Shown here: one piece after another, positions 1 through 64,000 of the stretch | How the letters are laid out: each line of letters opens with the position of its first letter | Numbering within the stretch: position 1 is the stretch's first letter | Source: a phage | DNA: 64,000 nt | Sequence record: PZ386953.1 | Direction: 5' to 3' (one strand) | Made by a program: the position numbers and the translations under genes | Notes under the pieces: generated by a model | What the model saw: the letters and a program-made list of their open reading frames with translations, nothing else | Databases searched by the model: none | What the model was told of the DNA's origin: nothing

Positions 1-1
1 T

Positions 2-2590
2 ACTAAAAAGGGTGGTGTCAAGGTAAAACTTCGTCAGGATGCTAAAGAGTGGAATGATGCCACAGGGCAACTTCCGGATTCTGGCGATGTAGATATTCCA
101 ATATCTCCATCTGGTGTAGCTCAACCGCAAAACTTCAGATATTCCGTTCTCCAAGCTGGAGAAGTAACTCACGGTGTTTTGGCTTGGGACAACGTTGGGA
201 CATACGCTCAAAATATTGTGCAGGTAAGAAAGAACGGAGAGATTGTTTGGACAGCACAGACAGTTGAGCAGTTTGTCCGTGTTGAGGGTCTGACTAAAGG
301 ATTCTACACAGCCACTGTTGTTGCAACATCTTATAAAGGTGGTGTATCTCCGGAAGCATATTGTGAGTTCAACATTCAGGCACCTGAAGCTCCTGTTTCT
401 GTGGAGGTTAAACAGGGATACTTTGCTATTACCCTGATCCCGCACAGCAGAGACTTGGCTAGTGTAAGCACCCAGTACGACTTTTGGACATCTGGGATGA
501 CAAGATTGCCAGATACCAGTGATGCAACCGTTACTTCAAAAGCCACGCGTATGGGTGTTGGTTCAACTTGGACATCTGAAGGTCTGCAGAACGATAAGAT
601 TTATTATTGGTACATTAGAACCACAAACGCTTTTGGTAGTTCTCAGTTTGTAGAATGCGCTGCACGCTGCTATACATCCATTGAAGATCTGATGCCTCAG
701 ATAGATGCTGAATTTAAAAAGACAGAAACTTATAAAGAGTTGATGAGCACTTTAGATTCCTCTATCGAAGAGGTTGAAAATCGGGTCACAGAGCTCAATA
801 AATACATGGATGGTAGGGTAGATGAAGCATTCCAGCAACTCGGAGATAGGATAGGCGCGGTAGTTACAGAGACAACTCAGAAGTTTGAGGATGTCAATGG
901 TAACATTACAGCACTGGATAAGAAACTTGTTGCTGCACAAAATAAGTTTACTAACGACCTGAACACTGAAAGTGGTAGACTGGCATCCCTGATCGAGACA
1001 ACCAATAAAGCAACTACTGATCTTTTGAACAAAAAGACAGAGGCTTTAGATGAAAAATTGGTTGCCGCCAAGGGTGAGCTGGTAGAGCAAATAGGGGGTG
1101 TTGAGAGCGGATACCTTGCTGGAGATAAAACTCTAGATGGCAAGATCAATACTCAGAGAACAGAGCTTGATGCAAGTATCCTAAGCACCAACAAGGCAAC
1201 AGTGGATCTTTTGAACAAGACCTCTGAAACCCTGGATCAAAAGATTAGTCAGACAAATGCGACGGTATCTAAGAACTATACCACGTTAGATGGTAAGATA
1301 ACCACTGCAAAAACTGATCTCAATACTTTGATCGCTAATACCAATAAGGCCACCACAGATTTATTGAATCAGAAAACATCTGCACTGTCAGAGCAGATAA
1401 CTTCTGCCCGTGGAGAGATCTCTACCAACAAGCAGGCAATTAAGGACTTGGATGGGAAACTTACCTCCACAAAAACAGCACTTGATGCTACAATTTCTGA
1501 TACTAATAAAGCCACTGTGGATCTTATTAACGGTACCGCGTCAGCTATTCGCCAAGAACTTGCGGTTGCTAAACAGGAAATAATTGATGATGTTGGTGAT
1601 GTATCTGAGCTTAGAGCTGCAGTAGCTACAACATCTAAGGCTGTAACCGACTTAGAGGGCAAAGTAAATGCTCAATGGGGAACAAAGATACAGGTAGACT
1701 CCGCAGGGAATAAGTATGTTGCAGGTATCCAGCTGGGCATGGAGGGGTCTGGGGGACAAGTTCAATCATACTTCATGGTTAGTGCAAACAACTTTGCGGT
1801 ATACAACCCCGGAAACGGAACAGCAACCCTTGCTTTCGCAATCAAGAACAACCAAGCGTTCTTGAAAGACGCTTTTATAGAGAATGGCACAATCTCCTCT
1901 GCCAAGATTGCACAAGAAATTTCGTCAAACAACTACGATGGCAACGGGTACCATAAATACGGTTGGTATATTAACAAGAACGGGCATGCCCAATTTATGG
2001 ATGTGTGGGTGAAAGGCAACATTAACGCCAGTTCTGGTAACTTCACAGGGGCAGTTAACGCCACTAGTGGTACCTTCCGTGGAGATGTTTATGCCAATAA
2101 TGGTAGCTTTAGAGGCACCATAGATGCAACCGGAGGTACATTCCGTGGTCGTGTAGAAGCTTCTGTTATCCGTGCTAACCAGTTTGAAGGTGCAATTGTT
2201 GCACACAGGACTTACGGAGATTGTGCTCCAGTATATAACTCCCAGCAGAGGGTTTGCCGTTGGAGGTGGAGATACGTAGATAACGTTTCAGGTCAAGGTA
2301 AGAACGTAACATTCTTCTTTAAACTGAACGGTACTCGTGCCAACTCCCAACTAAATGCGTGGATAGCTGGTCATCAACTCCTTGCTGGCAAGAAGTACGG
2401 AAACGACAATGATGGCATGTGTGCAGTTGGGATAACAGGTCTAGGTGAACAGACTATAGACATTATTATTGAAATCTACACCCCGTGGTCAACGTCAAAC
2501 GTGACAGGTATTACAATATCCTGTCCTACTGTGGTTGTTAGTCGTTCTAACTCCAGCTTCCAGGGACCTTGGAACGAGTCTCACGACTAA
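2..2590 (+). CDS. tail fibre protein, 5'-partial, coiled-coil shaft
   Basis: Frame is open from the window edge (tool start 179 is an internal TTG); about 4 tandem ~60-aa repeats (TNKAT-DLLNK); G/S/T/N-rich C-terminus; hairpin terminator follows. Confidence 0.6.
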   Translation, partial: TKKGGVKVKLRQDAKEWNDATGQLPDSGDVDIPISPSGVAQPQNFRYSVLQAGEVTHGVLAWDNVGTYAQNIVQVRKNGEIVWTAQTVEQFVRVEGLTKGFYTATVVATSYKGGVSPEAYCEFNIQAPEAPVSVEVKQGYFAITLIPHSRDLASVSTQYDFWTSGMTRLPDTSDATVTSKATRMGVGSTWTSEGLQNDKIYYWYIRTTNAFGSSQFVECAARCYTSIEDLMPQIDAEFKKTETYKELMSTLDSSIEEVENRVTELNKYMDGRVDEAFQQLGDRIGAVVTETTQKFEDVNGNITALDKKLVAAQNKFTNDLNTESGRLASLIETTNKATTDLLNKKTEALDEKLVAAKGELVEQIGGVESGYLAGDKTLDGKINTQRTELDASILSTNKATVDLLNKTSETLDQKISQTNATVSKNYTTLDGKITTAKTDLNTLIANTNKATTDLLNQKTSALSEQITSARGEISTNKQAIKDLDGKLTSTKTALDATISDTNKATVDLINGTASAIRQELAVAKQEIIDDVGDVSELRAAVATTSKAVTDLEGKVNAQWGTKIQVDSAGNKYVAGIQLGMEGSGGQVQSYFMVSANNFAVYNPGNGTATLAFAIKNNQAFLKDAFIENGTISSAKIAQEISSNNYDGNGYHKYGWYINKNGHAQFMDVWVKGNINASSGNFTGAVNATSGTFRGDVYANNGSFRGTIDATGGTFRGRVEASVIRANQFEGAIVAHRTYGDCAPVYNSQQRVCRWRWRYVDNVSGQGKNVTFFFKLNGTRANSQLNAWIAGHQLLAGKKYGNDNDGMCAVGITGLGEQTIDIIIEIYTPWSTSNVTGITISCPTVVVSRSNSSFQGPWNESHD
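900..1560 (+). repeat. tandem in-frame coding repeats (~180 bp period)
   Basis: Four imperfect copies encoding TNKATxDLLNKxTxALxxK in the fibre shaft. Confidence 0.55.
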
Positions 2591-2598
2591 CCTTTAAA

Positions 2599-2626
2599 GC
2601 CCCGCTTCGGCGGGGTTTATTTTTAT
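2599..2626 (+). terminator. intrinsic terminator
   Basis: CCCCGC-TTCG-GCGGGG hairpin then TTTATTTTTAT. Confidence 0.7.
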
Positions 2627-2695
2627 GCTCAGATTGACTATTGTTACAAAATTTGGTAAAATACCTTGTAGAGATTTTCATACCGGAGGAGTGAC

Positions 2696-4186
2696 GTGGC
2701 TAAGTATGGATTGACAGAGGCTGGTTTCGTTATACCAACCCTAAATGACCTAATCGTTGAAACTAAGCAAAGCCTGATCCGTGCTTTTGGCGAAAACTTC
2801 AACGTACAGAGTAACTCCGTTGCAGATAAGCTGACCACTATCTTCAACGAGCGAGAGTATCAACTTATTCTTATGGCAGCATCTGTATACGCATCACAGA
2901 CGCTGTATGGGGCAGAAGGTATTTACCTGGACGAACTTCTTGGAAGACAAGGTATTTACCGAAGAGGCCGTTCTAAATCATCAGGTACCTGCCAGTTGAC
3001 GATCAACACAACTGTGCCGTACAATATGATTTATGATTCCAAAACTTATACGCTGGATAGTGGCAACTTTGTTCTTAGCAATGATGTGCAAGTGGCAGGG
3101 AATCTTATTGCCCACAGAATAAATGCTCCAGACCTAAGGATTGGTAAATACAACTTTCAAATTACCAACCAGACAGATGGAAGTATCAAAACAAAAAGTT
3201 TGGTTTTAACAGATAAGGCTCTGGACTCTTCTGATCTGCCAAGCTTTTACGGAGAGATTAAGCAATTCATTGTCGATAATACAACCCTGTTGAACGACGA
3301 TTTGATTCAGATCGATATGTTGACAGGAACGTTGTGGATAGGGTACAATTCGAATCTTGATCAAGTTGGACTTAATAGTAGGGTAGATTTCAGAGTATCC
3401 CCGATTGTAGGGGAAAGAACCATCACCCTGGATGTTATCGCTAACGAGGCTGGTGAGCTGTCAAGAGAGGCAGAAACCGTGACAACAATGTCACCTACTC
3501 CCAGTGGATTTATCAAGCTTACCAACCGCGAAAGATTCAACGAGGGCAGGGATGTTGAGAAAGATTCCGAGTATCGCTTAAGAGCTTCCAGCACTAAACA
3601 GTTAACATCGAAGGCTACCCGTCCTGCAATCCTTAGCGCGGTAAGCGAGGTGAAAGGTGTTGAGAAAGTGAGAGTGTTCTCCAACAACACCGATAAAACT
3701 GATGCTAAAGGTATACCTCCTTACAAGTTCCAAGTGGTTGTGTTTGGTGGTGCAACGGAGGACATTTGCCAAGCACTTTACCAAACTATAGCCTGTACGA
3801 ACAGAACTTATGGTAATATTTTCTACGATGTAACTACATCTGACGGTCAAACTGAAAGAATTTATTATTCCAAGGCAAATACCTACCGCCTGGATGTAAG
3901 AATTACCTACTCAGGTGCTGCGCTTTCCACAACCGAAAAAGATGCCATTGTAGAGGCTCTTTTGCAGGTTGTTAACGGACTGGATGTTGCAGATACGTTG
4001 TACAATATCCAATTGGTTGGTGCTGCATCTGCTGCTGTGTCGATAGGTAGATTTAATAGACTGGTAATTCAAGTTAAACCTGTGGGGGCTTCTGATGAAG
4101 CTTACACTGCAAACGATATTGTTGCAAACATGACCGAGGTGTTTGACCTCGATGAAAGTAATATAACTTTCCAACAAACTATTTAA
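2696..4186 (+). CDS. hypothetical virion/tail protein
   Basis: 496-aa ORF, GTG start 6 nt after GGAGGA, inside the structural block; no recognisable motif. Confidence 0.4.
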   Translation: MAKYGLTEAGFVIPTLNDLIVETKQSLIRAFGENFNVQSNSVADKLTTIFNEREYQLILMAASVYASQTLYGAEGIYLDELLGRQGIYRRGRSKSSGTCQLTINTTVPYNMIYDSKTYTLDSGNFVLSNDVQVAGNLIAHRINAPDLRIGKYNFQITNQTDGSIKTKSLVLTDKALDSSDLPSFYGEIKQFIVDNTTLLNDDLIQIDMLTGTLWIGYNSNLDQVGLNSRVDFRVSPIVGERTITLDVIANEAGELSREAETVTTMSPTPSGFIKLTNRERFNEGRDVEKDSEYRLRASSTKQLTSKATRPAILSAVSEVKGVEKVRVFSNNTDKTDAKGIPPYKFQVVVFGGATEDICQALYQTIACTNRTYGNIFYDVTTSDGQTERIYYSKANTYRLDVRITYSGAALSTTEKDAIVEALLQVVNGLDVADTLYNIQLVGAASAAVSIGRFNRLVIQVKPVGASDEAYTANDIVANMTEVFDLDESNITFQQTI

Positions 4187-4197
4187 GGCGGCGAGAT

Positions 4198-4884
4198 ATG
4201 GCAGAGATTAAGTCGGATGTTAACCACATCCACACTCTGCCAGATTTTGTTCAGGGAGGTCTTGACTACCTGCCTGGAGATTTTCTGGCTGAGAAGGTTA
4301 ATTTAGTCACATTCTTAACCGTGTACCTTAAAAGGTTGGAGGATGTTGATAAGATGCTGGTAGGTTTGGCTGAAGGAAGATTGCTTAATAATGCCAGCGG
4401 AAGATACCTTGACGAAGTTGGTAATCAACTCGGTATTCTTAGGAATGGACTTTCAGATGCTGATTTTCGTGCCACACTAATTATTCAGCAGGCCGCAGCA
4501 TCAAGGGGCGGGACTCGCGAAGATGTCATCTCCACCTTGCGACAATTGTTCGGAAGAAACAATTTCGATACGTGGAAAGGAGACAACTTCAGGTTTGACA
4601 TAAATATTAGAAAAACTTGCTTTGACATATTGCAGTCTATTGATCAGATCTTAGACATGCTACCACTGCCTTGTCATTTGCGTCTTACAGAATCGCAAGG
4701 GCAAGCTTTTGGTTTTGAAGGTGACTCTACAGCTCTTGGCTTCGGATCAGTGTGGGAAGAAAACCAATTCGGAGTTGGTGGGCTGGCTACTTTGCTGTAT
4801 GTTCCTGACGTAAGACCTGATTGGGACACCACAACCATTTATTGTGAAAGTATTACAGTAAACGCAACTAGACAGGAGGGTTAA
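4198..4884 (+). CDS. hypothetical structural protein
   Basis: 228-aa ORF tightly packed in the structural operon. Confidence 0.4.
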   Translation: MAEIKSDVNHIHTLPDFVQGGLDYLPGDFLAEKVNLVTFLTVYLKRLEDVDKMLVGLAEGRLLNNASGRYLDEVGNQLGILRNGLSDADFRATLIIQQAAASRGGTREDVISTLRQLFGRNNFDTWKGDNFRFDINIRKTCFDILQSIDQILDMLPLPCHLRLTESQGQAFGFEGDSTALGFGSVWEENQFGVGGLATLLYVPDVRPDWDTTTIYCESITVNATRQEG

Positions 4885-6956
4885 TGGCAACAGCTGTTTT
4901 TAAACCTTACCGTGATTACTCTACAATGGCTGCACGGTTTCATTACCGCACAGTTCAGGATACTGCCGTTCCTGGTAGGGATTATGATCATGTTGAGGGC
5001 GATATAACTATCCCAGTTGGGGCAACCAGTATTGAAATCCCAGTGGAAATTGTTGACAAATTACCCAACAGGTTACCAAGAAGCTTCTTTATGGAGTTTT
5101 CATCAAAATCTCAAGGGGTGATGATTGGGACACAAAGGGCGAAATGTACAATAGTTTCAGATGAGAATCTTGACAGAATATCTTGGGATACTGTCGAGGA
5201 GAGAATGTTTCACCCAAGATATTGGGTTACAACCACTCAGCAGACTGAAAGTACCTGTATTGTTGCAGATGACAACTGTTGTATTAACCGTTTAGTGTCA
5301 AGAACATATGGAGGTATGGCTGGGTGCATTTGGGAAACAGTTGACAAGTATGACCATTTCGGTATTGGGTTTGATGATCACTATGAGATGAGAAACACCA
5401 AGCTTTGGTTCAGAATGTCAATAACCAATGCCAGCAACTTCTCCACTCCTGAAAAGATGATTATGACTGTAGACCTTGTTGATGGTACAATCATCTATGT
5501 TCCTTTAGCTCAATATGCTGTCAGCATCTCAGAGGATAAGAATGTTGCAGAGATTCATATTGATTTCGAGGACTGCGTCGGGATGGATCAGAACAACAAC
5601 ATGATGGGTGTTGATCCTCGACAGGTGAGAAGAATTTTAATACCGCTCATGCCTAAAGACTGGGTAAGTAATAGCACAGACCCGAGAACGGAAAATGTAG
5701 AGTGTGAGTTGCGCCTAGATCTGCTTCAGCCAGACACGGGCTGGAAAATGATGCAACTTAACAATATTCAGGTTAAAGAGCACGACGTTGGGATCTGCAC
5801 CGCATATGACGATATGTGGAACGTATCTCCTTTAAGGGTGTTGAACAATATCAAGCGTCTGGGCTATACCGGAACCATAAACCATTATGTTGGTATGAGT
5901 CATTATTATGACTACACATGGTCAGGAACCCAATGGTCTATAAACAGAACAGGAGCGCTAAACGCTGCAGCTTATAAATGGCATGATGATTTTATGTACA
6001 ATGCCAAACGACATAACTTCGACGTTATGCAATCTGTAAGTTTTGAGCTTTTCAGCGATGCCTGCCCGTTGGAATGGACCCAAAGAGACTGGAACGATAA
6101 CTACGCTAAAACAGGGTATACACCTTGTAGCTACCTCCTGTCTCCAACCATTGAAGAGGGTATGAATTTCCTTACTGCAGTATTTAAGAATTTTGCATCA
6201 GCCGCTATGAGAAACAACCTGCCAGTGATTATGCAGGTTGGTGAACCGTGGTGGTGGTACAATACCGATACTCGTAGACCTTGTATTTATGATTACCCTA
6301 CAAAACAGGCGTTTTATGATGAGACAGGCGAGTATGCCTTAGATATTGGGACTATTGACGATCCTAAAACTGGAGGTGTTTACGACAAGTATGTAGCATT
6401 TTGTCGTGGTAAGCTTGGCGCTCGTATTGCGGCTATTTCAAAGGCAATAAAGGCACACGCTGCATCAGCTCAGATGACAGCTCTGCTGTTTTTCCCAACC
6501 ATTATGGAAACCGAGCTTACGCAAAAGCTTAACCTTGCTGACCAATATAAAAAAGAAGCAGGCGCTCTTGATTTCTTCTGCACTGAGTGCTACGATTGGG
6601 TGATGCAGGGAGGTATTGAAAAGGCAAAAGAGTCTGTAAACATACCTATCGTTAAGTTAGGTTGGCAACCGTCTGAAATACAATACCTTGCAGGGTTCGT
6701 TCCTAGTAAAGAGCTTGCTCCGGTATATGGATACGACCCAACTAGGAATTACCAAGAATTTTTATGGAGATGTATTTGCGGAAACATGGCAACTATAGAG
6801 TATAGATACCCTGAGGTAAAACAGTATGTGTGGGCATACCCGCAAGTAATGTCTGACAGCATCACTGTTACCGCTAGAGATTCTACCGTGCTTCATATGG
6901 GGCAGGTTGCTCTGAAAGGGTATGTAGAAGATGTTGTCCCGCCAGACTTCTCATAA
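4884..6956 (+). CDS. hypothetical structural protein
   Basis: 690-aa ORF; TAATG stop-start overlap with upstream gene; AGGAGGG RBS. Confidence 0.4.
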   Translation: MATAVFKPYRDYSTMAARFHYRTVQDTAVPGRDYDHVEGDITIPVGATSIEIPVEIVDKLPNRLPRSFFMEFSSKSQGVMIGTQRAKCTIVSDENLDRISWDTVEERMFHPRYWVTTTQQTESTCIVADDNCCINRLVSRTYGGMAGCIWETVDKYDHFGIGFDDHYEMRNTKLWFRMSITNASNFSTPEKMIMTVDLVDGTIIYVPLAQYAVSISEDKNVAEIHIDFEDCVGMDQNNNMMGVDPRQVRRILIPLMPKDWVSNSTDPRTENVECELRLDLLQPDTGWKMMQLNNIQVKEHDVGICTAYDDMWNVSPLRVLNNIKRLGYTGTINHYVGMSHYYDYTWSGTQWSINRTGALNAAAYKWHDDFMYNAKRHNFDVMQSVSFELFSDACPLEWTQRDWNDNYAKTGYTPCSYLLSPTIEEGMNFLTAVFKNFASAAMRNNLPVIMQVGEPWWWYNTDTRRPCIYDYPTKQAFYDETGEYALDIGTIDDPKTGGVYDKYVAFCRGKLGARIAAISKAIKAHAASAQMTALLFFPTIMETELTQKLNLADQYKKEAGALDFFCTECYDWVMQGGIEKAKESVNIPIVKLGWQPSEIQYLAGFVPSKELAPVYGYDPTRNYQEFLWRCICGNMATIEYRYPEVKQYVWAYPQVMSDSITVTARDSTVLHMGQVALKGYVEDVVPPDFS

Positions 6957-6968
6957 TCAGGAGATAAA

Positions 6969-8009
6969 ATGTCAAAACCTAGTTTTCCATTAGAGATTTG
7001 GGCAGAGGAGGATCAGGTTCTGCCTAACACCCACAGACAGAACAGGCTACGCCCGATTGATGATTTGTGGAGAAAAGGTTGGGATCTTGGTCAAAAGCCC
7101 TCATGTGAAGAACTTAACTATATTTTCAATATGCTCGGAACTTGGGCAAAATATATTGCTGACGAGCAGATCCCCGCTCAAGAAGGCCGTTATCTGGTAC
7201 GCGATAATAACTTGAGTGATCTTTTGAACATTCCTGTTGCCCGTAGAAACCTTGGGATTATTACTAAGGAAGAGGCAGACGCCAGATATGTAAAAGTTAC
7301 AGGTGATACAATGACAGGCCCACTGGGTTTGCAACGTATCAACTTTAAAGCTGCCGAGACAGATAAGGCTTGGATAGAGACAACTATTGGCCCAGATAAG
7401 ACAACTCTCGACTTTGGGTTAAGTGATAATACCGGGTCGTTTGATGATGGTGGTACATCTACAGTAGATGCGTTCCGTTGGAGATTCCAGCCAACTCAGC
7501 CGGATATTAATCCAGAGTTCACTTTGATGTACCTTAACGCGATCACGGCTAACCGTGCGCTGTTGAAAGTGGTAGGCAATGTTGAAGTTGTCGATAACAT
7601 GAGGTGCAATAACCTTACTATCAGCAATACAGCAACATTCACCAACTGTAATGTGGCTAGTCAGTTGACGGCTGGGTCAGTATATGTTAATGGTGGTGCA
7701 AGTTGTGACAGCATGGTTGTAAGAAGCCAGCACTGTGTTGTCGGTAACAGAAATGTGGTGCGCTCTGTGAATGGGGTGACGGCTAACGGTAACGGTGATG
7801 TAACAATCACTATCCCGCAGACAGGTGTGCAAGACATCAGAATCGGTGCAAGACTTGTTGACGGCGTTTCTGAATCTCCAATTCGCAACGGCTACGTTGT
7901 CACAGGCTGGCATTTCGGTGACAAAAAAGAGATGCGTGGTTCAACCTACTGGGCAGGACCTTTACAAAAACTTGTAAATGGTCAATGGATCACTGTTAAT
8001 TATGCATAG
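6969..8009 (+). CDS. tail fibre / receptor-binding protein, paralog A
   Basis: 346 aa; N-terminus, central FRWRFQP motif and C-terminal LVNGQWIT shared with 9024..10067. Confidence 0.5.
   Translation: MSKPSFPLEIWAEEDQVLPNTHRQNRLRPIDDLWRKGWDLGQKPSCEELNYIFNMLGTWAKYIADEQIPAQEGRYLVRDNNLSDLLNIPVARRNLGIITKEEADARYVKVTGDTMTGPLGLQRINFKAAETDKAWIETTIGPDKTTLDFGLSDNTGSFDDGGTSTVDAFRWRFQPTQPDINPEFTLMYLNAITANRALLKVVGNVEVVDNMRCNNLTISNTATFTNCNVASQLTAGSVYVNGGASCDSMVVRSQHCVVGNRNVVRSVNGVTANGNGDVTITIPQTGVQDIRIGARLVDGVSESPIRNGYVVTGWHFGDKKEMRGSTYWAGPLQKLVNGQWITVNYA
7965..7994 (+). repeat. 30-bp direct repeat, copy 1 (3' end of fibre gene A)
   Basis: CAAAAACTTGTAAATGGTCAATGGATCACT, identical at 10023..10052. Confidence 0.8.
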
Positions 8010-8023
8010 ATCGGAGGACTAGC

Positions 8024-8608
8024 ATGAAAATACTTCAAGAGTTTAAACTTTACCAACCGGGATCTGGCGAATACCACCCTAACAAGGGAACCAAGGAGCT
8101 GACCCCTCAAGAGGTTGAGGATTACACCGCATACACTGGGTATTTTTTACGTAATGATGATGGCGATTGGTATGTGCAGTCACGAACATTACGACAAGAA
8201 AATCCGGGTTGTATCTTCCTACTTGTTGACGAGAAGGGAATTCTTAAGACATCTACAGAAGAACCTGATGCCCTATGGCCTGCTCCAGGTCTTCGTGTGG
8301 TTATCGCCAAAAAAGAAGAGGTACCAGAAAACATTATGCTTCACCACGACGCTTTGCGTTTAGTTGGTGATGAATTTGTCACAGACAATGAATTCTTTGT
8401 TCAACAGGCAGAGGGTGTCATAGAGACAGAACTTGCTTGGGCTACTGCTAGAATTGGTGCCTATCAAGACATGATTGACCTTGAATATGATCTTACTGAT
8501 GACCAGAAACGTAACATCAGAGATTTGAAAATGTACAGGGTAAAACTTCTTGAAATAGATACATCTAAAGCCCCTGACATTTTCTTCCCGGAGCGACCTA
8601 CCCTCTAA
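8024..8608 (+). CDS. hypothetical protein (fibre-associated?)
   Basis: 194-aa ORF with GGAGGA RBS directly after the fibre gene. Confidence 0.35.
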   Translation: MKILQEFKLYQPGSGEYHPNKGTKELTPQEVEDYTAYTGYFLRNDDGDWYVQSRTLRQENPGCIFLLVDEKGILKTSTEEPDALWPAPGLRVVIAKKEEVPENIMLHHDALRLVGDEFVTDNEFFVQQAEGVIETELAWATARIGAYQDMIDLEYDLTDDQKRNIRDLKMYRVKLLEIDTSKAPDIFFPERPTL

Positions 8609-8619
8609 GAGGAGGTGTT

Positions 8620-8934
8620 GTGGAGTTGGATTTGGCGGCATTGTACGGTATCTGCATGGGTACCGTTGTCCCGATCTGTGTATGGGCTTTCAACCAGTGG
8701 CACACCAAATGGAAAGGCATTTCCAAGAGGTTGGATGAACTGGAGAAAGACCTCATCTTAGTGAAAAACAGTATGGTTACAAAAGATAAACTTGATTCTA
8801 TTATCGAGACCCGGTTAAGCAAGCTAGAGGCCGATATTAACGACCTTAAGCAGGATGTTAGGACAGATGTCTCCGGCATCAGAGCTGATGTACAAAAGAT
8901 TTTGCACATGCTTGTAGAGCATAGTAAAAGGTAA
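8620..8934 (+). CDS. small membrane-anchored coiled-coil protein
   Basis: GTG start after GAGGAGG; N-terminal hydrophobic segment followed by heptad-like sequence. Confidence 0.3.
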   Translation: MELDLAALYGICMGTVVPICVWAFNQWHTKWKGISKRLDELEKDLILVKNSMVTKDKLDSIIETRLSKLEADINDLKQDVRTDVSGIRADVQKILHMLVEHSKR

Positions 8935-9023
8935 ACAAAGGTCAGGACGGAAAGGACTCCGTTCTTGCATTTTGTTCACTAAAGTGTTAAAATAGTCCTA
9001 AGGAATTTTCTCAGGAGAACGTG

Positions 9024-10067
9024 ATGACTAAACCAGTTATCCCTCTTGATATTTGGGCCAATCAGGATGTTGTGCTTGAAAATACGGGAGAATTGAATAA
9101 GTCCCAACCAAAAAAAGAAGAGAGACTGAAAGGTTGGGATATGACACAAAGAGTGGCATGTGAAGTTGTTAACTTTGAACTTCACATGCTTTCTGCGTGG
9201 TTAAAGCATTTAACAGAAGATGTTGTCCCAGGATGGGATAATAGATTCTTAAGGGTCACTAATAATCTGGCAGACGTTCCAGACAAAGCTGCTGCACGTC
9301 AAGTTCTCAATGTATACTCGCCTGAAGAAATGGATGACCTTTATGTTGACAAGGCTGGAGACACAATGATCCAGACTCAAACTTTAGGTCTTCAAAGAAT
9401 CGAGTTTGCATCCGCGTCAACAGACAATGCGGCGATATACACCACCATAACTTCAGACAAGACGATGATGGATTTCTGGATTATGGACAACATCGGTGGT
9501 GCTGACGGCACAGACCTTGATGATCCCTCTCACCAAATAGACGGTTTCCGTTGGAGATTTCAACCTTCTGGTGGGCAGCCTGTGTTTTCAGCTATGAAGC
9601 TCAATGCTATAACTGCCAACCGTGCAAGACTGGCTATCCAAGGAAATCTTGAATGCAACGACGCAAAAAGTTCCTCTGCAAATGCCAATGCAGCTACGAT
9701 ACCAAGAGCCACTGTTAATGGACAACAATCCTGTGGAAGCGCTCAAATAGGTGGAAGAGTTGATTGTAACGATGAAACCGTCAGGGGCCAATATGCAACA
9801 GTTGGTGGAAGAAACGTGGTCCGCAGGGTAAATGGTAACAGCGCAGACGGTAGTGGTAACCTTACTATCCCTATGCCCAGCAGAGGGGTTGATGATGTGA
9901 GGATAGCAAACCGTTTCAAAACCACCTACAGAGAGTCAAGAGTCTACCCTGGACATGTGATGTGCTCGGGTAACTACGCTTATAAACACCCTTATCAAGG
10001 TGATTACTGGACAGGTGCTATCCAAAAACTTGTAAATGGTCAATGGATCACTATATCTTATGCTTAA
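9024..10067 (+). CDS. tail fibre / receptor-binding protein, paralog B
   Basis: Paralog of 6969..8009 with identical 30-nt 3' segment; ATG 3 nt inside tool GTG start, CAGGAGA RBS. Confidence 0.5.
   Translation: MTKPVIPLDIWANQDVVLENTGELNKSQPKKEERLKGWDMTQRVACEVVNFELHMLSAWLKHLTEDVVPGWDNRFLRVTNNLADVPDKAAARQVLNVYSPEEMDDLYVDKAGDTMIQTQTLGLQRIEFASASTDNAAIYTTITSDKTMMDFWIMDNIGGADGTDLDDPSHQIDGFRWRFQPSGGQPVFSAMKLNAITANRARLAIQGNLECNDAKSSSANANAATIPRATVNGQQSCGSAQIGGRVDCNDETVRGQYATVGGRNVVRRVNGNSADGSGNLTIPMPSRGVDDVRIANRFKTTYRESRVYPGHVMCSGNYAYKHPYQGDYWTGAIQKLVNGQWITISYA
10023..10052 (+). repeat. 30-bp direct repeat, copy 2 (3' end of fibre gene B)
   Basis: Identical 30-mer. Confidence 0.8.
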
Positions 10068-10078
10068 AAAGAGGGTAA

Positions 10079-10345
10079 ATGAAACTAACTCAGTTTTTAT
10101 GGGGACTGGTTGCGGCATCTGATGACCCTACGAAAGTGTCCCAATCTAAGCTATGGTCAAACATAGGTATGGCGGTGATGACTGGGGTGTTTATTCATAT
10201 GGGGTATAATGATACGCTTCCTGAATGGTATGCGTGGATATATGCGCCTTCGGTAGCTTGCCCCCAGCTTATTAGCAAATTCATCTCGCTCCGGTGGGGT
10301 TGCCAGCACCCTGACCACGTTAAAAACGAAGAGCAAAAAGCTTAA
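10079..10345 (+). CDS. small membrane protein
   Basis: 88 aa with 2-3 hydrophobic segments; follows fibre gene. Confidence 0.3.
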   Translation: MKLTQFLWGLVAASDDPTKVSQSKLWSNIGMAVMTGVFIHMGYNDTLPEWYAWIYAPSVACPQLISKFISLRWGCQHPDHVKNEEQKA

Positions 10346-10354
10346 GGAGAGATC

Positions 10355-12100
10355 ATGGCGCAAGACATGACAAGCTTTGAGCAGGCGGTAGATCAAGTAA
10401 TTGTTGATTCTGAACGTTTGCACCTGATTGTCAACGGTAACGCTGTGGATGAGGTTGTCGTAGAGGATGGGACCACCATCCCTACGGTACGAAAAGCCAT
10501 GCTTGACACCCTTTATTTTAAAACGCCGCCGATCCCTTGGGCGTATGGTGCATCCACAACAGTTTTTAACCAGCTATATGAGTTTAAAGGGGACACAGGG
10601 CCCCAGTGGTGGTACGCTCCCGCAGCATCAAAATCTAACCCGGTTAGAATGCCAGCAGATCCTTCACAATCCCCAAACTGGAGATTATATACTGACTCTG
10701 CAGTAATGGCAAAATACTATGCAAAACTTAACAGCCCAAGGTTCGAAGGTGACCCGCGAGTACCTACACCTCCAATGGACGATAAGTCAGAGTCTATAGC
10801 AAACACAGAGTTTGTTGTTGACTATGTTGATAGTATATTTAAAGCCATGGAGGGGATGAAAGTTACTGTAGGATCTTTGGTGGTGAAAGGTCTTACAGAA
10901 CTCGCTAACACCATAGTTGGTGGCACCCTTACCTTACATGGACCTGTTAATGGGGCAGATTCTACTGCACGCTTTAGGAATCTAATCCTCACGGCAAATA
11001 CTTCTACACTTACTTTTGCGTGGAGCGATCCTAAGCATGCAGACTGGAGAAGTACAGAGCTGCAACCTCATGAAGTGTCCACCCACAGGGTTATAGCTGA
11101 CACTATAACTTCTGGGAAACCAGTGGCTAATAATAACGATGTACATTTTGATGGTCTGGGTAATAACTTTTTTGACTACGTGTACATTCGTGGTAATGCC
11201 ATGAAGGCAGCAACCGAACCGACATTGCAGGTCGATGGGACCACCAGGGTTAAGAACCTTGAGGTGACAGGTACCGTTACAGGGATAACCTACTCTGTTG
11301 ATGGCACCATGATCTACCCTAGCTATATTGAAAGCACGGGCGATGCATTGATAAACGGCGATTTGGAGGTTGGCGGGTCTGTAGTTATCCGAGGTACAGC
11401 CTCTATCCAAAATATAGCTCTGAATACTTTAAGAGTCAATGAGCGTGCAACTTTTGAAGGAGAAGGGCTTACAGCCAATAAAGGTACAATTACTGAGCTG
11501 ACCACCACCACTTTAACTGCAACAACTGCAAACTCTGAAAACTGCAACATTACCAGAAACTTGCAGGTAAATGGAGATGTTAGTTTAAACGCCGCAGGGA
11601 CTGGCACCACCTACCTTCACAATCTTGAAATATCCGGCACAGTGACCGGATGGCTGCCAGACTTCTCTAATGTCAACTTTGTCTGTAATGGTATTAACTC
11701 CAGTGGTAAGATAACCACCTCTCAAGAAATTGAGGCTGGTAAAACCATCACTGCCCCTACTTTCCACGCAGGGAAGGTAGATTTCGATTTAGAGGAGGTT
11801 GACGCGTCCAGTGGGACATGGACACCTAACGGGCAGGCCAGTATGTATGTTGTCCACGCTAAAGGGGATTTTACAATAGGGCAGTGGCCTGGGACATCAG
11901 CGGAAGATAAACCTTATCCATTTACTGCGGTTATCTATGTAATTCAGGATGCTGTAGGTCACAACGTGACTTTGCACGATAAGTATGCTATCCTGTCGGC
12001 AACACCTGTTATTAACAACAAGGCTAACAGTGTTACCTTGCTGCAATTAACGTATTGTGGTGTTGGTGATATCGTAGATGTAGTAATTGCACAACGTTAA
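10355..12100 (+). CDS. tail fibre / tailspike-like protein
   Basis: 581 aa, G/T/N-rich repetitive beta-type sequence; AAGGAGA RBS; terminator follows. Confidence 0.45.
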   Translation: MAQDMTSFEQAVDQVIVDSERLHLIVNGNAVDEVVVEDGTTIPTVRKAMLDTLYFKTPPIPWAYGASTTVFNQLYEFKGDTGPQWWYAPAASKSNPVRMPADPSQSPNWRLYTDSAVMAKYYAKLNSPRFEGDPRVPTPPMDDKSESIANTEFVVDYVDSIFKAMEGMKVTVGSLVVKGLTELANTIVGGTLTLHGPVNGADSTARFRNLILTANTSTLTFAWSDPKHADWRSTELQPHEVSTHRVIADTITSGKPVANNNDVHFDGLGNNFFDYVYIRGNAMKAATEPTLQVDGTTRVKNLEVTGTVTGITYSVDGTMIYPSYIESTGDALINGDLEVGGSVVIRGTASIQNIALNTLRVNERATFEGEGLTANKGTITELTTTTLTATTANSENCNITRNLQVNGDVSLNAAGTGTTYLHNLEISGTVTGWLPDFSNVNFVCNGINSSGKITTSQEIEAGKTITAPTFHAGKVDFDLEEVDASSGTWTPNGQASMYVVHAKGDFTIGQWPGTSAEDKPYPFTAVIYVIQDAVGHNVTLHDKYAILSATPVINNKANSVTLLQLTYCGVGDIVDVVIAQR

Positions 12101-12107
12101 TATATCT

Positions 12108-12136
12108 AACCGCTCCTGACGGGGCGGTTTTCTTAT
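12108..12136 (+). terminator. intrinsic terminator
   Basis: AACCGCTCC-TGAC-GGGGCGGTT hairpin then TTCTTATC. Confidence 0.6.
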
Positions 12137-12148
12137 CTGGAGAACACA

Positions 12149-15100
12149 ATGCTTCCAATCCCTTTGCTAAAACTTGGTCGTCATTTCCTCGATAAGAGGG
12201 GTGGAATTAAGGAACTTGCTGTTCTGTCATACCCAATAGACAACAGTGATGGTACAAGCAATACAGTATCCTATGTAAATAGCTTAGCTATACTTTTTGA
12301 TGATGGTCAGCTTAATATTACTGGTTATAATAGGTTCGGAGAGTGTCGGACTGGAGATCTTGATACAATAAACTATCCTAATGAGGCAGCTTGGAACGTA
12401 GACCATGTTTGGAGAGCTGACCGTGCATTTGTAATCCGCACATTCGATAATAAATTTTTCTATATTGGTTGCACAGCTGGTCTTATCGGATCGGAGGCAG
12501 CAGGTGGAAACGATGTTTGTGTCAGAGAGTGGACACCTTTGCCGGAACAGATCGTAACAGGGTTGCATTTGGACACCCATCCTGAGAGACTTGTTGAAGT
12601 AATGGGTGGCGTAAACAATACAGTGTGGGTAATTGCTGCACCAGAGGCTGATGGTATGCTTCACCTGTACGGCTCTGGCAATAATACTTACGGCTCTCTT
12701 CATGTTGACAAAAATCAACACGCTACTCCAGTTAAGATTGGTGAAACATCTGAAAGTCCAGAGACAGGTCCTTGGAAAAACCCAAGAATTAATTGTGAAG
12801 TTCATGACAACTCGGTTATTTTTGGTGGTCCTAACGGATTCTGGATTGCAGGTTACGATTTCTTAAGAAATAACAGCAAAAACACACTAATTTATCCAGC
12901 CGAGCATGCGACTCTTGACCAGTTTAAAGGCATCTCGGTGGGCGAGACATGGAAAGGGTTTATGTGTGGACCTAATGGTGCAATTATAGCCACAGAAAGG
13001 ATGCACAAACCTGATGACCAACAGCTTGTTAATGTGTTTTATGGTCAGGATGTTTGGGGTGACGACACGTGGAGAAGCCTTAACATCACCTATACCCATG
13101 AAGTAATTATGGCTCGCGGGTACGGGACTAGTGGAATTTTCTTCAATAATGGTACAAAACAGTACCGTGGTTTCTCCAGAAACCTGTGTAACGATATTGG
13201 TGCTCAATCTGCTAATAATAATCCTAGGGCCAATTTTATTCATTACAGAGCGCTGGCAACAGCTAAGTTTGTTGAACAGACAGAGCCAGTAAGCTGGACA
13301 GAAAGCGTTTATTTTCAAGGGATCCACAGGGAAGGTTTCTTAGGCACATTCTGTGTGGTAAATGGAAAGCTTTGGTGGTCAGGTATCCCAAGGGGCAGTT
13401 TTTCAGGCTCTAATAACCTGTTCGGCGGCAGACTTAACAGCCAAGGGTTCACAGAGATTCCTGAGAATTGGTATAAAAATGTTCCGGTAGATAGCTGGAG
13501 TATCGAAGACATCTTTGATGTCAATGGTGTAAGCAGTGTTAGCAATATATACATTGGCGACACTGTCAAAATGAAGTTGAAACCTCAACCGGAGGGTGCT
13601 ACGTTCATTATTGACAAGATTGAGCTCGTGAACGCTGCAGGTACTGTTGTTACAGATGCAAACTATCAGTTCTCTACTAGCTGGAACCATGGCGGTGCTA
13701 ACGAGGTTGTGGTTACCCAGCATAACCGTAACATCAACAGACGCGGTCTGTATTCTGTCAAGATCACCTATCATGATAAACATGGCGCTGGAAGAACCCA
13801 CACCACACGAAACTTAAACTGGAACATTGTAGTTCCTGCATATCCGTCAGACGGCAAATGGCACACTGTTGGCAGGAAGAAACAGTTCCATGTAAACGAT
13901 ACTGTATACTTTGGGCTTAACGGCTCTCAGCCTGCTCCAGAAAGCGATACAGCATATATGGTTAGGCTTCACAGGCAAGATGCCGGATCTACCACGTATG
14001 ATGTGACCCAGGAGATCTACGACCAGAGACGCAGTATCTATGACAATCTTGTGAAAACACAAGCCTTGTGGGAGTTCAACCCTAACGGCAAAGGCGGGAA
14101 GATGCTGCAGGTTAACGAGCAGAACGGAACATCGTTAACAGTGCACGAGCATGCTGATCCATGGCCTGATCCTGGTAAGCCTAACCCAGGTGCTCGCACA
14201 CTGAAAGTTGTTAGCCACAACGCAGGGTATTTCGGGATACGTTGGGAAGCTACAGTAAAATATGTTGATGGAACAACAAACAATATAGGTATTACTCTGG
14301 GTGGTACCAGTGAAGATAGTTCTCTGAAAATTGCCTACACCCCTAGAGGCATCTCTATTGACAATATGGATATAGTTCGTAACGGTTACGGTGATGTAAA
14401 CATCAAAGTTACCCTCGGTGAACATCTTGGTGGAGAAAGGATCATCATGTATGCCTTTGACCATGATCCTCGCACCAATGGAACCTATGCAAATCAGGCG
14501 TGGAGTTACCTGATAAATGCACCTGAGCCAAATACTAAAGAGTTTTATTATGGTATGAAGCGCGATGTGTGCAAGAAAACAGGAACACATGACTGGATCG
14601 CTATCTGCGTTAAAGATGAGCGGACAGCTTGGGACGAGCCTGTTAACAGATGGTTCATAGGAATCCCAACCAGAAGTGATAAATATGTCACAGAATATAT
14701 TGTGTGCATGGGCGGCACCAACCTGAACCTGTGTTGGAACGAAGATGCAAACAAATATTCCGATTATGACTATATGAGAGATATCTCTTGTAATCAGTGG
14801 TTTAACCAGACTACAGGTTACCCTCCGCGTCAGGCGAGAGTAAACCCTGCAATCTTCACAGATACGCAGGTTTTCTTGACAAAACAGGCCAACGAGGTTC
14901 AGACCTTCAAGAACAAATACGACCCTAACAAGTGGTTTTATAACTGTTATGGCGCATTTTTCTGGGGTCCGGGGGAACTACCTAACGGGGGATCTTGCTT
15001 CGAGGCTGCAACCTATGGCAGCGACTATATTATGGGGCAAGTCAAGAAATACAAAATGATCCCTGGTCCTGAAACCCTGGGTAATGCTGTTGACCCGTAT

Positions 15101-17785
15101 ATAGTCTTCTCGTCTGTCCATGCAAATATGAACGGAGAGAAGTATCCGTTCGACGTTCCGGTAGCCAATGGATACAGACGTGTCGTGATGATCATTAAGT
15201 GCGACCTGATAGGTAAGCAAGTTCCTGCTGAAAACGGAACATCAACACACCCGTTTGAAATTGCTCTGCACTACCAATTTGCAGATTCTCCTTTTGCAGG
15301 GGATAAGAGAATATCTGATACAGATGCACAGCGTTGTAAGAAGGTATTGTTAGGTGCTGGATGGTGGTGGTATGAGTTTGACTTGACAGACAAACTCACA
15401 GACAACACAAAAACTCTTACAGGTATTCGTCTGGACCTTGGTGAAAACATGCACAAAAGTGTCTGCGATGGCACCTATGGTGATCCTACAGTACACTTGA
15501 AATATGTTTCTCTTGAGCATCCGGAGGAAACTGTTATTGGCCCCAAACTGAGACTGTTTGGCAGCTGGATTGCTAAAGACAGAGTAGGAATGGGTAAAAA
15601 GGTAAGAGGATTCCTGATGGATGCGGGGACAGAAGACATGCTGGTTAATGCAGTGTGGCCTACTCTAGAGGGAACCGACTACAACAATGCTGCAAGATCT
15701 GTCAACTGGTTTAACATCCACAGAGCCATGTGGACTACCAACTGCTATTTGTGGAGAGAGCTTAACGATAATGCCTTCGGCTTCAGCAATGGCAGAAGGA
15801 TGGCTATCATTTGCTGGACAACACTGCAACGTTGCTATGACCACAACTATGAAATAGGTGGTAGAGCGTGGAAAGACACCAGGGATAGAATTGTGTACAA
15901 CTTTGCAGACGACAACGGTGGTGGAGCGTATAACTTCGGCACAAGCAGACTTATCCACTTAAACGGATCCTCGGCCTACAAGAAAGAAGGTTACTCTGGA
16001 TCCATGATTGAGTGGGGTCTGGTAAAAGATGCTCGCGTATTGATGGGCCAACAACTTGCTGCTGCAATAGGTCCTAACGCAGTGCAATCTGTTAAACCAG
16101 CGTGGTTCGATATTCCATTGTGGTCATCCGGCACACCAGGGACTGCTGCAATCAATCCTACCACGGGAGATCTGGAAATCTCTTGGGAAGACTTGAAGCA
16201 GGTTGGGGGCTGGGATAAGACAGGGTATCAGGTGCAGTGGTGGAAATCTGACGGATCGTTAGCAGCTGATGAGTTTGTTAAGGACAATTTCTACACCATG
16301 TCCTCTGCAAAAGCACAGGAATTGTTCGGTCAGGCAACTCCGTCAACGATCACCATGTCCATGTGCTGTAAAGACAACAGGACTGGAGCTTTGGGGCCAA
16401 GGGTTGCTAAGGTTTTCTCAGGTATTAAATGGAATCCCTCTGTTCAAAGTGTTTCATGGAAGCAAATAGGTGATAACAAGCTGCTAGTTACCCCCGCCTG
16501 TCAGTTCAACGCAACTCTTAACGTTGATCCTGCTGCTGCGGCAAACTCAGCTAAAGCTTCTGACTTCTCTGTGTCTAACACTGCTATGGCAGATGTGAGG
16601 AAGATTGACACACTGAACGCCAGAATTACCTGTAAAAACACTTATGGCACATTCCAAATCATCAACAACTTCACAGATGCTGATTCTAAGGTAGTGAGGA
16701 CAGCAAGCCAGACTCTGAGTTTAGGAACTCTGGCCTATGCGGCCCTGATCACCGAACAGTCGGCAACACTCCAAGGAGGTGGTGTAGGCAAGTCCATTAC
16801 AACACCTGTGTGGAAGCCAAATGAGTGGGTTGTGTTTGATTTGACTGTGGACTTCTCCAGCGATAATAACTGGACATGGGTAAGGAATTGCTTGTCACAA
16901 CTGATGGGTGGTCCAAGCTCCGTTAGTGATAGCTACGACTCCACTGACCCGAGTGTGTTTCAGGTGGGTAAAACTCACCCGGAGACTGGAGCAACGTTGC
17001 CTGACAGGAAGTATGCTTTGGTTTGCATCTCTTACGGGAAGGCAGATGTCACCTTCTCAGGGACACACACTTATAACGGAACCTACAACTTCTCAAGGAA
17101 GTATAGTCTCAAAGCAGGGAACATTATAGACGAGGTTGGTGTGCTGTATAATCCGGGCAACGGCATAGGGATTGTGGGTGGTAAACTGCAGATGCAGGAA
17201 CCTTCTATTACCCCTTCCAACGTATCCGGGATTAGAAAGACTTGGGAAAGTAGTAATACCAACATTGCAACAGTGGATGCCACCACAGGACTGGTAACAT
17301 TTAAAGCTACTGGGAATGTCACCATAAAGTTTGTAGTTACAGATGATGCAGGGCGCAAAACGTCTTCAACATCTTTTACTGTCAAACAGATGGCACCACA
17401 GTGGAGAATGTGGATAGGTACAGCAACAAACGGGGCATACCCTAATCCGGCAGGTACTTCTGGTATGAAGACTTTCTCTACAAGCAAACCGATGGAGTAC
17501 GGCAGCGGTCCTAAGGTAGGGCAGATGGTGTACTTTGGTGCGTATATTCCTGAAATTATAGGGCTTCCGAGAAGTCAGCTTCAGTTGCTGTTTGGGGCTG
17601 GTGTTGACGATCTTGCCACTTTCGGGTATAGCGACAACATCGAGGCTGCAAGGAGTTCAGGATGGGTAGGGTTCAGAATGGAGTCTGGAAAGGAAGGCAG
17701 GATTCTAGGGACAGCCTCTATAGGTGTTATGTTCCCTGGTGACCAGCAGTATCGTCTAGAAGCCTACGCAACCTTTTCTCGTTAA
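12149..17785 (+). CDS. giant virion protein with Ig-like segment
   Basis: 1878-aa ORF; Ig-like (Big_2-type) stretch near C-terminus (VTFKATGNVTIKFVVTDDAGRKTS); bidirectional terminator follows. Confidence 0.5.
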   Translation: MLPIPLLKLGRHFLDKRGGIKELAVLSYPIDNSDGTSNTVSYVNSLAILFDDGQLNITGYNRFGECRTGDLDTINYPNEAAWNVDHVWRADRAFVIRTFDNKFFYIGCTAGLIGSEAAGGNDVCVREWTPLPEQIVTGLHLDTHPERLVEVMGGVNNTVWVIAAPEADGMLHLYGSGNNTYGSLHVDKNQHATPVKIGETSESPETGPWKNPRINCEVHDNSVIFGGPNGFWIAGYDFLRNNSKNTLIYPAEHATLDQFKGISVGETWKGFMCGPNGAIIATERMHKPDDQQLVNVFYGQDVWGDDTWRSLNITYTHEVIMARGYGTSGIFFNNGTKQYRGFSRNLCNDIGAQSANNNPRANFIHYRALATAKFVEQTEPVSWTESVYFQGIHREGFLGTFCVVNGKLWWSGIPRGSFSGSNNLFGGRLNSQGFTEIPENWYKNVPVDSWSIEDIFDVNGVSSVSNIYIGDTVKMKLKPQPEGATFIIDKIELVNAAGTVVTDANYQFSTSWNHGGANEVVVTQHNRNINRRGLYSVKITYHDKHGAGRTHTTRNLNWNIVVPAYPSDGKWHTVGRKKQFHVNDTVYFGLNGSQPAPESDTAYMVRLHRQDAGSTTYDVTQEIYDQRRSIYDNLVKTQALWEFNPNGKGGKMLQVNEQNGTSLTVHEHADPWPDPGKPNPGARTLKVVSHNAGYFGIRWEATVKYVDGTTNNIGITLGGTSEDSSLKIAYTPRGISIDNMDIVRNGYGDVNIKVTLGEHLGGERIIMYAFDHDPRTNGTYANQAWSYLINAPEPNTKEFYYGMKRDVCKKTGTHDWIAICVKDERTAWDEPVNRWFIGIPTRSDKYVTEYIVCMGGTNLNLCWNEDANKYSDYDYMRDISCNQWFNQTTGYPPRQARVNPAIFTDTQVFLTKQANEVQTFKNKYDPNKWFYNCYGAFFWGPGELPNGGSCFEAATYGSDYIMGQVKKYKMIPGPETLGNAVDPYIVFSSVHANMNGEKYPFDVPVANGYRRVVMIIKCDLIGKQVPAENGTSTHPFEIALHYQFADSPFAGDKRISDTDAQRCKKVLLGAGWWWYEFDLTDKLTDNTKTLTGIRLDLGENMHKSVCDGTYGDPTVHLKYVSLEHPEETVIGPKLRLFGSWIAKDRVGMGKKVRGFLMDAGTEDMLVNAVWPTLEGTDYNNAARSVNWFNIHRAMWTTNCYLWRELNDNAFGFSNGRRMAIICWTTLQRCYDHNYEIGGRAWKDTRDRIVYNFADDNGGGAYNFGTSRLIHLNGSSAYKKEGYSGSMIEWGLVKDARVLMGQQLAAAIGPNAVQSVKPAWFDIPLWSSGTPGTAAINPTTGDLEISWEDLKQVGGWDKTGYQVQWWKSDGSLAADEFVKDNFYTMSSAKAQELFGQATPSTITMSMCCKDNRTGALGPRVAKVFSGIKWNPSVQSVSWKQIGDNKLLVTPACQFNATLNVDPAAAANSAKASDFSVSNTAMADVRKIDTLNARITCKNTYGTFQIINNFTDADSKVVRTASQTLSLGTLAYAALITEQSATLQGGGVGKSITTPVWKPNEWVVFDLTVDFSSDNNWTWVRNCLSQLMGGPSSVSDSYDSTDPSVFQVGKTHPETGATLPDRKYALVCISYGKADVTFSGTHTYNGTYNFSRKYSLKAGNIIDEVGVLYNPGNGIGIVGGKLQMQEPSITPSNVSGIRKTWESSNTNIATVDATTGLVTFKATGNVTIKFVVTDDAGRKTSSTSFTVKQMAPQWRMWIGTATNGAYPNPAGTSGMKTFSTSKPMEYGSGPKVGQMVYFGAYIPEIIGLPRSQLQLLFGAGVDDLATFGYSDNIEAARSSGWVGFRMESGKEGRILGTASIGVMFPGDQQYRLEAYATFSR

Positions 17786-17794
17786 CAAGGGGGT

Positions 17795-17830
17795 AAATAA
17801 AAAGGGGCCAAACGGCCCCTTTCTTTTTAT
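17795..17830. terminator. bidirectional intrinsic terminator
   Basis: AGGGGCC-AAAC-GGCCCCT hairpin flanked by A-tract and T-tract between convergent genes. Confidence 0.7.
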
Positions 17831-17832
17831 AG

Positions 17833-18033
17833 TTAGTAATACTCCCAACATGCCCCATCTTCAGACGGCTTGACGCGCTTACCTTTATGGTCAACATAGG
17901 TATAGCCACAACCTTCACAAATAACAGGTGCTGCATAGCCTTCCTTCCACTGATCCTCAGTGATCAGACCTTCCAAATCTTTGCAGTCAAAGCCAAACAA
18001 CTCTTCAGAGCAATCTTTACAAAAATCAGCCAT
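17833..18033 (-). CDS. zinc-ribbon protein
   Basis: 66 aa with two CxxC pairs; starts just after the bidirectional terminator. Confidence 0.4.
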   Translation of the reverse strand: MADFCKDCSEELFGFDCKDLEGLITEDQWKEGYAAPVICEGCGYTYVDHKGKRVKPSEDGACWEYY

Positions 18034-18036
18034 TTC

Positions 18037-18444
18037 TCAGTCCTCGCATTTAACAAATTTTTCTATAGATCCACCAAGCACAGCTTGTTGTTTGATGGCA
18101 CTTTCTTCATCATAGTGGATAGACTTATGTTCCGTACCTCCAAACTTACCTGTGTGGAAGGTGTGCACCCAAATCTCTTTAGGAAGGTATTTATTCTCTT
18201 CCTCCACCAACTCCCACATACCCCACAAGTGATCTGTGATATCTCTGATGAAATATCCCTCGCCGAGGTTTGTATTCACACTGTAAGCTGATTCGTGATC
18301 TCCGCAAATATAACGGAAGGCAGTGTACTCTTTACCTGGTGTGAAGTGAGTATCCATTAGTATGGCTGTTAAAGAATAAGGGTCTCGAAAGCCCAAGAAC
18401 TTTAGTTTAACAATTTCGACATTTACATCTGCAAGATTATCCAT
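18037..18444 (-). CDS. hypothetical protein, weak metallophosphoesterase-like motifs
   Basis: ATG preceded by AGAGGAG on the - strand (tool start is 57 nt upstream); MDTH and GDHE motifs. Confidence 0.3.
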   Translation of the reverse strand: MDNLADVNVEIVKLKFLGFRDPYSLTAILMDTHFTPGKEYTAFRYICGDHESAYSVNTNLGEGYFIRDITDHLWGMWELVEEENKYLPKEIWVHTFHTGKFGGTEHKSIHYDEESAIKQQAVLGGSIEKFVKCED

Positions 18445-18605
18445 GACGATCTCCTCTGTTTGGTTGGTGAGAATTATATATAGATCTGGTGGTGGTGTCA
18501 AGCTTAATTTTAAGAGATCTGAGAGGGTATTTTATTCAGGAAGGCAATCGCACAGGGTGGAGAAATTTATGAAGGAACAGGCCTCGTTTGAGGCCTTAAA
18601 TTCTA

Positions 18606-18986
18606 TTATGACACTTTGACATAGCGCTCTGACAAAGCTGGGAAGCCAAAAGTAGTGCCGATACTACCATAGGCTATCCACCATTGGAGTTCATCGTGAC
18701 ACCATTTTCCGATCAGGAAGGTGCTGGGATAGCGGGTCAGTATTTTGGCATAAGCTTTAGGATCTACATCTTCTGGGATAATGATGCTTGGAATATCTTT
18801 GTTATGACCACAGCAGCAGTTTAGCGTTTTCAAACCTGCTGCCCACAAACTCATGATAGGCTTAGCCATACACTTATCAAGGCACACACGTTTTTTGCCG
18901 TCACGAAGATTTTTAGGCACATCAACGATAACATTTGGATGCTTGGCACCTTTCACTTTCCAATTATAGGATTTACACTTGCACAT
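18606..18986 (-). CDS. Cys/His-rich protein, possible HNH-type nuclease
   Basis: 126 aa, CKCK...CCCGHN cysteine cluster; GGAGA RBS. Confidence 0.3.
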   Translation of the reverse strand: MCKCKSYNWKVKGAKHPNVIVDVPKNLRDGKKRVCLDKCMAKPIMSLWAAGLKTLNCCCGHNKDIPSIIIPEDVDPKAYAKILTRYPSTFLIGKWCHDELQWWIAYGSIGTTFGFPALSERYVKVS

Positions 18987-19036
18987 TTAATCAGTCTCCG
19001 TCTAGAAAGCCGCACTATACGTTTTTGAGGTATACT

Positions 19037-19207
19037 TTACTTAAAGTCTTTATCACCTGCCACGATTGCATGAATCCACTCATTGTGATGCTCAATAGCG
19101 GTGAGATGTAACATGATGTAGTGATCGTCATTGCCAAACATGATATGATAGGCTTTGGCAGCATTTTGATATAACTTCCACATCAGGTAATGATATCTTC
19201 GCCTCAT
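19037..19207 (-). CDS. small hypothetical protein (56 aa)
   Basis: ORF fills the intergenic gap, GGAG about 9 nt upstream; below tool size cutoff. Confidence 0.25.
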   Translation of the reverse strand: MRRRYHYLMWKLYQNAAKAYHIMFGNDDHYIMLHLTAIEHHNEWIHAIVAGDKDFK

Positions 19208-19212
19208 GGCTC

Positions 19213-19683
19213 TTACTCCGGTTCAGGATCTGGGTAATCTTCAATAATAAAGGGCCATCCGTTCCGCTTAGCCTCAGACTTATACTCAATCTCCTTCATT
19301 GCAAACTCTAACTGATTCTTAGCCGGAATACATGCCGGAGAATCATCAATCCAGATATCTGGGTAGATATCAAACTGCGCCAGGTAGGCTGCCTTCTGAA
19401 CACCACCTGTGTAGAACACACCAACATCGAGCTCCTTGCGCCAATACTCAATGTCTACATTGTCTTGAGTAATGAATCGGAAAGTCACAAGGTAGACTGT
19501 CCACCCCTCCTTCTTCAGATCCCTGATCAGGCTGGAGAAGATGAAAGGGCTCGCATTAAACGTTCCATCAAAGTCGATGGCAATGATGTGCGTGCCGTGG
19601 CGAGTCTCATATGGATTGCTCGTGGTAAGATTGCTGTAATTAAAAGGGACTTCTTCCCCGCAGTAGCTGTAGTCCATATTCAC
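19213..19683 (-). CDS. HAD-superfamily phosphatase-like protein
   Basis: IAIDFDGT near the N-terminus matches HAD motif I (DxDGT). Confidence 0.45.
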   Translation of the reverse strand: MNMDYSYCGEEVPFNYSNLTTSNPYETRHGTHIIAIDFDGTFNASPFIFSSLIRDLKKEGWTVYLVTFRFITQDNVDIEYWRKELDVGVFYTGGVQKAAYLAQFDIYPDIWIDDSPACIPAKNQLEFAMKEIEYKSEAKRNGWPFIIEDYPDPEPE

Positions 19684-19955
19684 ACCTTCTCGTTGATAAA
19701 TTTACGGGCGGTTTGGTGAGTTGTTTCTGCTGTCTTCAGAATGATATTAATTTTATCGTCAAGATCATTCATCTCGGCAGTTAATTCAGGAATCTCTCCG
19801 GCATGCATGGTGAAATCATACATAGACATGCCCAAGATCTCATTGATGCGGCGGTTGCATTCTGCAGCACGCTGGTTCATTTTCCAAGCTAACACCAAAG
19901 CCTCCTGCGTAGCCTCTAGTGCAAAATCTAATACGTCGGCCTCTTCTTTCGTCAT
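19680..19955 (-). CDS. hypothetical protein
   Basis: 91-aa ORF, 4-nt overlap with downstream gene. Confidence 0.35.
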   Translation of the reverse strand: MTKEEADVLDFALEATQEALVLAWKMNQRAAECNRRINEILGMSMYDFTMHAGEIPELTAEMNDLDDKINIILKTAETTHQTARKFINEKV

Positions 19956-20012
19956 CTTAGTCTCTCCTGTTGTATTGTTGGTAGGTGTATGAATACCTTA
20001 TAACTCACCTTT

Positions 20013-20579
20013 TTATTCAAACTGCAATAGTAAGTCCACCACCGCGCTAGGTCTGTCAACAAATTCCCCAGGTCCACATGCCCACAGAGGGTATCCGTCT
20101 ACATACCGCCAAATCCAACCTGCAGTGTGGAGTTCGAGCAGGGCAGTACCGTCCTTACTGTCAACCACTCTTTCCCACAGTGTCGGGCAGCGAAGCTTGA
20201 GGATCGGATCCCCTCCCTTATACCCATCCATGTAGATACCCATTGCAAAGTTCAGCATCATCTTTTTGTGCACTGATCTTTTACTGAGGGTACTCATCAC
20301 TTCCTCTTTGTGAATGTTTGTAAGCTTCTCCTTGGCTACCCGCAGATCGTTGCAACCATTGTTCAGCAGATCTTCCAGACACTTGATCCGAAGGTCGTGA
20401 ATGTCTTTGTCGTGTACCGTTGGCACAGGGTCGTAGCGGTATAGCACTGTTGATACAAGGTTGCTCGGGTGTGGGTCTGACAGCAACCCATAACCCCAAT
20501 ACTCTTCTGTATCTGAAAGGACAAGACACCCAATGTCTCTGTCAAGCTTTCCTGTGTTGTAAGCCACATTGACCGCCAT
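20013..20579 (-). CDS. hypothetical protein
   Basis: 188-aa ORF in co-directional packed block. Confidence 0.4.
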   Translation of the reverse strand: MAVNVAYNTGKLDRDIGCLVLSDTEEYWGYGLLSDPHPSNLVSTVLYRYDPVPTVHDKDIHDLRIKCLEDLLNNGCNDLRVAKEKLTNIHKEEVMSTLSKRSVHKKMMLNFAMGIYMDGYKGGDPILKLRCPTLWERVVDSKDGTALLELHTAGWIWRYVDGYPLWACGPGEFVDRPSAVVDLLLQFE

Positions 20580-20581
20580 GA

Positions 20582-20827
20582 CTATAGCTCCACTAGCAAA
20601 GTGCTTTCAAAGTGCCGTTCATGCAAACCGTTGTAAGGGACCACTTCTACAACGCCATCACGGACATATGGGGCCATCATGGTGGTATAATCTCCAAACG
20701 GGTTGGTATTGTCACTAACCACAACCACCTTCTGCCCTTCCTTGGCAGAGTGCCAAATAGATCTGCACTTCATCAGGTGTTCGAGAGCTCCAGGTAAAAT
20801 TTTGTTACGTTCTTTACGGGTCTTCAT
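20582..20827 (-). CDS. hypothetical protein
   Basis: 81-aa ORF, 4-nt overlap with upstream gene. Confidence 0.35.
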   Translation of the reverse strand: MKTRKERNKILPGALEHLMKCRSIWHSAKEGQKVVVVSDNTNPFGDYTTMMAPYVRDGVVEVVPYNGLHERHFESTLLVEL

Positions 20828-21273
20828 AGCAGGTATAGCTCCTTATGAAAGTGATCTTTTAATTTCTCACTGAGAAACCTCTTGATACCTTCCTCTAAAG
20901 TGTTTTCGATGTAGTCCAGCTTAACTGCTTCGATGGACATATCATAGATTGCCAGCTCTAAGCTGTCAAGTCCCATCATAGCATGAACCATAAGATTTTC
21001 ATCTTCAGATACATTCAGGGGACTTCCTATAACATCTGGAGGCAGAATAGTTTCCCAATTATTCTGGGTGGTAGTTCTCCCGCCATCTACTTTACGGCGC
21101 AGTTCGAATGTGTTCTTAGTGTAGAACACTTCATAAGAAACGATACGACTGTCACTCTCATAATAAACGAAGTTCAGGTAGGAGCCTAGCCGCAGTCGGC
21201 AAACTTCCACCCCAAACCATTGTTTCTTATAAGAATTCAGGCTAATGCTGTCGCATTCACGTTTGCTCAACAC
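20824..21273 (-). CDS. hypothetical protein
   Basis: 149-aa ORF. Confidence 0.35.
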   Translation of the reverse strand: MLSKRECDSISLNSYKKQWFGVEVCRLRLGSYLNFVYYESDSRIVSYEVFYTKNTFELRRKVDGGRTTTQNNWETILPPDVIGSPLNVSEDENLMVHAMMGLDSLELAIYDMSIEAVKLDYIENTLEEGIKRFLSEKLKDHFHKELYLL

Positions 21274-21289
21274 GGCTATCTCCTTTTTG

Positions 21290-21523
21290 TTAATCTTCGT
21301 AAATCAGGATTTCTGCTTTAGGTTTTCGTGCTTTCAGGTCCAGCTCTATCCAGTGCACCATAGCTGTTTCAAGAAAAACAGCTTGGATGCATCCGTCCTC
21401 AGCGTGCCCCACCAACATAACGAGATCTTCACCTTCGTCATCTGCATCACGAACATAAAGAATCTCTCCAGATTCGAAGTCTTTCACAACCTGATTGCTA
21501 GATAATTTTCTAATTTTTGCCAT
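21290..21523 (-). CDS. small protein, divergent member of tandem paralog family
   Basis: 77 aa; shares G-x-V/I...V...F/L...D...IL pattern with the three 87-aa genes downstream. Confidence 0.4.
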   Translation of the reverse strand: MAKIRKLSSNQVVKDFESGEILYVRDADDEGEDLVMLVGHAEDGCIQAVFLETAMVHWIELDLKARKPKAEILIYED

Positions 21524-21524
21524 A

Positions 21525-21788
21525 TCAGAAACCCTCTAAAAAGCTCTTGTAGAAAACAATCTCAGTATCCACACCAGTCACAATCTTGTCGTTCCTGATT
21601 TCATCGGTAAGATAGGTGTCAAAACGCAGAACCTGTGTGGTGTTGTCACACATCCACTCAGCTGTGACCATTGCGAAAATCTTAGCATCTTCATTATCTG
21701 GTGTGAATGTTACCACCTCACCGCACTTAAACTTTTCGATAGGCTGAGTGTTAGCTTTCGGTTCTGCGATAGTGATTTTTGTGGTCAT
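21525..21788 (-). CDS. small protein, tandem paralog 1
   Basis: 87 aa; FxCGxVV...FD...VTxxD pattern. Confidence 0.4.
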   Translation of the reverse strand: MTTKITIAEPKANTQPIEKFKCGEVVTFTPDNEDAKIFAMVTAEWMCDNTTQVLRFDTYLTDEIRNDKIVTGVDTEIVFYKSFLEGF

Positions 21789-22051
21789 TATTCTCCTCCT
21801 TCTTTTGAATAGCTTGTCTCTCCAAGGATGGTAATTTTGGTGTCAAGCTCTGTAACTTTCATGTTTGGCGGCAGATCGTACAACTCATTATTTTCTAAAT
21901 CGAACCCCCACACACAATGTTCTCCTGTTTTGACAATCATAACTATGTTTTGAATGCCGTCTCCGTCGCAACTTACCACGGTCCCACACGGAAAACTGTC
22001 TGCACGCTTTTTGTTCTTCACCTTAGAATTGAATACAATGCTGGTAGCCAT
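21788..22051 (-). CDS. small protein, tandem paralog 2
   Basis: 87 aa; same pattern; 1-nt overlap with neighbours. Confidence 0.4.
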   Translation of the reverse strand: MATSIVFNSKVKNKKRADSFPCGTVVSCDGDGIQNIVMIVKTGEHCVWGFDLENNELYDLPPNMKVTELDTKITILGETSYSKEGGE

Positions 22052-22314
22052 TATTGTTCCTCCACCATAACTTCGCCAAGAATTTCTATGCAGGCATCCA
22101 TTTCTGTAACAACCAAACTGTGAGGCAGTTCTACAAACACCTTTCTGAACAGGTCAAATACCCCAACATATATGTTTGCAGGATGTGATTTTACAACAAG
22201 TGCTGTATTCACATCCCCAAGTTCATCAACAAACATCACCACAGTGCCTGGAGCTACTGAGGACAGATACTTCTTAGTTTTACGGTTTGATGCAAATTTT
22301 AACTCTGTTGCCAT
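22051..22314 (-). CDS. small protein, tandem paralog 3
   Basis: 87 aa; same pattern. Confidence 0.4.
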   Translation of the reverse strand: MATELKFASNRKTKKYLSSVAPGTVVMFVDELGDVNTALVVKSHPANIYVGVFDLFRKVFVELPHSLVVTEMDACIEILGEVMVEEQ

Positions 22315-22329
22315 AAATAACCTCCTCTC

Positions 22330-23811
22330 TTACTTAGCGTACTCGATTAATTCCACAGTTTTCCCAAAGCTCGGGATATAATTTTTATTATACCCCTCAG
22401 TGAGGACCCATAGAGTATCGTACTTTTTCCACTTGTTGTCAACAACCTTTTGTTCAAAGTTATGCTCAAAGTATAGGTCGGTCAGGACGATGACATCTTT
22501 TGCATTAGGTATGTTGGCATCCAGATACTCGAACACGCAAGCAGCTGTTGTGCCCCATGTTGAGTGGACCTCATAGTTGACCATCTCGTCTATGTTGCCG
22601 CGAGTGTATACTTTAACCTCTCCAACCTCAGTTGACCAACAGAACATTGTAACCTTAAACTCTTTATACAGATTGCACAATCCGGTGATTTCATTGAACA
22701 TTTTCTTTAAAGTTCTTTGAGAGATCGAGCCAGAAACGTCTAAAGCCACCACAATATCTATAGTGTTTTCCGGATTACGACCAGGAACAATAACGTGCTG
22801 GTTCTTGTTTATAGCCCCAACTTTTCGCATTGTGCTGGTCAAAGACCCAGATCGGCGACCAGGTTTTCTGTAGGTCAGTTCGGCCTTTCTTTTAGACAAC
22901 ATACGTTGCTTAATGATGTCTATATAGTTGATTACAGGCTTACCTCTGTTCTTGACAAACTCACGCACCGCCTCAGGGCAACGGCCTCCGGACGCTTGCA
23001 TTGCTGCCTCCAGCATATCACCAGAGTCCTGCATGGCCTGATCTTTATCAGATTGGCTGATTACAGGTTGTGGCTGATCATACCCCATAGCCTTTCCAAG
23101 ATTATCACTGGTGCCACCGTTCCCACTCATGTGATCATCGGTTTGTCGCTTATCACTTTGAGAGTTCTCACCTTTACCGTTCTTACTTTTACCGTTATTC
23201 TGATCTCTTTGCTTATCAAGAACTGCATAAACGTTCTCAGCAATCCATCCATGAAACTTCATGTCGCAGTAGCAGCTGGCTAAGAAGCCAAAAGGCTTAC
23301 CTTTCATGAACGTAGTGCTTTTCCCCTTCGGGAAGAAAACACAAGGAGGTTTGCTAAAGTCAACCACAAGGCCTGTGTTGATAACGTGATCACAAGCAAT
23401 ATTGAACAGTTCCGGCTCAAAGCTTTTACCACGGACTAGGTGATCACAGATAATATGCCCCACCTCATGTGACAGAAGGAAGGCCACCTCTTTCACAGAT
23501 TTTGGGGAATAGAAAACTTCAGCCATCTCAAACTGCTCGTCAGTTAGAGAAGCCTTAAGAATAGCCTTGCGTTCATCAGCCAATCCCATAATGAACTCAG
23601 GACTGTAATAGATGCGTTTATGGTCGGTTGCCATGGTGGAGCACCATGTGTGGTTTTCTACGAACTGCAACCCTGACAGTAGTGTGCCATAAAACGGCAA
23701 CTTTTCAAGGAGATACATACGTGCAGCCTGCAACATTCTCAGGGCATCATCTTTCTGCGAGGCAATGATTTCTGAACTTCTGCTATCCATTAAAACTCCA
23801 GGAGGGGCCAT
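22330..23811 (-). CDS. putative zinc metallopeptidase - vWA domain protein
   Basis: HEVGH (HExxH) in N-terminal half; DVSGS (vWA MIDAS DxSxS) in C-terminal half; alternative start at 23790 has a better RBS (first ATG lies inside a hairpin). Confidence 0.6.
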   Translation of the reverse strand: MAPPGVLMDSRSSEIIASQKDDALRMLQAARMYLLEKLPFYGTLLSGLQFVENHTWCSTMATDHKRIYYSPEFIMGLADERKAILKASLTDEQFEMAEVFYSPKSVKEVAFLLSHEVGHIICDHLVRGKSFEPELFNIACDHVINTGLVVDFSKPPCVFFPKGKSTTFMKGKPFGFLASCYCDMKFHGWIAENVYAVLDKQRDQNNGKSKNGKGENSQSDKRQTDDHMSGNGGTSDNLGKAMGYDQPQPVISQSDKDQAMQDSGDMLEAAMQASGGRCPEAVREFVKNRGKPVINYIDIIKQRMLSKRKAELTYRKPGRRSGSLTSTMRKVGAINKNQHVIVPGRNPENTIDIVVALDVSGSISQRTLKKMFNEITGLCNLYKEFKVTMFCWSTEVGEVKVYTRGNIDEMVNYEVHSTWGTTAACVFEYLDANIPNAKDVIVLTDLYFEHNFEQKVVDNKWKKYDTLWVLTEGYNKNYIPSFGKTVELIEYAK

Positions 23812-23823
23812 TGGCCCCTGTCA

Positions 23824-24864
23824 TTATTTAACGTGTTTGAAAATACCTGCCAACTCGGTCATTGTCATGCGGGTGGTCTTCATAAGATCTGTCATAGCTT
23901 TCTCCATAATTGGAGATACTACCATAAAGTTTCCTTTAGTGAAACCTTTATTCCAGTCGGTCACCAACAGGGGTTTAAGTCCAGCTCCAAGACGTTCACC
24001 AGTTAAAGCACAGCATTTGCGAATATACGAACTCTTAAATTGGCTGAACGACAGATCAACTTTCATACCTACATCGTAGAACGTTTGACAATAGAAAGTG
24101 TAAGCTTTGGCAATCTCAACATCATCAGGTAGTGCAGGAACCTCTTCTGTAAGCCCCTCTTCGACCTCCTGAGTCTCTTTTTCCTCTTCATGCACCTGTT
24201 GCGTCATTTCTTCAATCTCTTCTGTGATAGGCTCGTTTACAATGTCGGAAATGTGCTTCTTGGGTGCACGATAAGTAACTTTAGACATCGGTAGCATATC
24301 TTCCTCCTCTTCTTCGTCAAAGAGTGCTAGTTTATCCTCTTCCGTTCCATATTGCAAGATGAAATCTTCAAAAGTATAATCACCTTTCAATTTCTCCATA
24401 CGCTCTTCGCTCAGGTGGAGCATCATCTGCTGGACAATTTTTCGATCAGTTTCGTCTTTAATCAAGACTGCAGTCTTTTTATCTACCAGACAGTCCTTTA
24501 GAGAGTTGCATCTCAATCCCACCACACAACAGTTATCAACCGCATAAGGACCTTCATCATCTATCCGCTCCAGGGATGGGTAGAAAGGATTCCCCAGCCC
24601 GTTTTCATCTGTGTGCATGTCAAAAGGTATAAGGGTATAGTCGCATACTCCATCTCCTAAAAGTTTTTTACCAAATAGGAGGTATTCTTCCCATGACAGG
24701 TCGAACTCTATATCTCGTTTCCGTGCGTTATTCTGTTTGCGTCTATATTTTTTGAGCAAGCGCTCTAACTCTTCTGGTGTATAATATTTTTCAAGATTCA
24801 TGAGTCGTCTCTCGTGCTCTGTAAGTGAAGAAATCGTATCAATTGTCTCAACAGATGTCAACAT
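23824..24864 (-). CDS. acidic protein with two related Cys-containing segments
   Basis: 346 aa; poly-E linker; N- and C-terminal segments both begin LSW/FxxY/F; internal MSKVTYRA encoded by a 29-bp repeat. Confidence 0.4.
   Translation of the reverse strand: MLTSVETIDTISSLTEHERRLMNLEKYYTPEELERLLKKYRRKQNNARKRDIEFDLSWEEYLLFGKKLLGDGVCDYTLIPFDMHTDENGLGNPFYPSLERIDDEGPYAVDNCCVVGLRCNSLKDCLVDKKTAVLIKDETDRKIVQQMMLHLSEERMEKLKGDYTFEDFILQYGTEEDKLALFDEEEEEDMLPMSKVTYRAPKKHISDIVNEPITEEIEEMTQQVHEEEKETQEVEEGLTEEVPALPDDVEIAKAYTFYCQTFYDVGMKVDLSFSQFKSSYIRKCCALTGERLGAGLKPLLVTDWNKGFTKGNFMVVSPIMEKAMTDLMKTTRMTMTELAGIFKHVK
24265..24293 (-). repeat. 29-bp inverted repeat, arm 1
   Basis: Reverse complement of TACCGATGTCTAAAGTTACTTATCGTGCA, inside the 346-aa - strand gene. 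Confidence 0.8.
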
Positions 24865-24874
24865 CAAAAACGTG

Positions 24875-24903
24875 TTGACTTTACTCTAACTCCACAATAT
24901 AGT
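24875..24903 (+). promoter_or_regulatory. sigma70-like promoter
   Basis: TTGACT-17 bp-TATAGT at the strand-switch region. Confidence 0.5.
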
Positions 24904-24943
24904 GCACCCATTCGAAAGAAAACTAACATAGGAGCACTTACTT

Positions 24944-25843
24944 ATGGCAAATCTTAACAGTTTTAGTACGCGGTGGAAACAGGACATAACAACCAATCTT
25001 TCAGCTGGGGACATCCTTTCTGCAATTTACGAGGCTTTAGATGATAAAGCTACTTCAAAAGCGGTTTGTACCAACCCATTAATTCCTATAGTGATGAAGG
25101 TTATTGAGCGTAGATTGGTATCTGGGTCTGATAAGTGGACATATTTAGATAATGAAGGACACACCTATTCCAATGGGTATGTCGATATAAAAGTAGAATA
25201 CGCGGTATCATACCGCCGGAGCGGTTCTGTAACTTTCAACTTCTCTGGAGGTTTTCGATCTCTGGCTACCTCACCTTTTGTTTCCTCGGAGGAGAAGTAT
25301 GAGCTGCCATTTCTTTGGATGATGGCTAACGCGACAGGAAAAACCCCCGTTAGCATCCGAGTAAAATACAACTACAACGGATCTAGTAAGATCTATGCCG
25401 AAAGTGTCTCAGCAAGTTTTTATTTTGTGATGGGGGATGGAATCCTCAAACATATAAAGATGTGCGATATGCATGATGTTATAAATGAAGTGACTGATAA
25501 GAATGTTCTAGTGAAAGACCTCAACAATTTTTATACACCTGGAGACTATTACGTCAGCCGTCCACTGTGCATCTTTAATGCCGCACACCCTCTAGGTGAG
25601 TATTTGATCGCCAATAGCGATATTGCCAATAACCGCTTCGAGGTAGCAAGAGTTCAGAATGAGGTATTGACATCTTGCAAGAGCGGTGATAAGTTTACCG
25701 AAGAAGAGATGGGTGTTTTAGAAATGATGGGATATAAGTGTAGCCTTTGGGTAGATGAGGTGTTTAATGATTGCATCTATGGACAGGATATTTACCCATT
25801 AAAGAAGTATACTGATACAAGTTTAATTTATGCGAGGGTTTGA
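24944..25843 (+). CDS. hypothetical protein
   Basis: 299-aa ORF; AGGAG RBS; consensus-like promoter 24875-24903 upstream. Confidence 0.45.
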   Translation: MANLNSFSTRWKQDITTNLSAGDILSAIYEALDDKATSKAVCTNPLIPIVMKVIERRLVSGSDKWTYLDNEGHTYSNGYVDIKVEYAVSYRRSGSVTFNFSGGFRSLATSPFVSSEEKYELPFLWMMANATGKTPVSIRVKYNYNGSSKIYAESVSASFYFVMGDGILKHIKMCDMHDVINEVTDKNVLVKDLNNFYTPGDYYVSRPLCIFNAAHPLGEYLIANSDIANNRFEVARVQNEVLTSCKSGDKFTEEEMGVLEMMGYKCSLWVDEVFNDCIYGQDIYPLKKYTDTSLIYARV

Positions 25844-25845
25844 CT

Positions 25846-26118
25846 ATGATGAAGGCATGTGGTAATGTATATTACGTCGGTGAACATGTTCAGGCAGACA
25901 GTGTGTGGAAATCTATTAAGTCCACCACTGACGATGCCTTTCTGAGTGGACTATGTTTCCCCAATCCGGGAGACATCCTCCCTCATCCTGGAGATTTTGT
26001 TGTCAACAAGATGGACGGTTATACCGTGTGCCTGATGGTTGAAAAAATCTTTTTAGACACTAGACACAATCACCGTCTTGTGTTAAAATTTCAAGAATGT
26101 AAAATGACAATTGCCTAA
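25846..26118 (+). CDS. hypothetical protein
   Basis: ATG 7 nt after GAGGG; overlaps upstream stop. Confidence 0.4.
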   Translation: MMKACGNVYYVGEHVQADSVWKSIKSTTDDAFLSGLCFPNPGDILPHPGDFVVNKMDGYTVCLMVEKIFLDTRHNHRLVLKFQECKMTIA

Positions 26119-26126
26119 GGAGACCT

Positions 26127-26155
26127 TACCGATGTCTAAAGTTACTTATCGTGCA
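26127..26155 (+). repeat. 29-bp inverted repeat, arm 2
   Basis: TACCGATGTCTAAAGTTACTTATCGTGCA spanning the start codon of 26132..26488. Confidence 0.8.
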
Positions 26156-26488
26156 GCTATTTACTGCAATGAACACCCAATCAATAATGATGGTCACTGC
26201 CTTTTTAAAGAAAATCAATTGGGCTGTATTGTCCTCCCCGATGAAGGGGAAGGTTATCTGATTGCATTGACAGGGTTTGAACCTGAGGCTCTGGAAGCCA
26301 ATCTGGACTACCTGGTAGAAGAGGGTGCTGCAGACCTGGTTGCCAATGGCCTCTCCATAAGCCTTGACGAAGTAGAGCGCTTCATGGGCAATTACCGTGT
26401 AGTGCGTGAGTTTACTATCGAGGTGGAAACTCCCGAGTGGGGTAGCCATGAAACTAATGCCGAAGAAAAAGAAGAGGAGGTAGAATAA
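26132..26488 (+). CDS. hypothetical acidic protein
   Basis: ATG after AAGGAGA; first 8 codons lie in the 29-bp inverted repeat. Confidence 0.4.
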   Translation: MSKVTYRAAIYCNEHPINNDGHCLFKENQLGCIVLPDEGEGYLIALTGFEPEALEANLDYLVEEGAADLVANGLSISLDEVERFMGNYRVVREFTIEVETPEWGSHETNAEEKEEEVE

Positions 26489-26745
26489 TGAAAGTGCAGA
26501 TCTTGACTAATGCTGAGAAGATGTTTATTGAAGATACACCTTTTGAAGCTGGTGAGCTACAGTTCGTTTATTTTGTTGACTTAGATAAGGTGTTTCCTGC
26601 ACTGAATCTAGGTTTGGATGAAGTTCCTCATAAGGTTTTGTGCCGAGTTGTTCGTGCCTTAGCGGCAGAGGGGGAGTTCCACACCCTTCAAGATGTCCAG
26701 ACCTACGGGTATCTTGAACTACAACGAGAAGAAGAGGTGGACTGA
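26488..26745 (+). CDS. hypothetical protein
   Basis: 85 aa; ATGA stop-start overlap. Confidence 0.4.
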   Translation: MKVQILTNAEKMFIEDTPFEAGELQFVYFVDLDKVFPALNLGLDEVPHKVLCRVVRALAAEGEFHTLQDVQTYGYLELQREEEVD

Positions 26746-26747
26746 TA

Positions 26748-27128
26748 ATGGCTCAGTGGAAGACAACAGTTGACCTTCATGATCAGTGGTTAGGACGCAT
26801 CACTGAAGACGGGAAGCTAGTGGAGTGGGACAATAAGCATGTTAGCGAGTTGGCAAGTATTGTGGCTGGCAAGTTACGCTCCAAGTTCCCTGAACAACTG
26901 GATCCTGATAGTTCAAAGTTCGATCCTGAGTTAGAGGATGTTGTATACTACTTCGACACCGTTGATGACTACGACGCGTGGTTTGCAGCACGGGAGCTTT
27001 ACCCACAAGGCTCTGCTATGCGCCAGATGGAAGAAGATTATCCTCCGTGTGAGCAATTCAATAGTGCAATGACTTGCCTCTATGATTGGGCAGATAAGAA
27101 CCTTGTCTGGATTCGGACTGCATTTTAG
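26748..27128 (+). CDS. hypothetical protein
   Basis: 126-aa ORF. Confidence 0.4.
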   Translation: MAQWKTTVDLHDQWLGRITEDGKLVEWDNKHVSELASIVAGKLRSKFPEQLDPDSSKFDPELEDVVYYFDTVDDYDAWFAARELYPQGSAMRQMEEDYPPCEQFNSAMTCLYDWADKNLVWIRTAF

Positions 27129-27172
27129 TGGGCAGGAATGGCGGCAAGGATGCTGCTTAAGGAGTAGTAGAG

Positions 27173-27442
27173 ATGTTATACCAGCAATATGAACTTCGTG
27201 CAGAAAAAGAGTTAAATTTTGACAAAGATATTCACAGATATTATTATGGGAAAGTTAGAGGGCAAGCAAGAAAGTGTACTCCAACACTCTTTTATGCCAG
27301 CAGACGACTAGCGCCAGAAGAGGCAACAGCAGAAAGGGTTGCGTACAACTGGAGAGTCACGTATGATATTGACAGATTCGATGTGATATCTGTTTTGGAA
27401 AACTTTGAAAACACTTACACACAAGTAGAGGACTTTTACTAA
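27173..27442 (+). CDS. hypothetical protein
   Basis: 89-aa ORF. Confidence 0.4.
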   Translation: MLYQQYELRAEKELNFDKDIHRYYYGKVRGQARKCTPTLFYASRRLAPEEATAERVAYNWRVTYDIDRFDVISVLENFENTYTQVEDFY

Positions 27443-28626
27443 TGTCAAGAAACGTATTCGAAAGTGGTCAAATCACTGTCCGTGAGTTGCCAGCTATTAT
27501 TCAGTTTGCCCAACGTCATAGCCGATCTGTCCTAATTTTGGGACCAATGGGTGTGGGTAAAAGCCAGGTGATGAAGCAGATCGCTGATAATATGTTCGGT
27601 GAGCGAGATGACAACCTTGTTGACGTGCGACTGTCAGATAAAGATCCTGCCGACTTATCTGGGCTACCTATCCCTGTAGAAGCGGATGGAACTACACGTA
27701 CAGTGTTTGCAATTCCAGAATTTTGGCCTGCGAATCCTGACTGGAGCGGAATTATCTTTCTGGATGAGCTCACTCATGCAGATAACTACCTGCAAAAGGT
27801 TGCAATGCAAATTATGCTTGACCACAAGTGCGGCACCTATGCATTCCCTAAGGGCTCTGTTTTTGTGGCTGCGGGTAACCGTTCTACAGATGGTGCGGTT
27901 CTTTCGGCGCTCGAAGCCCCTCTGGCTAACCGTTTTATCATTGTAGAGGTTACAAGCAATGCAGAGGTGTTTATTGAGGACTACGCATTCCTCAACGGGG
28001 TTCACTCCTCTGTAATTGGGTATCTGAAAAGAGTTCCATCAGCTATTGATAATTATGAGGCTATGGCTGAGATTAATTGTCCATCTTTTGCCACACCACG
28101 ATCTTGGGTTGCTGCATCTGACATCTTGCACGATTTTGACAGCGGTATTATTTCTGACGCTATGGCCCGTGTTCTTCTGCAAGGTGCTATTGGTCACACT
28201 GCAGCGGTAGAGATCTGGACTTACCACACCAAGAAACGTAATTTACCGGAAATCGGTCGGATTATGGCAGGTGGCTGCAAAGAATATGTAGGTCCTAAGC
28301 AGCCAGACATTTTGTGGATTCTTGGATCTGAAGGTTGTATCGCTATTCGCAATATGATGGAAAATGCAAGTATCTCAGACGAAGATCTTGTCAGCTGCGT
28401 GGCAAACTTCCTCGATTTCCTTTGGGAAAACTTCAAGGACGAGAACCGAGATTTTGTATTCTCAGTCTTTATGGCGATGATGAAACCTAATGCCTTAGGA
28501 AATGCCTTGCTTATCGGTAAAGGGCGTGACAAGATTGTTGCTCAGCTGATCAAAGCATACCCAAACCTGATGAAGATTGTAAAAGAGTTTGGTGAAGAGT
28601 TTAGCGCCATTTTGGCTAAAGCTTAA
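27442..28626 (+). CDS. AAA+ ATPase, MoxR-like
   Basis: Walker A GPMGVGKS, Walker B IIFLDELTHA; TAATG overlap with upstream gene. Confidence 0.6.
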   Translation: MSRNVFESGQITVRELPAIIQFAQRHSRSVLILGPMGVGKSQVMKQIADNMFGERDDNLVDVRLSDKDPADLSGLPIPVEADGTTRTVFAIPEFWPANPDWSGIIFLDELTHADNYLQKVAMQIMLDHKCGTYAFPKGSVFVAAGNRSTDGAVLSALEAPLANRFIIVEVTSNAEVFIEDYAFLNGVHSSVIGYLKRVPSAIDNYEAMAEINCPSFATPRSWVAASDILHDFDSGIISDAMARVLLQGAIGHTAAVEIWTYHTKKRNLPEIGRIMAGGCKEYVGPKQPDILWILGSEGCIAIRNMMENASISDEDLVSCVANFLDFLWENFKDENRDFVFSVFMAMMKPNALGNALLIGKGRDKIVAQLIKAYPNLMKIVKEFGEEFSAILAKA

Positions 28627-28636
28627 GGGGGGTTGT

Positions 28637-29017
28637 ATGGCTAAAGTAGGTAAGCGGGGAAACTACCTGGTGGTATTGACCGAGGAGCCGGAGAAGGAGT
28701 ACGAATGCAGCTCCACTTGCGTGATCGATATCCGAGAAAAAGATGTAGATGAAGTCTGGTTTAAAATATTGGACGCTTGCGATAGCAGTGATTATTTCTT
28801 CATTTATGTCAACGATAAGGCTGGATTCTTCCATGACGACGGAGAGTTGCCGTATGAAATCTATGAACTTGTAGAGGCTTGCCATCGTGGAGATGCGGAG
28901 TTGTTTGGCCTACGGCTGAAAAGCGGTAAATTCTTCTATCAAGATGAGTGCATGAATCTTCATAACTTTGTAGAGGGAACTTGCAACGATGGAGAGATTT
29001 TGGCACACTACGATTAA
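28637..29017 (+). CDS. hypothetical protein
   Basis: ATG after AAGGGGGG; tool start 28589 overlaps upstream gene; terminator follows. Confidence 0.4.
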   Translation: MAKVGKRGNYLVVLTEEPEKEYECSSTCVIDIREKDVDEVWFKILDACDSSDYFFIYVNDKAGFFHDDGELPYEIYELVEACHRGDAELFGLRLKSGKFFYQDECMNLHNFVEGTCNDGEILAHYD

Positions 29018-29028
29018 TTTCTAAGACC

Positions 29029-29057
29029 TCCCCCGCTTCGGCGGGGATTTTCTATTT
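29029..29057 (+). terminator. intrinsic terminator
   Basis: CCCCGC-TTCG-GCGGGG (same stem-loop as 2599) then ATTTTCTATTT. Confidence 0.65.
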
Positions 29058-29066
29058 GGAGTCATT

Positions 29067-29567
29067 GTGAAAATTAAGATCTTTGCTATTATTTTGAGCG
29101 CACTTTTATCGCTGCCTGTTGTTGCAGCACCAAAACAAAAAGTATATCATACTTGCAAGCCATCAGATACTAAGGAAAACATTCTGGCATGCAATATCTA
29201 CAGGGAAGCTAGAGGAGATGGCACGATGGGTATGCTGGCATCTGGGTTTGCCACACTAAACAGGAAATCCCACCCTAAATACCCAGACACTATAAGAAAG
29301 ATTGTCTACCAACCTAACCAGTTTTCGTGGACAAACCACGGCAAAACTTTTAAGGTGACAGAAAAAGATTCATGGGATCACGCTAAAAGTCTTGCAAAGA
29401 TGCTTCTAAAGGTCTATAATAACAACCATGTTGCATACATGGCTATGGACATAACAGGTGGAGCAACACACTACCATACAACCAAAGTACGACCGAAATG
29501 GGCAAAAAAGATGCAGAGGACAGCTCAATTCGGGAGCCATATCTACTACAAGGAGCGCAATAAATGA
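29067..29567 (+). CDS. secreted cell-wall hydrolase, SleB-like
   Basis: N-terminal signal peptide (MKIKIFAIILSALLSLPVVAAP); LNRKSHPKYPDTIRKIVYQPNQFSW resembles the SleB/CwlJ hydrolase core. Confidence 0.5.
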   Translation: MKIKIFAIILSALLSLPVVAAPKQKVYHTCKPSDTKENILACNIYREARGDGTMGMLASGFATLNRKSHPKYPDTIRKIVYQPNQFSWTNHGKTFKVTEKDSWDHAKSLAKMLLKVYNNNHVAYMAMDITGGATHYHTTKVRPKWAKKMQRTAQFGSHIYYKERNK

Positions 29568-31546
29568 TTGTAAACAGTAATGAAACTAAAGCAGTGCTGA
29601 CCGGAAATATGGAGGTCACCAGGGGCTCAATTTCTCTGAACAAAGAGACTTTTGGGCTAATCATTAAAGGGATTTACGAAGATAAGGTGCTGGCAAGCTG
29701 CCGTGAACCAATCTTCAATGCTGTGGACTCCCATGTTGAGTCTGGACGGGGTGATGTACCGATCATCATTCACTCTCCTACAGACCTTGAACCATACTTC
29801 TTTGTGCAGGACGTTGGATTGGGCATGTCAGAAGAGATGGTCCGCAACACTTTCATGAATCTCGGGGAGTCAACCAAGCGCAACAGCAACGCTCTGGTAG
29901 GTAATAAAGGTGTTGGTTCAAAGGCTCCGTTCAGTATGGTGGACACTTTCGATGTTATCAGTGTGCACAATGGTGTTGAAAGCACATATCTATTGTTCTT
30001 GGATCAGGGTATCCCAAACGTTACCAAGATCCGTGAGCGGAAGACTGAAGAGCACAACGGGGTAAAAGTTCAGTTCCATGTTAAGAAAGAGCATGTCCTG
30101 AAATATCGCACTGCTATTGCATCGTGCTTACGCTATGCGAAGTTTCCGTTCATCGTCACCGATCCTATGACCAGTAAGATGTTAGAAGGTGACAAGGTTG
30201 AGGCACAGTATCATTACGAGAAGGATGGCTGGAAAATGACCATCCTGAAAGGTTATACCAGTTCTGATGAGAGCCGTGTTGTGATGGGTCACCAACCTTA
30301 CCGCTCCAAGTTCCTGGAGACATTGACCGATTACCCTGCAATCTGCGTGGAAATTCCTATTGGGGATTGCAATATTAACCCTGGGCGTGAATGGACCATA
30401 GAGGGCCATGACGACGGTGGATTCCAGGATCGCCTGGAGGCCTTTGTCAAAGAAGGTATACGTCTTCGCGGGGCAGAAGTTATTGCAGAACTGGAGACGG
30501 CAAAAACCTCCGCAGAAGCACGTGAAATGATGAAGAATAGTGGAGTGTTCGGACACATCTTCGGCAAAAACTTTATGTGGAACCGTTGGGAAGAAACAGG
30601 GCTTGGCGACTTAGGCGATTGTGAAATTTTCGCTGGCGGCTTAAATAAAGGCCGCATAGGCTATGCTCGTTACGGAAAGTCGGAGTTCTTACGAGGTGTA
30701 TACCTTGTATTTAACGACGGAGATGGTAAATATAACCGAAATAAGTGTAACTACTTAAGCGAAATCACCGGACGCAACGTTTTCTATTGCCGGAACACGG
30801 ATCTGGTGAAAGAGTTTAAAGAGGCGGCACACCATCCGTTCTTTGCAGATACTGTCAAATTGTTATCAGAGCTCCCTCGCCGACCTGCGAAGAAAGGTGA
30901 AACAAAAACTCATTACGAGCCAGGTTATTGGGTTAAAAAGCTTGAGAAGGATGGTTACTTCCGTCGTGAACGTATTACTAAGGCAGAGTTCAAGAAGATT
31001 AAGCACTGCATTCCTTATGAGGGTGATATCCAACGTGGAAGTTGTTGGCTGGGACAGCTGAGTAACATCTACCAGCAAAATTATGACCGTGTGCGTGCTG
31101 CACTCCAGATTCCTGAAGGTGAAGATCTGTACTTGGTATCAGAATCTCGTCTGCTTTGGACTGATCCTGATTGCCAGTATGTTACAGAGAAGAATGTGGA
31201 ACACTTGTTGAAAGAGGATGCTTGGAAATTCTTACTGACTCGCGCAGCAAATGAAACTTCATATGACAGCTTGTATAGACAATTAGGGAAAATTATCCCC
31301 ATGCAGGATTTTGGAAATTATCGGCCACATTTCCACAAGTGGGAAGGTAACACCGCGTGGAAGCACAGTGAGCTAAATCATCGTGCCAAAATCTTAATCG
31401 CCAACCGGGTTAAGTGCGGGAAGGCCTATATTGCAAGATTGGAAAAGAAATATCCACTTTTGAAGCATGTGGGCTTGAAATATTGGGACACCCCTGCTAT
31501 GATTGAATACCGTGAGCTGATCGATACAAAGAATAACATCAAATAA
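29564..31546 (+). CDS. GHKL-type ATPase-like protein
   Basis: Bergerat-fold motifs in order: N-box EPIFNAVDS, G1 DVGLGM, G2 GNKGVGSK. Confidence 0.5.
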   Translation: MIVNSNETKAVLTGNMEVTRGSISLNKETFGLIIKGIYEDKVLASCREPIFNAVDSHVESGRGDVPIIIHSPTDLEPYFFVQDVGLGMSEEMVRNTFMNLGESTKRNSNALVGNKGVGSKAPFSMVDTFDVISVHNGVESTYLLFLDQGIPNVTKIRERKTEEHNGVKVQFHVKKEHVLKYRTAIASCLRYAKFPFIVTDPMTSKMLEGDKVEAQYHYEKDGWKMTILKGYTSSDESRVVMGHQPYRSKFLETLTDYPAICVEIPIGDCNINPGREWTIEGHDDGGFQDRLEAFVKEGIRLRGAEVIAELETAKTSAEAREMMKNSGVFGHIFGKNFMWNRWEETGLGDLGDCEIFAGGLNKGRIGYARYGKSEFLRGVYLVFNDGDGKYNRNKCNYLSEITGRNVFYCRNTDLVKEFKEAAHHPFFADTVKLLSELPRRPAKKGETKTHYEPGYWVKKLEKDGYFRRERITKAEFKKIKHCIPYEGDIQRGSCWLGQLSNIYQQNYDRVRAALQIPEGEDLYLVSESRLLWTDPDCQYVTEKNVEHLLKEDAWKFLLTRAANETSYDSLYRQLGKIIPMQDFGNYRPHFHKWEGNTAWKHSELNHRAKILIANRVKCGKAYIARLEKKYPLLKHVGLKYWDTPAMIEYRELIDTKNNIK

Positions 31547-31556
31547 GGAGACCAAG

Positions 31557-32762
31557 ATGATTTTCATCTACGAACATTTCAAAACCCGTAAAGAAGCACG
31601 AGACCGCCGTGCAGAACTTGAGAAGAAGGGTTTCACATGTGCCGTTGAGAAAGGCGACACAACCTGGACACTGGCAGTTGGTGCCCCAGAGTTGTTCGAT
31701 CCTGACCGTGACAGCGTCTGCTACACCCGTGAGGATTTTGAAACCCGCGAAGAGGCCCGTTTATTTCGATACGGTCTGGAAGATAACGGTAAGTACGCTA
31801 TGATCTTAGATTTAGGCGAAGGTTCCGTTAAACGTTGGGGCGTGGTATACCCACTGTGTGTTGTTCACGGTGTGGGGTTCACTGGGGTGGCAATCAAGTC
31901 AGAAGAACCTTTAGTAGAAGTCAAAGATCCGGTGCTGGAGGTGGTGAGCAGTGTGTCTCAGCAACAGACTCGAAACATCGAGCCTTTGGTGGTTATTTGT
32001 GGGGAACTCCTCCAGATCACCTGCAACGAAGGCATTTTTGAAATTCGCCGCAGCGAAAGTGAGGAAGTTTACCAGAAAGTCTTCGACCATATCTCTGTTC
32101 AGGAATATGACGAGGCAATTGGTGAAATCCTTGTCTGGTTGGAACGCAAGAATGAGTTCACTACACTTGCAGACAACCTGATTATGAAAGATGGTAAGCT
32201 CTATTACTACGGTGTAGAGATGCAATCTACCATTGCAAAGAAAATTGAGGAAGATTATATAGATGGAACACTGGACGACCGATATGTTAAATTCCTTGTC
32301 CGTCTGCTACGCAACCCGTCTGCAAAATCTGTGAACATGCTCTACGATTTCATGCAGGCTAATGACATCCAGGTTGCAGAAGATGGTCGAATCATTTGCT
32401 ATAAGGGGGTTCAGTTTAACGGAAGCAAGTGGGTGGATTGGCACAGCGGTAAAGTTCCACAATACCAGGGTGCTTTTGTATCCATGCCTCGTAACTTTGT
32501 AGAAGATGATCCGGAAGCTGCGTGTTCTTATGGCCTGCACTGCGCCAGCAAAGAGTATGCAGCGGGCTATGGCACCGTAATGATGGTTATGGTTGACCCT
32601 GCGGATGTGGTTAGTGTGCCATACCAACACAACAGTGCTAAGTGCCGTGCATGCCGCTACGAAATCGTAGCAGCACCGGAATCACGCAAAGATGGCGATC
32701 CGATTGAATACGTGGTTGACCGTGATGGTAACACTATCGACATTCTTTACGAGGAGGCGTAA
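31557..32762 (+). CDS. hypothetical protein
   Basis: 401-aa ORF, AAGGAGA RBS, tightly coupled to flanking ATPase and helicase genes. Confidence 0.45.
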   Translation: MIFIYEHFKTRKEARDRRAELEKKGFTCAVEKGDTTWTLAVGAPELFDPDRDSVCYTREDFETREEARLFRYGLEDNGKYAMILDLGEGSVKRWGVVYPLCVVHGVGFTGVAIKSEEPLVEVKDPVLEVVSSVSQQQTRNIEPLVVICGELLQITCNEGIFEIRRSESEEVYQKVFDHISVQEYDEAIGEILVWLERKNEFTTLADNLIMKDGKLYYYGVEMQSTIAKKIEEDYIDGTLDDRYVKFLVRLLRNPSAKSVNMLYDFMQANDIQVAEDGRIICYKGVQFNGSKWVDWHSGKVPQYQGAFVSMPRNFVEDDPEAACSYGLHCASKEYAAGYGTVMMVMVDPADVVSVPYQHNSAKCRACRYEIVAAPESRKDGDPIEYVVDRDGNTIDILYEEA

Positions 32763-34132
32763 TGGAAAAAGGGCAGTATGATGTAGGCACAGATGCTGCC
32801 CTCGTTGCAATCATGAGCGGTGAGAATGTCTTCGTTTCAGGACCCGCAGGTTGTGGGAAGACGTACCTCATCAACATGATCCAGTCAATGTATGGAGACT
32901 CTTGCATAACGGTTGCCCCGACAGGGGTAGCCGCTTTAAACGTTAATGGAGCAACAGCACACCGAACCTTCGATCTTGCAGCAGGTGTGAGCATGGAGTC
33001 AGACTGGACCGCAATAAGGGCAAAAACAGCAAAGCCTTTGAAGAGCAAGGCATTTACCATCCTAATTATCGATGAAATCTCTATGATCCGTGCTGATAAG
33101 TTTATAGAGATGGATAGGAAACTCCGCTTCCTTCGAAAAAATGACAAACCTTTCGGAGGCATACAGGTCATATTGTTTGGCGATTTTTACCAGGCACCTC
33201 CTGTTGTCTCTTCTATGGAGAAGGAAGCCTACTTCAACTTCTACCATACGGACTTGTGTTGCTATACCGAATCTTGGAAAGAGCTTGACCTCCACAACAT
33301 AGCCCTAATAGATCAGTTCCGACAGGAGTCTATTCGATTTGCTACAATGCTCAACTGTGTTCGTGAGGGTCGTCGTATAAAAGAGGTTGTAGCAGAACTT
33401 AATGCTCGCTGTTACAAAGGAGGTGTACCAACAGACGCTCTCACAATTTGCGCCACCAACAAACAAGCAGAGGAAGTGAACAGAAGGTTCTATGATGCCA
33501 TCAACGCCCCAGAGAAGGTATACACTGGTGAAATGAAGGGTAAGTTTCCCTCTACCTTGCCAGTTGAGCAGGAGATGAAGTTGAAAATTGGCATGAAAGT
33601 TATGATAACCGCCAACGATGTTGACCCGACGCACAAAGTACCTTATTATGTTAACGGAACACGTGCCACAATTGTTAAATTTAAGAACAAGGCGGTGGTG
33701 GTGGAGCTTGAAGATGGAACACAGGTTGACATAGAACAAAGGTTGTGGGAGAATAACGAGTATAAGCCATCTCAAAGATACAACATTGCAGAAAGGAAGA
33801 TGGAGAAGTTTATAGAGAGGGTAGTGATTGGATCATACAAGCAACTCCCTCTGAAATCTGGGTACGCCGTAACATCTCATAAAAGTCAAGGACTTACGCT
33901 AGATTGTTACAACCTGGACCTTGGAAAGAACGGAGCTTTCTCTCCTGGGATGACGTATGTTGCTTTGAGTCGAGTTAAGACAATACAAGGAATAAACTTG
34001 TTGCGTCCACTAAGAGAAGTTGACATTATTGTTGACCCGCGAGTAGTAGAGTTTTACAATACAACCTTTCCTGACTTAGACAAAATTGTCAGGAAAGATT
34101 TTGAAACCAGAGCAGAAGAGGGGGACGTATGA
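32762..34132 (+). CDS. PIF1/RecD-like superfamily 1 helicase
   Basis: Walker A GPAGCGKTY; Walker B IIIDEISMI; C-terminal SH3-like core. Confidence 0.6.
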   Translation: MEKGQYDVGTDAALVAIMSGENVFVSGPAGCGKTYLINMIQSMYGDSCITVAPTGVAALNVNGATAHRTFDLAAGVSMESDWTAIRAKTAKPLKSKAFTILIIDEISMIRADKFIEMDRKLRFLRKNDKPFGGIQVILFGDFYQAPPVVSSMEKEAYFNFYHTDLCCYTESWKELDLHNIALIDQFRQESIRFATMLNCVREGRRIKEVVAELNARCYKGGVPTDALTICATNKQAEEVNRRFYDAINAPEKVYTGEMKGKFPSTLPVEQEMKLKIGMKVMITANDVDPTHKVPYYVNGTRATIVKFKNKAVVVELEDGTQVDIEQRLWENNEYKPSQRYNIAERKMEKFIERVVIGSYKQLPLKSGYAVTSHKSQGLTLDCYNLDLGKNGAFSPGMTYVALSRVKTIQGINLLRPLREVDIIVDPRVVEFYNTTFPDLDKIVRKDFETRAEEGDV

Positions 34133-34470
34133 GTTTGTGGAGAAATATAGTTAACTACGTGTGTGGCAATCCAACTCCTGAAGAGAAGGATGTTGTGATT
34201 CACGATTTTACTAAAAGATCTCGTGAAAAAGATCTACTGCTGACAAAGGTGACTGATAAAGATCCTGCAGTAGGGGACTGGGCAGGTTTTGCGTTTACAT
34301 CGGACAAATACACCTTTAACAAAGGTGACTATCTTGTTGTGGATTTTAACGAAGACATCGAGGGTGCTGAACCTTACTATCAAACCCTTATTGTTGCAGG
34401 GTGTGTTAATCTCTCTGCAGGTATGCACAGTTTGATTCTTTTTGAGCTTGACTCTGAAGACCTTGAGTAG
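34129..34470 (+). CDS. hypothetical protein
   Basis: 113 aa; ATGA overlap. Confidence 0.4.
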   Translation: MSLWRNIVNYVCGNPTPEEKDVVIHDFTKRSREKDLLLTKVTDKDPAVGDWAGFAFTSDKYTFNKGDYLVVDFNEDIEGAEPYYQTLIVAGCVNLSAGMHSLILFELDSEDLE

Positions 34471-34531
34471 TAAGATGTGAGTATAAAGGGGAGGCACTCC
34501 TCCCCACAAAAACTAAGGAGAGCACCAAACG

Positions 34532-35857
34532 ATGAGTAAAACCAAATTAGAACTAACCTGGATAGGTAAAAACGAGCGCAAAAAGTTAGAGCCGCACATT
34601 TTGTTAGAAGATTCTAGCAAGTCTTACCACAGCCAGAAAGTGACTGAAAACGATATTTTTGATAATAAACTGATTTTTGGAGATAACTTATTAGCATTGA
34701 AGGCGCTAGAGCAAGAGTATGCAGGCAAAGTGAAGTGTGTTTACATAGACCCACCATTCAATACTGGAAGGGCTTTTGAGCACTACGATGATAGCCTTGA
34801 GCATTCCATTTGGCTGGGCTTAATGAGGGATAGGTTAGAAATAATTCGTAATCTTCTAAGTGATGATGGGGTAATATTCGTTCACTTAGATGATTGCGAA
34901 ATGGCGTATTTAAAAGTTTTGATGGACGAGATTTTTGGTCGTGCAAATCAGTTAAATACCATATCGATGACCACAAATTCCCCTTCGGGATTTAAGGCAA
35001 TAGGAGCCACAGTTTTCTCCACAGCAAACTTTTTGCTTGTATATGCAAAAGATCGCACCCAGAAACCGCTTAACAAAATCTATATACCTAAAGGGTATGA
35101 TACAGGATATAACAAATACCTATTAAACCCGGATGACCATTATAAAAATTGGACGTGGTGCGGTATTGCCGATGCGTTTGCAAAGGCCAATGGCTATAAA
35201 GATGCAAAAGAGGCCAAGAAAAAACTGCCTGATACATTCGATGATGAATTAGCACAATTCGCAATTGATAATGCAGAACGTGTATTTCAATCTGTTGCAA
35301 TCGGCGGTGGTGCTAAAATAAAGAGAAAAGAAACTATCGAGAAGTCAAAGAAAGATAGGGATAAGGTTTATGTACATCCAAATGAAGATGTTGAAGGATT
35401 TTATATCGTAAATGGTAGGCAAATGGTCTTTTACTCCAACAGGCTTTTGGAAATTGACGGTGATATGCAACCTGCGGAACTAATAACTGATGTTTGGACA
35501 GACATTAGTTGGAATGGAATAGCAAATGAAGGCGGCGTTAGTTTCAAAAATGGGAAAAAACCAGAAGCGCTTTTGAAGCGAATTTTCGAAATGTGTACGC
35601 GAGAAGGCGATTTGGTATTGGATTCATTCGGTGGTTCGGGAACTACTGCTGCTGTAGCTCACAAGATGAAAAGACGTTGGATCTCAATCGAGCTGGGTGA
35701 TCATTGTCATACCCATATTATTCCGCGCTTGGAAAAAGTGATCGATGGTGAAGATCAAGGTGGTATTTCTAAGTCTGTAAACTGGCAAGGTGGTGGTGGC
35801 TTCAGTTATTACAAACTTGCCCCGACCTTAATTGCGAAAGATAAGTCTGATCAATAA
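34532..35857 (+). CDS. DNA N6-adenine (or N4-cytosine) methyltransferase, beta class
   Basis: Motif IV IDPPFNTG precedes motif I LDSFGGSGTT. Confidence 0.7.
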   Translation: MSKTKLELTWIGKNERKKLEPHILLEDSSKSYHSQKVTENDIFDNKLIFGDNLLALKALEQEYAGKVKCVYIDPPFNTGRAFEHYDDSLEHSIWLGLMRDRLEIIRNLLSDDGVIFVHLDDCEMAYLKVLMDEIFGRANQLNTISMTTNSPSGFKAIGATVFSTANFLLVYAKDRTQKPLNKIYIPKGYDTGYNKYLLNPDDHYKNWTWCGIADAFAKANGYKDAKEAKKKLPDTFDDELAQFAIDNAERVFQSVAIGGGAKIKRKETIEKSKKDRDKVYVHPNEDVEGFYIVNGRQMVFYSNRLLEIDGDMQPAELITDVWTDISWNGIANEGGVSFKNGKKPEALLKRIFEMCTREGDLVLDSFGGSGTTAAVAHKMKRRWISIELGDHCHTHIIPRLEKVIDGEDQGGISKSVNWQGGGGFSYYKLAPTLIAKDKSDQ

Positions 35858-35870
35858 AGAGTACAATCAA

Positions 35871-36176
35871 ATGATGAAATGTTATAAACCATACACTTTT
35901 GAAATCGATTTCGAACTTGACGATATGTTCACTGTGGAAGCTCAGGCAGTTGTCCAGTTGCCAGACCCAGAGTGCCGTGATTCTGATGTTGACTATTACG
36001 GATTTAGACAAATTACCGATGTGCATGTTTACCACAACGGTGAAGAGGTGGACTTCCACCAATTGCCAAACGATATGCGCCACTCAATTTACAAACGTGC
36101 AGCCCGTGAACTAGAGTCCTATCTGGATGCAGCGACGACAGCAGCTGCATTTGCTGAAGAAGTGGGAGGTTTCTGA
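35871..36176 (+). CDS. hypothetical protein
   Basis: ATG downstream of tool TTG start; avoids overlap with the methyltransferase. Confidence 0.35.
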   Translation: MMKCYKPYTFEIDFELDDMFTVEAQAVVQLPDPECRDSDVDYYGFRQITDVHVYHNGEEVDFHQLPNDMRHSIYKRAARELESYLDAATTAAAFAEEVGGF

Positions 36177-36571
36177 TGATTACAGGTGTGAAGATTATCC
36201 AATACCACTTAACCAAATTGGAAGATGCTGAAAAAGAGCTTGCAGAAGTTCTAAATAGTGGATATACTTTGCTATCATGCGCCTGCTCAGACACCTACGC
36301 TGTGTGGACACTTATCCGGAAGGAGGAGCCTGCAGGGATCTTGGTGCCAAACCCTAAGATTATCAGTGAAGTGGATGACTGCTCTCAGGACGGCCTGTCA
36401 GAAGACTGGGAAGCATGGGAAGGTGGTGAAAACCCTGCACCAGGTAAGTGGGTAAAATACAAACTACGTAGCGGTGCACAGCACGCTGGATACTCTGATA
36501 ACCTGGACTGGAGTCATTCTTCACCGGAATCATTGGTAAGTGCATATGATATCGTTGCTTTTCAGGAATAA
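36176..36571 (+). CDS. hypothetical protein
   Basis: 131 aa; ATGA overlap. Confidence 0.4.
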   Translation: MITGVKIIQYHLTKLEDAEKELAEVLNSGYTLLSCACSDTYAVWTLIRKEEPAGILVPNPKIISEVDDCSQDGLSEDWEAWEGGENPAPGKWVKYKLRSGAQHAGYSDNLDWSHSSPESLVSAYDIVAFQE

Positions 36572-36583
36572 GGAGAGAGTGTT

Positions 36584-37066
36584 ATGTCAGATTTTATGTG
36601 GAAAGTAGGTTATGCCTCTCCTGAAATGTGCGAGGCTTGCTTTGTAAAAATAGGCCGCGAGGATATTGACAAAGTGATCTTTAAGTTTCGTGATGTATCT
36701 GTGATCGGCAACCGAGTGCTTAAGCACTTAAAGAATCTGAAGCTCACCAAAAAGAAGTTCTTCGGACTTTTCGAAGAGAAAGTTGATGCTTGGACCCATT
36801 GCATTCAGGAAGCTAAATCTCACTACAGTGCTATCGTTACCCCAGAACGGGTAGCCAAGATGGAAGGATTCATCAACAGCACAGAGTTTGAGTGCCTAAA
36901 GGCTGCCCTTAATAGTTATCCAAAGTGCCTCAAACACCTTGACAAGTATGTAGAAAAGGATGGGGAAATGTATCTCACCCTGGATGCATACTATGAGATG
37001 CAAGAAATTTTAAATTTAGATTTGACATTGGTATCCACCGAGTATACAATAGGTATCCGGGTTTAA
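36584..37066 (+). CDS. hypothetical protein
   Basis: 160 aa; AAGGAGAGAG RBS; terminator follows. Confidence 0.4.
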   Translation: MSDFMWKVGYASPEMCEACFVKIGREDIDKVIFKFRDVSVIGNRVLKHLKNLKLTKKKFFGLFEEKVDAWTHCIQEAKSHYSAIVTPERVAKMEGFINSTEFECLKAALNSYPKCLKHLDKYVEKDGEMYLTLDAYYEMQEILNLDLTLVSTEYTIGIRV

Positions 37067-37070
37067 CACT

Positions 37071-37100
37071 AGGCCCTGCCCGAAAGGGTGGGGCTTTTTG
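37071..37100 (+). terminator. intrinsic terminator
   Basis: GCCCTGCCC-GAAA-GGGTGGGGC then TTTTTG; same 22-mer at 47206. Confidence 0.7.
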
Positions 37101-37117
37101 CATTAGGAGACAGCAAA

Positions 37118-37882
37118 TTGAAATTTATCTATAAAGAACACTACCACAAAGGTGTTGTGTGGAGTCTATTTGACGGATCTGGCGGTGCAGTCATTGACTG
37201 GGCAAAAGCTGGATATCTGTGCCTGTGCTTTAACGCAGAAGGTGCTGACCACGGCAGTTATGCAGAGGTGATCACCGATCATCCCAACATTCACTATGTG
37301 GACTATTGGATTGACCCGTGGTTCCCTCAGGAAACTTTTTGCATGTATCCGGCTCCAGATTTTATTCTTGCATTTCCTCCGTGCACGCATTTAGCGGTAT
37401 CAGGTGCTGCACATTTTAAGAAAAAGCTGGCTAAGGACCCCATGATCCAAATTAATGCTGTAAAGGATGCTCGGGTTGCGGAAGAGCTGGGAGAGATTTA
37501 CGATTGCCCGTGGCATGTAGAGAATCCTGTGGGTGTTATGTCCACACTGTGGCGCAAACCTGATTACCGTTTTCACCCTTCGGATTATGGCGGGTATTTA
37601 CCGGAAGATGATGTAAACCCATGGTTTCCTGAATTTATAGCTCCACGTGATGCCTATCCAAAAATAACTTGCGGCTGGATAGGTAATGGATTTATAATCC
37701 CAGCCACAAAACCTGTCCCGCAAATAGTTGACGCGGTTAGCGGGTATTCCATGCAACACGCCAAGCTGGGTGGAAAGAGTGCAAGAACGAAGATGATTCG
37801 AAGCCTCACACCACGTGGCTGGGCAAAAGCCGTATTCCTAGCAAACGAGCCTGTAGTAAGGAGCAGAATTAATGGGAAGTAA
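37118..37882 (+). CDS. DNA cytosine-C5 methyltransferase-like protein
   Basis: Motif I LFDGSGG, motif IV PPC, motif VI ENP in canonical order; TTG start 7 nt after AGGAGA (tool GTG start lies inside the terminator). Confidence 0.45.
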   Translation: MKFIYKEHYHKGVVWSLFDGSGGAVIDWAKAGYLCLCFNAEGADHGSYAEVITDHPNIHYVDYWIDPWFPQETFCMYPAPDFILAFPPCTHLAVSGAAHFKKKLAKDPMIQINAVKDARVAEELGEIYDCPWHVENPVGVMSTLWRKPDYRFHPSDYGGYLPEDDVNPWFPEFIAPRDAYPKITCGWIGNGFIIPATKPVPQIVDAVSGYSMQHAKLGGKSARTKMIRSLTPRGWAKAVFLANEPVVRSRINGK

Positions 37883-39950
37883 ATTTATGGCATCTGCATA
37901 CAACCGTTTCGGTGAGCCAAACCCGAAAGCAACTAAGTATAAAAGTGGGGGAAGTGTGAAACGAGACTATCGTGATGAAAAAGAAGTTGAAACTGTAGAG
38001 ACTGTTTTAGAAAATACTAAAATTGTCCCTGTCCCACAACAAAATATCGGTCTGATGGCTGCACAATATTTTGGTGTGCGATCAGCATTGTCCCAAGAAG
38101 ACGGTGTGACAGTCACTGCAACATATTTCCCATATTACGACCGCTACGGAAATCTGTCTGGTTTCAAAAAGCGTGACTGGACTATTCCTAAAGAGCAAAG
38201 GGGCCATTTCTCCGTTGTTGGCATCGTAAAGGCCAACTCCCAGATGTTTGGTCAAAAGCTGTGTGCATCTTCCAACAACCGTAAGCAGATTAACGTTTGT
38301 GAGGGAGAAGGTGATGTTATTGCAGCATGGCAGGCTGCATATCAGATACAAGTAAAAGGGATTCTCACCAACGCTAAAGCCCCGGCAAAGGTGAAGCAGT
38401 GGGCTAAAGAGGTCCAGGACGGGATCGACGCAGTTATCAACGGTGGTGATCTGGCAGGAAAACCCTGCCTGCCTTTTGTTGGAATTAACTGTGGATGTGC
38501 AAACGCAGTAGATACTTTTGCAAACAATGAGAAGTTTATCCGTAGCTATGGAACAGTTGTGCTGGCAATGGATAACGATGCAGCTAACGAGGTAGAGAAG
38601 CAAAAACACGTCATTAAAGGTGTTGAGGCCACGCACAATATCGCAGCATTTTTGATGGCTGATAACGTTTACCACGTAGAATACCCTGGTGAAGTAAATG
38701 ACCCTGACGGTGTAAAAGATATCCGAGACATGCTGAAGGCTAAAAAGCTGGAAGATATTGTCAACATGTTCCGGCACCCTGTTAAATATGTGCCTGATGC
38801 TGTGTCGGATTTAGAAGACTTCTCTATCGAGTCTTTGCGGAAAAAGACTTCCAACGGGGTAGATATCAGTGCAGAGTTCCCAAAACTGCAAAAAATGCTA
38901 AAAGGCTTGCACAAAGGGACACTTGTAATGCTTACAGGTCCATCAGGCGGCGGTAAAACAACCGTGGCTAAAAAACTGGAACACTGTATTGCAAGATACC
39001 TAATGGACCCGACATGCCCGAAGGCCGATGACTATGAAGAGGATGATCGTCTATGCATGATTCATCTTGAGGAGGACCCAGAGGAAGCAATTAACTCCTT
39101 GTATGCAAACCAGTTAGGGTTTGATGTTAAAGAGTTTGTTGAAGATCCTAGCCAGTTTTTAACTGATCAAGAACACGCAGAGATTCACCAATCATGGGCA
39201 AAAGCTGGAAAAATCAAAGTGTTCAAACATTTCGGGTCTATTCCAGTGGACGAGTTGATTACCAAGCTTAAGCAAATGGTTTGCCTGTACCATTGTCGTT
39301 ATATTGTGCTGGATCACCTGTCCATGGTAATTTCAGGGCTTAATGTTAAGGATGAGCGAAAAGAACTGGACATGGCTATGACCCAACTGGCTGCGTTTTG
39401 TAAGCAGTTTAACGTGTTTATCTTGGTGATCGCTCACCTCAAACGTACAGAGATTGTGCCCCCTAAGGACAAGGATGGTAACCCATTACCTTTCTGGTAT
39501 CCTGTGCGAAAAGAGAATTTGCGAGGATCGGCTGGGCTTGAACAGTTGAGTTGGGTAGTCATAGGTGTCGAGGCCGAAGAAATGGTGGATCGTTCTCGTG
39601 GACGTGTCCGTCTGGTAGGTCTTAAAAACCGTCCAGCAAAAACTTTAGGTATTGCTGACACTTTAGTTATGGATCCGCATACAGGTAAGTTCCATGATGC
39701 CAGTAATTGGTACTGGGACAAAGAAATGCAGATGTTTACAGACGGAGAAGGTGGGGAGGTTGTTTGGAGACCTCAGGCTATGTTTGAGGATCAGGAGCAT
39801 GCAGTTGTAGAAACACCTATGGGCAAGGTTGTGGCTGATAAGGTTGTAACACCCACTGTCAAGCCTATTGACACGCAGGAAGACCTCCAATACGATGATC
39901 CATCCTCTGATCCGGTCCCTGGTTTTGAGGATGATGAAACACCTTTTTAA
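37872..39950 (+). CDS. primase-helicase (TOPRIM + DnaB-like)
   Basis: TOPRIM-like EGEGD and DNDAANE; Walker A GPSGGGKTT; precedes the polymerase. Confidence 0.7.
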   Translation: MGSKFMASAYNRFGEPNPKATKYKSGGSVKRDYRDEKEVETVETVLENTKIVPVPQQNIGLMAAQYFGVRSALSQEDGVTVTATYFPYYDRYGNLSGFKKRDWTIPKEQRGHFSVVGIVKANSQMFGQKLCASSNNRKQINVCEGEGDVIAAWQAAYQIQVKGILTNAKAPAKVKQWAKEVQDGIDAVINGGDLAGKPCLPFVGINCGCANAVDTFANNEKFIRSYGTVVLAMDNDAANEVEKQKHVIKGVEATHNIAAFLMADNVYHVEYPGEVNDPDGVKDIRDMLKAKKLEDIVNMFRHPVKYVPDAVSDLEDFSIESLRKKTSNGVDISAEFPKLQKMLKGLHKGTLVMLTGPSGGGKTTVAKKLEHCIARYLMDPTCPKADDYEEDDRLCMIHLEEDPEEAINSLYANQLGFDVKEFVEDPSQFLTDQEHAEIHQSWAKAGKIKVFKHFGSIPVDELITKLKQMVCLYHCRYIVLDHLSMVISGLNVKDERKELDMAMTQLAAFCKQFNVFILVIAHLKRTEIVPPKDKDGNPLPFWYPVRKENLRGSAGLEQLSWVVIGVEAEEMVDRSRGRVRLVGLKNRPAKTLGIADTLVMDPHTGKFHDASNWYWDKEMQMFTDGEGGEVVWRPQAMFEDQEHAVVETPMGKVVADKVVTPTVKPIDTQEDLQYDDPSSDPVPGFEDDETPF

Positions 39951-40008
39951 TGTTTAACAAAGAGTGGGAGGGGTAGTACAACCGCCTCCCCTTTAAGGAG
40001 AACTGTAT

Positions 40009-42786
40009 ATGAGCATGTGGTCGTTCGACTTTGAGTCATCCGGTTTGCTGGAAGATCCAGATCTTTATTATCACTGCGGCCTGTTTAAAGAGCTGAATAA
40101 GAACCGTTTTATGCTGTTCCTTCCTCTAAATGACCGCACACACTACTCCGAAGAGGATATAGAGAAGGCTAAGAACTTTATTCTGGCAAAGAAAACTCTT
40201 CATAAAGATTTTGAAGTTCGCATAGCAGATTTTTCGGAGTTGGAAGGTTGGCTTACAGGCAATTCCGACTGGTCACCAACAGCTTTGAACTGCCATAACT
40301 GCTACAGTTATGACTTTATGCTGATGGAAAGATTATCCGGTATTCATTTTGATATGTTCCGTGATCCTAAATGCATGGGGACTATCAACGACCACCAGGT
40401 TAACCTGTTTGATACGTTGGCGATGAGCAGAATCTTGTGGCCTGATCGCCCTTTACCAAAAGGTTGTCCGGACTCTGTATTCAACCCGGTTACTAAGAAA
40501 ATGCAGCCTGTTGGTCCTCACGGCCTTATGGCATGGGGCTACGCCCTTGGTAACCAGAAAGTTCAAATTGATGACTGGCGCGATCTTCCGTTGTGGAAGT
40601 ATGTGGATCGTGTATTCGAGGACGTTATCATCCAGGAGCTGCTCTGGAAAGAGCTGGTAGCGGAATCAAAAGGTGTATTCTACGGCAAATCTGACATGCA
40701 GAACTTTATGTACGATCCAGCCAAAGAGAAGCCGAAAGGGTTCAAGAAAATCACCTGGAAGAACGCATTACGCCGAGGCATGCTGCAGCACTTCCTGATG
40801 GAGCTGCAGGCCCGTCAGGGTGTATACTTCGACATAGATGGAGCTATTGCTTTACGTGACCGTTGTGATGCGTGGATGAAAGAAATCGCTGATCGTGTTG
40901 AACCTCAACTTCCTTTAAAAGAGCTGTCAATGTCTCAGCGGCCCAAGTTCCCTGAAAAGCCGTTTAACCAAGATGGGACAATCTCCAACAATGGTTGGAA
41001 ATGGTTAAAAGATAAGCTTGGCTATCCTGTGGACATGAGTGCTTTGGAGTTCAAAGCCCCGCCTAAGCGAGCATTTACCTCCACAGGAGATGTCAGCAAG
41101 ATGGGGATAAAATGGTGTGAAGAGATGGGCTGCAAAGACCCTGATAAGATGGCTGATTTCTTGAGAGGCTATATTAAGGGCACTTCCACACCACAACCTT
41201 TACCTAAAGAGCTGATGGATCAGGCAATAAGTGATCTACAGCAGAAGCGAATGCCGGACTGCAAGATACCTATGAAAATCAGCAATCAGGACGACATTAA
41301 GCGATACCTGATCAGTGCTGGTTGGCTTCCGACAATGTGGAGAACTAAGGATGTAACTAAAGACAGCAAGAAGAAAGCTCTACCTGATGCAGATGTTGAT
41401 GCACGAGTATATGCATACATGGACGAGCTTTTAGAGTCAGAGTATTGTGACCTGATTATCAACTTCTGGAACAAAACTGATGCTAAGTTTCAGACAACCG
41501 TGCACAAGTTCCGAAGCTTTCCTAACTCCGAAAGGATTAAAAAGGAAGTATTCGGGAAAATACGTAGAAAAGCCAGAGCACTTATTACTTCTCCGCAGCT
41601 GAAAGATACGTTTGGACACCTATGCCCAAATCTTGAAAAATTGAACGGAGAGATGGCTAAAGATATCGTCTTGTGGTTATCATTGCGAAACCGCAGATCG
41701 GTCCTTGATCCAATCAAGGAGGATAAGGTTGATACTGGTCTTCTTAATCACCCACGTTTGAAGATTGACCATAAGCTTCCTGCTAAAAGTTCTGGATTAA
41801 CAAACACTTCCCGACAGAAACACAGTATTTGTGCAAACATGCCTAAACCATCTCCTAAAGTGGTTATGGGTAAAGAGATGCGCAGTCTGTGGGGTGTTCC
41901 TCCAGGATACTTTGAGATCGGTATTGACGGGTCCAACTTAGAGCAGCTTATCGGGGCTTGGGGTGCCTTTGAGTTCGACAACGGCCTGTATTACGATGTT
42001 GTAAGTAACGGGGATGCCCACCAAAACAATGCTGAGGCATATACGAAAGTAGCAGGTAGAGAGGTGTCTCGTAACGACGGTAAACCTATCACGTACGGGG
42101 TTATGTATGGGGCACAAAAAGATAAAGTTGCAGACATGCTGGATATCTCCCCAGAGTTGGGGCAAAGGGTAATCGATGCGCTTTGGGATGCCAACCCTGG
42201 TCTTAAAGGGCGTAAAGAGGATCTGGAGAAATTCTGGGAAGCAACGGGTAAGAAGTTTATCTACTCTTTTGATGGTCATGCTATCTGGACCCGATCTAAA
42301 CACTCTTTACTTAATGCATACCAACAAAATGGTGGTGCATCGTTGTGTGACTTAGTTGGGATACTCATGCACCACCAAATGGTGAAGCGTGGGTGGTACG
42401 ATGAAGGTGTTCGTCGTATTATTTATTACCATGATGAGTACCAACTTCAGGTCCCTGACACGCCTAAGTATAAGACTGTGTACACCTTCGACACAATTGA
42501 AGAATTGGAAGCATTTAAGGCAGAGCAGGAGGCCAAACTTCATGTGTTTGACGGTCATAAGTACAAAAAGGCACGCAAGGATGAAAACGGAAACGAAGTG
42601 GTTGACAGAGACGGAAACACGGTGTACGATCCTATCCTGAACGATGACGGAAAGCTTGAACTTATCTGGAGCCCTGTGGGTGAAATGGTGGTGCATTGCT
42701 TCTGGCAAGCTTCTAAAATGATGGGCGTTCCATTCCAGATCACAGGTGAATACTTGTGTGGTCGGAACTGGGGTGATTGTCACTAA
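40009..42786 (+). CDS. family A DNA polymerase with 3'-5' exonuclease domain
   Basis: Exo I FDFES, motif B K-x3-YG (RNDGKPITYGVMYG), motif C YHDE; AAGGAGA RBS. Confidence 0.8.
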   Translation: MSMWSFDFESSGLLEDPDLYYHCGLFKELNKNRFMLFLPLNDRTHYSEEDIEKAKNFILAKKTLHKDFEVRIADFSELEGWLTGNSDWSPTALNCHNCYSYDFMLMERLSGIHFDMFRDPKCMGTINDHQVNLFDTLAMSRILWPDRPLPKGCPDSVFNPVTKKMQPVGPHGLMAWGYALGNQKVQIDDWRDLPLWKYVDRVFEDVIIQELLWKELVAESKGVFYGKSDMQNFMYDPAKEKPKGFKKITWKNALRRGMLQHFLMELQARQGVYFDIDGAIALRDRCDAWMKEIADRVEPQLPLKELSMSQRPKFPEKPFNQDGTISNNGWKWLKDKLGYPVDMSALEFKAPPKRAFTSTGDVSKMGIKWCEEMGCKDPDKMADFLRGYIKGTSTPQPLPKELMDQAISDLQQKRMPDCKIPMKISNQDDIKRYLISAGWLPTMWRTKDVTKDSKKKALPDADVDARVYAYMDELLESEYCDLIINFWNKTDAKFQTTVHKFRSFPNSERIKKEVFGKIRRKARALITSPQLKDTFGHLCPNLEKLNGEMAKDIVLWLSLRNRRSVLDPIKEDKVDTGLLNHPRLKIDHKLPAKSSGLTNTSRQKHSICANMPKPSPKVVMGKEMRSLWGVPPGYFEIGIDGSNLEQLIGAWGAFEFDNGLYYDVVSNGDAHQNNAEAYTKVAGREVSRNDGKPITYGVMYGAQKDKVADMLDISPELGQRVIDALWDANPGLKGRKEDLEKFWEATGKKFIYSFDGHAIWTRSKHSLLNAYQQNGGASLCDLVGILMHHQMVKRGWYDEGVRRIIYYHDEYQLQVPDTPKYKTVYTFDTIEELEAFKAEQEAKLHVFDGHKYKKARKDENGNEVVDRDGNTVYDPILNDDGKLELIWSPVGEMVVHCFWQASKMMGVPFQITGEYLCGRNWGDCH

Positions 42787-42835
42787 TGTAAACTATCAGC
42801 ACAGGGAGGTGCTGTTGAGCAAAGAGGGGATTTTT

Positions 42836-43120
42836 ATGGTAGTAGAACCAACAAAAACATTTACATCTATGACTATCCCTGTTATTATGCAGGTGGAGTG
42901 TGTTCAGGTATCTCAAGTGTGGCCTGGCACCAAAATCCCAACAGGGCCTGATTTCTTTCAGGTTGGGAAAGTGTACAATGTCTGGAAGGCACCAGATTGT
43001 TACCCTTTCATTAAAGATGACCGTGGAATGTTGTGGTATCTTGGAAATGATTTGACACTGCACCTTGGGAATGCTATTATTGCAGTATTCAGACTTAACA
43101 AGAAGGAGACCGATCAATGA
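42836..43120 (+). CDS. small protein, paralog family 2, member a
   Basis: ATG after AAAGAGGGG; G-x-Y...KD..G..W pattern shared with next two genes. Confidence 0.4.
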   Translation: MVVEPTKTFTSMTIPVIMQVECVQVSQVWPGTKIPTGPDFFQVGKVYNVWKAPDCYPFIKDDRGMLWYLGNDLTLHLGNAIIAVFRLNKKETDQ

Positions 43121-43344
43121 CAACTTTGGTTAAAGCTACTTTTGTAGAAGAAAAGATGACAGACCTGTCCTTCTTTAAAGAAGGAAAGACCTACGAGGTT
43201 TATTACGATAAAGCTCGTGCAAACAAAATGATTAAAGACGAGGAAGGGGTTGCCTGGTATATCTCTCACCTGGCAAACGGTGAGTATCATATCTACGGAA
43301 CCACTTTGCTTGCCAAGTTTGTAGTTGTTGAAGAGGACCTATGA
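43117..43344 (+). CDS. small protein, paralog family 2, member b
   Basis: 75 aa; ATGA overlap; shared pattern. Confidence 0.4.
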   Translation: MTTLVKATFVEEKMTDLSFFKEGKTYEVYYDKARANKMIKDEEGVAWYISHLANGEYHIYGTTLLAKFVVVEEDL

Positions 43345-43535
43345 AAGTAAAGTATCTTGCTGAAGGTATGAATAGGTATTTTACCCTTGGGGAAGAATAT
43401 TGGCCCTTTACAAACAACGGTGATGTCTACGTGAAAGATAATTTCGGCACGCCGTGGTTTCTGCACTCTAATGGGCTGGGATACTCCATTTACTGCGGTG
43501 CAGTGAACAACACAACTCTTGCAGAGTTCGTTTAG
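43341..43535 (+). CDS. small protein, paralog family 2, member c
   Basis: 64 aa; ATGA overlap; shared pattern. Confidence 0.4.
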   Translation: MKVKYLAEGMNRYFTLGEEYWPFTNNGDVYVKDNFGTPWFLHSNGLGYSIYCGAVNNTTLAEFV

Positions 43536-43545
43536 AGGAGGTAGG

Positions 43546-43917
43546 ATGTTAGTAAAAGGTACCCACACAGTCAAACAACGTATTGAAGTTGAGATTGATG
43601 ATTGTGAGCTGAAGCATATTTTACGGTCATGCTCCAACGTTTTGCTCCTTAGTATTCTTCAGGAGCGAGCGGAGAACGAGTTCTTAAATGCATTGGCAGG
43701 CCGTCCCGGTGACTTCTGTGTGCGTAAGCGTGGTGACAACAAGTCATGGTTGTGGGAAATCGATGCCGACTGGGATTACCACAAAAATGAGGGTATAGAT
43801 GAGCCTATTCGTGAACTGACTGACAAAGAGATTCAGATGTACAATGAAGTTTGTCATTGGGCAACACGCCAACAAATTTACCTAGACCCTGTGTGGCTGA
43901 TTGAAAATAGCCATTGA
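43546..43917 (+). CDS. hypothetical protein
   Basis: ATG after AGGAGG (tool GTG start is 27 nt upstream). Confidence 0.4.
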   Translation: MLVKGTHTVKQRIEVEIDDCELKHILRSCSNVLLLSILQERAENEFLNALAGRPGDFCVRKRGDNKSWLWEIDADWDYHKNEGIDEPIRELTDKEIQMYNEVCHWATRQQIYLDPVWLIENSH

Positions 43918-43993
43918 CAAGAAGTAAGATTAGATATAAGATGCTTCGCACAAACAGAGTGTTGATTTTTAAATAACTAAGGAGACTGCTAAG

Positions 43994-44248
43994 ATGAAAA
44001 TTACTTTGAAGTCAGAATGCGTTGCAAATGACCGAGCTTTTAAAGATTGCACAGTCGGTGCAATTTATGAAGCAGAGTTTTGTGAGAACCCTCTGGTAAA
44101 AGCCCTCCTGGAAGAAGGGGCCCCTTTATCACAAGAAGAGATCGATGAGCTGGAAAACTCAGCACAGTGCCTTACCTTTAAAGATGATGAAGGAGACTCT
44201 GTCTGGTGCACTGTTAATGAAGTAGTTTTTGTAAAACCTGAACATTAA
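43994..44248 (+). CDS. small protein, paralog family 3, member a
   Basis: 84 aa; D-x-AF-x-DCT motif shared with 44312..44572. Confidence 0.4.
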   Translation: MKITLKSECVANDRAFKDCTVGAIYEAEFCENPLVKALLEEGAPLSQEEIDELENSAQCLTFKDDEGDSVWCTVNEVVFVKPEH

Positions 44249-44251
44249 TAC

Positions 44252-44280
44252 TTGACAACAGTGATGGAGCCTAATATAAT
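44252..44280 (+). promoter_or_regulatory. consensus sigma70-like promoter
   Basis: TTGACA-17 bp-TATAAT, perfect consensus. Confidence 0.6.
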
Positions 44281-44311
44281 GGCCCTATCAAAACGAAAGG
44301 GGACCACAGCA

Positions 44312-44572
44312 ATGACCAAACAATACCAACGAATTAAAGCCAAGGTTAAGCCAGACTATCTGGAGAAAGACTCTGCTTTTCGGGACTGCACAGCCGACAA
44401 AGTTTACACAGGGGCTGTCCTGTTGAACGATAAACTTGAAGTAGATGTGCTGGGTAAAGAGGCCGTTATCGAGGATGACAACGGTGACTGTGTTTTCTGC
44501 ACCACACGGGAGCTAGAAGTCTTAGAATACTTCGGTGAAATCTTCAACTCTTTAGACGACGAGGAAGCGTGA
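44312..44572 (+). CDS. small protein, paralog family 3, member b
   Basis: ATG downstream of consensus promoter 44252-44280 (tool TTG start is the -35 box itself). Confidence 0.4.
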   Translation: MTKQYQRIKAKVKPDYLEKDSAFRDCTADKVYTGAVLLNDKLEVDVLGKEAVIEDDNGDCVFCTTRELEVLEYFGEIFNSLDDEEA

Positions 44573-44961
44573 TGAAAAATATTTGGGATATTGATATCTT
44601 TGAAGCCTCTAAGCTTGACGGTGCTGATGGAGTTATTATGGTGTCTGATGGCAAGGCAACACTAACTTCCGGAGATATCATCTATGCCTTGGACGAGCTG
44701 GCGCTTCTGAAATCTACCGGTAACACTTTAGAGGAGCGTCTTCAAGGCTTCGCCTTCAAAGAAGGCACAAATACCGCCATGATGTGCACCACACGGACAG
44801 TTCAGGTTGGTAACGGTGTCTATATGATCATTGCGGTGTGTCCTAAATTCAGCAACGTCAATAAAGATGATGCTGACGCTGTCAACGATGTGGTTGTTCT
44901 CTTCGGAGGTGACGCTATGGCAGACCTGATGAATGCAGGAGAAGCGGCAAATGAAGACTGA
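44569..44961 (+). CDS. hypothetical protein
   Basis: 130 aa; ATGA overlap. Confidence 0.4.
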   Translation: MMKNIWDIDIFEASKLDGADGVIMVSDGKATLTSGDIIYALDELALLKSTGNTLEERLQGFAFKEGTNTAMMCTTRTVQVGNGVYMIIAVCPKFSNVNKDDADAVNDVVVLFGGDAMADLMNAGEAANED

Positions 44962-45253
44962 AAACATTACCCCAGCAGGGTTCTTAAAAGTATACCGTGA
45001 ACTGCTATATACTACAGAGGACAGTGTTCTAGAGTATCCAGAATATCTTTTGCTGTATAAGTATCTGCAGGAGGCTGGTGAAAATCTGCCAGTTAGTGCA
45101 GAAGGTGGTCCGAACTGGATATACAGCGCATGGAGAAAGGTTGACATTCTCCCAGATCCAGGTAAAGATATGGTAGTTTGGCAGCTTATCAACAACATTG
45201 GGATTCCAATCTTTGATGAAGCTGTTAAAATCTATTTTGAACTTGACGATTAA
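44951..45253 (+). CDS. hypothetical protein
   Basis: ATG about 9 nt after AGGAG; short overlap with upstream gene. Confidence 0.35.
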   Translation: MKTENITPAGFLKVYRELLYTTEDSVLEYPEYLLLYKYLQEAGENLPVSAEGGPNWIYSAWRKVDILPDPGKDMVVWQLINNIGIPIFDEAVKIYFELDD

Positions 45254-45270
45254 TATCAGGAGACCTTAAG

Positions 45271-45516
45271 ATGACTGAAGTAGTTGCTCGCGCAGGACAG
45301 AAAGTACGTTGTGTTGAAGTAGGTTTTGGTGGCAAAGGGTGTCAAAACTTGACTCAAGGTAAGGAATACGCTGTTATTTCTGGTGGTGGCGACGAAAGTA
45401 TTGTGTTCGAGGGCCACATCCTGGATGCTGAAAACTTTGAAATCTTTGACGACGATGGGGATCCGATCACCTGCCTGCTGGACGGGAATTGGGGAACTTT
45501 CGAAGTGATTGGCTAA
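45271..45516 (+). CDS. hypothetical protein
   Basis: 81 aa; CAGGAGA RBS. Confidence 0.4.
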   Translation: MTEVVARAGQKVRCVEVGFGGKGCQNLTQGKEYAVISGGGDESIVFEGHILDAENFEIFDDDGDPITCLLDGNWGTFEVIG

Positions 45517-45599
45517 CAAATACCTATTGTAATTTGCAGAAGGGGATGCTAAAATAGTGTCTCCTTCTATGTTGTTCAAATAAAATCGGAGATTCCATA

Positions 45600-45965
45600 A
45601 TGGAACAAATGAACGATCAAGCGTCGGTTGCGATGAACGAGCAAGAACAACCTCAAGAATTTTTCTTAGGGTTAAGTAAAGATCAAGTGTCTCTTCTACT
45701 AGTGCTTTCTTCTTTCATGGGAAGACTTCAGGAGCTCACACAACAACCAGAGGCTGAACAATTATTTCAAGCTCTGCGTGAAGAAGAAAAATATCGTCGT
45801 TTGGACTATGCCTTAGGTTGGGTAGCTCAACAACGAGATATGCTGATGGCCCTCTCTGGGACCACAAGTTTTGCAATGGGGCTGTTGGCTCAAGTTCAGG
45901 ACAAATTAATTCAAGCAGGGTTTGCACACACGGCAAACACTAACGAAGAACAAGGAGACAAATAA
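45600..45965 (+). CDS. hypothetical protein
   Basis: 121 aa; promoter-like TTGTAA-17-TAAAAT at 45527-45555 upstream. Confidence 0.4.
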   Translation: MEQMNDQASVAMNEQEQPQEFFLGLSKDQVSLLLVLSSFMGRLQELTQQPEAEQLFQALREEEKYRRLDYALGWVAQQRDMLMALSGTTSFAMGLLAQVQDKLIQAGFAHTANTNEEQGDK

Positions 45966-47191
45966 TGAGCGTTATTCAACAATTCGCTAACCCGATGAAT
46001 CCGCGTGAAACTGTTTTACTGGCTCACGGCATGATTAAACGTGTCAGCATCAAGCCTATCAAAGGTGCTGATCCTACAACAGGTATTAAAACCACTGTGT
46101 GGCAAGGTAAGAAAATTGAATCCAGCCACACCATCTCTTTACTGATTTCTGAACTGGATTCCTCTGATAACCTGCTTCAAGGTGGTGAAGAAGTTTGGAT
46201 CAGCATGGGTGATAAGCTGCTTAAACCTGGTCATCAAGACTCTGTCTCTGTTAAAATTGATGACAAGTGGGAAACCGTAACGCCGGGATGGATCGTAAAT
46301 ATTCCTTTGAAGGCAAACGAGCATAACGGTAAGACCTATTACAAAGGCTCACTGGCTAAGATGGTCAAGCTGGGTGCAGGAGAGGCTCCAGCAGCGACTC
46401 AGCAGCAAAAACAGCAACAAGGTGCACAATCACAAGGCCAGAAGCAGAAACCTCAGCAGAATGCCAATCAGGACGTTTTACGCATCTATGGTGATGTGAC
46501 TCAGATTGTTGGCAACGTGGTTACTGTTAATGACCACAAGATTGGCGAAGGTGCTATGGTTGTAACTGATGAGCAGCTTAAAGACCTGGTGGTAGGTGGT
46601 CGTGTTGCAGCCATTGTTGACAAAGACACCGGAAACATTATCAGTGGTTTCAAGGCCTATCCTCCTAAGGCAGAGAACGGCACTCAAGGCTCTGGTGGCA
46701 AGCGTAAATCCTCTTACGACCCTATCGGTGTGGAAACGGGGCATAGCATCAATGCGTTGCAGATCATCCTGGATCGCGGGTTTAAGGTAGACGACCCACT
46801 GGGCGTGGCTAAAACACTGCACGTAGTCACCATTGAGCTTAAGAAAGAGTATGCTCAAGCCACCAACCGAACTGAAGATGAAGTAGGTGCCAGTGTCGGT
46901 AATGCGGTGTTGAACGCTTGTCGCCGTATTGACAAGAAAACGAAAGTTGATGATTTTGCAGTGGCAATTACTGCAGAAGCAAAAGATGTCTTGACTAATC
47001 TAGCTGAGCCGTTGTACGATTGGATCAAGAACGGTGCTGAGTCCACTGACCATCAAGAACCTCAGGCTGCCAAACAGGAAGCAGCTCCACAGCAAAACAC
47101 TGTAGACGCTCCTCCTGTAAATGATGCGGAAGATGACCCAATGGATCAGAATCCAGCACAGTACGTCTTTGATGATGACATCCCATTTTAA
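45965..47191 (+). CDS. DNA-binding protein with SSB-type acidic C-terminal tail
   Basis: 408 aa ending ...YVFDDDIPF (E. coli SSB ends DDDIPF); Q-rich and G-rich linkers; TAATG overlap; terminator follows. Confidence 0.45.
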   Translation: MSVIQQFANPMNPRETVLLAHGMIKRVSIKPIKGADPTTGIKTTVWQGKKIESSHTISLLISELDSSDNLLQGGEEVWISMGDKLLKPGHQDSVSVKIDDKWETVTPGWIVNIPLKANEHNGKTYYKGSLAKMVKLGAGEAPAATQQQKQQQGAQSQGQKQKPQQNANQDVLRIYGDVTQIVGNVVTVNDHKIGEGAMVVTDEQLKDLVVGGRVAAIVDKDTGNIISGFKAYPPKAENGTQGSGGKRKSSYDPIGVETGHSINALQIILDRGFKVDDPLGVAKTLHVVTIELKKEYAQATNRTEDEVGASVGNAVLNACRRIDKKTKVDDFAVAITAEAKDVLTNLAEPLYDWIKNGAESTDHQEPQAAKQEAAPQQNTVDAPPVNDAEDDPMDQNPAQYVFDDDIPF

Positions 47192-47203
47192 CATTTAGTT
47201 AAC

Positions 47204-47234
47204 ATAGCCCTGCCCGAAAGGGTGGGGCATTTTT
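47204..47234 (+). terminator. intrinsic terminator
   Basis: GCCCTGCCC-GAAA-GGGTGGGGC then ATTTTTG. Confidence 0.7.
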
Positions 47235-47253
47235 GTATAAGGAGATCTAAAAA

Positions 47254-47670
47254 ATGACATTAGAAGATATCATTGTTAAACCTGAGAACTATGACCAATA
47301 CAACCTGTCAACTCAATCTGTAGACCTTGGATGCGCCACGGTCAGTGCGTGGCTGGTTAACGGAAAAGAGCTGGATAAATGCTTAGAAGCTCACATGTCT
47401 ATTAACAAGTTTCTGGATGAAAATACTCACTGGCTTGAGGGTGCAGGAGTATATGCTTCATGGTTGGAAAGTATGGGATTCGACTACCAATCTGAAGAAG
47501 GGTGGTGGAGCTATTTAGCTATCTGCCCAGAGACGCTGCAATGCTTCATGAAATATTCTGAAGATTTGGAGTACCGGGCGGTGGTTGATAGTGCTATTGC
47601 CCGTTATAGCCGTAAACCTTTTTCCCACGACATTAAAACTGTGGAAGAGTTTGTTGAAGTTTTCTGTTGA
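47254..47670 (+). CDS. hypothetical protein
   Basis: 138 aa; TAAGGAGA RBS. Confidence 0.4.
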   Translation: MTLEDIIVKPENYDQYNLSTQSVDLGCATVSAWLVNGKELDKCLEAHMSINKFLDENTHWLEGAGVYASWLESMGFDYQSEEGWWSYLAICPETLQCFMKYSEDLEYRAVVDSAIARYSRKPFSHDIKTVEEFVEVFC

Positions 47671-47766
47671 CACAGGTGGAAAGGTGTGCAATTATAACTT
47701 CATAGAACGGGAGGACGTGATGAACGAAGAAAACTGGGATGTATAACTAACAGGAGGCCACTGCCC

Positions 47767-47964
47767 ATGATTTATCGAATCCGTGTAAGAGAAGATGCAC
47801 CAGGCTGTTACTTTGACTGGCGTGGGTGGTGGTTTCTCCACCCAATGGATGGACTCACGGATAGAATGCTGGATGCTGCCCTTTATACAGATACCGACAT
47901 AGAATATAATCTCTATCTGAAGGACGGTATAGATAACGGCCTGTTTGAAGCAATTCCTGTGTAA
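47767..47964 (+). CDS. hypothetical protein
   Basis: 65 aa; AGGAGG RBS; promoter 47667-47696 upstream. Confidence 0.35.
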   Translation: MIYRIRVREDAPGCYFDWRGWWFLHPMDGLTDRMLDAALYTDTDIEYNLYLKDGIDNGLFEAIPV

Positions 47965-48029
47965 GAGACTGTGATAGCTATGTTTTATGATCTTCCTGTA
48001 ACACCACCTGTTGAACCCGGAGAACTAAG

Positions 48030-48455
48030 ATGATCTATGAAATGCCAAAACTGATTCGTGACGATGCCCAAAACGCCCACACCTTTATCATGGGCAAGCG
48101 CATGGATATTATTTGTCATAAAGATTTCTGGGAAGGTAGTTACTTCACAGAATATTTTGGTAAACTGGATAATGGTCTGCTGATCCAGTTCTACACCGAT
48201 GCGGAAAACAATATCTGCTGGGAGTTCGAAACTGAAGATATCCATAAACTTTTCACCTTCCTAGGTATTAAGGTTGAGGCCAAGTTTGAAGAAGGCGAGT
48301 GCGACGATTGTGGATTCTACGAGGTAACAGATTTCTATCTCCCAAGTGGTGAGAACCTTTACTATGAAAGCCACTTCGGCAACTCAAATATGCCACAAGG
48401 TTGGGATGAGTTTTTTGAAATTGCGGAAGAGGAGCTGACATACCGTGATTATTGA
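48030..48455 (+). CDS. hypothetical protein
   Basis: 141-aa ORF. Confidence 0.4.
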   Translation: MIYEMPKLIRDDAQNAHTFIMGKRMDIICHKDFWEGSYFTEYFGKLDNGLLIQFYTDAENNICWEFETEDIHKLFTFLGIKVEAKFEEGECDDCGFYEVTDFYLPSGENLYYESHFGNSNMPQGWDEFFEIAEEELTYRDY

Positions 48456-48903
48456 TACTGTAGCGGGAGATTTAATCTCCCTTTTTAAGAGCGGTGCTGG
48501 TCACCTGATCCACGGTTGTAACTGCTTTCATACAATGGGTGCAGGCATAGCGAAAGATATTGCCCGTGAGTTCCCTCAAGCACTGGCAGCCGACAAAGAG
48601 ACTGCCTATGGTAATCTGGACAAGCTGGGTATGTTTTCTTGTTGGGAGCATTTTGCCAAGAACAGGGTCGTATATGGAATCAACCTGTATACCCAGTTCT
48701 ACCCAGGGCCCAATGCTGAATACTTCTCAATAATGAAAGGTTTTGAGCGAGTCAACGAGGTATTCAAAGGTGTGTCATTGCCGTTCTACATTCCTAAAAT
48801 TGGATGCGGTATTGGCGGTCTAAAGTGGGAACATGTAGAAGATGTAATTAATCTTGCAACCACAGATATTGATGTGGTTGTAGTAGAGTACAAAAAGTGT
48901 TGA
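48445..48903 (+). CDS. macro-domain-like protein (ADP-ribose binding/processing?)
   Basis: N-terminal HGCNCFHTMGAGIAKDI and later IGCGIGGL resemble macro-domain glycine-rich loops. Confidence 0.4.
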   Translation: MIIDTVAGDLISLFKSGAGHLIHGCNCFHTMGAGIAKDIAREFPQALAADKETAYGNLDKLGMFSCWEHFAKNRVVYGINLYTQFYPGPNAEYFSIMKGFERVNEVFKGVSLPFYIPKIGCGIGGLKWEHVEDVINLATTDIDVVVVEYKKC

Positions 48904-48928
48904 CGACCATCTTCTGAGGTGATATAGT
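48900..48928 (+). promoter_or_regulatory. sigma70-like promoter
   Basis: TTGACG-17 bp-TATAGT. Confidence 0.5.
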
Positions 48929-48957
48929 TTCCACAACAACTAAGAGAGGAGAGCACT

Positions 48958-49128
48958 GTGGAGACTAAAATCTTAATTCTTGCTGTGGTAGATACAACCG
49001 AAGGAGCTATATTCGAATCTGCAGGGGGGTATTTCTACCTACCATACGGAAAAAGAACTTCCGAGCCAAGTAAAGATTCAATCCTCAAGGTGTTCCCGTG
49101 TGCTTTCTGGCTGGAGATTTTGGTATAA
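48958..49128 (+). CDS. small hypothetical protein (56 aa)
   Basis: GTG 8 nt after GAGGAGAG, downstream of promoter 48900-48928; below tool size cutoff. Confidence 0.25.
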   Translation: METKILILAVVDTTEGAIFESAGGYFYLPYGKRTSEPSKDSILKVFPCAFWLEILV

Positions 49129-49155
49129 GATTGCAGAGGATTTGGGAGAGAATTA

Positions 49156-49349
49156 TGAGAAACAAGAAAGAGCTTTACTCTGGTGAGTGGATCAACGATC
49201 AACAGGTGGGAGAGGTAACCTGCTTCCGATGTTTTACCAGGTACAATCTTAAAACTGCACCAAAAAGTGTTCCAAAGACTGATGGTTATTACATAAAAGA
49301 ACCTCATTGCCCAAAATGTAAATGCCGATTATACTGGAGTAACCTATAA
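49156..49349 (+). CDS. small zinc-ribbon protein
   Basis: ATG after GGGAGAGA; CFRCF...CPKCKC pairs. Confidence 0.35.
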
Positions 49350-49353
49350 AAGA

Positions 49354-49381
49354 TTGACATCTGAAAACTGCAGTGTATAAT
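49354..49381 (+). promoter_or_regulatory. consensus sigma70-like promoter
   Basis: TTGACA-16 bp-TATAAT. Confidence 0.55.
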
Positions 49382-49412
49382 ATATGCATAAACTAACAGA
49401 GAGTGATGTATT

Positions 49413-49604
49413 ATGGTAATTTTTAACCGGGATGGTATCATAGTTAGACAGCACCCCTTCCTTGAATACTATCAAATTGAGCAATGGTGCTACGGGGATT
49501 GCAGTCACTCCTACGGGCAAAGTTGGGGATATCGCACAGTTTTTGAATCAACAGATCTTGATAAAGTAAAACAGAAAGTTTTAGAACTTCTTAACAACAA
49601 GTGA
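49413..49604 (+). CDS. hypothetical protein
   Basis: 63 aa; consensus promoter 49354-49381 upstream. Confidence 0.35.
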   Translation: MVIFNRDGIIVRQHPFLEYYQIEQWCYGDCSHSYGQSWGYRTVFESTDLDKVKQKVLELLNNK

Positions 49605-49614
49605 GTATCGTGCC

Positions 49615-49947
49615 ATGGTAACTTTGGAAAGACGTAAAGCTATCGCCGCCACACTGGCAGACATCTTTTGGGATTGCAACTTAAAAGATACCCGAAATTG
49701 TGGCGCATCTGTAGATGTATTATTCCCACGGCCCACCATTGTTGCAATGGGAAACCTGTTAAACGTAGTGTACGGAGCATGGGACAAAGAAGGTGGATTC
49801 TATATCTGGCAACCTGACTACGGAGCCTGGAAAGAGGTAAGGGGTGCGGATGACTTTGGGCCTACAGTTGCTAAGATGGATGGCTGGGAAATTTATGTTG
49901 GAAACGACATGAAGCTGAAAGGCGAGATTGTTTACTGGTTACCTTAA
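49615..49947 (+). CDS. hypothetical protein
   Basis: 110-aa ORF. Confidence 0.4.
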   Translation: MVTLERRKAIAATLADIFWDCNLKDTRNCGASVDVLFPRPTIVAMGNLLNVVYGAWDKEGGFYIWQPDYGAWKEVRGADDFGPTVAKMDGWEIYVGNDMKLKGEIVYWLP

Positions 49948-49967
49948 GAAAGTGCAGGAGATAAAGT

Positions 49968-50213
49968 ATGAACAAAGGGTGGACATTTGTAGACGGCGTT
50001 AAAAACATGCCTCTAGGAAAGTATATCGTAGCCATGGCTGATGAGGATGGCAATGTAGATTTCGGAGCTTGCGAGGTTGTTCTTGCAGGATCTGGTAACT
50101 ATGTGAGTAAAACCGGGATAATTAACGGTCAGTTCTACTTTGATCACAACCCTGTTGTAGCGTATATGGCTATGCCAGAGTTCAAGTTCCCAAAGGAGGG
50201 TGCAGATGTTTAA
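49968..50213 (+). CDS. hypothetical protein
   Basis: 81 aa; CAGGAGA RBS. Confidence 0.4.
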   Translation: MNKGWTFVDGVKNMPLGKYIVAMADEDGNVDFGACEVVLAGSGNYVSKTGIINGQFYFDHNPVVAYMAMPEFKFPKEGADV

Positions 50214-50403
50214 GCTTAAATCTGCATGGAACATCGCTGTGGGGGACGAGATCCGTATCCCAGGTGGAAAGACCATTATGAAGATATCTCGTATTGAGTA
50301 CGAAGGTGACCGTGTATTCCACATCTTCGCAGAAGATGGTCGAGAAATTTATATACAGGCAGGTTCTCACATCTATATCCGTAAGAAAGGGGACGACAAA
50401 TGA
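50206..50403 (+). CDS. hypothetical protein
   Basis: ATG 5-6 nt after AAGGAGGG. Confidence 0.4.
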   Translation: MFKLKSAWNIAVGDEIRIPGGKTIMKISRIEYEGDRVFHIFAEDGREIYIQAGSHIYIRKKGDDK

Positions 50404-50729
50404 CAGAGATCATCATTTCAACTGCAGGGTATGTGTTCCTGACAATCATTGCACTGACTATTTTGGTGACAGTGTATGGGTTTGTTATCCTTCCTATCCT
50501 TGAGACATTTAGTTTGTGTCGGTGTTGGAGAAAAGCTTACGGTCCACAACCATGGAAGGACTGGCCCCACCTGGTGCGCTTAGCGTTCTCTTATGCTTAC
50601 GATCACTACAGTAGTGCATGCATAACCGGATACCACGCCCACAACTGGAGCTGGGAAGGGTTGAGGAAATGGAATGTTACAAAGACCATACCTCTGCGCA
50701 TGTACAAACCTAAAAACAAAGACAACTGA
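50400..50729 (+). CDS. membrane protein
   Basis: 109 aa with long N-terminal hydrophobic segment; ATGA overlap. Confidence 0.4.
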   Translation: MTEIIISTAGYVFLTIIALTILVTVYGFVILPILETFSLCRCWRKAYGPQPWKDWPHLVRLAFSYAYDHYSSACITGYHAHNWSWEGLRKWNVTKTIPLRMYKPKNKDN

Positions 50730-50732
50730 TAC

Positions 50733-50761
50733 TTGAAAATTCCTGGCATATCAAGTATAAG
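50733..50761 (+). promoter_or_regulatory. sigma70-like promoter inside a palindrome
   Basis: TTGAAA-17 bp-TATAAG; embedded in TACTTGA...TCAAGTA inverted repeat. Confidence 0.4.
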
Positions 50762-51036
50762 GGGGATTTCTAAAATGGATTTCCTCCTTTTGATATTTCA
50801 CCGGGCTGGATATTTTAAAATTCTTAGAAAATCAGAAAATGGATCGAAAACTAAAATGTATTTTTCAGAGTAGGCGCGACAAGCTGAATAACTCATCCTA
50901 TCGTTTGCACCATATTCCAGGCCACCATTATAGATTTTCCCACACATGCTCACATCCTTCTACCAGAACTTTCCCACTCGCCCTTGGCCTTTTATGGCAA
51001 TAATCCAGCCACTATCTTGAAGTTGCGGTACAGCTT

Positions 51037-51128
51037 TCCAAGTACTCGATCTGTTTTTCGTTTCAAAGATTGAATTTTCTGAAAATTTTTCTCGATAAAT
51101 TTCCAAGTACTCGATCTGTTTTTCGTTT
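51037..51128 (+). repeat. iteron-like direct repeats
   Basis: TTCCAAGTACTCGATCTGTTTTTCGTTT at 51037-51064 and 51101-51128; partial third copy TCGATTTTTCGTTTT at 51189. Confidence 0.7.
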
Positions 51129-51332
51129 TCTGAATCGGATTTTCTGGAAATCGTTCCAGCTCTCTACCTGAAATTTTTGGGGACGAAATCGATTTTTCGT
51201 TTTCAGAAATGGATTTTTAAAATTTCTATATGGGAATATTTTATGGGATACTGTTTTATAGGAAATTGTTACGGAGGGTAATTAGCATGCTAATTAAATT
51301 TATTAAATGCGAGGAGTTCTCATTTAGAATTT

Positions 51333-51350
51333 TGAATGATAATCATTCTC
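51333..51350 (+). promoter_or_regulatory. Fur-box-like sequence
   Basis: TGAATGATAATCATTCTC matches about 15 of 19 positions of GATAATGATAATCATTATC; weaker copy at 51464-51480. Confidence 0.3.
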
Positions 51351-51365
51351 GTTTGCAGAATAACG

Positions 51366-51388
51366 GGCAGGCCCGGTGATTGTCTCCC
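51366..51388 (+). repeat. 23-bp GC-rich element, copy A
   Basis: GGCAGGCCCGGTGATTGTCTCCC; exact reverse complement at 60968..60990; diverged tandem copy at 51505..51540. Confidence 0.75.
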
Positions 51389-51745
51389 GGCCCCTGTTGC
51401 CCCGGCTTGTTATTATAGTATCACACAGGACAAAGAAGGCAAGGATTTTTTGCATAAATTTTTAAATGATAATGATAACCGTTCTCATTTTATGCAGCGC
51501 CCATCCCCGGTGGTTGTCTCCCCCGTCACCGGTGCCTGCCGTCCTTTCGATAGGTATATTGTGCCCCCCCTGGCGGGGCCGCTGTCAACACCTTTTCAAA
51601 AAATTTTTCTAACCTGATGCGCTAACCGTTGCAACCTGGCGGGGCCAGCCTGGCAGGACCTAACTGACCAGGTGGGAGAGGGTGAAATCTTGCAAACCTG
51701 GTAGGCCCATGCTGTAGGGTAAACAATTGAAGAGGAGGTACAAAA

Positions 51746-51886
51746 ATGAAAGGTAATGCTACTCACCTGGGAAATGTAGTGATTAATGATACAGAAGCGC
51801 GGGAACATAAAGAAGAGTACGAAAAAATGGTGGTTAACCTGGCGGGGGCGGCAGGTGGATTCTATCATAAAAATAATTTAAAATAA
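51746..51886 (+). CDS. small protein (46 aa)
   Basis: ATG after GAAGAGGAGG; below tool size cutoff. Confidence 0.35.
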   Translation: MKGNATHLGNVVINDTEAREHKEEYEKMVVNLAGAAGGFYHKNNLK

Positions 51887-51889
51887 TCG

Positions 51890-51918
51890 TTGACAACAAG
51901 GTTAATCATGGTATTATT
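51890..51918 (+). promoter_or_regulatory. sigma70-like early promoter
   Basis: TTGACA-17 bp-TATTAT. Confidence 0.5.
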
Positions 51919-51967
51919 ACCCTACAAGGTGAACAACACCGCACTAACCAGTAAAGAGGATAAAATC

Positions 51968-52165
51968 ATGAACGCATACGGGATCAAAGTACGTCGCAAC
52001 ACTCGCCAGGTGGTCACCGATCAAATGGTTTGCCAGGTGGACGTAACCATCAACAACGGGCAAGGCCTTTATAAATTCCGTCGCGGTCAGAGCTATACCC
52101 GGCAACAGCTTAATCGTTGCGCCCTGACAAAAGGACAGATCAACCACTGGTTTAATAAAAAATAA
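51968..52165 (+). CDS. small basic early protein (66 aa)
   Basis: ATG after AAGAGGATAAAATC leader; promoter 51890-51918 (tool start 51890 is the -35 TTG). Confidence 0.5.
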   Translation: MNAYGIKVRRNTRQVVTDQMVCQVDVTINNGQGLYKFRRGQSYTRQQLNRCALTKGQINHWFNKK

Positions 52166-52168
52166 GTA

Positions 52169-52197
52169 TTGACATATAGTCCGACACCAAATACACT
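52169..52197 (+). promoter_or_regulatory. sigma70-like early promoter
   Basis: TTGACA-17 bp-TACACT. Confidence 0.45.
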
Positions 52198-52229
52198 AAA
52201 AGCACAAAAGACACTAAGAGGATAAAATC

Positions 52230-52628
52230 ATGAAAACCACCACCTTTAATTTTGATAATGCGGACTTTTCTTTTTCTGATGTCAAGAACTGCCGCCGTGA
52301 TCGTGGATTTTACAAGGCTTATAATCTGGTGGGCCTGGACGATGACAATAATTTGCACGAAGTAGCTGAGATCCGGTATTATGCCGCCGCCAGCGGGAAC
52401 ACTCACTACTGCGTGTTTTGGATTCACGACAACAAGAACAATAAGTACGGTTATACTGGCGGCAAGGCGAGCGGTCACGGTTACGATAAAGCTAACGCAG
52501 CACTTGAGAGCGCATTAAATGCTATGGGGATCACTGCCGACGGCTGGATCTACGAAGAAGAGTTTTTGTCGGCACTTGCTGACCACCTGGGCTATAAAAA
52601 ACACATTGTAACATGCGCCCACGAATAA
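52230..52628 (+). CDS. hypothetical early protein
   Basis: 132 aa; identical AAGAGGATAAAATCATG leader; promoter 52169-52197. Confidence 0.5.
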   Translation: MKTTTFNFDNADFSFSDVKNCRRDRGFYKAYNLVGLDDDNNLHEVAEIRYYAAASGNTHYCVFWIHDNKNNKYGYTGGKASGHGYDKANAALESALNAMGITADGWIYEEEFLSALADHLGYKKHIVTCAHE

Positions 52629-52710
52629 AAATCATTGACACGCTGCAAAATTTAAGTAAACTAGACACAAAAGGCGGGAATGTTTCCCGCCAGCACAAAG
52701 GAAAAAGATC

Positions 52711-53106
52711 ATGAATAAGAACGTACGCCGCATCATGAACGAACTGGCAAACGATGAAAAAATTATTGATATGCATTTGGTCAACATTTGCCGCCGTTGT
52801 GTAACATATAACAACCGCGCCGCAAAAGCGCGTGAGATGAACGCAAAAGGCACCTTAAAGCCCTTTCAGGTGGTTGTAAAATCTATAACTAGCGCAGCAG
52901 GCCAGGCGCAGGACCACAACAACGAGAGCGCTAATATTGATCCGTCTTACGTAATGAAACGGATCCGGACTTGCAAGAATAAAGAGCAGGTATATAACGT
53001 CATAGATTGGCTGGACTCCCTGGGCGATGTGGTTTACAATAGGTTTTCTGCAGCTATCGAGATCCAGCTTGACAGATTGGACGGGAAAGTACTAAAAACT
53101 TATTGA
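52711..53106 (+). CDS. hypothetical early protein
   Basis: 131 aa; promoter 52635-52662, leader hairpin 52673-52691. Confidence 0.5.
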   Translation: MNKNVRRIMNELANDEKIIDMHLVNICRRCVTYNNRAAKAREMNAKGTLKPFQVVVKSITSAAGQAQDHNNESANIDPSYVMKRIRTCKNKEQVYNVIDWLDSLGDVVYNRFSAAIEIQLDRLDGKVLKTY

Positions 53107-53108
53107 GT

Positions 53109-53154
53109 TTATTTTTAGATGGCCTTGACACCAGGGCCATCAATAAAGTAAACT
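53109..53154 (+). promoter_or_regulatory. 46-bp palindromic promoter box, copy 1
   Basis: TTATTTTTAGATGGCCTTGACACCAGGGCCATCAATAAAGTAAACT; 7-bp inverted repeat GATGGCC/GGCCATC brackets the -35 TTGACA. Confidence 0.55.
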
Positions 53155-53186
53155 AACCACAGTTGAGCGGAAAAGGAGGCTTAAAG

Positions 53187-53306
53187 ATGAGCACTACACG
53201 CCAGCACACAAAGGTAACCATCATCGTTTGCATCATTGGGTACATCCTGGCGCAAATGTTGATGGGTAGCGCCAACGGTGTCGCAAAATTTTTCTTAAAC
53301 TTTTAA
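53187..53306 (+). CDS. small hydrophobic peptide (39 aa)
   Basis: ATG 6 nt after AAGGAGG, downstream of promoter box 53109-53154; one hydrophobic helix. Confidence 0.35.
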   Translation: MSTTRQHTKVTIIVCIIGYILAQMLMGSANGVAKFFLNF

Positions 53307-53334
53307 TTGACAAGCTAACTTAAATCGATATAAT
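53307..53334 (+). promoter_or_regulatory. consensus sigma70-like early promoter
   Basis: TTGACA-16 bp-TATAAT. Confidence 0.55.
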
Positions 53335-53385
53335 AAGCACATAAACGGGAAAACTTCCCAGAACACACAAAAGGAGAAAAACACC

Positions 53386-53727
53386 ATGACTACTATGACC
53401 GCCTCAGAAAAAGCTATGCAGATCGCTGAACTGAAAAAACAGATCGCAGACCTTGAGAATAAGATCGATAACTTTGAAATCGACGAGGACAAGTACGACG
53501 AAAACTATGATGAATGGTTAGACGAGATCTACGGCGAAATTATGATCGGAAACATTTCTTTTCTTCCGTCGCGTATCCTCAAGGAGCTAGATCCTATCGC
53601 TTACCGCTGCGGATTTAGCGACTACATCGACAGCCTGGATATTGAGAACGATGAAGAATACCAGGAATTACAGACAGAGTTAGAAGAAGCAAAAGAAGAG
53701 CTTGCGGAGCTGGAAGAAAACGAGTAA
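53386..53727 (+). CDS. highly acidic coiled-coil early protein
   Basis: 113 aa, D/E-rich, ends EELAELEENE; consensus promoter 53307-53334. Confidence 0.5.
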   Translation: MTTMTASEKAMQIAELKKQIADLENKIDNFEIDEDKYDENYDEWLDEIYGEIMIGNISFLPSRILKELDPIAYRCGFSDYIDSLDIENDEEYQELQTELEEAKEELAELEENE

Positions 53728-53729
53728 GC

Positions 53730-53775
53730 TTATTTTTAGATGGCCTTGACACCAGGGCCATCAATAAAGTAAACT
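53730..53775 (+). promoter_or_regulatory. 46-bp palindromic promoter box, copy 2
   Basis: Identical 46-mer to copy 1, immediately after a stop codon. Confidence 0.55.
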
Positions 53776-53816
53776 TTATACTGTTAACACTGAACGAATG
53801 CATAGGAGTTAAAACC

Positions 53817-54062
53817 ATGGCAGCACTAATCACCAAATATTATGCCCCTACCAATACCAAAAGCGCCCGTATCATGGTAAAAGGCTTCGGACGTAAAAAG
53901 GTGTACACCTGGGATTATGCCTTAGACACGGAAGACAACTACACCAACGCAATGACCGATTTTATTAATGAACTAAATAAGCAGATCTTGACAAGTTATA
54001 AAGTGACCGATATTGCTTATATAGGTGAAGGCGGGATCTGTTTTGTAGGCATTGTGAAATAG
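53817..54062 (+). CDS. hypothetical early protein
   Basis: 81 aa; ATAGGAGTTAAAACCATGGC leader repeated at 58407; promoter box upstream. Confidence 0.45.
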   Translation: MAALITKYYAPTNTKSARIMVKGFGRKKVYTWDYALDTEDNYTNAMTDFINELNKQILTSYKVTDIAYIGEGGICFVGIVK

Positions 54063-54110
54063 TTATTTTTTCGGTGGTCCTGGTTGCAGGGCCATCTATA
54101 AAGATAATTT
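54062..54110 (+). promoter_or_regulatory. diverged promoter box, copy 4
   Basis: TTATTTTTTCGGTGGTCCTGGTTGCAGGGCCATCTATAAAG: same layout, degenerate arms. Confidence 0.3.
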
Positions 54111-54136
54111 ATTAACACCATGAAAGGAGAAAGTAC

Positions 54137-54490
54137 ATGATCAGCGGGGCAAGTTTTATTATTGGCGCTATTGCTACGGCTTTAATTGTAAATAAGATCC
54201 AGGATAAAAAGGAAAGAGGAAGTACCGCCCTTGCAGAATATCCATTTTGGGCATTCAACGATAACGAAGATTATATTATAAAGTATAAAAATAAAGAAGG
54301 TGACCAAGTAACACCGCGACCGATCCCGGCTTACAAAATGCAGGAAACACTATACCGCCTGAAGGCGGGGGGCGCAAAAATTGTAGACTTTTGGGGATAC
54401 GACCACACAGATCAGGAAGTTATAAAGCGCCGTATCCGGGCTATTCAGGCCAATATTGAAGTTAGCAAGGGGGGAATATATGAAAATTAA
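54137..54490 (+). CDS. membrane-anchored early protein
   Basis: 117 aa, N-terminal hydrophobic helix; GAAAGGAGA RBS. Confidence 0.45.
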   Translation: MISGASFIIGAIATALIVNKIQDKKERGSTALAEYPFWAFNDNEDYIIKYKNKEGDQVTPRPIPAYKMQETLYRLKAGGAKIVDFWGYDHTDQEVIKRRIRAIQANIEVSKGGIYEN

Positions 54491-54677
54491 TTTCGAGAAA
54501 ATTGTAAAGCGCCCTCATGATTCCGAAGAGCTGCCAGAACGCCGCCAGCGTAACAATAAACTGAATAAGCCAAAAAGGTTTGGGAAGATCTGGCGTAATC
54601 ATTATGATCGTAAATTGCCCGGCCTACTTTTGGAACGTGAACGACAGGCAGAACGATACCGCCATAAAGACAAATAA
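54480..54677 (+). CDS. small basic protein (65 aa)
   Basis: ATG after AAGGGGGG, overlaps upstream stop; terminator follows. Confidence 0.35.
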   Translation: MKINFEKIVKRPHDSEELPERRQRNNKLNKPKRFGKIWRNHYDRKLPGLLLERERQAERYRHKDK

Positions 54678-54685
54678 CAACCAAC

Positions 54686-54715
54686 TCCCCGCCATTGTGC
54701 GGGGCTTTTTATTTC
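54686..54715 (+). terminator. intrinsic terminator
   Basis: CCCCGC-CATTGT-GCGGGG then CTTTTTATTTC. Confidence 0.65.
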
Positions 54716-54836
54716 TATCCTACGAATAGCGCCCCTGGTTGGCCCTGTAAGCGCCAAAAAGGCCCCCACCTATGCAATCGCCCCCCTTTAACCTGAAAAC
54801 ATCGCCCATGGCCGTTTCATGGCGTTAAAAATATCA

Positions 54837-54864
54837 TTGACATCGTCAACAGGTTAGCTATACT
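54837..54864 (+). promoter_or_regulatory. sigma70-like early promoter
   Basis: TTGACA-16 bp-TATACT. Confidence 0.5.
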
Positions 54865-54896
54865 AACCACATCAAAGAGAGAAAGGAGTAAACGCC

Positions 54897-55157
54897 ATGC
54901 GTAAATTAAAAAATTTTGATAAAGTTGATGTTATCCTGAATAATTTTTACTACTGCAACAACAAGGCTATTTGGTGGCGTGATAGTTCCACCGATAAAGT
55001 TAAGGCGCGCTTTCTTCAAGGGCACTGGCAAGGCCGCCCAGTGATTAAAATCATGGGGCAATTGGTAGCTTTCAAAAATTGCCGCCGTGCTGATGATATC
55101 GAAGATATCTTGAACGTTTTACGCTACAACAATTTTAAAAATAGTGTTGACAAGTAA
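54897..55157 (+). CDS. hypothetical early protein
   Basis: 86 aa; promoter 54837-54864; GAAAGGAG RBS. Confidence 0.45.
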   Translation: MRKLKNFDKVDVILNNFYYCNNKAIWWRDSSTDKVKARFLQGHWQGRPVIKIMGQLVAFKNCRRADDIEDILNVLRYNNFKNSVDK

Positions 55158-55174
55158 GATTAAACAAGTATACT
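55147..55174 (+). promoter_or_regulatory. sigma70-like early promoter
   Basis: TTGACA-16 bp-TATACT, overlaps upstream stop codon. Confidence 0.5.
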
Positions 55175-55231
55175 TAATCACATAGGCGGGAAAAATTCCC
55201 GCCACCGCCGAAGAAAATAGGAGAAAATATC

Positions 55232-55855
55232 ATGACTACCGTTAACATTACCGCAGGTTACAATTTATCTTTCGACGTGCTGACCGACGAACAAAAAGAA
55301 AAAGCCGTTGAAATGGTCCGCGAAAGAGAGGAAAACAGCGGTGATAACTTTTTCGCAGAAAGCGTAATTGAATACTATAAAGAATATGTTTTTCCAGAGT
55401 ATGGCCTTGAAGATACCGAAGTACATTGGTCAGGCTTTTGGTGCCAGGGTGACGGCGCGTCAATCAGTGCTGAAAACGTGGATTTAGAAAAATTTTTGCG
55501 TAAAGTAAAGGCCCTGACCAAGTTCCGATCAATTCGTCACTTGTTCGGCACAATGCACGATGGCGAGTTATCAGCCAGTGTTGAACGCGACAAGTACAGC
55601 CATTACAGCCATGAAAACACTGTAAGCGGGTACATTGATACCACTTGGCTAGATCTGACCGCCAAACAAGAAAACAAAGTGGAAGACCTGGAAGAACTGA
55701 TCACCGAGACGGTACGGGAGCTATCCCGCAAGGTTTACGTAGACCTGGAGGAGGCCTATCTAGAACAGTTCACCGCAGAAAACCTGATCGGCCTTATCGA
55801 GGCCAATAACTGGCGGTTTGATGTCGATGAATATGGTGAGATGACTTTTTCATAA
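55232..55855 (+). CDS. acidic early protein
   Basis: 207 aa, net acidic; promoter 55147-55174 and leader hairpin 55185-55203. Confidence 0.5.
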   Translation: MTTVNITAGYNLSFDVLTDEQKEKAVEMVREREENSGDNFFAESVIEYYKEYVFPEYGLEDTEVHWSGFWCQGDGASISAENVDLEKFLRKVKALTKFRSIRHLFGTMHDGELSASVERDKYSHYSHENTVSGYIDTTWLDLTAKQENKVEDLEELITETVRELSRKVYVDLEEAYLEQFTAENLIGLIEANNWRFDVDEYGEMTFS

Positions 55856-55863
55856 ATAAAGTG

Positions 55864-55891
55864 TTGCAATAACCTAAAAACCTGCTATATT
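55864..55891 (+). promoter_or_regulatory. sigma70-like early promoter
   Basis: TTGCAA-16 bp-TATATT. Confidence 0.45.
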
Positions 55892-55945
55892 AAAACTCAA
55901 GGGGGCAAGACGTTTGCCCCAACACAAAACAAAGAGGATAACATC

Positions 55946-56326
55946 ATGAAAAACACTACCAAGGCTATTGACACCGTTATGTTTAACCTGGTTACATTCC
56001 GTGAAGATATGAAAGATCTTCCTCGTGAAACAGTGTGCGACCATATCGAAAACTATCGCAAACTAATCAAAGAGTTGCCTTTAAAACGTGATCAATATGC
56101 GGCTAACGCCATGCTTAATGCCATGATCAAAAAGATGATCCAGTGTGATTTAACCCTGGCCTATGATTATGCAGGCGGTCGTTTTGCAGTATACAATCAG
56201 CCCGTGCCCGGTATGAGCACCACCGAAGAATTGCACGCGCTCAATCTAAAACAAGACGTGTGGGATAGTATGCCTCGCGTGGTGGTATGGGTAGAAAGCG
56301 GAAAGATTTACGGCGATAATTTTTAA
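55946..56326 (+). CDS. hypothetical early protein
   Basis: 126 aa; promoter 55864-55891, leader hairpin, AAAGAGGATAACATCATG. Confidence 0.45.
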   Translation: MKNTTKAIDTVMFNLVTFREDMKDLPRETVCDHIENYRKLIKELPLKRDQYAANAMLNAMIKKMIQCDLTLAYDYAGGRFAVYNQPVPGMSTTEELHALNLKQDVWDSMPRVVVWVESGKIYGDNF

Positions 56327-56390
56327 TCAGGTAGCAGGCGGCATATTTGCCGCCTTATTGTTAATCAGAACTGTAAAAGAGGTACATAGA

Positions 56391-56762
56391 ATGGAATTTA
56401 TTATTTTGGCTGTATTGGTTGCCTTGTTTAACGCCTGGATCGCTGGCAAGATGGGAAGATCCGCCTTTTTATGGTTTATTATATCTATTTTCCTGGGGGT
56501 GGTTGCAACTATTGTATTGGTTATCCTTGCAATTGTTGACAAGGGGAATAATAGAAAGGGTAAAGTATTTTCAGACCTGTACGACGCTCAAACGTTTGTC
56601 AACGCCTATTATAGTGATCTTCCAGTCTCCCTACGCTGCAGCCTGGCACAACAGGTTTTTGATGAGGCTAAAACCAGAGATCAAGCCCATGAGATATGTT
56701 TAACTGAGGCGGATCGCCTATTTGAGAGGAATAGAAAATATGTGGGCCAACCGTTTAAATAA
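56391..56762 (+). CDS. membrane protein
   Basis: ATG after AAAGAGG; two predicted TM helices. Confidence 0.45.
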   Translation: MEFIILAVLVALFNAWIAGKMGRSAFLWFIISIFLGVVATIVLVILAIVDKGNNRKGKVFSDLYDAQTFVNAYYSDLPVSLRCSLAQQVFDEAKTRDQAHEICLTEADRLFERNRKYVGQPFK

Positions 56763-56985
56763 TGCCACGTTAATTAATCCCTTTAGTGAAGATTTGAAGC
56801 CAGCCGCCTGGCGTGACGGATTCAATAACGAACGCTTTATTTTCAGGCCTGATCTTGAGGAATTTTATAACAATGGATCGAACAACAGCGGAGATAATTT
56901 TTCTTGTGGTGTGCGTGGTGATGGTACTCCTGGGGGCCATTGTAAACCACGTCACTACTACCAGAAGGAAAGGGGGAGACGATGA
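56740..56985 (+). CDS. hypothetical protein (frame uncertain)
   Basis: ATG after GAGAGGA; TGA overlaps next start (ATGA); an alternative 41-aa TM peptide ORF exists in another frame (56873..56998). Confidence 0.3.
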   Translation: MWANRLNNATLINPFSEDLKPAAWRDGFNNERFIFRPDLEEFYNNGSNNSGDNFSCGVRGDGTPGGHCKPRHYYQKERGRR

Positions 56986-57101
56986 CAACCAAGGATAAGC
57001 CATGTACCGATAAGGTGCGCCGCGTTATGGTATGGCTTGAGATTATCGCCCTTGAAATATTGCTAGGCGTAGGGATGTACTTTATCGCTGTAAGTAACTA
57101 A
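56982..57101 (+). CDS. small membrane peptide (39 aa)
   Basis: ATG 6 nt after AAGGGGGAG; one TM helix; terminator follows. Confidence 0.35.
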   Translation: MTTKDKPCTDKVRRVMVWLEIIALEILLGVGMYFIAVSN

Positions 57102-57104
57102 GAA

Positions 57105-57134
57105 CGGCCCCCGATCATGGGGGCCTATCTTTTA
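57105..57134 (+). terminator. intrinsic terminator
   Basis: GGCCCCC-GATCAT-GGGGGCC then TATCTTTT. Confidence 0.6.
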
Positions 57135-57240
57135 AAAAAATTTTTCTTCCGTGGTGTTGCAATCCGATCCGGAATGTGGATAATAACAATCAACGGGGAG
57201 CTAATCCCCACCACCACAAAAACCAGAAAGGAGAAACAAA

Positions 57241-57441
57241 ATGAGCAACAATATCCGCGTTATTAACTTCAAAAAAGAAGAAAAAATTGCCGTGCTGATT
57301 GACGGTCAAGAAATCTTCAAGGGCGACTATGAAGATCATCAAACGGCGATTAGTATCACTCGCGTGATTGGTTACCATAATTTCTACCCCCAAGGCGCTG
57401 AGGCAGCAGTTAAACGAATCAAAGAGATTGTAGGCCTGTAA
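57241..57441 (+). CDS. hypothetical early protein
   Basis: 66 aa; promoter 57157-57186; GAAAGGAGA RBS. Confidence 0.45.
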   Translation: MSNNIRVINFKKEEKIAVLIDGQEIFKGDYEDHQTAISITRVIGYHNFYPQGAEAAVKRIKEIVGL

Positions 57442-57444
57442 AAT

Positions 57445-57490
57445 TTATTTTTAGATGGCCTTGACTTCAGGGCCATCAATAAAGTAAATT
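57445..57490 (+). promoter_or_regulatory. 46-bp palindromic promoter box, copy 3
   Basis: Same box with 3 substitutions (TTGACT, TAAATT). Confidence 0.5.
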
Positions 57491-57532
57491 TAAACCCTGT
57501 TAAAATAATCAGTGCAAAAAGGAGTAATGGTC

Positions 57533-57832
57533 ATGTTTATACCCGCCAATAATCTTTATTTCTTTGATGGTCAGATCGTAGACGGTGTGGAAGTGGAGAT
57601 CACTGGGTGCCCTGGTGGTCAGGCTATGACTTTTCGGAATAATGCCTTTGATGATTCTCGTATCGTTATGAGAATGGAAGTTACAAAGCTGGACGACAAG
57701 AAAACACTCATTGACTATTCCGTGAAAGATCATCCAGACCACCACATGATCTATGGTGATTTGTGCATTGTTGACCGTGACAAGGTGAGCGGCATTGTGA
57801 TCGCTATTGTGAACGATGTTTTCTCAAACTAA
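57533..57832 (+). CDS. hypothetical early protein
   Basis: ATG 8 nt after AAGGAG (tool GTG start is 21 nt upstream); promoter box 57445-57490. Confidence 0.45.
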   Translation: MFIPANNLYFFDGQIVDGVEVEITGCPGGQAMTFRNNAFDDSRIVMRMEVTKLDDKKTLIDYSVKDHPDHHMIYGDLCIVDRDKVSGIVIAIVNDVFSN

Positions 57833-57849
57833 TTTCAGCAGGTGATTTT

Positions 57850-58200
57850 ATGAAAGTTAAATTATATTACCTCAATGAGCTTAACCCGCTTGCACAAGTC
57901 CACGCCCTGGATAACGCTGTTTATTGTGAAAAGTCTATATACAGTGTTGAGCTTAACGCTATGCGTGAACGCCTTAAAGGCGGTTACTTTGACATCCATG
58001 CTGCAATCAACGGCCTGAATATAGAATTTATCCGCTTACGTAACAGCCGCCAGAATCTGGCAAGAATGGAACAAGATCCGGCCCACCTTCGTAAGCTGGT
58101 TATTGAAAATCATCTGATGTTTAATGCCGATGGTGATTATTACCATTTTCACCGTAAACGCTGGTACCGTAGCGGCAATATAGGAAAGAATGCAAAATAA
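57850..58200 (+). CDS. hypothetical early protein
   Basis: 116 aa; terminator follows. Confidence 0.45.
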   Translation: MKVKLYYLNELNPLAQVHALDNAVYCEKSIYSVELNAMRERLKGGYFDIHAAINGLNIEFIRLRNSRQNLARMEQDPAHLRKLVIENHLMFNADGDYYHFHRKRWYRSGNIGKNAK

Positions 58201-58236
58201 GGCCCCTGGCAGGGCCTGCAGCGATATAATCACATA

Positions 58237-58270
58237 AAGGCTATGCGGTTGCATAGCCTTTATTATTTTG
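58237..58270 (+). terminator. intrinsic terminator
   Basis: AGGCTATGC-GGTT-GCATAGCCT then TTATTATTTT. Confidence 0.65.
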
Positions 58271-58406
58271 GCGTTACAGCGGCCCCCAAGGCGCTTAAAA
58301 AATTTTTAAAGAAGTACTTGCATCAAGTCCTACAATATGGATAATAAAGGGTGTCGGGGGGCGGTGAGGCCTCCAATCATTAACCGGATAGATAGGAGTT
58401 AAAACC

Positions 58407-58691
58407 ATGGCTATTGTTACCGTTGGCGATGTAGTAGAAATGGAAGCCAAATACTTAAAAGCTGGTATGCATATCATACGGAATGATCAAGAATTGTTAT
58501 TAACCATGGTTGAATATAATCCCGGTCAGGATTATCCAAGCATTGACTACTTTTTCCAGTATGTTGATGAAGAATTAAAAGAGGATGAGGCTTATCAGGG
58601 TGAATTTTGTAATTTCTTTTGCTCTGATGAGGTTGTAAAAGTTATCTATCAACCTGGCGTACCTTTCCCGCTGCACGCTATCAATAAATAA
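58407..58691 (+). CDS. hypothetical early protein
   Basis: 94 aa; promoter-like 58318-58346; repeated leader ATAGGAGTTAAAACCATGGC. Confidence 0.45.
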   Translation: MAIVTVGDVVEMEAKYLKAGMHIIRNDQELLLTMVEYNPGQDYPSIDYFFQYVDEELKEDEAYQGEFCNFFCSDEVVKVIYQPGVPFPLHAINK

Positions 58692-58747
58692 ACCTGGCGG
58701 GGCCGAAAAGGCCCCCCAATTATGAAAATAAAGAGAGGCAAATCATC

Positions 58748-58981
58748 ATGATGGAACAAATTAAACGCGCCGAGGCTATTAATGGCAACGTGATCTATTT
58801 TGTCAGCAAAAACGAAAAAGGCGTACCCTATGCGGCGGTAATAGTACAGCCTGACGGCGATTATTGGTGCACTGTGTACGGCGCTTATTCTTTTGGGCGT
58901 CCGGTGCATGATAAAATTTTGAAAGTAGCGAACCCTACCGGGAAAAATATTACAGCAGAAAAATTTTTTGAAAATAGTTGA
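58748..58981 (+). CDS. hypothetical early protein
   Basis: 77-aa ORF after hairpin 58699-58715. Confidence 0.4.
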   Translation: MMEQIKRAEAINGNVIYFVSKNEKGVPYAAVIVQPDGDYWCTVYGAYSFGRPVHDKILKVANPTGKNITAEKFFENS

Positions 58982-59005
58982 CATGACTATATAAAACTGT
59001 AGTAT
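58978..59005 (+). promoter_or_regulatory. sigma70-like early promoter
   Basis: TTGACA-16 bp-TAGTAT. Confidence 0.45.
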
Positions 59006-59057
59006 ATAAATCAAAGGGGGCAACAAGCCCCACCAACCACAAAGAGGATAAAAAATC

Positions 59058-59237
59058 ATGGCTATTATTGCAAAGACCGAGATCGTAGGCTTAGATTCTA
59101 TTCTCCTCGCATATGAGGAAGCTATAGAAATGTATGTGGTTTCCTATGGTGAGTATATCCGTGAATATGAATCTATTGATCTAGCTTTTGAATGTTATAT
59201 TCGCCAGGTTAATAAAGCGTACGATGATTATCGTTAA
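59058..59237 (+). CDS. small protein (59 aa)
   Basis: ATG after AAAGAGGATAAAAAATC; promoter 58978-59005; below tool cutoff. Confidence 0.4.
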   Translation: MAIIAKTEIVGLDSILLAYEEAIEMYVVSYGEYIREYESIDLAFECYIRQVNKAYDDYR

Positions 59238-59328
59238 AATAGTTTGACAACAAACAACCATCTAACAAAGCATAATACATAAGGTGGTAGAATGATCCGC
59301 CACCCGGAACAAAGAAGAGGTAAACACC

Positions 59329-59574
59329 ATGAAAAGCAATAAAGGTTATAACGGTTACAAAAACAAAACTCATTGGAATGTAAGCCTTTGGATTAATAAC
59401 GATGAGTCATTGTACCGGTTGGCCCAAGGATTTATTAACGCTAATGCTAATCGTAATGATGCGGCGCGGGATATGATGCTTTTTCTGGAGCTAACCGGAC
59501 AAGATAAGACCCCGGACGGCTTCAAGTACAGCACTACGGCGATCCGTGCCGCGATGGTTGGAATGAAACACTAA
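59329..59574 (+). CDS. hypothetical early protein
   Basis: 81 aa; AAGAAGAGG RBS. Confidence 0.45.
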   Translation: MKSNKGYNGYKNKTHWNVSLWINNDESLYRLAQGFINANANRNDAARDMMLFLELTGQDKTPDGFKYSTTAIRAAMVGMKH

Positions 59575-59651
59575 AAGCACATAGCCGCCTTACCCTGGGG
59601 CTGTAGTAGCGGCCCCATGAATAAGGTTACTAACAGAAGAGAATAAACACT

Positions 59652-59756
59652 ATGAAACAGAAATTAATCGATGCAGTGATCTTGGTTATTGCCCTGGGTA
59701 TTGGCCTGATTGCAACCATGTCTAATATGATCTTGTCTTCCAACGGTATCGGGTGA
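59652..59756 (+). CDS. small membrane peptide (34 aa)
   Basis: Single hydrophobic helix; weak RBS; below tool cutoff. Confidence 0.25.
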   Translation: MKQKLIDAVILVIALGIGLIATMSNMILSSNGIG

Positions 59757-59765
59757 GGTTGGCAA

Positions 59766-59981
59766 ATGATCACTAACAAAACAGGCAAAACAGAATTTTT
59801 ACGCAACTTACAGATCGGCAAGCCTGAGATCTGGTACTGCACTAAAACACCGCGTGACGAAATGAAAGACTTCACCGCCACGCTGCAACGGGTAAAGATA
59901 TCTATCACGCAGAAAAAGGCCTTACTAGTGGTGGAAGGGGAGATCCCCCAAACCGTTGTTATAGTTGAGCGTACAGCATAG
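59766..59981 (+). CDS. hypothetical protein
   Basis: 71-aa ORF. Confidence 0.4.
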   Translation: MITNKTGKTEFLRNLQIGKPEIWYCTKTPRDEMKDFTATLQRVKISITQKKALLVVEGEIPQTVVIVERTA

Positions 59982-60072
59982 TTTAATTTATACCGATACC
60001 CGAAAATTAACCAACAAAGCATAAACAGGCGGTTACCGCCGCCTTAAACGTAGCAGAAAGAGGATAGACACA

Positions 60073-60363
60073 ATGAAAAAGATGATCGCAGTGGTTGCCC
60101 TGGTTGTTGGACTTAGTGCGCCTGCAATGGCTAATGAGCTGGCAAAAGAGGTTAATCTAACGGATATTCATGCCGTCAATCGAATCGGGGTTACTTATCG
60201 CTTATGCCTTGCCACTAAAACTTTTAATGACGGTACAACAGAGTACTACGGGTTTGAGGGTATCCGGTGCGGTGAGCTTGCTCGCGACCTTAAGGAAGAT
60301 CCAGACCTGGAAGATCTGCCCATCACCGTAAACGGTAAAGCTTACGTAAACCGCCAACAATAA
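60073..60363 (+). CDS. secreted/periplasmic small protein
   Basis: Signal peptide MKKMIAVVALVVGLSAPAMA; AAAGAGGAT leader. Confidence 0.45.
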   Translation: MKKMIAVVALVVGLSAPAMANELAKEVNLTDIHAVNRIGVTYRLCLATKTFNDGTTEYYGFEGIRCGELARDLKEDPDLEDLPITVNGKAYVNRQQ

Positions 60364-60379
60364 GTAAGGGAGATGTAAA

Positions 60380-60571
60380 ATGAATACTGAACAAGTTAGA
60401 AAGGTATTGGCGGTACTGCGTTATCATAATCATAGAAAGGTCATAGACGATCCTGATTATGTAGATTCAAGCCTGGAAGAAGACACGCTACAAGCTATCA
60501 GCCATATGCAAGAATTGCTTAAGCGCATGACAGAGAAAAACCGACCGGACTACATAGGGGGTAAAATATGA
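60380..60571 (+). CDS. hypothetical protein
   Basis: 63 aa; AAGGGAG RBS. Confidence 0.4.
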   Translation: MNTEQVRKVLAVLRYHNHRKVIDDPDYVDSSLEEDTLQAISHMQELLKRMTEKNRPDYIGGKI

Positions 60572-60879
60572 TCGCTATTACGCCAACCGTTTTAGATTGG
60601 TATCGGCAACGCATAGCTCCTCCGCTGGCTATCTTCAAAGATGCGGAATCAAAACAACGCCGGATCTCAATACATGAGATCATCAACCTTAACGCTGGAG
60701 GCACACCATACCGCCCAGGGCCTGGCCGTGAGATGGACAATACGTTAGCGATCCTGAAGATACGCCGTAAACGGTCCTCCCTTACGCTGGACTCCTTACA
60801 CACAATGCAGTCTCCGTTCCAGGTGACCGGGAAACGGATCGCCAGGTCCTGGACAAAGGCCAATGATCGGACCGTATAA
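60568..60879 (+). CDS. hypothetical basic protein
   Basis: 103 aa; ATGA overlap. Confidence 0.4.
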   Translation: MIAITPTVLDWYRQRIAPPLAIFKDAESKQRRISIHEIINLNAGGTPYRPGPGREMDNTLAILKIRRKRSSLTLDSLHTMQSPFQVTGKRIARSWTKANDRTV

Positions 60880-60967
60880 ATAAAAAGTGCTTTGGTACTG
60901 ATTTTGGGGGTTGACTTGTTCGGCCCCTTTTGCTATTCTTATTAAACGGGCGGCACTTGGGAACAGG

Positions 60968-60990
60968 GGGAGACAATCACCGGGCCTGCC
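60968..60990 (-). repeat. 23-bp GC-rich element, copy C (inverted)
   Basis: GGGAGACAATCACCGGGCCTGCC is the exact reverse complement of copy A. Confidence 0.75.
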
Positions 60991-61098
60991 TGTCATATAA
61001 GAACTATAAAAACCGTTGACATCTGCCAGGTGGTGGGGTAACATTTATCTTGAAGGGGCAAAAGTGCCCACACAACAACCAGAAGAGAGGAAAACATT

Positions 61099-61371
61099 AT
61101 GTCAAGCTGGATTAATCAAGAAGTCGAATCACGTTTTAATGCTATTTGGGATCTCATCGAAAAAGAGGACGGAACATCAAGCCCTTATCTCAATAATCTT
61201 GAATTCCATTTCGTGGAAGCGATGAACGCAGAACATGATCACGAAGGTGGTGCGGATGAGTTCGCTAAAGGGTATGGCTTCAACAATGCCAACGAAATGA
61301 TCGAGGCGGTTGTACTCCAGGCTGAGGAAGATTATCAATTAAAAACGCTTGAATTCTGCCGCCGTAAGTAA
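61099..61371 (+). CDS. acidic early protein
   Basis: 90 aa, D/E-rich; promoter 61005-61034 and leader hairpin. Confidence 0.45.
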   Translation: MSSWINQEVESRFNAIWDLIEKEDGTSSPYLNNLEFHFVEAMNAEHDHEGGADEFAKGYGFNNANEMIEAVVLQAEEDYQLKTLEFCRRK

Positions 61372-61433
61372 TAAGATAATGACACGGGCCAAAAGGCCCA
61401 CTAAACAAAAACCACATAAAGAGGAAAAACATC

Positions 61434-61697
61434 ATGAAACGTCTTGACCAGCTCAAACTAGTTCAATATATGGCTTATCGTGTTCTGGAAGTCCAGAAAG
61501 GTAGCAAAAAAGAGGTTTGCGAGAAAGCTTATAAGATCTTTACCCGCAAAAAAGATGACTGGATGCTACGCCAGACCAAAAAGGCTGACATCTTGGGGTA
61601 CCTGGAAGAAGAGATCCGACTTGAAGAACAAGAAGAGATCCGCCGTAGTGAGGCAGATTATCAGGCAGCTTGGGAAAACTGGATGAGCAACAAATAA
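61434..61697 (+). CDS. hypothetical early protein
   Basis: 87 aa; AAAGAGGAAAAACATCATG leader. Confidence 0.45.
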   Translation: MKRLDQLKLVQYMAYRVLEVQKGSKKEVCEKAYKIFTRKKDDWMLRQTKKADILGYLEEEIRLEEQEEIRRSEADYQAAWENWMSNK

Positions 61698-61763
61698 TAC
61701 AACAAGTTACATGGTCAGGGGCAATAAAGCCCCTTGATCACATAAAAATTATGCTATCCTTGG

Positions 61764-61792
61764 TTGACAGGGATCGGCAGTTTTGCTATATT
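61764..61792 (+). promoter_or_regulatory. sigma70-like early promoter
   Basis: TTGACA-17 bp-TATATT. Confidence 0.5.
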
Positions 61793-61842
61793 CTTTTTTG
61801 AAGGGAAGTTGTAAGAAAATTAACTGAGAGGTAAAAAACACC

Positions 61843-62262
61843 ATGAACATTAAATCTGATAATCCGGCATATAGCTTTGATAACGCTTTTTGTCACGGTC
61901 CGGCGGCGAAAGGATTCGAAATCGATGGTAAACTAATTATTGTCAATGTTGACGGGGAAGAGGTTGCAGTATATCCGGTGGCGGACGTTAAAAGCCGTCT
62001 ACAATGCCGCATGGATGTTACCGCCTATCAGCTTGATCCGGTCCGCGTAGTTGCCCTGGTCCTGGAGGAAGAGATCAAAGCCATGCATCATAGCAACAAG
62101 TTTATCGGTGACGCGCAAGATAATATGAAGGTATGCCGCCATAAAGTTAACGAAGTTCTTAAAGAATACGGCTTCAAAGATCTGATGATCAAGCGTGATG
62201 AAAAATTCCGCTATCGTAATGACCTGGCAAATCGAATCTATCAAATATACGAATCATTATAA
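61843..62262 (+). CDS. hypothetical early protein
   Basis: 139 aa; promoter 61764-61792; terminator follows. Confidence 0.5.
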   Translation: MNIKSDNPAYSFDNAFCHGPAAKGFEIDGKLIIVNVDGEEVAVYPVADVKSRLQCRMDVTAYQLDPVRVVALVLEEEIKAMHHSNKFIGDAQDNMKVCRHKVNEVLKEYGFKDLMIKRDEKFRYRNDLANRIYQIYESL

Positions 62263-62280
62263 TTTCTTAACTGAACTATC

Positions 62281-62310
62281 AGGGGCTTTAAAAGGCCCCT
62301 TTCTTTTTGT
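62281..62310 (+). terminator. intrinsic terminator
   Basis: AGGGGC...GCCCCT hairpin then TTCTTTTTG, ends the early array. Confidence 0.65.
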
Positions 62311-62879
62311 CTGTATTTCTCCTACCACAAACGGCCCCACCTGGCAAGTGGAATAATTGACTAGCCATCAATCCCACACACTGTACAAATATACATGTAA
62401 AATAGCTATTGCATAATCTTTCATTGTGTGGTAGCAGGGCCATTTTTACACGTTTTTCCTTCCAAAATTGCACGTAATGCCGCTATTGCACAAAATTTAA
62501 CCTGATGCATATCTTCAGTGTCTTGTCAACAACTAAAAATCTTTATAAGTCATACACTTACACACTCACAAAAGCGTGTTCTACGTGAAAAATCGAGTAT
62601 AACTATAGCCGCCAGATCTCAGAATTTACGTACGTTCACCATTCTATAGTCTGCTAAGTATTTATTCCAACCATAGAATAATGGAATAGTCAATACCTGC
62701 ATAAAATAATTATTCGTGTAAACTGCATAACATAAATCAGCTTAGGTGTCAACATTTTTCGTAAACAGCCTGAAATTATCACGGTGAGTTATCATAAACA
62801 GAGAAATCTTTAGTCGTCTAATGTTTACTGTACATTACTATACTTACTGGAATCATTAGATGACTAAGAGAAAGATAAG

Positions 62880-63360
62880 AAATAATTAACAATACAATTA
62901 TTTTATCTGTAACAATAAGGCAACTATGCAAACGAATGGCATGGCGCGACGGAGTCGCGACATAATATAAAAGCAGTAACCATCACCCCCGTGATAGTTT
63001 GTCTGCAAACTATTAATCAGATCATAGTTGCCTTGTATTTAGTTAATCATGACATAACAAGCAAGGCAACTATAGATCTGCTAATAGTTGCCCTGCTTTT
63101 ATATTATGTCATATATTATTAACCTGTTAATTGTCAGCTTATTGGCTGTTAGCTTGTCAATTGTTAACTTGTTAATTGTTATCATGCAAACGAATGTCAT
63201 GGCTTATCATCTTTGTGTAAACAGTCAATCATGTAAATGATAAGTATGTGAACAGTTATCCATGTAAACTATTAGACATGTAAACAATCAGGTGTGCAAA
63301 AGTGTCATAGTATGTCACTATTGTGTCTAAAGTGTCACCAGTATGTCAGACAAGTTTTTC
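62880..63360. repeat. repeat-dense AT-rich non-coding region
   Basis: AAGGCAACTAT in alternating orientation x4 (62918, 63026, 63063, 63085); GCAAACGAATG(G/T)CATGGC x2; several (T/C)GTAAAC motifs; TTAATTGT repeats. Confidence 0.6.
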
Positions 63361-64000
63361 TCCTCTTTGTCAAGTGCTGCATGAAAAATTTACAAACTGG
63401 TATGGTAGCATTTTTGCGGCCCTGTTTACATTCAGCGATGTATGTATAAACCTTGCTGTGTGGGCGTTTAGACGTCTAGACGGTTGGAAGTCTGCAGGTC
63501 AATATCTAATCTATTGGCTGCTAACCATATCCCACACAAATAGTAATAAATATAATTGTTATATGCGTAAACAGTAACTCATGTTATCAATCCCTGTATG
63601 TATCGCCAGTGGTGCGCATAATGGGTATTATGTTAAATTGCCCGTAATGATAACTATTCTCACAATGATAGGTATTCTCATTCACCCCCACAAGATAGGT
63701 TGCAAATGTTGTGCCACTGTGTGAACGGCCTAGCCTATTAATTTGCCTCACTGCCTTGATATTTGAGAATTGTTATAAGAATGAGAAGTATTCCCATTTC
63801 GTCCGCTTGGCAGCACTCCAGTCGCTACCGGCTCCTGACAGGGCAGCACTCCTGTCGGTCAGGTCAAAATCGTGGTATAACTGGACCTGTTCAGATATTT
63901 CTGGCTGACTCTTCAGGCCTGTGTGGGAAAAGCCGACCCCTCCGGCGGCGGGGAGGGGGTCAATTAAAAAATTTACGGGGTATATGAAGCGCTCTTCAGG

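Follow-up and report, generated by a model that had tools for sequence, protein, structure and literature searches.

A putative phage-specific SSB of rV5-like phage Murica combines a host-identical C-terminal tip with a four-helix bundle common to a wider family

The window analysed here, i.e., the whole 64,000-nucleotide stretch of phage DNA from record PZ386953.1, carries on its plus strand a 408-aa ORF (45965..47191, ATG start, TAA stop), which we refer to as the SSB-like gene. Its DNA is 100% identical to CPT_Murica192 (AKU44284.1) of Escherichia phage Murica (KT001917; Vequintavirus, rV5-like), where the product is labelled "hypothetical protein"; the orthologue is bas52_0087. DNA at least 90% identical to the gene is present in 116 phage records, and tblastn retrieved relatives of the protein in 359 records, nearly all from large Enterobacterales myophages, among them the Vequintavirinae, the phi92/phAPEC8 group and the phiTE/CR8 group. 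Nearly all copies in these 359 records are again labelled "hypothetical." The sole family match is to PHROG 4477 ("unknown function"; E = 7.5e-173, residues 1-408), which also takes in all 37 of the 37 diverse relatives that were tested.

Immediately upstream lies a 121-aa acidic ORF (45600..45965, plus strand; PHROG 7310, unknown function), the TAA of which overlaps the ATG start of the SSB-like gene by a single base (TAATG). The two genes form a unit flanked by terminator-like hairpins. The upstream hairpin (45538..45568, plus strand) was found by consensus scan and is listed as a terminator in the Murica record, and a weak sigma-70-like site (45527-45555, plus strand; consensus scan) overlaps it. 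The downstream one (47207..47228, plus strand) resembles an intrinsic terminator, with 9 pairs, 7 of them G-C, followed by a T-run, and begins 16 nt past the stop codon. The 121-aa ORF is conserved in closer relatives only, with a 25-30% identical ORF at its position in two other contigs (L009 and L010). Its label of "putative SSB" in the sister genome JLBYU08 found no support, and the ORF displays no significant similarity to its positional counterpart in a more distant contig (L007).

The SSB-like gene is part of a replication module, a few small ORFs downstream on the same strand of genes for a 692-aa primase-helicase (37872..39950, plus strand; identified from the ORF and its annotation) and a 925-aa family A DNA polymerase, PolA (40009..42786, plus strand). 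The latter is annotated as DNA polymerase and matches PF00476 with E = 9.3e-8 and 31.8 bits, a score under the Pfam gathering score of 34.3. The order primase-helicase, PolA, small ORFs, SSB-like gene also recurs in a 143-kb and a 45-kb contig, in which the copies are approximately 35% identical. The primase-helicase itself terminates in an acidic, SSB-tip-like tail, ...PVPGFEDDETPF (39921-39947, plus strand), of which the last residues are FEDDETPF; DDDTPF or DNDTPF occurs near the helicase C-terminus in relatives such as Klebsiella phage DP and Cronobacter phage GAP31. Of the two tails, only that of the SSB-like protein is conserved in L007 and L008, both distant contigs. Aside from the label on the 121-aa ORF, the fully annotated JLBYU08 genome contains no further SSB annotation, and when E. 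coli SSB was used as a phmmer query, the complete ORF sets of the window and JLBYU08 gave a best E-value of 2.5, to an ORF other than the SSB-like gene. A phage replisome cannot do without an SSB, and the SSB-like protein is the only candidate here.

The protein ends in ...NPAQYVFDDDIPF, followed by TAA, and SSB of E. coli K-12 (NC_000913.3, b4059) ends in ...EPPMDFDDDIPF, followed by its stop codon. The initial annotation of this DNA had described a 408-aa ORF ending in DDDIPF like E. coli SSB and more than twice the length of the latter; both points hold (408 aa vs 178 aa), and comparison with E. coli ssb extends the identity to FDDDIPF, the last 7 residues of both proteins (aa 402-408 here; 47168-47188, plus strand). 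Within the tip, the two genes differ at the third codon position for I (ATC/ATT), P (CCA/CCG) and F (TTT/TTC); these three differences, together with the divergent residues upstream, neither support nor exclude a recent transfer of the tail from the host ssb. At the residue frequencies seen in the window's ORFs, the probability of DDDIPF arising by chance at one given C-terminus is 1.3e-8; the window contains 478 stop-to-stop frames of 50 aa or longer, over which the expectation totals approximately 6e-6.

An AlphaFold2 model, for which a 24-sequence alignment served as input, indicates three folded domains connected by disordered segments (all coordinates on the plus strand). The N-terminal domain (45965..46384, aa 1-140) is all-beta (pLDDT ~80-89, pI 8.8) and is predicted to adopt an OB fold, the feature that the initial annotation had proposed looking for; its conserved residues are G22, H55, W78, G82, G108 and K123-T-Y-Y126. 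A disordered Gln-rich linker (46385..46471, aa 141-169; 13 Q in 29 residues, pLDDT <50) leads to an optional middle beta-barrel (46472..46672, aa 170-236; pLDDT ~80-86) with five strands, for which the predicted order, b1-b2-b3, a short helix, then b4-b5, is OB-like. After a Gly-rich basic linker (46673..46714, aa 237-250, ENGTQGSGGKRKSS, pLDDT <50) comes a four-helix bundle (46715..47035, aa 251-357; pLDDT >90), followed by a disordered acidic tail (47036..47188, aa 358-408; pI 4.05, pLDDT <50). The initial annotation had placed acidic, Gln-rich and Gly-rich linkers ahead of the tip; the acidic one is indeed there, but those rich in Gln and Gly are internal inter-domain linkers, and the stretch directly before the tip (aa 358-401) is acidic, Pro/Gln-rich and Gly-free. 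Also missed in that layout was the third folded domain, i.e., the four-helix bundle, which is the one to carry both substitutions known to permit escape from DRT10 defence (see below).

No other part of the protein is conserved as well as the bundle, which is the signature of the family, with G255, G259, H260, N263, G312 and L316 invariant. The escape positions within it, D252 (nt 46718-46720) and Y351 (nt 47015-47017), are found in 23 and 19 of the 24 aligned sequences, respectively. In the AlphaFold2 model, D252 immediately precedes helix 1 and Y351 is close to where helix 4 finishes, such that an up-down bundle topology would place the ends bearing these two residues side by side. The predicted bundle has no specific structural relative.

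Sequence searches provided no relatives outside of the phage family. Against Pfam, only sub-threshold noise was returned (PIN_9, DCX2) and no family; against PDB sequences, neither phmmer with the whole protein nor hmmsearch with N- and C-domain profiles detected a relative, and the hits were noise (a salivary D7 protein, T4 lysozyme, a copper chaperone). With hhalign, the N-domain profile matched E. coli-type SSB with a probability of 0.13%; given this value and the lack of a Pfam match, membership in PF00436 was rejected. The plan of bacterial SSB proteins (that of E. coli, and the phage copies in HK75 and HK620) is recognizable, with a predicted N-terminal OB fold, a long disordered linker and an identical set of last 7 residues; the disordered linker and the acidic free end of D-D-D-[IL]-P-F type are those of canonical SSB, and the charge layout is SSB-typical (N domain pI 8.8, tail pI 4.05). 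In contrast to bacterial SSB, the OB domain is without sequence or profile similarity to its counterpart, and the 408-aa chain accommodates two additional folded domains, with nothing in the 178-aa protein corresponding to the four-helix bundle. The SSB of phage HK620 depends on its last six residues for stimulation of Sak4, its cognate recombinase (PMC5928155).

A protein built from an N-terminal OB fold and a helical domain also brings to mind RecO, and the SSB-like protein could on these grounds be a recombination mediator or annealing protein with no role as a replicative SSB. We regard this as quite improbable. Only the OB part of the protein matches RecO, which scores no better there than plain SSB or RPA OB folds, and with the helical domain alone, no RecO was present among the 60 matches listed. 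No Pfam match to RecO was obtained, the zinc-finger region is lacking, and no sequence match to any annealase family was found. Moreover, RecO reads the SSB tip and carries none of its own, and the recombination genes of the phage are located elsewhere in its genome.

To define the extent of the family, the profile of the helical domain was run against 1.84 billion representative proteins, resulting in 130 clusters. The clusters have a median length of 277 aa and carry the bundle at approximately residues 130-245; members of at least 340 aa account for 14 of the 130 clusters, making the 408-aa form with its extra barrel a minority. From these lengths and this bundle position, an arrangement of OB domain, bundle and tail is the ancestral and common form of the family. 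The middle barrel is missing from the short members and is dispensable.

The C-terminal tail is likewise a property of the family at large. All 24 homologues compared, which extend down to approximately 30% identity, retain P407 and F408. Among the 130 cluster representatives, 100 end in P-[FW] (IPF in 53, LPF in 21, VPF in 10, LPW in 6), with an acidic run preceding this end in 94 of the 100, and the exact DDDIPF end is found in 25 of the 130; most clusters with other ends terminate within or just past the four-helix bundle. Some members match the E. coli SSB terminus over 11-12 residues, three of them over 11 (PPMDFDDDIPF). With P-[FW] ends in 100 of 130 clusters, the tail is a feature that defines the family and is under selection, matching the general consensus of bacterial SSB tips. 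The notion that DDDIPF is a coincidental ending on a protein unrelated to DNA metabolism, for which one could invoke only the absence of a sequence-family assignment, therefore has a vanishingly small probability: in addition to the low expectation for the window, tail conservation across approximately 130 clusters, the predicted OB fold and the conserved synteny with replication genes all speak against it, and the conservation data have already refuted it.

A twin of the protein has recently been characterized. Bas52_0087 (QXV84166.1), from Escherichia phage RudolfGeigy (MZ501102), is identical at 403 of 408 positions, D252 and Y351 included; both proteins are 408 aa long, are encoded in the same gene order and end in FDDDIPF, making this the same protein in a sister phage. 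In an April 2026 preprint (bioRxiv 10.64898/2026.04.29.721553), Bas52_0087 was described as SSB-like, with a tip of FDDDIPF, and as necessary for triggering of the DRT10/UG17 reverse-transcriptase defence. The same preprint reports that (i) Bas52 escapes this defence via the D252V or Y351C substitution in Bas52_0087, (ii) provision of the wild-type protein in trans strengthens DRT10 defence, (iii) expression of the protein alone neither triggers DRT10 nor affects host viability, and (iv) overexpression of SbcB (ExoI) weakens DRT10 defence against Bas52; (v) competition with, or displacement of, SbcB was proposed for Bas52_0087. With expression of Bas52_0087 alone being insufficient to trigger DRT10, the link of the protein to ExoI is therefore indirect.

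The window protein is the Murica orthologue of an already-described protein and, with 403 of 408 residues identical, the finding has thus already been described; the core observation being in the preprint, the value added here consists of family-level anatomy and side findings. The preprint model comprises two OB folds and a disordered C-terminus, and assigns both escape positions to a "putative oligomerization interface" (bioRxiv 10.64898/2026.04.29.721553). It differs from the model presented here, in which D252 and Y351 are predicted to belong to a separate, very confidently modelled four-helix bundle and the second barrel is optional. Our analysis adds that the escape positions are situated in a third folded domain, that this bundle marks a much wider family, and that the second barrel can be dispensed with. 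Literature on retrons Eco2, Eco7 and Kva2 that names both Vequintavirinae and SSB was also considered; the SSB-like protein is not its topic.

Taken together, the SSB-like protein is probably the replicative SSB of rV5-like phage Murica, from a phage-specific and non-canonical family (PHROG 4477). The alternatives offered by the initial annotation, a phage SSB or a mimic of the SSB tip, are supported by its place in the replication module, the retention of gene order in distant contigs, the lack of another SSB candidate and the family-wide conservation of the tail; the preprint reads Bas52_0087 alike and provides a genetic tie to ExoI/SbcB. Mechanistically, the mildly basic N-terminal domain, predicted to be an OB fold, would bind ssDNA exposed by the phage replisome of primase-helicase and PolA. 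The four-helix bundle may mediate self-association or the docking of a partner; its functional importance has been demonstrated genetically by the D252V and Y351C escape mutants of Bas52. The long disordered acidic tail would display a free C-terminal FDDDIPF identical to the tip of host SSB, and phage ssDNA coated by the protein could thus engage readers of the SSB tip, i.e., host clients such as ExoI/SbcB and possibly also the phage polymerase, as in T7. By perturbing host ssDNA metabolism, the protein would then serve as the infection signal that DRT10 (UG17) defence requires, a role shown for Bas52_0087 and to be expected for the Murica protein.

Which reader the tail principally addresses is a matter on which the evidence points in two directions. 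ExoI/SbcB is a client of the SSB tip, and the exact identity of the tip, together with the SbcB dosage effect, suggests a host client such as ExoI as the reader. The tail of the primase-helicase, on the other hand, suggests an internal role by analogy with phage T7, in which an OB-fold SSB specific to the phage (gp2.5) has an acidic tail ending in Phe and is co-encoded with a family A polymerase (gp5) and a Toprim-DnaB primase-helicase (gp4) that bears an acidic Phe-terminated tail as well. These two roles are not mutually exclusive.

In the stronger form of the T7 analogy, the tail would dock mainly on the phage family A polymerase, and perhaps on the helicase, in the manner of the gp2.5 and gp4 tails, with identity to the host tip being secondary or dual-use; such coupling would leave room for an SSB function, and we consider it a plausible reading, albeit one that falls short of even odds. 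The Murica module has the T7 composition of Toprim-DnaB fusion, PolA and SSB, in combination with an aromatic-ended acidic tail on the SSB-like protein and a similar one on the primase-helicase, the latter also seen in the helicases of phages DP and GAP31. In T7, the gp2.5 tail anchors on a basic patch at the polymerase front, and a DTDF peptide mimicking the gp4 tail occupies the gp2.5-tail site in the structure used for modelling (PMC12339929). The family A polymerase would by analogy be a candidate docking partner for both Murica tails. Against this reading, the tail goes beyond "acidic plus Phe" in being the exact host tip, with a match over 11-12 residues in some members; moreover, contigs L007 and L008 conserve the tail of the SSB-like protein but not that of the helicase, and a host client is what the influence of SbcB dosage on DRT10 in Bas52-infected cells points to.

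Taken to the opposite extreme, the emphasis on host clients would make the protein a decoy, acting mainly by sequestering the partner proteins of host SSB or displacing them from it, chiefly the 3'-5' exonuclease ExoI/SbcB, thereby protecting phage DNA ends or disabling host repair, with ssDNA binding secondary. The identity of the tip with that of the host would fit such a role, as would the proposed SbcB competition or displacement and the weakening of DRT10 defence against Bas52 by SbcB overexpression (bioRxiv 10.64898/2026.04.29.721553); in contig L008, a short family member directly follows a gene resembling T7 gp5.9, a RecBCD inhibitor. A pure decoy, however, would need neither a conserved OB domain nor a fixed place in the replication module, and would not be expected to be the one SSB candidate where the phage encodes a replisome itself; furthermore, expression of the protein alone affects neither host viability nor DRT10. 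We hence deem this explanation unlikely and, along with the RecO-like mediator and chance resemblance, less likely than a replicative SSB with a tip-bearing tail.

The family represents a structurally distinct candidate type of SSB, distributed over 359 phage records and approximately 130 clusters and labelled "hypothetical" nearly throughout; its recognition would permit correct annotation in hundreds of phage genomes that serve therapy and biocontrol. Phage SSB proteins are emerging as frequent infection signals for reverse-transcriptase defences, as for retron Eco8, DRT9 and now DRT10. The OB domain, the helix bundle and the tip together offer a three-part target with which to probe the way in which a phage protein bearing the host tip disturbs ExoI and further clients of SSB.

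In many relatives, the tip is not terminal. The 423-aa proteins of Bas49, Bas50 and Bas54 continue for approximately 15 residues beyond IPF, APVGLQYGKSRIHAL. Canonical SSB-tip pockets bind the terminal carboxylate, and because the extension after IPF buries this group, a free host-type tip is not strictly required in the lineage. Variants with and without the 15-residue extension hence provide a natural system for studying the need for a free C-terminal Phe. Relative to Murica, Bas54 contains an insertion of approximately 640 bp that directly follows the Phe codon and separates it from the original TAA; sequence identity falls to 92.6% just upstream of the junction, compared with 98.4% downstream. 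This insertion encodes the extension and an overlapping endonuclease (PHROG 1035, "endonuclease VII"). The insertion looks like a putative homing cassette targeting the conserved DNA that encodes the SSB tip. The APIGLQY extension as a pure by-product of homing-endonuclease insertion was considered; as HK75 SSB and the SSB of one Vibrio phage possess the extension without a downstream endonuclease, this simple version is therefore incomplete.

A broader scheme, which we offer as speculation and hold to be rather doubtful in its entirety, would unite these elements. Instead of merely copying the host tip, the FDDDIPF tail would be a portable "SSB-tip module" with which rV5-like phages equip both the SSB-like protein and the primase-helicase, linking the whole replisome to host SSB clients and taking over or neutralising ExoI and others; DRT10-type defences would sense this takeover at the family-specific bundle. 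An endonuclease cassette would home to the conserved tip-encoding DNA and thereby move among the ssb, SSB-like and helicase genes of phages that are not related, with extensions of the APIGLQY... type as the footprint left behind.

Homologues of the N-terminus of the Bas54 endonuclease were also observed in other settings. In Cronobacter phage GAP31, the homologue overlaps the end of the primase-helicase gene, which terminates in DFDNDTPFAPIGLQYANHAIYAL. A match in phage Mt1B1_P17 is annotated beside a canonical ssb, and matches in some Vibrio phages have a map position near the ssb of a related Vibrio phage.

In a relative of Murica, the counterpart of the SSB-like gene (window 45965-47191, plus strand) carries extra DNA directly after the codons for its C-terminal FDDDIPF. 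Relative to window positions 47186-47191, ~640 bp (195-832 of locus L018, MZ501093) are inserted in the gene of phage Bas54, with the junction lying exactly after the final Phe codon and before the TAA stop. The insert lengthens the protein by 15 aa (APVGLQYGKSRIHAL) and contains an overlapping gene for an endonuclease assigned to PHROG 1035 ("endonuclease VII").

An acidic SSB-tip-like tail, ...PVPGFEDDETPF (window 39921-39947), also forms the C-terminus of the phage primase-helicase (gene 37872-39950). DDDTPF or DNDTPF occupies the matching position in the helicases of Klebsiella phage DP and Cronobacter phage GAP31; the helicases encoded on L007 and L008, both distant contigs, lack an SSB-tip-like tail. 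In GAP31 (L023), the helicase gene overlaps at its end with a homologue of the endonuclease's N-terminal part, which follows directly on the helicase's ...TPF+APIGLQY extension, and further matches to this N-terminal part adjoin canonical ssb genes in other phages. The Bas54-type insert is probably a homing cassette aimed at the DNA encoding the SSB tip.

Extensions past the tip also occur in the canonical SSBs of phage HK75 (L019) and Vibrio phage 1.243.O (L020), for which the C-termini read DDDIPF+APVTLPFPRHAIHAI or DDDIPF+APVGLQFGKKFMHVI; no endonuclease gene lies downstream of either SSB gene. In these two proteins, the carboxylate of the terminal Phe is buried by the extension, which may be either a footprint of homing or a motif with a function.

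Within the SSB-like family, proteins P0040-P0042 of the 24-sequence alignment (A1) combine an N-terminal OB domain divergent from that of P0011/P0034 with a Gln-linker and a middle barrel that match the P0011 group exactly. The family is mosaic at the level of domains, and such a combination indicates that recombination took place at the linkers.

Immediately upstream in the window, an acidic 121-aa ORF (45600-45965) and the SSB-like gene are translationally coupled via TAATG. Its annotation as a "putative SSB" in the sister genome JLBYU08 is unsupported by Pfam, PHROG or the sequence itself. Since contigs L009 and L010 each contain, in the matching position, an ORF with 25-30% identity to it, the 121-aa product may be a conserved partner. 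In the 45-kb contig L008, a 54-aa gene (7837-8001) resembling T7 gp5.9 (RecBCD inhibitor family PF25708) is present, the last base of which is the start of the short family member P0056.

The PolA gene of the window (40009-42786) is a single unbroken ORF of 925 aa; its JLBYU08 counterpart (L001, 2715-5821) is split into two separate CDSs, and the Bas52 annotation (L022, bas52_0076) joins two pieces. Together, these three arrangements suggest an intervening element within PolA of some relatives.

Finally, approximately 16-21 MG0656xx records titled "Campylobacter phage", with C. jejuni given as host, are 98.5-100% identical to the present SSB-like gene from an rV5-like phage of E. coli, and this host attribution looks doubtful.

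What the first reader, a model, noticed from the sequence alone, without database searches (positions are those of the whole stretch)
48445..48903. Macro-domain-like protein
Glycine-rich motifs (HGCNCFHTMGAGIA, IGCGIGGL) at positions typical of macro domains. Phage macro domains could reverse host ADP-ribosylation or degrade ADP-ribose-derived defence signals.
Basis: inference. Interest (0 to 1): 0.5.

Follow-up and report, generated by a model that had tools for sequence, protein, structure and literature searches.

The report
Phage macrodomain, T4 AdfM-type counter-defence
This gene in an rV5-like coliphage encodes a genuine macrodomain enzyme related to phage T4 Tk.4/AdfM, which T4 needs to resist the bacterial DarTG2 defence that ADP-ribosylates DNA, so it is a real but already recognised kind of phage counter-defence gene.

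Summary
ORF 48445-48903 (+) encodes a 152-aa macrodomain: it passes the Pfam Macro gathering score, the AlphaFold model has pLDDT 96.3, and the best fold matches are TARG1, Poa1p, DarG, BT1257 and SCO6735. The window is a Vequintavirus about 99% identical to phage Murica, whose gp091 is already annotated "phosphatase, contains Macro domain". The protein is a full-length homolog of T4 Tk.4 (39% identity, E = 1e-43). A 2025 preprint named Tk.4 AdfM because T4 lacking it becomes sensitive to DarTG2. The most likely function is therefore removal of DarT2-installed ADP-ribose from thymidines in phage single-stranded DNA. This is inferred by homology and has not been tested in any rV5-like phage. 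One detail goes beyond the annotation. At the position of the catalytic lysine of DarG, TARG1 and PhiKZ AdfM, this family has a near-invariant glutamine (119 of 120 sequences). SCO6735, a proven thymidine-ADP-ribose DNA hydrolase, also has an essential glutamine there. The protein is not a DarG: it scores 47 bits against a 250-bit cutoff, has no DarT-binding domain and has no darT neighbour. Verdict: a correct call, a new member of a known kind, of modest interest.

The parts
48445..48903 (+). Coding sequence of the 152-aa macrodomain protein (GTG start, TGA stop), an ortholog of phage Murica gp091 and a homolog of T4 Tk.4/AdfM
   Evidence: ORF list. Pfam Macro above the gathering score. 99.3% identical by tblastn to the Murica genome. 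39% identity and E = 1e-43 over the full length to T4 Tk.4. AF2 pLDDT 96.3.
48429..48434 (+). Shine-Dalgarno-like GAGGAG, 10 nt upstream of the GTG start. The start overlaps the stop of the upstream ORF (48030-48455), which suggests translational coupling.
   Evidence: Sequence read directly. An equivalent ribosome-binding site is annotated in Murica.
48466..48471 (+). Codons for G8-D9, the N-terminal G-D motif. In macrodomains this motif contacts the adenine of ADP-ribose (established knowledge of the fold).
   Evidence: G8 is present in 111 of 120 and D/N9 in 115 of 120 family members. It aligns with the K-G-D-L motif of TARG1.
48511..48552 (+). Codons for residues 23-36, HGCNCFHTMGAGIA: loop 1 of the ADP-ribose pocket, including H23 and N26. 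N26 is equivalent to DarG N22, PhiKZ AdfM N23 and SCO6735 N27.
   Evidence: H23 118/120, G24 119/120, N26 119/120, G34 119/120, A36 119/120. Alignments to DarG, Poa1p, SCO6735 and TARG1. Roles of the equivalent residues are described in PMC9411070 and PMC13309987.
48682..48696 (+). Codons for residues 80-84, N-L-Y-T-Q. Q84 occupies the position of the catalytic Lys of TARG1 (K84), DarG (K80) and PhiKZ AdfM (K78), and of the essential Gln85 of SCO6735.
   Evidence: N80 119/120, Y82 119/120, Q84 119/120. HMM alignments, BLASTP against a bona fide DarG and hhalign at 98.9% probability all agree. The Q85A mutant of SCO6735 is inactive (PMC9411070).
48793..48822 (+). Codons for residues 117-126, PKIGCGIGGL: the glycine-rich loop 2 (diphosphate-binding loop). 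G124 sits where TARG1 has its second catalytic residue, D125.
   Evidence: P117, G120 and G122 are each present in 119 of 120 members. Alignment to TARG1 P-R-I-G-C-G-L-D-R-L and to DarG P-P-L-G-x-G-N-G-G-L.

Best explanation
The gene encodes a stand-alone, single-domain macrodomain of the TARG1/DarG/SCO6735 (ALC1-like) class, belonging to the phage Tk.4 family that includes T4 AdfM. The most likely mechanism runs as follows. The gene is expressed with the surrounding block of small accessory genes. The protein binds the ADP-ribose moiety that the host toxin DarT2 attaches to thymidines in single-stranded phage DNA. It hydrolyses the ribose-thymine N-glycosidic bond, releasing free ADP-ribose and restoring replicable DNA. 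It thus acts as an orphan antitoxin that neutralises DarTG2 defence. Catalysis probably does not use the lysine of DarG and TARG1. Instead it probably uses the Asn26/Gln84 pair, as in SCO6735, where Gln positions the distal ribose and a water molecule is the chemical actor. What is shown here: the fold, class membership, homology to T4 Tk.4, and conservation of the pocket residues. What is inferred: ADP-ribose binding, the DNA-thymidine substrate, the DarTG2 target in this phage, and the Gln-based chemistry.
For: The macro fold is modelled with high confidence, and the closest structures are TARG1, Poa1p, DarG, BT1257 and SCO6735. The PADLOC DarG model matches at E = 1.4e-13. The NCBIfam DarG model matches over its macrodomain part at E = 1.7e-12. 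Homology to T4 Tk.4 is full-length (39% identity, E = 1e-43), both proteins hit PHROG 335, and Tk.4 has only one significant hit in the window (E = 3e-37; next hit E = 0.13). tk.4 was the single significant hit in a T4 transposon screen on DarTG2, and a clean knockout sensitised T4. PhiKZ gp104, a more distant phage macrodomain, removes DarT2 ADP-ribose from DNA in vitro and protects the phage. Q84 aligns with the catalytic Lys in every profile alignment. SCO6735 carries Gln at that site, removes thymidine-linked ADP-ribose from DNA, rescues E. coli from DarT, and loses activity in Q85A and N27S mutants. N26 and Q84 are each present in 119 of 120 relatives. The gene lies in a same-strand array of small genes of unknown function downstream of the DNA polymerase, with sigma-70-like promoter matches above the shuffle mean (14 against 8.2 +/- 2.9), as expected for early accessory or anti-defence genes.
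Against: No rV5-like phage has been tested against DarTG2. The study that named T4 AdfM used the Vequintavirus Bas54 but not on DarTG2. The T4 evidence is genetic only and comes from a preprint, with no biochemistry for any Tk.4-type protein. At 39% identity substrate specificity could differ. The DNA-positioning lysines of SCO6735 (K34, K89) and its longer mobile loop are absent here: A33 replaces K34 and the loop is the short FYPGPNAEY. SCO6735 Val25 is Gly24 here. Relatives in this class also act on proteins, on RNA uracil and on ADP-ribose 1''-phosphate, so the fold alone does not fix the substrate.
Confidence: 0.6

Rival explanations
1. It is a broad or differently targeted de-ADP-ribosylase. 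Its main substrate in this phage would be ADP-ribosylated protein or RNA rather than DarT2-modified DNA, for example products of other host ART toxins or defence ARTs, or uracil-ADP-ribose on RNA.
For: SCO6735, which shares the Gln-type site, also hydrolyses protein ADP-ribosylation and uracil-linked ADP-ribose on RNA. TARG1, the top fold match, acts on proteins, DNA and RNA. The DNA-positioning lysines of SCO6735 are missing here. Chromosomal Gln-type relatives are orphans without a DarT partner.
Against: The only phenotype reported for a family member (T4 Tk.4) is sensitivity to DarTG2, and it was the single significant hit on that system. No phage ART is annotated in the equivalent of this window. 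Bas54 seems to lack an Alt-like activity, because T4 Alt supplied in trans improves its plaquing on Mokosh.
Confidence: 0.15
2. It neutralises DarT2 mainly without catalysis, by binding the toxin or shielding ADP-ribosylated sites, acting as an inhibitor or reader rather than an eraser.
For: Catalytically dead SCO6735 (Q85A), DarG (K80A) and TARG1 (K84A) still inhibit DarT in vitro, and SCO6735 is the strongest of them. The canonical catalytic Lys is absent from this family.
Against: The pocket residues that matter for SCO6735 catalysis (Asn and Gln) are near-invariant across 120 relatives, which argues for selection on chemistry. The protein lacks the dedicated DarT-binding C-terminal domain of DarG. 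PhiKZ AdfM works catalytically.
Confidence: 0.08
3. It binds or degrades an ADP-ribose-derived immune signal, such as the Thoeris signals gcADPR or His-ADPR.
For: Macrodomains can bind such signals: the Thoeris II effector ThsA uses a macrodomain to bind His-ADPR. Nothing in the sequence excludes small-molecule ligands.
Against: No family member has such an activity on record. The nearest characterised relatives are hydrolases of macromolecule-linked ADP-ribose. The T4 screen linked the family to DarTG2.
Confidence: 0.07
4. It is a metabolic ADP-ribose 1''-phosphate phosphatase or O-acetyl-ADP-ribose deacetylase. This is the historical 'phosphatase' / 'A1pp' annotation.
For: T4 Tk.4, Murica gp091 and PHROG 335 are all labelled 'phosphatase'. 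Yeast Poa1p is among the top sequence and fold matches and shares H23, a Ser/Thr at position 30 and the H-x-C-N-C loop.
Against: The label derives from domain naming, not from an assay. Poa1p is no closer than TARG1, DarG or SCO6735. The MacroD/YmdB-type motifs are absent, since loop 1 is NCFHTMGAGIA and lacks the G-G-G-V-D Asp. From established knowledge, there is no evident source of ADP-ribose 1''-phosphate in phage-infected E. coli.
Confidence: 0.05

Closest known systems
T4 Tk.4 = AdfM (anti-DarT factor, Macrodomain), bioRxiv 10.1101/2025.11.20.689424
   Same: It is a single-domain phage protein of about 150 aa that aligns end to end with the window protein (39% identity, E = 1e-43). Both hit PHROG 335. 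Both share the signature H-G-C-N-C-F-H-T-M-G, E/A-A-D-K, K-L-G, N-L-Y-T-Q-F-x-P-G-P-N and P-x-I-G-x-G-I-G. Both lie among small accessory genes.
   Different: The phage family differs (Straboviridae against Vequintavirinae), as do the neighbouring genes. The two proteins differ at 61% of positions. The anti-DarTG2 phenotype is shown only for T4.
Streptomyces coelicolor SCO6735 (PDB 5E3B) and Bacteroides BT1257 (2FG1/2AFC)
   Same: They belong to the same ALC1-like class and are the best profile-to-PDB matches (E = 2e-15 and 1.8e-14). They share the N-x-x-x-Q motif with Gln at the catalytic-Lys position, and the His-x-Cys-Asn loop. SCO6735 removes thymidine-linked ADP-ribose from DNA and is an orphan, not paired with DarT.
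   Different: Sequence identity is only about 21-23%. SCO6735 has Val25, K34, K89 and a mobile loop five residues longer than in DarG and TARG1. The window protein has G24, A33 and a short Pro-rich loop. D50, invariant in the phage family, is not conserved in SCO6735 or BT1257.
DarG antitoxin of DarTG2 (PDB 5M31/5M3E/5M3I; NCBIfam NF048014) and the DarG-derived PhiKZ gp104 AdfM
   Same: The macro fold and the Asn of loop 1 are shared, the I-N-x-x-T strand precedes the catalytic position, and the G-x-G-x-G-G-L loop is present. hhalign gives 98.9% probability. The predicted function, erasing DarT2 marks, is the same.
   Different: DarG and PhiKZ AdfM have Lys (F-P-T-K) where this protein has Gln. 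On the DarG model the window protein scores 47.3 bits, against 137.8 for PhiKZ gp104 and 362.7 for a true DarG, with a cutoff of 250. There is no C-terminal DarT-binding domain and no adjacent darT. The window protein and PhiKZ gp104 are only about 22% identical (E = 8e-5).
Human TARG1/OARD1 (PDB 4J5R/4J5S)
   Same: It is the top Foldseek match (E = 3.7e-9, TM 0.73-0.79), of the same size and topology, with the M-G-A-G-I-A and P-x-I-G-C-G-L loops.
   Different: TARG1's catalytic dyad K84/D125 corresponds to Q84/G124 here. TARG1 has Ser where this protein has N26.

Membership tests
Macro domain superfamily (Pfam PF01661) | Sequence passes the curated Pfam gathering score | tested here: met
   25.9 bits against a cutoff of 22, E = 1e-5
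Macro domain superfamily (Pfam PF01661) | Three-layer alpha/beta/alpha macro fold | tested here: met
   AF2 pLDDT 96.3 and pTM 0.91. Foldseek probability 1.00 to dozens of solved macrodomains, with TM 0.70-0.77 to the best.
Macro domain superfamily (Pfam PF01661) | Binds ADP-ribose | not testable with these tools
   Only the pocket motifs are seen: G8-D9, N26...G32-x-G34, and G120-x-G122-x-x-G125.
ALC1-like / TARG1-like macrodomain class (TARG1, DarG, SCO6735, Poa1p) | Closest sequence and structure relatives are members of this class rather than MacroD, PARG or viral Mac1 types | tested here: met
   Profile-to-PDB E-values of 2e-15 to 1e-10 for BT1257, SCO6735, TARG1, DarG and Poa1p, against about 7e-4 for coronavirus Mac1. 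Foldseek ranks the same set on top.
T4 Tk.4-type AdfM family | Full-length homology to T4 Tk.4 and a unique reciprocal match | tested here: met
   39% identity, E = 1e-43, residues 1-150 against 1-152. Tk.4 has one significant hit in the window, at 48445-48894, E = 2.9e-37, with the next hit at E = 0.13. Both proteins hit PHROG 335.
T4 Tk.4-type AdfM family | Family signature residues (H23, N26, D50, N80, Y82, Q84, P117, G120, G122) | tested here: met
   All are present in the window protein and in T4 Tk.4, and each is present in 118-120 of 120 relatives.
T4 Tk.4-type AdfM family | Required for phage growth on DarTG2-expressing hosts | not testable with these tools
   Shown for T4 only. Bas54, a Vequintavirus, was not challenged with DarTG2.
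DarG antitoxin (NCBIfam NF048014, equivalog) | Score above the curated cutoff, with the two-domain architecture of macrodomain plus C-terminal DarT-binding domain | tested here: not met
   47.3 bits against a cutoff of 250. The match covers only profile positions 4-144 of 338, and the protein is 152 aa. A true DarG scores 362.7 bits.
DarG antitoxin (NCBIfam NF048014, equivalog) | Catalytic lysine (T. aquaticus K80) in the F-P-T-K motif | tested here: not met
   Gln84 aligns with the Lys in HMM, BLASTP and hhalign alignments. Gln is present in 119 of 120 relatives.
DarG antitoxin (NCBIfam NF048014, equivalog) | Encoded next to a darT (DUF4433) toxin gene | tested here: not met
   The neighbours are phage genes in PHROGs of unknown function. 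For contrast, see the pMARC5 DUF4433/DarT-like + DarG pair.
SCO6735-type Gln-dependent thymidine-ADP-ribose hydrolases | Gln at the catalytic-Lys position, held by the loop-1 Asn | tested here: met
   Q84 and N26 align with Q85 and N27 of SCO6735. Their roles are described in PMC9411070.
SCO6735-type Gln-dependent thymidine-ADP-ribose hydrolases | SCO6735-specific Val/Ile25, DNA-positioning K34 and K89, and the extended mobile loop | tested here: not met
   The window protein has G24 (119/120), A33 and a short FYPGPNAEY loop. The HMM alignment shows the SCO6735 and BT1257 loop as an insertion.
Poa1p-type ADP-ribose 1''-phosphate phosphatase | Residues mutated in the Poa1p structures (H23, S30, F152), and phosphatase activity | tested here: inconclusive
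   H23 is conserved. T30 stands in for S30. G124 lies at the F152 position, as read from the alignment of the F152A chain. Activity is not testable.
MacroD/YmdB-type O-acetyl-ADP-ribose deacetylases | The N-x(6)-G-G-G-V-D and G-[VIA]-[YF]-G catalytic motifs (motif definitions recalled from established knowledge) | tested here: not met
   Loop 1 is N-C-F-H-T-M-G-A-G-I-A with no Asp. Apart from TTHA0132 (2dx6, E = 7e-5, class not checked), all hits stronger than the viral Mac1 group (E ~7e-4) belong to the TARG1/DarG/SCO6735/Poa1p set.

The most novel reading that the evidence does not exclude
The Tk.4-type phage macrodomains (T4 AdfM, this Vequintavirus protein and their relatives across many phage genomes) would not be captured DarG antitoxins. 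They would be a separate enzyme lineage that erases nucleic-acid ADP-ribosylation without the catalytic lysine, using an invariant Asn26/Gln84 pair and perhaps the family-specific invariant Asp50. They might also have a wider substrate range, such as thymidine-ADP-ribose on DNA plus uracil-ADP-ribose on RNA or protein marks. Phages would then have acquired anti-DarT2 macrodomains at least twice: a Lys type in chimalliviruses and a Gln type in T4-like and rV5-like phages.
Probability: 0.35. Interest if true: 0.5.

Novelty: new member of a known kind. Interest (0 to 1): 0.3.

Why it matters
If the inference holds, rV5-like coliphages, a group used in phage-therapy cocktails, carry a ready-made counter to DarTG2. 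DarTG2 occurs in pathogenic E. coli and other pathogens, so the gene would help predict host range. The family is widespread: tblastn finds matches, most below 60% identity and including the more distant Lys-type macrodomains, in 2,742 of 50,697 phage records. The Gln-for-Lys active site gives a concrete, testable mechanistic contrast with DarG and PhiKZ AdfM. The gene and its domain are already annotated in close relatives, and the function was already proposed for the T4 homolog, so the advance here is incremental.

Tried and rejected
1. Membership in DarG proper was rejected: 47 bits against a 250-bit cutoff, a single domain, Gln instead of Lys, and no darT neighbour.

2. I looked for a partner ADP-ribosyltransferase, NADAR or NAD-metabolism gene in the window's equivalent in phage MiataMamis. 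None is annotated, although most genes there are 'hypothetical'. PHROG scans of ten neighbours gave only families of unknown function.

3. I checked a 2026 preprint on Thoeris II for a phage macrodomain acting on signals. The macrodomain it describes is the host effector ThsA, so it offers no support.

4. Pairwise BLAST and MAFFT with PhiKZ gp104 mis-register the catalytic strand, placing K78 opposite A91. This was resolved by hhalign and by alignment to a bona fide DarG.

5. Overall charge was tested as an argument against DNA binding and found uninformative. The pI of 5.9 is similar to T4 Tk.4 (5.9), PhiKZ AdfM (5.05) and a DarG macrodomain (5.5).

6. The genomic context of a chromosomal Gln-type homolog (Pelagimonas) shows housekeeping neighbours and no toxin partner.

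7. The terminator-like hairpin inside the ORF occurs at a frequency expected by chance.

8. I could not inspect 3D distances between N26, D50 and Q84, because the model coordinates are not exposed.

9. The LeRoux 2022 DarTG paper is not held in the library.

10. I did not check whether DarTG2-sensitive phages such as T5 lack a homolog.

Full report
**The observation**

It runs from 48445 to 48903 on the + strand, starts with GTG and encodes 152 aa. A GAGGAG ribosome-binding site lies 10 nt upstream, and the start overlaps the end of the upstream ORF (48030-48455) by 11 nt. The two quoted motifs sit at residues 23-36 (HGCNCFHTMGAGIA) and 119-126 (IGCGIGGL).

The macro-domain reading passes every test I could apply:
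- Pfam Macro PF01661 scores 25.9 bits against a gathering score of 22.
- PHROG 335 matches at E = 1.4e-59.
- A 70-sequence family profile hits solved macrodomains at E = 2e-15 to 1e-10.
- The AlphaFold2 model is very confident, with pLDDT 96.3 and pTM 0.91.
- Foldseek places TARG1, Poa1p, DarG, BT1257 and SCO6735 on top, with probability 1.00 and TM about 0.70-0.77.

**Where the gene sits**

The window is a Vequintavirus, an rV5-like coliphage. The 3.2 kb around the gene is 98.8% identical to phages Murica and MiataMamis, and 116 phage records carry most of it. In Murica the ortholog gp091 is already annotated "phosphatase; contains Macro domain", and other relatives call it "macro domain protein".

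The gene lies in a long same-strand array of small genes downstream of the DNA polymerase. All ten neighbours I scanned belong to PHROGs of unknown function. Sigma-70-like promoter matches are somewhat above the shuffle mean (14 against 8.2 ± 2.9), including a perfect consensus at 49354-49381. That fits an early, host-RNAP-transcribed accessory block, but this is an inference.

No ADP-ribosyltransferase, NADAR or NAD-metabolism gene is annotated in the equivalent of the window. The window contains no second macrodomain.

**What it is related to**

tblastn finds relatives in 2,742 of 50,697 phage records. Most are below 60% identity, and the set includes the more distant Lys-type macrodomains. 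In T4-like phages the hit lies next to *vs*, which is T4 gene *tk.4*, annotated "phosphatase; contains A1pp phosphatase motif".

The window protein aligns end to end with T4 Tk.4 at 39% identity and E = 1e-43. Tk.4 has one significant match in the window, this ORF (E = 3e-37, next hit E = 0.13).

A 2025 preprint found *tk.4* to be the single significant hit when a T4 transposon library was grown on DarTG2-expressing E. coli. It showed that a clean knockout becomes DarTG2-sensitive, and it named the gene *adfM*, for anti-DarT factor Macrodomain (10.1101/2025.11.20.689424).

Independently, a Cell Reports paper gave the same name to PhiKZ gp104. That paper showed the protein removes DarT2-installed ADP-ribose from DNA in vitro and protects chimalliviruses from DarTG2. 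Its active-site residues are N23 and K78, equivalent to *T. aquaticus* DarG N22 and K80 (PMC13309987).

Neither study tested an rV5-like phage. Bas54, a Vequintavirus, was used in the first study but was not challenged with DarTG2.

**The active site**

Across 120 relatives the following residues are essentially invariant: H23, G24, N26, D50, N80, Y82, Q84, P117, G120 and G122.

Q84 occupies the position of the catalytic lysine in every profile-based alignment:
- TARG1 K84.
- The M. tuberculosis DarG "FPTK" lysine.
- A bona fide plasmid DarG that scores 362.7 bits on NF048014 and lies next to a DUF4433 gene scoring 100.9 bits on the DarT model, below that model's 150-bit cutoff.
- A DarG-type profile that includes PhiKZ gp104, by hhalign at 98.9% probability.

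The weak pairwise BLAST and MAFFT alignments with PhiKZ gp104 alone mis-register this strand, and I discount them.

The same Lys-to-Gln substitution is found in SCO6735 and BT1257, the best profile-to-PDB matches. SCO6735 removes thymidine-linked ADP-ribose from DNA and rescues E. coli from DarT. It loses activity in Q85A, Q85E and N27S mutants. Its authors propose a water-mediated mechanism in which Gln positions the distal ribose (PMC9411070).

The Gln-type site is therefore compatible with the DarT2-reversing activity that the T4 genetics implies.

The phage family is nevertheless not simply SCO6735-like. Gly24 replaces Val25, Ala33 replaces the DNA-positioning Lys34, and the mobile loop is short and lacks Lys89. 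It also has its own invariant Asp50, whose role I cannot explain.

**Relationship to DarG**

On the NCBIfam DarG model PhiKZ gp104 scores 137.8 bits, the window protein 47.3 and T4 Tk.4 30.3, against a cutoff of 250. PADLOC's DarG model gives the same order.

The window protein and PhiKZ gp104 are only about 22% identical, although PHROG 335 lumps them together.

The protein has no DarT-binding domain and no *darT* neighbour. A chromosomal Gln-type relative in *Pelagimonas* is likewise an orphan among housekeeping genes.

The window protein thus works like DarG's macrodomain, in all likelihood, but it is not a member of the DarG family. The data suggest two distinct lineages of phage anti-DarT2 macrodomains: a Lys type in chimalliviruses and a Gln type in T4-like and rV5-like phages. 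Neither paper mentions this in the passages I read.

**Most likely mechanism (confidence about 0.6)**

The protein would be an orphan-antitoxin-like ADP-ribosylglycohydrolase, made during infection. It would bind ADP-ribose attached by DarT2 to thymidines in single-stranded phage DNA and hydrolyse the ribose-base bond through the Asn26/Gln84 pocket. That would restore replication and defeat DarTG2.

Shown here: the fold, the class, the homology and the residue conservation. Inferred: ligand binding, substrate, target system and chemistry.

**Rivals**

- A different principal substrate, protein or RNA, is possible. SCO6735 and TARG1 are promiscuous. Confidence 0.15.
- Non-catalytic inhibition of DarT is possible, because catalytically dead mutants of this class still inhibit DarT. 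Confidence 0.08.
- Binding or degradation of ADP-ribose-derived signals has no direct evidence. The host protein ThsA shows that macrodomains can bind such signals. Confidence 0.07.
- The historical "phosphatase" label implies an ADP-ribose 1''-phosphate phosphatase. Poa1p shares H23 and a Ser/Thr at position 30 but is no closer than the other relatives. Confidence 0.05.
- Overall charge does not discriminate between these readings.

**Verdict**

Both the domain annotation and the family-level function are already in the public record, so this is a new, untested member of a known kind. The Gln-type active site and the two-lineage picture are the only points that go beyond existing descriptions. 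Interest 0.3.

Noticed in passing
window 48465-48481 (+): A terminator-like hairpin (GGGAGATTTAATCTCCC followed by TTTTT) lies about 20 nt inside the macrodomain ORF. The same element is annotated as 'terminator' in the Murica record. The number of such sites in the region is what shuffles predict (4 against 3.7), so it may be chance.
   Followed up: partly
L003:15095-15463 (phage MiataMamis PP925834): The ortholog is annotated only from Met31 (122 aa). This cuts off the first beta-strand, the G-D adenine motif and the H-G-C-N loop. Homology to T4 Tk.4 from residue 1 shows the longer GTG-start ORF is the correct one.
   Followed up: yes
window 47200-50400 against GenBank MG0656xx records: Sixteen records named 'Campylobacter phage' (C15, A12a, C5, D1 and others) match this E. 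coli Vequintavirus region; the five listed are 96-97.5% identical. The host label looks doubtful and may reflect contamination or mis-assignment.
   Followed up: no
H56, CP057073.1 (E. coli 'plasmid', 137,565 bp): A record filed as a plasmid carries a 94% identical protein and has the size of a Vequintavirus genome. It is probably phage DNA deposited as a plasmid.
   Followed up: no
window 49354-49381 (+) and 48900-48928 (+): A perfect sigma-70 consensus (TTGACA-16-TATAAT) lies about 450 nt downstream of the gene. A 10/12 match with an extended TG overlaps the macrodomain stop codon. This suggests densely spaced host-type promoters in this accessory block.
   Followed up: no
window 45965-47191 (+) and 47207-47228: A 408-aa protein with a long Gln-rich low-complexity linker (PHROG 4477, unknown function) is followed by the strongest terminator-like hairpin in the region (9-bp stem with 7 G-C pairs, then a T-run). 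The macrodomain gene therefore probably belongs to the next transcription unit.
   Followed up: no
window 48592-48594 (codon 50): Asp50 is invariant in 120 of 120 family members. It aligns with a Glu in M. tuberculosis DarG (Y-E-K) but is not conserved in SCO6735 or BT1257. Its role is unexplained and could not be checked without model coordinates.
   Followed up: partly
L006:1-4038 (Paracoccus marcusii plasmid pMARC5): A DUF4433/DarT-like gene (100.9 bits, below the 150-bit DarT cutoff) paired with a bona fide DarG sits immediately downstream of E2/UBC, ThiF-family E1 and DUF6527 genes. This is a ubiquitin-like conjugation cassette, possibly a defence island.
   Followed up: no

Follow-up and report, generated by a model that had tools for sequence, protein, structure and literature searches.

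What function could keep a 600-bp stretch free of genes in the early region of a coliphage? The window analyzed here, a 64-kb stretch of DNA, comes from an rV5-like coliphage (Vequintavirus) and is 99.5% identical to phage ime. An earlier note had read its positions 50730–51330 as a candidate replication origin or regulatory hub. Few coliphages are isolated as often as the rV5-like phages (Vequintavirinae), which also feature in therapy and biocontrol cocktails. They have no known replication origin, and a skew analysis of the rV5 genome found none (PMC3606486). Our search of the literature on Vequintavirinae found no specific origin, no transcriptome and no description of this locus. We show here that the 600-bp region forms the left two-thirds of a non-coding module of ~1 kb, which is conserved across genera despite differing flanking genes. 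Its most probable role is to dock proteins that either initiate DNA replication or switch promoters in the vicinity. A vaguely defined gene-free region with repeats thus becomes a module with named motifs, fixed distances and conservation throughout the subfamily.

Layout of the non-coding module

The claim that no open reading frame of 60 residues or more exists on either strand was borne out, because the longest frame overlapping 50730–51330 on either strand encodes 54 residues. No open frame is shared at the same place across nine Vequintavirus genomes, the variable sites in the region show no three-base periodicity, and GenBank records annotate differing tiny frames there or none. A protein-coding gene was rejected on these grounds. 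The left flanking gene (50400–50729) belongs to phrog_2531, which has no assigned function, and is not the last gene of the replication module, as had been supposed. The helicase, primase-helicase and polymerase genes are located 8–18 kb upstream of the region, with about 15 small uncharacterized genes in between.

The left end of the region is marked by a palindrome (50726–50761, plus strand), the 11-nt arms of which (50726–50736 and 50751–50761) are 91% complementary. It carries the promoter-like hexamers TTGAAA-17-TATAAG. The palindrome itself is real, but the promoter assigned to it (50733–50761) is a weak candidate, specific to some Vequintavirus species, because the -10 hexamer ends in G, a consensus scan makes no call, and it is absent in slur16 and YP-6. 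Two GATATTT(C/T) motifs (D motifs; 50792–50816, plus strand) follow at 50792 and 50809, and other genera have one to four copies placed 11–18 bp apart. In the adjoining U/M block (50817–50872, plus strand), motifs of the GAAAAT/AAATGGATTTT type stand in tandem. The block is very rich in A and T and near-invariant in the genus (mean pairwise identity 0.954), with homologous blocks in other genera. The low-stability DNA at 50810–50869, just after the promoter-like element, ranks among the window's six least stable 60-bp stretches. The GAAAAT/GGAAAT-type short repeats described previously were confirmed: the region contains 11 GRAAAT hexamers (18.3 per kb, compared with 1.6 per kb across the window, ~12-fold), a density reached by none of 300 dinucleotide shuffles, and is the densest 600 bp of the window. 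The spacer at 50873–51034 is variable in sequence and C-rich on the plus strand. Its length is fixed at 161–164 bp by insertions and deletions of 1–2 nt that offset each other, and codon periodicity is absent.

Three composite repeats on the plus strand occupy the center of the module. R1 (51035–51099) comprises a CTCGATC core (51045–51051), a T-tract, box B (AGATTGAATTTTC) and box C (CTGAAAATTTTTC). R2 (51100–51173) has its core at 51110–51116. In R3 (51174–51245), the Vequintavirus core is degenerate (CGAAATC, 51184–51190), whereas other genera retain CTCGATC. Two exact direct repeats are present as claimed, but they are 29 nt long (TTTCCAAGTACTCGATCTGTTTTTCGTTT), located at 51035–51063 and 51100–51128 and 65 bp apart, rather than 28 bp long, located at 51037 and 51101 and 64 bp apart. 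Their similarity stretches to 57 nt at 82%. The partial third copy, noted at 51189, was found as a degenerate copy at 51171–51217 with 72% identity to copy 2. Exactness of the 29-mer is lineage-specific, as 23–26 of the 29 positions are identical in relatives; the 65-bp spacing is invariant, and so is the CTCGATC core of R1 and R2 in all 10 aligned genomes. The description of the repeats as iteron-like is only partly apt. The direct repeats are real and conserved, but their units of 63–78 bp are three to four times longer than those of classical iterons (17–22 bp). Within the Seunavirus units, TTTTC recurs every 21–22 bp (spectral power 2.3–2.7 against a shuffle 95th percentile of 0.63–0.83), which is an iteron-like two-turn phasing. 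In the repeats of this window, TTTTC recurs irregularly, about every 20 bp.

The AT-rich stretch expected next to the repeats lies at 51208–51307 (GC 0.24) and includes an 18-nt perfect palindrome, TAATTAGCATGCTAATTA, at 51279–51296. Only one other 100-bp stretch of the 64 kb is less stable (z 3.8), so that two of the least stable stretches of the window fall inside the module. In other genera, this stretch is not clearly retained: judged by eye, the interval from R3 to the palindromes seems poorer in A and T in GEC_vB_MG and ABPH49. Two Fur-box-like 7-1-7 palindromes, 29 bp apart (51304–51355, plus strand), are located at and just past the right edge of the region. The upstream palindrome is degenerate, and the downstream one reads TGATAATCATTCTCG. 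They overlap the hexamers TTGAAT-18-CAGAAT and are conserved in DNA as far as Phapecoctavirus, a genus that also retains the GATATTT motifs but whose repeats differ. Beyond them lies a GC-rich conserved non-coding stretch (51357–51745, plus strand), the "structured element", which in Vequintavirus consists of two ~134-nt copies. The second copy carries its own Fur-like box (51467–51489). RNA folding of this element is no better than that of shuffled sequences (z +0.2), and it has no Rfam match.

Conservation and spacing across Vequintavirinae

The same architecture recurs in four named genera of the Vequintavirinae, in an unassigned phage and in four contigs from metagenomes. Besides Vequintavirus, homologues were found in Mydovirus KB57, Certrevirus CR3 and phiTE, Seunavirus GEC_vB_MG, FENT2 and LNA4, ABPH49, and four IMG/VR contigs. 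IMG/VR was scanned for the Fur-like box and for the three-fold CTCGATC pattern; the matches were mostly unrelated, and only L188, L193, L216 and L226 were homologous. The order of the elements is GATATTT motifs, a GAAAT-type block, the variable spacer of fixed length, three repeats of 63–78 bp and the Fur-box-like palindromes. Every homologous module has exactly three repeats, and CTCGATC does not vary in the first two of them. Added together, the two repeat spacings give 139–143 bp (133 bp in ABPH49), and the distance from the last GATATTT to the first CTCGATC is 234–238 bp in 11 genomes or contigs and 247–251 bp in three. From R3 to the last palindrome, the distance is 142–149 bp in most genomes, 152–154 bp in those of the Certrevirus type and 112 bp in GEC_vB_MG, which has a single palindrome only. 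The between-genus differences in this last distance correspond to about one and three helical turns. The distances between blocks are thus constant within a few base pairs or differ by roughly whole helical turns.

Within the genus, the identities of the U block (0.95), R3 (0.966, rounded 0.97) and the Fur-like boxes (0.96) equal the level at codon positions 1 and 2 of the neighboring gene (0.96–0.97). The spacer (0.77) is less conserved than the third codon positions of the neighboring gene (0.88). Selection within the genus is therefore block-wise and purifying, and it acts on sequence blocks and on the distances between them. From genus to genus, the module is flanked by genes of different families (phrog_2531, phrog_12959, phrog_12463 and NADAR); therefore, it is kept for its own sake. 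The earlier note had made its reading depend on conservation of the repeats in relatives. They are kept genus-wide, and their number, core and spacing are kept across other Vequintavirinae genera. Because of this conservation, the interpretation of the region as functional cis-acting DNA is well supported.

Less likely readings: RNA, DNA shape and packaging

Non-coding RNA, as one or several species, or a leader that is structured or U-rich could be specified by the region. Its repeats would then serve as RNA modules, for example as three weak pause or terminator units, each a hairpin plus a U-tract, or as protein sponges. In most genera, T outnumbers A on the strand that carries the surrounding genes (0.38–0.42 T against 0.24–0.27 A), a bias that drops to 0.31 T in ABPH49 and is missing from the Certrevirus arrays. 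In our reading of the unit sequences, each repeat can be drawn as a short AT-rich hairpin followed by TATTTTTTC, and R3 contains an imperfect hairpin of 16 pairs (51173–51210, core ACGAAA/TTTCGT) that was flagged as terminator-like. Promoter-like GATATT motifs, preceded by TG, lie upstream of the repeats in some genera. However, the region has no Rfam match at E values up to 5 and no tRNA or tmRNA, and the folding z-scores of 51030–51300 are -1.1 on the plus strand and -1.3 on the minus strand. When the units were folded singly, 17 of 18 fell between +1.1 and -1.7, mostly at 0 or below, and the one significant unit was from Certrevirus. The apparent stems are largely due to the self-complementary CGATCG, which occurs twice, together with adjacent T- and A-tracts. 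Hairpins of RNA or single-stranded DNA in the repeats were rejected because folding, in bulk and per unit, was no better than that of shuffles except for this Certrevirus unit. Moreover, strict conservation of linker lengths over ~600 bp suits DNA geometry better than RNA. An RNA function is improbable, and a role at the DNA level is favored because RNA structure is unsupported.

The region might alternatively be a curved AT-rich platform for H-NS, Fis or SeqA/Dam, or a site of packaging initiation or a recombination hotspot; we consider this slightly less probable still than an RNA function. An exact match to the high-affinity consensus of H-NS, TCGATAAATT (PMC2094087), is present at 51092–51101 and is invariant in the genus. 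However, it is the only one in the region, the window as a whole shows no enrichment (25 matches against 19 expected), and the motif is not kept outside the genus; it was therefore set aside as an H-NS nucleation site. The periodicity of A/T-tracts in this window, near 10.75 bp, is of borderline strength. GATC is enriched three- to fourfold in the repeat arrays of other genera, but the array of this window has two sites and no enrichment, and the clustering elsewhere is accounted for by the CTCGATCG core. The invariance of the CTCGATC heptamer suggests a sequence-specific binder, not a reader of DNA shape. With regard to packaging, two assemblies start and one ends 150–350 bp past the right edge of the module. 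A pac site is nevertheless disfavored because Certrevirus genomes are fully circularly permuted without preferred ends, according to BAL-31 digestion and read depth (PMC7344957).

Two array-like elements were also considered. The 29-nt repeat and the 36-nt gap mimic a CRISPR-like mini-array, but this was rejected because the "spacers" are conserved across genera and resemble each other (82% over 57 nt). A type III antitoxin-like array was likewise rejected. ToxI and pseudo-ToxI arrays are tandem repeats of ~36 nt, and their unit length and sequence differ from those of the module. In phiTE, moreover, pseudo-ToxI is found at 106.7 kb (PMC3475682), away from the homologous module at 38.9–40.3 kb.

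A possible replication origin or promoter-control region

Among specific functions, a transcription-coupled replication origin of rV5-like phages is our tentative choice, held with somewhat less than even confidence. We infer that proteins bind at the module, that looping brings its parts together and that it is linked to replication. The module would act as double-stranded DNA, with protein sites arrayed at set intervals as the scaffold for a multi-protein complex. A sequence-specific protein of the phage or the host may bind the CTCGATC/ATCGTATTTT/GAAAAATTTTT sites of R1–R3 and the upstream GATATTT/GAAAT block, and the spacer of fixed length (~160–185 bp) would allow a loop or wrap to bring the two clusters into contact. 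Such a complex could strain or open the adjacent low-stability DNA at 50810–50870 and 51208–51307. Transcription from promoters of the module, possibly gated by the Fur-box-like palindromes, would then provide activation or an RNA primer, after which the T7-gp4-like primase-helicase and the polymerase, encoded 8–13 kb upstream, would take over. If the module is an origin, it offers a handle for marker-frequency studies and phage engineering (safe insertion sites and replicon vectors) and insight into how large myoviruses recruit a T7-type replisome.

The conserved cis-acting repeats and the low-stability DNA speak for the origin proposed earlier, whereas an adjacent initiator, DnaA or IHF sites and a shift in skew are missing. 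No initiator-like gene lies next to the module; its neighbors are small, lack Pfam domains and are not kept between genera. The flanking proteins were rejected as candidate initiators because the domain search was empty and their PHROGs have no assigned function. Neither a DnaA box (TTWTNCACA) nor the IHF consensus WATCAANNNNTTR occurs between 50.7 and 51.4 kb, and cumulative GC skew climbs evenly through 51 kb without an inflection. In rV5, skew changes were placed only at transcription switches (PMC3606486). A second, larger non-coding region rich in repeats, at 62.3–64 kb, contains the window's least stable DNA and lies where a skew change has been reported for rV5; as a candidate origin, it is no worse than the module. 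The module has no DNA similarity to plasmid replicons or the E. coli chromosome, and a single "plasmid" match turned out to be an rV5-like phage genome.

In pSC101 and P1, inverted-repeat operators cover a promoter immediately after the direct repeats. The inverted repeats of the module likewise overlap promoter-like hexamers after its direct repeats. The iteron origins of plasmids and lambdoid phages (pSC101, P1, R6K, RK2 and lambda ori; PMC4980987, PMC5043065) further share with the module phased direct repeats and an adjacent AT-rich stretch, the phase likeness being the 21–22-bp TTTTC sub-period of Seunavirus. In contrast to those origins, the module has longer units, lacks DnaA and IHF sites and a Rep- or O-like gene after the promoter, has no similarity to plasmid DNA, and carries the palindrome half-site ATTCTC inside its repeats only in Certrevirus.

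The T4 origins provide a second comparison. oriE is a syntenically conserved cluster of direct repeats that depends on an early promoter, although a link between its iterons and origin activity was never established (PMC3016281). Like oriE, the module belongs to a virulent, circularly permuted myovirus, has non-coding direct repeats in the early region that are syntenic in related phages, and is associated with host-type promoters; no obvious dedicated Rep gene adjoins either of them. The T4 repeats, however, are 12 nt long and evenly spaced instead of forming three composite units of 63–78 bp, and the module adds a second motif cluster ~170–185 bp away and operator-like palindromes. The two have no sequence similarity. 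oriF and oriG consist of a promoter and an AT-rich unwinding element and are R-loop origins (PMC3016281). Promoter-like elements also directly precede the low-stability DNA at 50810–50870, namely, 50733–50761 in this window and the TG-preceded GATATT motifs in some other genera. Unlike the module, the minimal T4 origins span ~100 bp and have no repeats. The promoters of the module are weak or putative, and its best-conserved promoter-like element, the one at the Fur-like box, faces GC-rich rather than AT-rich DNA.

A transcription-control region without a replication role is nearly as likely as an origin. The regulatory hub named as the other option is about as consistent with the data, since the repeats are helically phased upstream of the Fur-box-like operators. 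The repeats and the motif block would then be enhancer, UP or architectural sites for the promoters at 51.33–51.9 kb, acting alongside these operators. In other genera, a divergent leftward promoter would be controlled as well, and part of the early program would thereby respond to host Fur (iron) or a phage repressor. The module lies in an early region described as rich in sigma-70 promoters (PMC3606486, PMC7344957), and our sigma-70 scan of the window also found dense promoters around it. The palindromes occur in one to four copies at 29-bp spacing, and the whole-turn variation of the distance from R3 to the last of them fits a regulatory arrangement. Extended -10 and TTTACA elements are conserved just 3' of the palindromes. 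In Seunavirus and Mydovirus, the interval from R3 to the palindromes holds a strong promoter on the minus strand (TTGACA-18-TGnGAAAAT), but this leftward promoter is absent in this window. The score of the TTGAAT/CAGAAT pair is only 8 of 12, and the phiTE version, CGGAAT, is without the key A2. In addition, for a sigma-70 promoter, 600 bp of upstream apparatus that include a fixed ~170-bp spacer would be uncommonly elaborate, and the downstream products are tiny hypothetical frames that differ by genus, which leaves the reason for such conservation unclear. Upstream activation of rrnB P1 involves an UP element and three phased Fis sites. The module resembles it in having three phased upstream sites in A/T-tract-rich DNA ahead of a promoter. 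It differs in that its sites have no match to the Fis consensus (by eye), lie much farther upstream (-145 to -290 and about -550), and precede no evident strong core promoter.

The enterobacterial Fur box has the consensus GATAATGATAATCATTATC / TGATAATnATTATCA. The palindromes at 51304–51355, 51467–51489 and 63.6–63.8 kb resemble Fur-box arrays: they fit the canonical 7-1-7 box, overlap hexamers of the -35 and -10 type and occur in arrays. By sequence they have the form of a candidate Fur operator, a 7-1-7 or 19-bp box overlapping promoter hexamers. The box at 51337–51351 matches at 13 of 15 positions. The window contains 16 Fur-box matches with up to three mismatches against 5.2 expected, a number reached by none of 100 shuffles, and they cluster in its two non-coding regions. 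However, the preferred half-site is TTCTCA, not TTATCA; therefore, a different dimeric binder, such as a phage protein, is possible. The literature search yielded no description of Fur control over the early region of a virulent phage. In the most far-reaching version, which we consider improbable, the module would be the primary Vequintavirinae origin and early switch together, with a phage protein reading the repeats, host Fur gating it and the regulator also acting at 62–64 kb. A Fur-responsive switch would provide a case in which a virulent phage senses the iron status of its host, and a Fur-gated origin or early switch would mean that a strictly virulent phage ties replication start or its early program to that status. 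The metagenomic contig L216 carries a perfect Fur consensus at the homologous place.

Sequence features of the non-coding region

The window was assigned to Vequintavirus (rV5-like myovirus). Over 1.7 kb surrounding the region studied (50730-51330), identity to Escherichia phage ime is 99.5%; 110 phage records span at least 80% of this stretch. The neighbouring genes, all on the plus strand, are small ORFs of the early region without known function. The left flank was described in the earlier note as the last replication-module gene, which is inexact: the abutting ORF (50400-50729) is phrog_2531, of unknown function, and the genes for a Dda-like helicase (32762-34132), a primase-helicase (37872-39950) and a DNA polymerase (40009-42786) are located 8-18 kb upstream.

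No ORF of at least 60 aa occurs over 50730-51330, as had been stated, and the longest is 54 aa. The two direct repeats are real, although they match exactly over 29 nt (51035-51063 and 51100-51128) at a spacing of 65 bp, rather than the 28 bp and 64 bp claimed; the similarity extends to 57 nt at 82%, and the partial third copy is present at 51171-51217 (72%). The short GAAAAT/GGAAAT-type repeats are indeed enriched, with GRAAAT/ATTTYC at 18.3 per kb versus 1.6 per kb window-wide. This density was reached by none of 300 dinucleotide shuffles, and the region is the densest 600 bp in the window. The AT-rich stretch was also recovered, 51208-51307 being the second least stable 100 bp of the 64 kb. 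Within it lies an 18-nt perfect palindrome, TAATTAGCATGCTAATTA (51279-51296), which is kept in Vequintavirus (centre A/G, one arm position T/C) and absent in other genera. Of the proposed palindrome-embedded promoter, the palindrome (50726-50761) is genuine, but TTGAAA-17-TATAAG is a poor promoter, uncalled in the promoter scan and missing from two Vequintavirus species.

Micro-ORFs annotated here differ among GenBank records (32, 70 or 84 aa; 30 aa; or none). Coding was rejected, as no frame is open at a matching place across nine genomes and codon periodicity is absent at variable sites (p = 0.22-0.81).

Module architecture across genera and within Vequintavirus

BLAST reached distant genera only at 51.29-51.45 kb. 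The main new result came from reading the homologous loci of KB57 (Mydovirus), CR3 and phiTE (Certrevirus), GEC_vB_MG, FENT2 and LNA4 (Seunavirus), ABPH49 and four IMG/VR contigs, where the whole module architecture is kept. The module begins with one to four GATATTT(G) motifs and tandem GAAAT(G/C)G(T/A)TTTT-type motifs, followed by a spacer of variable sequence and fixed length. Composite repeats come next, always three in number and 63-78 bp long, with the pattern GGT(A/T)CTCGATCG - TTTTTC - (A/G)ATCGTATTTTTTC - CGAAAAAATTTTT; in the window these are R1 (51035-51099), R2 (51100-51173) and R3 (51174-51245). A short linker, AT-rich or mixed, then leads to one to four palindromes TGA(G/T)AATcATTCTCA, spaced by 29 bp, and to a conserved GC-rich element. 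The flanking gene families differ from genus to genus. Loss of the repeats in relatives had been named in the earlier note as a point that would count against its proposal; they are conserved, with the arrangement of three composite repeats kept across genera. A search of the rV5, phiTE, CB7, BASEL and Septuagintavirus papers and of the full-text literature gave no description of the module.

The core CTCGATC is invariant in R1 and R2 (10 of 10 aligned genomes), and the first 40 nt of 24 tabulated repeat units are in register without indels. The repeat spacings are 65+74 bp in the window versus 74-78 + 63-67 bp elsewhere, adding up to 139-143 bp except in ABPH49 (133 bp). The last GATATTT precedes the first CTCGATC by 234-238 bp in eleven genomes or contigs, whereas the distance is 247-251 bp in three others. 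From the third core on to the last palindrome there are 142-149 bp in most genomes and 152-154 bp in those of Certrevirus type; in GEC_vB_MG, where the palindrome is single, the value is 112 bp. Such differences amount to about one and three turns of the helix. Within each repeat unit of Seunavirus, TTTTC returns at intervals of 21-22 bp. In Phapecoctavirus, of another subfamily, the GATATTT motifs are retained along with three palindromes and the GC-rich element; its repeats, however, are unrelated, A-rich and 138 bp long.

A 606-bp stretch is present in 117 records, nearly always at identical length; excluding records under other genera's names, all are Vequintavirus, counting 16 'Campylobacter phage' records. 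These 16 (MG0656xx, e.g. MG065672 and MG065658; host C. jejuni) carry the region at 94% identity and look mislabelled or contaminated. PLSDB lists CP057073.1 (137,565 bp) under E. coli plasmids, but the record is the genome of an rV5-like phage, with 92.9% identity over the whole module.

Conservation across nine aligned genomes is block-wise. The mean pairwise identity is 0.954 for the AT-rich motif block (50808-50872), 0.90, 0.92 and 0.97 for R1, R2 and R3, and 0.96 for the Fur-like boxes, versus 0.77 for the spacer (50873-51034); codon positions 1, 2 and 3 of the neighbouring gene give 0.96, 0.97 and 0.88. The spacer length is steady at 161-164 bp, with 1-2-nt indels offsetting one another. 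The exact 29-nt identity of R1 and R2 is limited to the window's lineage (23-26 of 29 in relatives), and their 65-bp spacing is invariant among relatives.

The GC-rich element (51357-51745), called the structured element in the earlier note, consists of two ~134-nt copies in Vequintavirus and keeps GGTG(A/T)TTGTCTC, an extended -10 (TGTGTATAAT) and two CTTTACA motifs across genera. It looks like promoter or DNA signals, not structured RNA; its folding is no better than that of shuffles (z +0.2). Just downstream of the module, other genera have a small minus-strand gene (2827-3012, 2776-3207 and 2814-3080 at homologous loci L011, L013 and L010), which in KB57 is DUF7170/phrog_4653; the window has only the second GC-rich copy there. 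Two assemblies start and one ends 150-350 bp past the right edge of the module (LC739538, phiWec189; MG065682, A112b; MG065655, C2), inside this duplicated element, which could reflect breakage at the repeat instead of real ends.

An RNA role, ranked third, is improbable. Stems can be drawn in the repeats, and they are largely explained by the self-complementary CGATCG, twice per unit, with adjacent T- and A-tracts. The region gave nothing in Rfam at E up to 5 and no tRNA, 51030-51300 folds with ordinary energy on both strands (z -1.1 and -1.3), and z lies between +1.1 and -1.7 for 17 of the 18 repeat units that were folded singly, taken from five lineages. Over ~600 bp, particular short sequences and their mutual distances are under selection. 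This selection is independent of the neighbouring genes and comes without evidence of RNA structure, a pattern typical of DNA on which several proteins assemble; the module is very likely such a scaffold. A site for nucleoid proteins, for packaging or for another DNA function is ranked fourth and appears slightly less probable even than the RNA role.

Fur-like palindromes and possible transcription control

The module may be purely a transcription-control region, a doubtful reading that we ranked second. Palindromes resembling Fur boxes in the 7-1-7 arrangement (TGATAAnnnTTCTCA) are found in both large non-coding regions (51304-51355, 51467-51489, 63646-63680 and 63780-63796), where matches to the canonical Fur motif cluster (up to 3 mismatches; 16 versus 5.2 expected in the whole window). 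By the sequence definition they are putative Fur boxes, and one homologous metagenomic contig has a perfect consensus. The canonical half-site is TTATCA, whereas these palindromes prefer TTCTCA. They overlap -35/-10-like hexamers and are helically phased with the repeats. In distant genera, Phapecoctavirus among them, BLAST picks up nothing of the locus except the boxes at 51.3 kb. In Seunavirus and Mydovirus (loci L011, L014, L136 and L137; alignment A2, columns 563-592), a strong minus-strand promoter, TTGACA-18-TGnGAAAAT, is predicted in the stretch from R3 to the palindromes and reads into the repeats; no counterpart exists in the window. However, the core promoter is weak (8/12) and in phiTE lacks the key A2, and for a sigma-70 promoter the whole arrangement is highly elaborate.

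Replication origin candidates

The earlier note proposed an origin or regulatory hub. This is partly supported: a functional cis-element is well supported, and an origin is a candidate role. Tentatively, we give first place to a transcription-coupled origin. The origin of rV5-like phages has so far not been located (PMC3606486). Being virulent and circularly permuted (PMC7344957), such phages can be expected to require few kinds of cis-element, and an origin is one of them. The repeats are phased, and the module contains two low-stability stretches and embedded predicted promoters. There is precedent in T4, where oriE has direct repeats conserved in synteny and depends on an early promoter, and oriF and oriG combine a promoter with an unwinding element (PMC3016281).

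In function, the module would come closest to T4 oriE or the pSC101/P1-type replicons, whose layout is iterons plus operator. However, it shares no sequence similarity with either and is not a member of these families, as an initiator gene and host-factor sites were tested for and not found: no initiator gene adjoins it, and DnaA and IHF sites are absent. Further points against an origin are a skew without inflection, units far longer than iterons, a lack of similarity to plasmid replicons, and an AT-rich linker that, by eye, is not obviously kept in other genera. Origins often contain regulated promoters; therefore, origin and transcriptional roles are compatible. The module makes the replication start of rV5-like phages and their early-region switching directly testable.

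A second, larger non-coding region (62262-64000+, continuing past the window end) is a rival origin candidate. It lies after a terminator-like hairpin (~62283-62310, by eye) and holds many short repeats, the window's least stable DNA and three further Fur-like boxes. Its elements include CATGTAAAC-type repeats (63216-63291), an 18-nt perfect inverted repeat (62959-62976/63093-63110) and a TTGTTAAC tandem (63147-63181). It was found in Vequintavirus only and corresponds to rV5 104.8-106.6 kb, the interval of the only relevant skew change reported for rV5 (PMC3606486).

An N6/N4 DNA methyltransferase (PF01555) is encoded at 34532-35857; GATC and TCGA both occur in the repeat cores, so the enzyme may be relevant to the module.
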